From positions 1-12,972 of the forward strand of contig JBBIJY010000042.1 in the NCBI GenBank assembly GCA_037445735.1: a stretch of DNA of 12,972 nucleotides. Reading direction: 5' to 3'. Below, piece after piece: positions 1 to 12,972 of this stretch; position 1 is the first letter of the stretch; every line of letters begins with the position of its first letter. A program made the translations under genes and the position numbers. The notes under the pieces were generated by a model. The model was not told where the DNA came from and searched no databases. It was given only the letters and a program-made list of their open reading frames with translations. This DNA comes from Armatimonadota bacterium (GTDB lineage: Bacteria; Armatimonadota; Fimbriimonadia; Fimbriimonadales; GBS-DC).

Positions 1-6
1 CCAGTT

Positions 7-19
7 CTATTATACCCCA
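7..19 (-). promoter_or_regulatory. Putative sigma70 -10 element (TGGGGTATAATAG) for a divergent gene left of the window
   Basis: Perfect TATAAT at 14-9 (-). The same 13-mer occurs at 2942-2954 upstream of speD. No clear -35. Confidence 0.5.
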
Positions 20-56
20 CTTTTTCGCGAGATGGGAGGGACAAAAGTTCTGATTT

Positions 57-164
57 GCCCCTTCACCCATACCCTCTCCCCCTTTTGGGGGGAGAGGGGC
101 TAATAACTCCCTCTCCCCTCTGCGGAGAGGGTTGGGGTGAGGGGCATCCTTGCCTCTGGGCGGA
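57..164. repeat. ~108-bp REP/BIME-like palindromic repeat, copy 1
   Basis: Nested inverted repeats: gccccttcacccataccctctcc (57-79) pairs with ggagagggttggggtgaggggc (124-145), with internal CCCTCTCC/GGAGAGGG hairpins. The reverse complement is ~85% identical by eye to 12803-12912. Confidence 0.85.
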
Positions 165-177
165 GAGGGTATTACAC

Positions 178-185
178 GGTACAAT
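178..185 (+). promoter_or_regulatory. Putative -10 element (GGTACAAT) giving a leaderless lipB mRNA
   Basis: TACAAT at 180-185 ends 6 nt before ATG192. No properly spaced SD. Confidence 0.55.
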
Positions 186-191
186 CGAGGT

Positions 192-878
192 ATGCCTGCT
201 AACGGCTGGGTGCTGGATCTGGGGCTGATGGGCTATCGACAGGCGTATGCGCTGCAGACGCGCCTGCACGCGGCGCGCGTCGCGGGCGAGATACCCGACA
301 CTCTGCTGCTGCTGGAGCATCCGCCTGTGATTACGCTGGGCAAAGGCGCCCGCGCCGAGCATCTGCTCTTCAGCCCGGAGTTCTACGCCCAGCGCGGGGT
401 CGAAGTCTGCCCGACCGACCGCGGGGGCGATGTCACCTGCCATATGCCAGGTCAGCTCGTGGGCTATCCCATCTTTGACCTGCGGGCGCACGGGCGCGAT
501 CTGCATCTTTTCCTGCGCCAGCTGGAGGAGGTGTTGATACGCGCCCTGCAGGAGTACGGCGTCGAGGCGTCGCGCTCGCCCGGCTACACAGGCGTGTGGG
601 TGGGCAACGCGAAGATTGCAGCGATTGGCATCAAGGTCGCCCGCTGGGTCAGCATGCACGGCTTCGCGCTGAATGTGAACAACGATCTGGGGCTGTTCGG
701 GCTGATAGTGCCGTGCGGGATTGCCGATAGGGGCGTGACATCACTGAGCCTGCTCCAACAGCGTCCTGTGCCGATGGAGGAGGTCAAAGCGCGAGTGGTT
801 CGGCAGTTTGAGGCGGTGTTTGGGCTGGCGCTGATGCCTCCAGAAACGCCATCAGCACGGGTCTCAATTGCGGTTTGA
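192..878 (+). CDS. lipB: Lipoyl(octanoyl) transferase LipB, 228 aa
   Basis: Motifs LLLLEHPPVITLG, DRGGDVTCHMPGQLVGYPI, GVWVGNAKIAAIGI, SMHGFALNV, IVPCGI (catalytic Lys/Cys kept). Start moved to ATG192 because TTG150 lies inside the repeat. Confidence 0.95.
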   Translation: MPANGWVLDLGLMGYRQAYALQTRLHAARVAGEIPDTLLLLEHPPVITLGKGARAEHLLFSPEFYAQRGVEVCPTDRGGDVTCHMPGQLVGYPIFDLRAHGRDLHLFLRQLEEVLIRALQEYGVEASRSPGYTGVWVGNAKIAAIGIKVARWVSMHGFALNVNNDLGLFGLIVPCGIADRGVTSLSLLQQRPVPMEEVKARVVRQFEAVFGLALMPPETPSARVSIAV

Positions 879-1980
879 CCCGCTCCACCAGGAACGAGTC
901 GTGCCCCCAGGGGCTGTCGATAATCACATGCTGGGCGCGCTTGCCGAGCGATTGGAGCGTGCGCACCGCCTCTTCCTGACCCTGCGGTGGGAAGAGCCAG
1001 TCGGAGGTGAAGCTGATGAAGAGCATTTCCGCCTGCACGCGGCTGAGCGCGCGCTCCAGGTCGCCCGCGCCATAGGTCGCCGCGAGGTCGTAGGTGTCCA
1101 TCGCACGGGTGATGTAGAGGTAGCAGTAGGGGTCGAACCGTTGCAGGAAGGTGCTGGCTTTATATTCCAGATAGCTCTCCATCTGGAAGGTGATGCCCCA
1201 GAAGTCGGCTTCGGGGTGGCGTTCGCGTCCAAACTTGTGCCAGAGGGCGTCGCTGGAGAGGTAGGAGAGATGTGCCAGCATGCGGGCGAGTGCCAGCCCG
1301 CGCCGCGCACCTGCCTCCCCGCCCGCCATCAGCCCCATCAGGATGGTCTGACGCTGAATGTGATTGAGCGCAATCACCATCGGGCTGGAGCGGGCGGGCG
1401 CGGCAATCACAATCGCCTTCTGCACGCGCTCCGGATAGCGCACCGCCCACTCGAATGCCCGCATGCCGCCTGTGGAGCCGCCCACCACCGCGTAAACACG
1501 CTCGATGCCCAGCCGTTCCAGCACCGCCCGCTCCAGCTCCACCCAGTCGCCGACCGTTATCGGCGGGAAGGTCAAGCCGTACGGTTCGCCTGTGGCGGGG
1601 TTGATGGAGAGCGGCGAGGTGGTGCCGTACGGACTGGCAAGCACATTGATGCAGATGACAAAGAAGCGCTCGGTGTCCAGCGCTTTGCCTGGTCCGACAT
1701 AGAGGTCCCACCAGCCGGGCTTGCGGTCGTCGGGGTGGTGCCTGCCGGCGGCGTGGGCGCCGCCCGAGAGCGCGTGGCAGAGCAAAATCACATTCTCGCG
1801 TTCAGGCGCGAGCGTGCCATAGGTCTCGTAGGCGACCTCAACGGGCGCCAGGCGCGCGCCGCAGGCAAGCGTCAGCCCCTCGTCGAGGCGCAGATGCTGA
1901 GTCTGCACCAGCCCGACGCTGCGCTCGGGCTGTTCGGACAGCACGGCTGCCCTGCTCTCTGGCTCGTCTAACGGTTTCAT
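784..1980 (-). CDS. metX: Homoserine O-acetyltransferase MetX (alpha/beta hydrolase fold), 398 aa
   Basis: VAYETYGTL, LLCHALSGGAHAAG, PGWWD..GPGKALDT, nucleophile elbow GGSTGG, SDWLFPP (Asp), GHDSFL (His). Confidence 0.93.
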   Translation of the reverse strand: MKPLDEPESRAAVLSEQPERSVGLVQTQHLRLDEGLTLACGARLAPVEVAYETYGTLAPERENVILLCHALSGGAHAAGRHHPDDRKPGWWDLYVGPGKALDTERFFVICINVLASPYGTTSPLSINPATGEPYGLTFPPITVGDWVELERAVLERLGIERVYAVVGGSTGGMRAFEWAVRYPERVQKAIVIAAPARSSPMVIALNHIQRQTILMGLMAGGEAGARRGLALARMLAHLSYLSSDALWHKFGRERHPEADFWGITFQMESYLEYKASTFLQRFDPYCYLYITRAMDTYDLAATYGAGDLERALSRVQAEMLFISFTSDWLFPPQGQEEAVRTLQSLGKRAQHVIIDSPWGHDSFLVERVKPQLRPVLMAFLEASAPAQTPPQTAEPLAL

Positions 1981-2035
1981 CGGTTGCCCTCACCACCTGT
2001 GCATGCCCGATCATCGCTCGCCATGGCGTGGTCAG

Positions 2036-2599
2036 TCAAGTGGGCGAACGGTGTGGGGCGCCGCGGCGCACCAGCATGACCGCCACGCGCTCCGGTTTGA
2101 ACGCCTCGCGCAGCACCTCCAGCGCGCGTTCCGCCTCCACGCTCTCCGAGCAGAAGAACAGATCGACCGCCGCGTAGCGATGCTCGGGCCAGGTGTGAAT
2201 CGTGTAGTGCGATTCTTCGATGATGACCACGCCCGACACGCCGTAGGGTTCGAACTCGTGGAAGAAGTGGCTGACGATATTGGCTCTGGAGGCGTGGGCG
2301 GCGCGGATGAGCGTGTGGGCGACCGCGTCGACCCGCTCCAGTGTGCCAGGCTCACAGCCGTACAGCTCCACCAGCAGGTGCGTGCCCAGCGAACGGCGAT
2401 CGTCCTGCCGCAGGGTGGTGGGCGCGATTTCAATATCGAAGCGATGGGAACCAGCGGGCACGACCGCATGGGTGGGCACGGCGCGTGCCAGTCGCATCAG
2501 GCGCTCGCGTACCCAGCGCCCAAGCGATACGACGGGCGCCAGCCAGCCCGTTGCCGACCGCGCAGGTCGGCTCCCCAGCAAACCAACCCGAATAGTCAT
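2036..2599 (-). CDS. speD: Pyruvoyl-dependent S-adenosylmethionine decarboxylase proenzyme (SpeD/SpeH family) with N-terminal extension, 187 aa
   Basis: LGTHLLVELYGC, HEFEPYGVSGVVIIEESHYTIHTWPE (ESH self-cleavage site), YAAVDLFFC. SD GGAGG (2610-2606) lies 6 nt before the ATG. Substrate cannot be proven from sequence. Confidence 0.88.
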   Translation of the reverse strand: MTIRVGLLGSRPARSATGWLAPVVSLGRWVRERLMRLARAVPTHAVVPAGSHRFDIEIAPTTLRQDDRRSLGTHLLVELYGCEPGTLERVDAVAHTLIRAAHASRANIVSHFFHEFEPYGVSGVVIIEESHYTIHTWPEHRYAAVDLFFCSESVEAERALEVLREAFKPERVAVMLVRRGAPHRSPT

Positions 2600-2937
2600 C
2601 GTTAGCCTCCTGTAGCCATCGGACGCTGCTCGCGCCGACAGCCGTTCAACCGTTCATTTTTTCAGCCATCAGGCTGAACCGAGTGCAACACGGCACAAGC
2701 CGTGCTGACCCCGGAGGCGATTTGGGTTTATTTGCGCGGTCGGTTCGGCATGGTGGGTCAACCGCCCTGCAGAGGGCGTTGCCCCGCAGACGCTCAAAAG
2801 GGTGAAGCGCCTATGGCGAAATCCAAAACGGCAAACGAATCGGAAACGCATTCGCCCACCGCGTTGGACCGCGACATAGCGCCCGCTTCGCCTCCCCCTT
2901 TGGGTTCGTCTGCAACCCGTCCCACGGGCTGCACGCG
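2600..2937 (-). promoter_or_regulatory. Long structured 5' leader of speD-metX (candidate cis-regulatory RNA)
   Basis: Between -10 TATAAT (2949-2944) and ATG2599: hairpin 2933-2911, rod hairpin 2913-2786, and hairpins 2784-2755, 2707-2686, 2678-2661, 2643-2614. Most non-Watson-Crick positions are G-U on the minus strand. Confidence 0.6.
2794..2877 (-). CDS. Putative leader peptide MSRSNAVGECVSDSFAVLDFAIGASPF (27 aa)
   Basis: ATG2877 to TGA2794, preceded by GGGGGAGG with a 13-nt spacer (same spacer as motA here). Translation is unproven. Confidence 0.3.
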   Translation of the reverse strand: MSRSNAVGECVSDSFAVLDFAIGASPF

Positions 2938-2943
2938 GGGGCT

Positions 2944-2970
2944 ATTATACCCCATCGGACAAAAAGTCAA
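2944..2970 (-). promoter_or_regulatory. Sigma70-type promoter of speD-metX (TTGACT-N15-TATAAT)
   Basis: Near-consensus -35 at 2970-2965 and perfect -10 at 2949-2944. The 15-nt spacer is short. Confidence 0.65.
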
Positions 2971-2982
2971 GGGCTGATTCAA

Positions 2983-2990
2983 GGTACACT
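2983..2990 (+). promoter_or_regulatory. Putative -10 element (GGTACACT) of the SDR gene
   Basis: TACACT at 2985-2990 lies 9 nt before ATG3000, back-to-back with the speD promoter. Confidence 0.4.
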
Positions 2991-2999
2991 CTGGATACT

Positions 3000-3659
3000 A
3001 TGGGCAATCTGCTGCTGATTGGTGCCGATGGCACTATTGGTCACAGTGTTGCACAGGCGTTTCTGGAAGACGGATGGCAAGTATGGGCAATCGGACGCAA
3101 CCCCGAACGGTTCCACCCCGGTGTGCAGTGGAGTGCCCGCATCACCGATGTGTCCAATGCTGCTGAGATCGCCCAGACCTTCGAAGCGCTTCAGGCATAT
3201 CGTCAAGCCGTCGGTGAGCCACCTGTAGAGGCATTTGTCTATGCAGTGGGTGATATTGTCGCCCAAAAAGCAACGGCGATCCAACCTGCCGACTGGAACC
3301 GCGTCCTGAACGCCAATCTGACAGGCGTCTATCTGACCACCATGCAGTTCGCGCCCCTCTTCAGCGCCGCTCCACACCTGTTTTATATTGGGGCGCTCAG
3401 TGAGCGCCTGATTCTGCCTGGATTAAGCGCATATGCCGCTGCCAAAGCGGGGCTGGAACAGTTCGTTCAGGTGCTGATGCGCGAGAATCCACTCTGGAAG
3501 ATCACCCTTGTGCGACCAGGAGCTGTAGCCACACGGTTCTGGGAGCGCGTGTCGTTCCGCCTACCGCCCAAAGCACTCCAGCCCGATGATGTGGCACTGC
3601 GCATCCTCGAAGCCTATTATAACGAACAAAAGGGCACCCTCGATCTGATTCCAGAGTAG
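3000..3659 (+). CDS. Short-chain dehydrogenase/reductase (SDR) family NAD(P)-dependent oxidoreductase, 219 aa
   Basis: Rossmann motif LLIGADGTIG, NANLTG helix, catalytic YAAAK, VRPGAVAT. Confidence 0.9.
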   Translation: MGNLLLIGADGTIGHSVAQAFLEDGWQVWAIGRNPERFHPGVQWSARITDVSNAAEIAQTFEALQAYRQAVGEPPVEAFVYAVGDIVAQKATAIQPADWNRVLNANLTGVYLTTMQFAPLFSAAPHLFYIGALSERLILPGLSAYAAAKAGLEQFVQVLMRENPLWKITLVRPGAVATRFWERVSFRLPPKALQPDDVALRILEAYYNEQKGTLDLIPE

Positions 3660-3661
3660 GC

Positions 3662-4480
3662 TCACGAACCGGACTGATAGGGGATCAGCAGCGAGACGCG
3701 GCGATTGGAGTAGTGATAGGGATCCTTCGGGTTGCGCAGGCGGGTGGCAGCGTAGCCACGAACCTCCGCTACCTGCCCCTGCCATAAACCGCTCGATTCC
3801 ATGATGCGCCGCGCCGCGTTTGCCCGATCGGTGGACAGCTCCCAGTTGGAATAGACTTTTTCATACTGATAGCGGCGAGCGTCAGTGTGCCCCTCAATCA
3901 CCACGCGGTTGTCCAGCTTGCCCACCTCGCGAGCAATCAACCTCAGCAGCTTGCGAGCTGCCGGTGTTACCTCCGCGCTGCCCGTCCTGAAAAACACAGG
4001 TTCCGGTCCCTCGATCAGCTCGATGCGCAGACCCTCCCGAACGAACTCGATTTTCACATGCTCTTTCAGGCGAGCGAGGTCAGGAATGGTCGCCAGCGCG
4101 GCTTCAAGATACTGCCTGAACGCCTCCAGTCGCTCCCGCTCGCGCTGTGTCCCTTTCGAGATGCCCGGCGGCTTGAAACCCTCGTTGCCCGCCGTGTGGG
4201 GCATCTCCATCGTGTTCTTGCCTCCTGGCGGCAGCGCATCGTTCACCGTGAAGACCGCCTTCGAGCGCATCTGCGCCTCGAAGAAGCCAGTCGGGTCGCG
4301 AAAGTAGCCTGCAATCGCCTTGCGGATCTCCTGATCCAGCCCCACAATCCACATCACGAGGAAAAACGCCATCATGGCGGTCACGAAGTCGGCATAGGCG
4401 ACCTTCCATGCGCCGCCGTGATGCCCGTGCCCGCCCTTTTTGCGTTTAACAACCCGAATCTCGCCCTCTGCCTGTGCCAT
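3662..4480 (-). CDS. motB: Flagellar motor stator protein MotB (OmpA-like peptidoglycan-binding domain), 272 aa
   Basis: HHGGAWKVAYADFVTAMMAFFLVMW transmembrane motif with the essential Asp; IEGHTD, NWELSTDRANAAR, NRRVSL. SD AGGAGG. Confidence 0.96.
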   Translation of the reverse strand: MAQAEGEIRVVKRKKGGHGHHGGAWKVAYADFVTAMMAFFLVMWIVGLDQEIRKAIAGYFRDPTGFFEAQMRSKAVFTVNDALPPGGKNTMEMPHTAGNEGFKPPGISKGTQRERERLEAFRQYLEAALATIPDLARLKEHVKIEFVREGLRIELIEGPEPVFFRTGSAEVTPAARKLLRLIAREVGKLDNRVVIEGHTDARRYQYEKVYSNWELSTDRANAARRIMESSGLWQGQVAEVRGYAATRLRNPKDPYHYSNRRVSLLIPYQSGS

Positions 4481-4489
4481 CGCGCCTCC

Positions 4490-5368
4490 TTATGCCGCCT
4501 GCGCTGTCGATGCGCTGCTGGTGTTGCGCACCGCCTCCTCCATCTCCTGGAAGCTCGGTCGCAGGGTGGGTTCGATGCTGCGGCGGGCGAACTCGATGCA
4601 TGTCAGCGGCGCGTCGCCCCGCGCGAATGCAATCAGCGCCTGCCGAATGCACTGCAGGTACTGCTCCTCAGGATGCACACTGTTTTCCACAGCGGACGCC
4701 AGCGGCTGGAAGATGCCATAAGCTGAAAGCACGCCGAGAAAGGTTCCCACCAGCGCGGCGGCGACCTTGTGCCCGATCTCTTCGGGTGGACCATCAATCG
4801 CGCCCATCGTGATGACCACGCCCAGCACCGCCGCGACAATCCCGAAGCCGGGCATCGCATCGCCCACTTTGCTCAACACATGCGCGGGCTTCATCGCCTC
4901 TTCGTGGTGGCGCTCGATGTCCATCTCAGTCATCTCCGCCAGTTCGAACGCGCCCACCGCGCCCGTCAGCACCACCTTCATCGTGTCGCACAGGAACGCC
5001 AGCGCGTGATGGTTGTTCAGAAGCCCTGGAAACTGCTGGAACAGCGTGCTTTCGTGCGGACGCTCCACATGCTGCTCCAGCGCGAGCAACCCTTCCTTGC
5101 GGGCAAGCGTGAACAGCGCGAACAGCGCACGCAGCAGCTCTAAAAAACTCTCCTTCCTGTAGGGGCTGCCCTTGAGTGTGCCCAGCACCGCCTTGATGAC
5201 CTGACTGATGATGGCGGGTGGGTTACCCACCAGCATGGAGCCAATCGCAGCGCCCCCGATAATGATGAACTCCGAAATCTGGATGAGCGCGGCGACCTTG
5301 CCCCCATGCATCAGGAACCCGCCCAGTATCGCACCGAACAGCACCAGCGTGCCAACAATAACAAACAT
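4490..5368 (-). CDS. motA: Flagellar motor stator protein MotA, 292 aa
   Basis: MFVIVG..GGFLMHGG, EFIIIGGAAIG, ARKEGLLALE, GDAMPGFGIVAAVLGVV, AALVGTFLGV, IEFARR. Start set at ATG5368 (GGAGG 13 nt upstream); the longer ORF-track extension does not look like MotA. Confidence 0.96.
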   Translation of the reverse strand: MFVIVGTLVLFGAILGGFLMHGGKVAALIQISEFIIIGGAAIGSMLVGNPPAIISQVIKAVLGTLKGSPYRKESFLELLRALFALFTLARKEGLLALEQHVERPHESTLFQQFPGLLNNHHALAFLCDTMKVVLTGAVGAFELAEMTEMDIERHHEEAMKPAHVLSKVGDAMPGFGIVAAVLGVVITMGAIDGPPEEIGHKVAAALVGTFLGVLSAYGIFQPLASAVENSVHPEEQYLQCIRQALIAFARGDAPLTCIEFARRSIEPTLRPSFQEMEEAVRNTSSASTAQAA

Positions 5369-5510
5369 CCAGCCCCAAACGCCTCCTGTGCAGCAGTTAT
5401 TCCACTTCAGGCGAACAAAAAGCAGGTAAGTTTCGGGAGTTGGAAAGAGTCCAAACAGCAGGAATCGGCTCATTCGCCCCGAACCAAACCTGCACCGGAA
5501 GAGTGCACCG

Positions 5511-5711
5511 ATGCACCACCCATCCGGGTGCCACAACTGGACGGAAGCCGAATGGCTTCAGCAGCTGCAGCGGCGCGCCGCCCGACTCACCAGCTGCGCA
5601 GACGACGCCGCCGACCTCGCGCACGACTGCCTCTGCGCCTTCGTGAACCACTTTGGCTGCTATCCGTGGGAGAGACTGTCCAAGAATTCACTACCTGAAC
5701 CAGACGGCTGA
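5511..5711 (+). pseudogene. Truncated ECF/sigma-70-like factor (N-terminal region 2 fragment only)
   Basis: LQRRAARLTSCADDAADLAHDCL resembles the ECF sigma region 2.1-2.2 pattern (A.RL....DA.DL.Q..). The frame runs into a TIR-like sequence at 5672 and stops inside the repeat. Confidence 0.5.
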
Positions 5712-5825
5712 ACCCGCTCCTGTAAAACAAAGCCAGCCTCCGCTGGCTATGAGCGCATGGCACGCCCCTGCTCCAAAAACAGCCGACAGAGATCGGCTTC
5801 GTTTCATAGGAACAGCTTCAGCCGT
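5704..5825. repeat. Inverted pair of 45-nt REP-like units (5704-5748 and 5781-5825)
   Basis: acggctgaacccgctcctgtaaaacaaagcc versus the reverse complement of unit 2, acggctgaagctgttcctatgaaacgaagcc: 25/31 identical. Each unit ends in its own hairpin (agccagc-ctcc-gctggct; agccga-cagaga-tcggct). Confidence 0.8.
5724..5748 (-). terminator. Possible intrinsic terminator for the efflux operon, formed by a REP unit
   Basis: Minus strand AGCCAGC-GGAG-GCTGGCT followed by TTGTTTT, ~130 nt past the RND stop. Confidence 0.45.
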
Positions 5826-5878
5826 TGGGAGAAACGGTCGGGCTTTCTTTATGGCTCGCTCATTTTCCCAGATCGCCT

Positions 5879-8800
5879 CTAACGATGCACGACTTCTCGC
5901 GGCTCCTCGATGACCACTTCTTCCGCAGGTGGGCGGCGGCGGAACAGCAGGCGGCGCAGCCAGCGGGTCAGGTCATCCATCACCGTATACATGCAGGGGA
6001 TGACCAGCAGGGTCAGCAAGGTACTGACCAGCATGCCGCCGATAATCACAATTCCCAGCGGGGCACGGAACTCGCTGCCGCGCCCGACCGCCAGCGCAAT
6101 CGGAATCATCGCCAGCACCAGCGCGGTCGTGGTCATCAGAATCGGGCGCAGGCGGATGGGACCCGCTTCTAACAGCGCCTCCTCGCGTGCCCGTCCGCGC
6201 GAGCGCAGCGTGTTCGTGAAGTCCACCAGCAGAATCGCGTTCTTGCCGACCAGCCCCACCAGCATGATGATGCCGATCATCGACACGATGTTCAGCTCGG
6301 AGCGGGCAACAATCAGCGCCAGCAGGGCGCCCACCAGCGCCTGCGGCTGACTGAACATGATAATAAAGGGGTAGAGCCAGTTCTCGAACAGCGCGACCAT
6401 CAGCAGGTAGACCAGAATGAACGAGAGCAGCAGCGCCTGCATCATATACGCGCCCTCGCGCGCCATCACCTCGCCCTCACCGAACCACTGCACCTGCACG
6501 CCGGGGGGCACGAGATTCTGCTCGCGCAGCAGGCTATCTATCTGCACGCGCAGGTTGCCCAGCGAGTAGCCCGGCTGCAGGTTCGCCAGCACCATCACGC
6601 GCCGCTGGCGGTCGGCACGCTCGATGCGGGTGGGACCCTCGCTCAGGCGAACGGTCGCCACATCGCGCAGGTAGACGGGTGCACCCTGCACAGTGGCGAC
6701 CACCAGATTGCCCAGTTCGCTGGTGCGCTGGCGGTCGGCTTCGTTCAGGCGCACGCGAATGGCGTACTCCTGACCCGCCTCGCGGTACTTCACGCTGGTG
6801 TCGCCCTCGTAGGCGGTGCGCAGGGCTTGCGCGATCTCAGCGATGCTCACACCCAGCCGCGTGGCACGCTCCCGATCCACAATCACCTGCAGCTCGGGCT
6901 TGCCTGCTGACCACGAAAGGTCGGGGTCTTTGATGCCAGGCAGGCGGCTGATTGCCTGACGCACACGCTCGGCAGCCTCCAGCAGGGTGGCGGTGTCTTT
7001 GCCAACCATCGCCAGCTGGATGGGCTGCCCGAAGCTGCCGCCCCGAAAGCCCGAGAGGGCGTTCACCGAAATCTGGGCGCCCGCTATGGTGCCTATTTTT
7101 TCGCGCAGCTCGCCCGCCACCTCCACATCGGAGCGCGTGCGCAACGGCTCCTCATGCCGAACCCAGAACATCAGGCTATCCAGCAATGCCTTCTTGGGAT
7201 GGAGCGTCACCTGAATGCTGGCGAAGCGCGGTCCCCTATCGCCGGCGCCGATAAAGCCTGCGCCCGATGCACCCACCAGCGACGACACAAACTTCACTTC
7301 CGGGATGGTGAGCGCCACCTGCTCGATGCGCTTGACCACGGTGTCGGTCTCGCTCAGCGCGGCGTCGGGTGGCAGTTTGACCGAGATGCCTATCAGCCCC
7401 TGATCCTGCGAGGGCGCGAATCGGAAGGGCAGCAGAGGGTTACCCCGCAGTGCAGAGAGAATAATCAGCAGCAGGGTTGCCACCAGTGCGCCATTGCCGA
7501 TCAGGATCACCACCCAGCGATGGCGCAGCGCCCACGCCAGCGAGCGGCGATAGAACCGCTCCAGCGCCCGATAGCGGGCATCAAACCAGCGGAAGAAGCC
7601 CTTCGGCTCCTCTAAAGCCTCGCCCCGACGATAGAAACGGCTTGCCAGCATCGGTGTCAGCGTGAAGGAGACCAGCAGGGAGAAGAGCACCGTCACCGCC
7701 ACTGTCAAGCCGAACGAGCGGAAGAACTGACCGACCACCCCGCCCATAAAGGCTATCGGCAGGAACACCACCACATCCACAAAGGTAATCGTGATGGCTG
7801 CCAGCCCGATCTCCGTCCGACCGTTGTACGCCGCCTCCATCGGCGTCTCACCCATCGACAGGTGGCGATAGATGTTCTCAATCACCACAATCGCGTCGTC
7901 CACCAGCACGCCCACCGCCAGCGACAGCGCCAGCATCGTCATAAAGTTAATCGTGAAGCCGAAGAAGTAGATGGCGATAAAGGAGGCGAAGATACAGGTC
8001 GGGATCGCCAGCGCCACAATAAAGGTGCCGCGCGCATTGTATAAAAACAGATAGACTATCAGCACCACCAGAATAATCGCCAGATAGAGCGCGATGCGCA
8101 AATCGGTCAGGCTCTCTTTGATCGAATCCGCCTGATCAAAAGAGATTTCGAACTTCAGGTCGGGATACTCCTTCTGGATGCGCTCGATAACCTGATGGAT
8201 GCCGGCTGAGACTTCCAGTGCGTTCGCGTCGCTGGCTTTTTGCACCACCAGCGTCACATTCTCTTTGCCGTTCAGGCGGGTGATGACCGTGCGCTCTTCG
8301 ACGGTGTCGCGGATGTCGGCGATATCCTGCAGGCGGAGGGTGGCGCCCTGTGCCATCGGGTTGCGCGGGTTCTGCAGATAGAGGCGCAGGTTGCGCAGCT
8401 CCTCGATGGAGCGGAACTCGCCCAGCAGGCGCACATTGTAGTCGCGCTCACCTTCGGTGATTCGCCCGGCGGGCAGATTCAGGTTCGCCGTCTGCAGCGC
8501 GCGCACCACCGCATTAATGGACAACCCGTAGGCGTTCAGCCGCTCCTTATCGATGGCGATGAGGATCTCGCGCTTTTGCCCGCCCGACACCGTGACGGCT
8601 GCCACGCCCGGCACGCTCGCCAGCCGATCTTTGATGATGTTATCCGCCAGGTCGCGCAGTTCATATGGCTGACGGTTGCCTGTCAGCCCGATATACATCG
8701 TCGGCTGGGATTGCGTGTCCAGCTTGCTGATGACCGGGCGTTCGGCATCGTCGGGTAGCAGACCAATCGCTGCGTTCACCTTCGCCTGCACATCGATATA

Positions 8801-9112
8801 TGCCTGCCCGATATCGGTGCCGATGTAGAACTCCAGCGTGACCTGCGAGACGCCATATTGGGAGACGGAGGTAATCTGGCGCAACCCCTCCACGCCCGCC
8901 ACCGCATCCTCAATCGGCTTGGTGACGAGCGTCTCCACCTCGTCGGGCGAGGCGCCCGGATAGACCGTCAGAATGGTGATGACGGGGAAGTCCACCTTCG
9001 GCTGAAGCTCCACCTGCGTTTTGCTGAGCGCGTAGAAGCCCAGCACAATCACCGCGACCATGAAGACGGTGATGGTCACCGGTCGGTTCAGCGAGAGTCG
9101 GGTCAGCCACAT
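5879..9112 (-). CDS. RND efflux permease (AcrB/AcrD/AcrF, HAE1-like), 1077 aa
   Basis: N-terminal RPV..TM1, PKVDFPVITI..YPGASPDEVE; proton-relay motifs GVLVDDAIVVIENI, GLVGKNAILLVDF, RLRPILMTT. SD AGGAGG. Confidence 0.97.
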   Translation of the reverse strand: MWLTRLSLNRPVTITVFMVAVIVLGFYALSKTQVELQPKVDFPVITILTVYPGASPDEVETLVTKPIEDAVAGVEGLRQITSVSQYGVSQVTLEFYIGTDIGQAYIDVQAKVNAAIGLLPDDAERPVISKLDTQSQPTMYIGLTGNRQPYELRDLADNIIKDRLASVPGVAAVTVSGGQKREILIAIDKERLNAYGLSINAVVRALQTANLNLPAGRITEGERDYNVRLLGEFRSIEELRNLRLYLQNPRNPMAQGATLRLQDIADIRDTVEERTVITRLNGKENVTLVVQKASDANALEVSAGIHQVIERIQKEYPDLKFEISFDQADSIKESLTDLRIALYLAIILVVLIVYLFLYNARGTFIVALAIPTCIFASFIAIYFFGFTINFMTMLALSLAVGVLVDDAIVVIENIYRHLSMGETPMEAAYNGRTEIGLAAITITFVDVVVFLPIAFMGGVVGQFFRSFGLTVAVTVLFSLLVSFTLTPMLASRFYRRGEALEEPKGFFRWFDARYRALERFYRRSLAWALRHRWVVILIGNGALVATLLLIILSALRGNPLLPFRFAPSQDQGLIGISVKLPPDAALSETDTVVKRIEQVALTIPEVKFVSSLVGASGAGFIGAGDRGPRFASIQVTLHPKKALLDSLMFWVRHEEPLRTRSDVEVAGELREKIGTIAGAQISVNALSGFRGGSFGQPIQLAMVGKDTATLLEAAERVRQAISRLPGIKDPDLSWSAGKPELQVIVDRERATRLGVSIAEIAQALRTAYEGDTSVKYREAGQEYAIRVRLNEADRQRTSELGNLVVATVQGAPVYLRDVATVRLSEGPTRIERADRQRRVMVLANLQPGYSLGNLRVQIDSLLREQNLVPPGVQVQWFGEGEVMAREGAYMMQALLLSFILVYLLMVALFENWLYPFIIMFSQPQALVGALLALIVARSELNIVSMIGIIMLVGLVGKNAILLVDFTNTLRSRGRAREEALLEAGPIRLRPILMTTTALVLAMIPIALAVGRGSEFRAPLGIVIIGGMLVSTLLTLLVIPCMYTVMDDLTRWLRRLLFRRRPPAEEVVIEEPREVVHR

Positions 9113-9123
9113 GGTTTTGCCTC

Positions 9124-10602
9124 CTATCTTTCTGATGCGCCCGATAGGGAGTGCGGAAGCTCTGCTTCCGCACTCCAGCGCACGGGTTGACCGTCGCTGA
9201 GCAGGTCCTGCCCGCGAATGACCACCCGTTCACCGGGCTTGACGCCTTCGGCGTAGACCGTTTCGGCGTTGCTGGCGCGGATGCGCACGGGGCGTGATTT
9301 TGCGGTGTTATTCTCGACAACGAACAGGCGCGCCGTATCGCCCTTCTCGATCAGGGCGAGTTTGGGCACCAGCGGCACGTTGCGATAGGTGCGCAGGAGG
9401 ATGGTGCCGCGGGCGAACAGCCCTGTTTTGAGCGGCAGGTCAGCGGGGTTTGTGAGGGTGACGCGCAGGCGCAGGTTGCGGGCGTTATCGGCGGTGGCGG
9501 GATAGATGGCTTCCACCCTGCCCGCGAAACCGCGCTGCGGGAAGGCGTCGATGCGGATGGACACGGGCATGCCGACCCGCACCTCGCGCAGAAGGGTTTC
9601 GGGGAGCGTCGCTTCGAAGTAAAGACGGCTCAGATCGACGACGCGGGCGATCGGCGTGCCCTGTCCGACGGTCATGCCCACATCCACGAATCGCTGGGCA
9701 ATCCAGCCGTCGAAGGGTGCACGGATGAGTGTGTCTGTTAGTTGCTGTCGGACATAGGCGAGGTTTGCCTTTGCCTGCGCGAGGGCGGCGCGCGCGGCAG
9801 CCACCTGCGACTGGCGCAGCTCGATTTGCGATTTGCCCAGGATTGCCTGCCGATAGGCTTCTTCAGCTTGCTTGACAGCCTGCTCAGCGGCTTCGATATC
9901 CTCGCGGCGGGGTCCTTCACGGATGAGGCTCAGCGCCTCTTCCGCCTGACGCAGTTGCGCCTGTGCCGCTTCGTACGCCGCTTTCTGCGCATCGTACTGC
10001 TGTTTGGGGATTGCGCCCTGCTCGTAGAGCTGGCGGGCGCGTTCGAAGTTCGCCTTCGCCAGTTCGAAGCTGGCGCGGGCGGCGGCGACCTGCTGCTCGG
10101 CTTGCTGGCGTTCCTGCGGGCGCGCGCCAGCCTGCAGCGCTCGCAGTCGCGCCTGTGCCGCCAGCAGGGCGGAGCGCGCCGATTGAATCTGCGCATCGGT
10201 CAAATCGGGTTGCACGCGCGCGGCGACCTCCGCCTGCTTCAGGTTCGCTTCAGCCGCGCGTAATGCTGCCTCCGCCTGACGCAACTGGATACGCAGGTCG
10301 CTCTGATCCAGCATGGCAATCACCTGCCCCTTGCGCACGCGATCGCCCTCCCGCACGCGCACCTGCACCACCTTGCCGCCAATCCTGGCAGCGACCTGCG
10401 TGTCCAGATAGCTTTTCAGATCGCCTGTCACCTCAACTTCTTCGGTCAGGTTGCCCGTTTTGATCTCGGCGACGGCGACTGTGACGGCGCTGGTTTCGTT
10501 CGCGCCGGCGCGGGGCGCGGGGGCACCGCCCCGACACGCGCTCAGCATCACGCTCAGAAGGGCAAACAGCAATCCATAACCTGTCGGTTTTCGCATCGTC
10601 AT
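9124..10602 (-). CDS. RND periplasmic adaptor (membrane fusion protein), lipoprotein, ~492 aa
   Basis: Lipobox LSAC after a hydrophobic stretch; lipoyl halves GGKVVQVRVREGDRVRKGQ and IRAPFDGWI; long coiled coil; GVKPGERVV. Start ATG10602 is 6 nt after GGAGG and overlaps the TolC stop (ATG10605 and ATG10596 are alternatives). Confidence 0.93.
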   Translation of the reverse strand: MTMRKPTGYGLLFALLSVMLSACRGGAPAPRAGANETSAVTVAVAEIKTGNLTEEVEVTGDLKSYLDTQVAARIGGKVVQVRVREGDRVRKGQVIAMLDQSDLRIQLRQAEAALRAAEANLKQAEVAARVQPDLTDAQIQSARSALLAAQARLRALQAGARPQERQQAEQQVAAARASFELAKANFERARQLYEQGAIPKQQYDAQKAAYEAAQAQLRQAEEALSLIREGPRREDIEAAEQAVKQAEEAYRQAILGKSQIELRQSQVAAARAALAQAKANLAYVRQQLTDTLIRAPFDGWIAQRFVDVGMTVGQGTPIARVVDLSRLYFEATLPETLLREVRVGMPVSIRIDAFPQRGFAGRVEAIYPATADNARNLRLRVTLTNPADLPLKTGLFARGTILLRTYRNVPLVPKLALIEKGDTARLFVVENNTAKSRPVRIRASNAETVYAEGVKPGERVVIRGQDLLSDGQPVRWSAEAELPHSLSGASER

Positions 10603-11939
10603 CATCCGCCTCCATTTGTATGAGCTGCGCTCAGCGCATAGTGTGTTCCTATCGTACCGATTGCCCGCTGGAGAGCGGCGTAGGCGTTCAGGTAATCGAA
10701 CTGCGCGTTGACCAGGTTCGTTTGAGCTTGAGTGTAGGCGAGTTCGGCATCGCTGATTTCCAGCTGGGGTGAGACGCCCGCCTCGTAGCGGATTCGGGCG
10801 AGGCGCAACGCCTCGGTCGCCTGCTCCAGCCCCTTGCGGGCGACCTCCAGCCGCTGCAGAGCATCCTTGAGGTTGAGGTAGGCGGTGCGCACCTCCAGGG
10901 CGACGCCCTCCTTCACCTGCTGCAGGCTGATCTCGGCGATTTGCCAATCTTCGCGTGCCTGCGCCACCCGCGCACGGGTGATACCGCCGTCGAACACAGG
11001 GAACGATAGCACCGCCGTCGCGGTGAACACCTGCCGACGCGGGTTGAAGAGAGTGGGTGTGAGATTGAAGTTCCACTGCCCGTTGAGGGCAAGGGTGGGC
11101 AGGTTGCCCCGCCGCGCAAGGTCGATATTGACCTGTGCCAGCTCCCGATTGCGCTCGGCAGCCCGCACCTCCGGACGCTGCTGATACGCCTGCTGAATGA
11201 GCGTCTCCAGCGCGGGCAATTCCACGCGGGGCAGGTTGTCGGGCATCACGACCTGCACAGGCGCGTTGAGGTCGCGCCCCAGAATGTTGTTGAGCGCGGC
11301 ACGAGCCAGCTCCGCCTGATTGCGCGCGTTCAGCAGTGCCTGCTCGCTCTGGGCGACCTGAGTCTCGGCACGCAGCAGGTCAAATCGCGAGGCGACGCCC
11401 GTGTCCACCTGCGTACGCGTGATGCGCAGCCGCTCCTGCGCGTTCTTGAGCGCCTCCTCCGCCACCCGCACAAAGGCATCCGCTCGCGCCACATTCTGAT
11501 AAGCGTTAATCACCTGCAGGATCAGGTCGTTGCGGGCACGCTCGTACTCCAGTTGGCTCAGCTCATAGCCCAGCGAAGCGGCATGCACCCCTTTGCGGAT
11601 GAGACCGCTGATGTCGATGGGCTGGGTGAGCGTTGCCACCACGATTCGGCTCTCGATGGAGCCAAGCCGCACCTGCTGCGCCCCGAATCGAGCCGTGTTT
11701 ACCTGGTCATAGCGGGTATAGGTCGTATTGGTCTGCAGCTGCGGATTGCCAGCGCCGCGCGCCTCGGCGACCCGTTCCCGCGCCTTTTGCAGCGTGCGCT
11801 CAGCAATCTGAAACGAGCGATTGTTCCGCAGGGCAATCCGAATCGCCTCCTCCAGCGTCAGCGGCGCCTGATCAGTCTGCGCCCCTGTTAGTGCGACCGC
11901 CACCGTCAGCATCAGTAAGCCACCCATCCGTACTCTCAT
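10602..11939 (-). CDS. TolC-family outer membrane efflux protein, ~445 aa
   Basis: Signal peptide, LTLEEAIRIALRNN, two OEP repeats (GVASRFDLLRAE; RYEAGVSPQLEISDAE), RPEVRAA, SFPVFDGG. Start ATG11939 after SD GAGGTG. Confidence 0.95.
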   Translation of the reverse strand: MRVRMGGLLMLTVAVALTGAQTDQAPLTLEEAIRIALRNNRSFQIAERTLQKARERVAEARGAGNPQLQTNTTYTRYDQVNTARFGAQQVRLGSIESRIVVATLTQPIDISGLIRKGVHAASLGYELSQLEYERARNDLILQVINAYQNVARADAFVRVAEEALKNAQERLRITRTQVDTGVASRFDLLRAETQVAQSEQALLNARNQAELARAALNNILGRDLNAPVQVVMPDNLPRVELPALETLIQQAYQQRPEVRAAERNRELAQVNIDLARRGNLPTLALNGQWNFNLTPTLFNPRRQVFTATAVLSFPVFDGGITRARVAQAREDWQIAEISLQQVKEGVALEVRTAYLNLKDALQRLEVARKGLEQATEALRLARIRYEAGVSPQLEISDAELAYTQAQTNLVNAQFDYLNAYAALQRAIGTIGTHYALSAAHTNGGG

Positions 11940-11943
11940 ACTC

Positions 11944-12591
11944 TCACCTCGTTTCATCGCTGTGCGGCTGAGCTAAAAAAGCGGGCTTGAAGAACTCCAG
12001 CGTGCGCTCCACCAGCTCCGTCAGCGGCGCATGCTCTTTTTCCATCATCCACTCCAACAGGCAGAGCCGATAGAGCCGCACGGCATAGTGCGCCAGCACT
12101 TCGGGCGGCACATCCGTGCGATACTCACCCCGCTGCTGCCCACAAATAAAGCCCTGCAGGGCATGCTGGGTTGCCTCCTGAACCAGCGCCATCATCTGCT
12201 GGCGCAGTTCGGGATTCTGGCAGCAGGCAACCATGATGGAGCGCGTGAGCGCCAGCGACATGCCGTCCCGACTGGCAATAAACAACATCACCTGACGCAG
12301 AACCTCCCACTGGCTCGCCGCCGTCTGGGGTCTGAGCTGCTCCAGAAACTCGTAGATATCCTCCGCCATCTCTTCCATGTAGGCATAAAGCAGATGCTCT
12401 TTGGTGGGGAAGTAGTGAAAGAAGGTGCCTTTGGCGACATCGGCGCGCTCGGTGATCTCTTCGACCGTGAGCTGGTCGAAGGGCTTTTCCTGCATCAGTT
12501 CGAGCGCGGCGGTGATGATGCGCTGGCGCGTCTCCTCTTTGCGCCGCTCGCGCCGCCCCTTGCGCTCCGTCAGGTCCGTTTGCGTACTCAT
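11944..12591 (-). CDS. TetR/AcrR family transcriptional regulator, 215 aa
   Basis: RRERRKEETRQRIITAALEL..FDQLTVEEITERADVAKGTFFHYFPTKEHL helix-turn-helix; first gene of the efflux operon. Confidence 0.96.
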   Translation of the reverse strand: MSTQTDLTERKGRRERRKEETRQRIITAALELMQEKPFDQLTVEEITERADVAKGTFFHYFPTKEHLLYAYMEEMAEDIYEFLEQLRPQTAASQWEVLRQVMLFIASRDGMSLALTRSIMVACCQNPELRQQMMALVQEATQHALQGFICGQQRGEYRTDVPPEVLAHYAVRLYRLCLLEWMMEKEHAPLTELVERTLEFFKPAFLAQPHSDETR

Positions 12592-12606
12592 CGCCTGTCG
12601 CTCCAG

Positions 12607-12636
12607 AGTTTACCCGATGGCATTCAATTTTGTCAA
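12607..12636 (-). promoter_or_regulatory. Proximal sigma70 promoter of the tetR operon (TTGACA-N18-TAAACT)
   Basis: Perfect -35 at 12636-12631 and -10 TAAACT at 12612-12607, 15 nt before ATG12591. Confidence 0.6.
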
Positions 12637-12697
12637 GTCCTTCGGCTTCTCTGTCTCACCAATAATGAGCCAGAGCTTGATTTTATTGAATCTCTAA

Positions 12698-12763
12698 CGA
12701 CCGACGGTCATCAATGAATGGACGGTCAATGATGACCATCGGTCAACATTATACCATGGGTCA
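12698..12763. promoter_or_regulatory. Array of four TGACC-N3-GGTCA-like operator boxes
   Basis: cGACC-gac-GGTCA (12698-12710), gaatg-gac-GGTCA (12716-12728), TGACC-atc-GGTCA (12733-12745), atACC-atg-GGTCA (12751-12763). Period 18/17/18 bp. Confidence 0.75.
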
Positions 12764-12777
12764 GAGGGCTTTGTCAA
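12748..12777 (-). promoter_or_regulatory. Distal sigma70 promoter (TTGACA-N18-TATAAT, extended -10 TG)
   Basis: Both hexamers are perfect consensus (12777-12772 and 12753-12748), with TGgTATAAT. Confidence 0.8.
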
Positions 12778-12802
12778 GGGGGTTGGTTGGGTGTTCGGAA
12801 AA

Positions 12803-12912
12803 TCCACCCAGAGGCAAGGATGCCCCTCACCCCGACCCTCTCCCCAGCGGGGAGAGGGAGTTTCTGAACCCCTCTCCCCCGCAGGCGGGGGAGAGGGTAC
12901 GGGTGAGGGGGC
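12803..12912. repeat. ~110-bp REP/BIME-like palindromic repeat, copy 2
   Basis: Inverted copy of 57-164; 56/60 identical over the first 60 nt, with later differences mainly in loops and spacer. Confidence 0.85.
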
Positions 12913-12938
12913 TTCACTACGGGTGAGGGGGCTTCACT
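12898..12938 (+). repeat. Perfect 20-bp tandem duplication (TACGGGTGAGGGGGCTTCAC x2)
   Basis: 12898-12917 is identical to 12918-12937. Confidence 0.95.
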
Positions 12939-12972
12939 CAGGTCGATATTATGCCCCGAATTTTCGAACACC

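Follow-up and report, generated by a model that had tools for sequence, protein, structure and literature searches.

The speD-metX gene pair examined here raises the question of why some 340 nt of RNA should precede the coding sequence of a predicted S-adenosylmethionine decarboxylase, and whether that RNA controls the expression of the gene. To our knowledge, the control of this enzyme in bacteria is poorly understood, and the sole validated polyamine-sensing RNA that we know of is a rare SAM-I derivative. The window, by which we mean the whole stretch of DNA that was analysed, comprises 12,972 nt from a bacterium of the Armatimonadota. A sequence-only reading had proposed that positions 2600-2937 encode an unrecognised, structured leader on a speD-metX operon. 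The gene pair itself is borne out by profile matches, and the locus is laid out as follows.

Position 3000 onwards, divergent: start of an SDR gene
Positions 2970-2944, minus strand: putative promoter, with a -35 box TTGACT (2970-2965), a 15-nt spacer and a -10 box TATAAT (2949-2944)
Positions 2610-2597, minus strand: SD sequence GGAGG (2610-2606) and speD start codon ATG (2599-2597), read from the sequence
Positions 2599-2036, minus strand: speD, 187 aa (PF02675, E 4e-38; TIGR03330, 130 bits)
Positions 1980-784, minus strand, in the same orientation downstream of speD: metX, homoserine O-acetyltransferase (NF001209, 428 bits)

The promoter that had been placed ~340 nt upstream of speD is present as the TTGACT/TATAAT pair, and a -10 box of the form TATA[AC]T occurs at the same offset in 21 of the 22 loci from the window's own family, the 22nd being truncated by a contig end. 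The site is absent from the listing of a consensus scan because the scan takes spacers of 16-18 nt only and the spacer here is 15 nt. Transcription is likely to start near 2937, which would place the start ~338 nt before the speD ATG at 2599. The start codon of speD is consistent with protein homology throughout the family. The AdoMetDC domain occupies residues 70-180 of SpeD and is preceded by a family-specific N-terminal extension. Ornithine and arginine decarboxylases are also encountered among SpeD homologues, one of them from Armatimonadota (PMC10407285). For the SpeD protein described here, the TIGR03330 match together with a spermidine synthase (speE) homologue elsewhere in the genome, which implies that a consumer for dcSAM exists, favours the predicted AdoMetDC activity.

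No Rfam family reached its gathering score in the window. Between 2500 and 3050, the only matches at E<=10 were three at chance level (HOTTIP_1, mir-3017 and flg-Rhizobiales), all far below their gathering scores. Upstream regions were then gathered by a search for speD in 40 relatives, and 22 of the resulting loci belong to the window's own family. Across these 22 loci the leader contains the invariant blocks GGGGAGGCGA, GGGCG..AUGUCGCGGUCCAA, GACCGCGC and AUCGCCUC, and it is conserved far more strongly than SpeD, whose identity across genera is 55-77% (closest species excepted). A covariance model of the conserved core, R1 (171 positions, 37 pairs), has one match per genome in 24 of the 28 other family genomes, besides that of the window (G000); the four negative genomes are only 68-85% complete. 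Beyond the family, R1 has no match in any of 122 genomes of four other Fimbriimonadales families or in 150 further genomes from across the Armatimonadota. A scan of the genomes of 185,579 species with a 21-nt motif returned 29 matches, of which 22 are Armatimonadota loci with the full motif; the remaining seven, in other phyla, are without the flanking conserved blocks and were taken as chance. Among metagenome loci fetched by the SpeD N-terminus, 34 of 40 carry the RNA, and in the other six the upstream DNA is missing or the protein match is weak.

The RNA always lies before speD, and metX is the next gene after speD in 20 of the 22 family loci. Since the other two loci are without metX, the RNA tracks speD and not metX. 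The gene upstream of the element is not conserved, even inside the genus. A dispersed repeat, which had been raised as a pitfall, is ruled out: both BLAST and R1 find a single copy in the 2.78-Mb genome. A literature search, carried out mostly outside subscription journals, brought up no work on this element and none on regulatory RNAs of Armatimonadota. The proposal of an unrecognised structured leader has held up well, and we regard the element as a genuine cis-regulatory RNA family, not described before and narrowly distributed, in one family of uncultured Armatimonadota.

The leader is predicted to fold strongly. RNA from the minus strand between 2940 and 2600 has an MFE of -166.4 kcal/mol, compared with -139.7 +/- 5.1 kcal/mol for shuffled sequences (z -5.26; 0 of 100 shuffles as good), while the opposite (plus) strand of the same region gives z -2.72. 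Frequent G-U pairs identify the speD sense strand as the transcribed strand, in agreement with the G-U bias pointed out previously. A rod had been described as the main feature of the leader, surrounded by five small hairpins, the last of them just before the speD SD. The rod is indeed present in the MFE at ~2914-2786, and the hairpins that flank it were located as P0, an insertion hairpin, H1, H2 and a pre-SD hairpin (2642-2615). The rod is not the conserved unit, however: its outer pairs gcagacg/cgtctgc and aaaggg/cccttt are confined to the window's genus, and it represents one of two folds. What is conserved is a 155-201-nt core domain with the closing pair GGAGGCGA/UCGCCUCC.

Taken as a whole, the element spans roughly 2937-2554 on the minus strand. 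A 5' hairpin is followed by a putative sensor of ~187 nt, then by two spacer hairpins and, finally, by the ribosome site with codons 1-15 of speD. The leader at 2600-2937 is real, but its proposed boundary at the start codon falls short, as the element reaches ~45 nt into the speD coding sequence. Its parts are given below from 5' to 3', where ON and OFF denote the two predicted states of the proposed switch.

Positions 2932-2912, minus strand: P0, the 5'-terminal hairpin GCAGCCCG...CGGGUUGC; 4 of 9 pairs changed on both sides, 96.8% of cells paired in 45 sequences
Positions 2899-2713, minus strand: core (putative sensor) domain closed by P1; R1 match of 128 bits, E 1.7e-22, with long invariant blocks in alignments A2 and A4
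Positions 2895-2888, minus strand: P1 5' strand GGAGGCGA, SD-like; invariant, with UCGCCUCC as its partner in all 45 sequences
Positions 2881-2867, minus strand: X (CGCUAUG) and S5 (UGUCGCGGUC), putative switching segments; invariant
Positions 2868-2822, minus strand: P4/P5 arm, UCCAA...UUGGA with a stem of variable length; 98.7% paired
Positions 2815-2805, minus strand: X' (CAUAGGCGCUU), partner of X in the rod fold and of X'' in the junction fold
Positions 2795-2787, minus strand: X'' (GAGCGUCUG); nearly invariant, paired with X' in 98.2% of cells
Positions 2784-2755, minus strand: insertion hairpin, seen in the alignments and the MFE, in G000 and G002 only
Positions 2743-2733, minus strand: J (CCGACCGCGCA), the contested strand; invariant, with S5 (predicted ON) or coding nt 2564-2554 (predicted OFF) as partner
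Positions 2726-2713, minus strand: P1b 3' strand (CCC) and P1 3' strand UCGCCUCC, anti-SD-like; from alignment pairing and the MFE
Positions 2711-2681 and 2678-2661, minus strand: H1 and H2, between the core and the ribosome site; changes on both sides of pairs
Positions 2588-2583, 2570-2565 and 2564-2554, minus strand: coding part, with segments a (GGUUGG), b (CCGACC) and c (UGCGCGGUCGG); frozen codons

No terminator-like site was found on the minus (mRNA) strand between 1900 and 3100, and inspection of the sequence revealed a U-tract after neither H1 nor H2. Because the mRNA strand has no intrinsic terminator, attenuation, which had been offered as one option, is unlikely, and control is expected at the level of translation.

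The core can adopt two folds. In fold A, the rod, GGGCGCUAUG pairs with CAUAGGCGCUU, stacked on P4/P5. The alternative, fold B, is built as a three-way junction from P1 (GGAGGCGA:UCGCCUCC), P1b (GGG:CCC) and S5:J (UG.CGCGGU:ACCGCG.CA), with UAGGCGCUU:GAGCGUCUG as a second arm. The core alignment is ~99% compatible with either fold, and the pairs of both are without variation in it. The distinctive pairings, X:X' in the rod and S5:J in the junction, are each 99-100% compatible; J pairs with S5 in 45 of 45 sequences. Folding of single sequences gives B for most and A for some. Covariation did not discriminate rod from junction, and the variants point both ways. L092, L094 and L095 alter a base that is bulged in A and paired in B, and in L120 and L122 the loop between X' and X'' in the B arm is shortened to ~5 nt, as for a real hairpin; L022 and L023, on the other hand, retain A by C-G to U-A and U-G changes. 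In the window's genus, X'' also pairs with GCAGACG at 2914-2908, which forms the base of the rod.

For the full element, 46 distinct leaders were collected, and alignment A4 covers 45 of them between the putative transcription start and +66; L023 was excluded because its coding start diverges. In total, 17 pairs are changed on both sides, corresponding to 110 cells compared with 37 +/- 4 in shuffles, and sliding the partners by 1-3 columns leaves only 3-8 pairs and 9-34 cells. The changes are limited to the peripheral helices P0, P5, H1 and H2. Besides those in P0, they affect 5 of 6 pairs in the inner stem of H1, 4 of 7 in H2 and the base of P5, where 19 sequences have G-U and 23 have U-A at one pair. 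The G-U pairs of P0 mark it as an RNA hairpin and not a DNA palindrome or operator. P1, P1b, S5:J, J:CDS, anti-SD:SD and a:b show no variation; since these switching helices never vary, compensatory changes back the peripheral hairpins only. The covariation that the sequence-only reading had looked to in relatives is therefore found at the periphery but not in the helices proposed to switch. The counts overstate the independent support because the 45 sequences are closely related, and the invariance of the switching helices could have another cause.

A rival reading is translation of the leader itself. The invariant AUG within CGCUAUG (2877-2875) could start a leader peptide or uORF, MSRSNSV..., for which speFL and the uORF of eukaryotic AdoMetDC offer analogues. 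The six codons that follow this AUG are invariant too, and a GGAGG is found 13 nt before it. However, the length of the open frame varies between 7 and 93 codons, its end may fall in any of the three frames relative to speD, and core lengths modulo 3 are spread evenly (19/13/13), which argues that the core is non-coding. Every wobble position is invariant as well, pointing to RNA constraint on the region around the AUG. We give very little credence to a functional uORF, and the variable length of the reading frame, the lack of frame conservation and the invariant wobble positions speak against a leader-peptide attenuator as well.

The element also extends into the coding sequence of speD. Codons 5-15 of speD (V G x L G x R P A R S) have a synonymous entropy near 0, compared with mostly 0.4-1.9 bits elsewhere in the gene. 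The frozen codons are GTT (43/43), GGG (43/43), CGA (41/43), CCT (40/43), GCG (43/43), CGG (43/43) and TCG (42/42), while equally conserved residues elsewhere in speD have 2-5 codons in use. The frozen stretch ends with UGCGCGGUCG(G), which is the exact complement of J (CCGACCGCGCA) and also a near-copy of S5, the partner of J in the junction fold. The resulting J:CDS helix can pair in 98.7% of cells. Its native duplex energy has a median of -21.9 kcal/mol, compared with -12.0 kcal/mol for synonymous recodings; the native energy was reached by 0 of 200 recodings in 30 of the 45 sequences and by at most 2 of 200 in 44 of 45. When the whole leader was paired with the coding sequence (RNAduplex), unrealistic multi-loop duplexes were obtained, and the J:CDS part alone was consistent. 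A second pairing within the coding part, a:b, joins GGUUGG (codons 5-6) to CCGACC (codons 10-12), for which GGUCGG is an alternative partner. In one family member (G004, L023), the core is present and the coding complement is lacking. As far as codon usage can demonstrate it, the first ~45 nt of the speD coding sequence are under constraint at the RNA level and form part of the element.

SpeD residues 1-18 are predicted to be disordered (pLDDT <50), as expected if those codons serve the RNA. The N-terminal extension also bears on the possibility of a protein-binding operator, in which the core would be bound, and translation repressed, by SpeD through this extension or by some other protein, be it ribosomal or responsive to polyamines. 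The RNA and the extension co-occur in one family and not elsewhere among the genomes searched, the extension is rich in arginine and is predicted to form a helix between residues 21 and 39, and the extreme invariance of the core would fit a protein footprint too. Yet the most conserved residues of the extension, 5-15, are accounted for by the RNA constraint and fall within the predicted disordered stretch, profile searches gave no match to an RNA-binding family, and the duplicated partner strands would be left unexplained. We consider a protein operator improbable.

The duplicated strands are central to the reading that we favour. We think it probable, though well short of certain, that the element is a lineage-specific, cis-acting two-state RNA switch for the translation of speD and, with it, metX. 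We infer the switching and its direction from conservation and fold models, and to name a metabolite of the SAM or polyamine pathway as the effector would be a guess. In this proposal, the segments J (CCGACCGCGCA), ACCC and UCGCCUCC in the 3' half of the sensor would choose between two look-alike partners. In the ON state, the 3' half would pair with UGUCGCGGUC, GGG and GGAGGCGA of the sensor 5' half to give the closed three-way junction, and neither the ribosome site (SD and AUG) nor the early codons would be paired. In the OFF state, it would instead pair with the SD GGAGG and with UGCGCGGUCGG in codons 12-15, and the sensor would rearrange into the rod; the early codons could assist by forming a local GGUUGG:CCGACC hairpin. 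The logic would be that of a classic 1:2 versus 2:3 switch, with the initiation region mimicking the sensor 5' half. Since the leader is transcribed before the initiation region, the ON fold would be expected to form first, and the slightly more stable OFF fold would require strand displacement. An effector that stabilises one of the two folds might set the yield of SpeD and MetX.

Fold models of the full element are consistent with both states. The ON fold pairs 96.2% of cells and the OFF fold 95.9%, and both fit all 45 sequences. The outcome of folding depends on how much coding sequence is included. With 30 coding nt only, the probability of P1 is at least 0.5 in 31 of 46 sequences, and SD sequestration or accessibility follows no consistent pattern. 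With 66 coding nt, the MFE contains J:CDS in 37 of 45 sequences and P1 in 5 of 45, and in 26 of 45 MFEs at least 5 nt of the UCGCCUCC strand are paired to the SD window; J:CDS is absent from the MFE in 8 of 45 sequences and anti-SD:SD in 19 of 45. The predicted OFF fold of G000 combines the rod, J 2743-2733 with CDS 2564-2554, GCCUCC 2718-2713 with GGAGGC 2610-2605, and the a:b hairpin. Forcing P1 and S5:J (ON) yields structures a median of 3.5 kcal/mol above OFF at 37 C. At +36 to +46, the J:CDS helix falls beyond the usual ribosome footprint, so that occlusion would rely on the weaker SD and a:b pairings.

The balance between the folds could, alternatively, be set by temperature alone. An RNA thermosensor without a ligand would shift toward the ON fold and allow more translation of speD in heat, a condition in which thermophiles depend on polyamines. 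Hot-spring labels are attached to several relatives, and the median ON-minus-OFF energy decreases from +3.5 kcal/mol at 37 C to +0.6 kcal/mol at 80 C, with ON favoured in 4 of 45 sequences at the lower temperature and in 21 of 45 at the higher. This shift is gradual and uneven, though, with several sequences keeping or strengthening OFF at 80 C, and it was calculated with nearest-neighbour parameters that are unreliable so far from 37 C. The closest DNA matches of the window are labelled subsurface. Like RNA thermometers and the thermosensing cspA mRNA, the element would alter access to the ribosome site through alternative folds and without a protein; unlike them, it is much larger, has invariant junction bases and displays weak predicted temperature dependence. 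Known thermometers are far simpler than a junction of 190 nt in which many unpaired bases are invariant, and we regard temperature as an unlikely sole input.

Within the two-state switch, a possible sub-case is a metabolite-binding riboswitch of a new class, the junction, or else the rod, binding a molecule of the SAM/polyamine pathway. We entertain it tentatively, at rather less than an even chance. Candidate ligands would be SAM, dcSAM, MTA, spermidine or a longer polyamine, putrescine and agmatine. Bases that are unpaired in both folds are invariant, e.g. ACCGAAAC before J and GCCA before X', and the two folds are near each other in energy. The attachment of the RNA to speD alone, with metX in 20 of 22 loci, would suit such a ligand, as would the spermidine synthase homologue that gives dcSAM a consumer, and six Rfam models of SAM riboswitches are without a match in the genome (with a positive control for SAM-I and SAM-IV only). 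These points have to be weighed against the narrow distribution and the single gene family found downstream of the RNA, which means that comparative genomics cannot narrow the ligand. In addition, the predicted polarity (closed sensor = ON) suits activation of speD by its substrate but not feedback on metX, and if SAM were the effector, an ON switch would be difficult to square with the control of metX. Of the earlier suggestion that this is a different riboswitch, the riboswitch-like switch stands as the best reading.

SAM riboswitches commonly precede metX, and the metX/SAM-metabolism context is shared with the SAM-I, II, IV, I/IV, VI and SAM/SAH classes. The present RNA differs from these in tracking speD rather than metX, and no model of the classes matches it. 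RF00162 (SAM-I) has no match at E<=10 between 2500 and 3050 and none in the whole genome, while control genomes were matched, in keeping with the earlier failure to find a SAM-I core by eye. RF00634, RF01725, RF00521, RF01727 and RF02885 are likewise without a match in window or genome, a positive control being available for RF00634 only. Translational riboswitches in which the P1 3' strand acts as an anti-SD include the thiM TPP and btuB cobalamin riboswitches of E. coli, and that of btuB needs part of the coding sequence. With these two the element shares a long structured leader in which closure of the sensor would compete with pairing of the ribosome site, the absence of a terminator and a platform located partly within the coding sequence. 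It differs from them in having no TPP, cobalamin or other Rfam match, in its fold and core, and in having three partner segments that occur twice, once in the sensor 5' half and once in the initiation region. The closest precedent in gene context is the spermidine riboswitch, which the original report describes as a SAM-I variant with 13 representatives that acts as a transcription-terminating off switch (Cell Rep 2023, PMC10853860). As described there, it too is a rare and narrowly distributed cis-acting RNA before polyamine genes including speD, so that spermidine-sensing RNAs before speD do exist, albeit with another architecture: that class is a four-stem SAM-I RNA with a terminator, compared with a three-way junction or rod and no terminator here (PMC10853860). 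The comparison with the 13 sequences was made via the RF00162 model.

We consider the element a good orphan-riboswitch candidate, most likely a two-state translational switch with a platform reaching into the coding sequence. A bolder claim, which we think doubtful, is that it represents the first riboswitch class of the polyamine branch that is not derived from a SAM aptamer, sensing dcSAM, SAM or a (long-chain) polyamine, with its platform in the first 15 codons and the disordered VGLLGxRPARS peptide present there mainly for the sake of the RNA. A second, unrelated RNA before speD would provide a new aptamer fold to try against SAM, dcSAM and polyamines, and it would be the first regulatory RNA family described for Armatimonadota, as far as our literature search shows. 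It would also constitute a clear case of codon choice, and perhaps of a peptide, dictated by the structure of a regulatory RNA. An analysis of the leader alone would miss the coding part that would make the switch.

Some parts of the element vary freely in length. The arms P5 and P6 and one site in the junction take insertions of widely differing length; the tip of the P4/P5 arm ranges from ~25 to 60 nt among sequences, and L092, L094 and L095 carry a different insert at the site of the insertion hairpin. At the 5' end, inspection by eye suggests that the linker after P0 may pair with GUCUGG(U/G)A, with ACCA/UGGU versus CCCA/UGGG in two subgroups.

The SpeD protein encoded behind the conserved leader RNA begins with an N-terminal extension.

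2390-2599, minus strand: SpeD N-terminal extension of ~70 residues (1-70), with the pattern M..VGLLGxRPARS...LRQDD.R.LGTH

Conservation of this extension is restricted to the family that carries the leader RNA. AlphaFold assigns pLDDT values below 50 to residues 1-18 and 42-50, and models a helix at residues 21-39 and a short strand (54-58) ahead of the AdoMetDC fold. At the speD loci of sister families of the order (L024-L031), the leader RNA is absent, and the SpeD extension is unlike that of the window's family: its start is hydrophobic and resembles a membrane anchor, and it contains the motif GW..I.CDD...F..W. In the SpeD homologues of these sister families, too, long open frames precede the catalytic domain.

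Within the family, the most divergent member is the locus of the relative G004 (L023), which keeps the RNA core (112.6 bits). Its first speD codons read VGMLGNPPAG... and hold no complement to J, the invariant leader segment proposed to pair with early speD codons in the OFF state; metX is not the next gene after speD. The locus, which sits on a 2.4-kb contig, may represent a naturally occurring ‘platform-less’ variant, or else reflect an assembly or frame problem.

The leader itself also varies by lineage.

2755-2784, minus strand: lineage-specific hairpin insertion site, at the junction of GAGCGUCUG and ACCGAAAC

The window's genome and its relative G002 carry a hairpin insert of ~30 nt here, and three metagenome sequences (L092, L094, L095) carry a different one of ~40 nt; these lineage-specific insertions mark the junction as a site tolerant of added structure. 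In the speD promoter (2944-2970, minus strand), the spacer between the -35 and -10 elements is 15 nt in the window's genus and 16-18 nt in other genera. A nearly invariant GGG precedes TATAAT at the window and family loci; this lineage may thereby have something like an extended -10 element.

Other genes surround the speD-metX pair.

63-659, minus strand: 198-aa ORF downstream of metX
3662-5536, minus strand: motA/motB stator pair, adjoining an SDR gene
5879-12591, minus strand: RND efflux operon (TetR regulator, outer-membrane factor OEP, HlyD-family membrane-fusion protein MFP, AcrB-type pump)

The 198-aa ORF has no match in Pfam or NCBIfam; two relatives from the genus conserve its first 40 residues behind metX, at 80% and 50% identity. 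Because the MFP frame as listed (9124-11076) shares ~475 nt with the OEP frame (10602-11957), the true MFP start probably lies further downstream. The SDR gene beside motA/motB diverges from the speD promoter.
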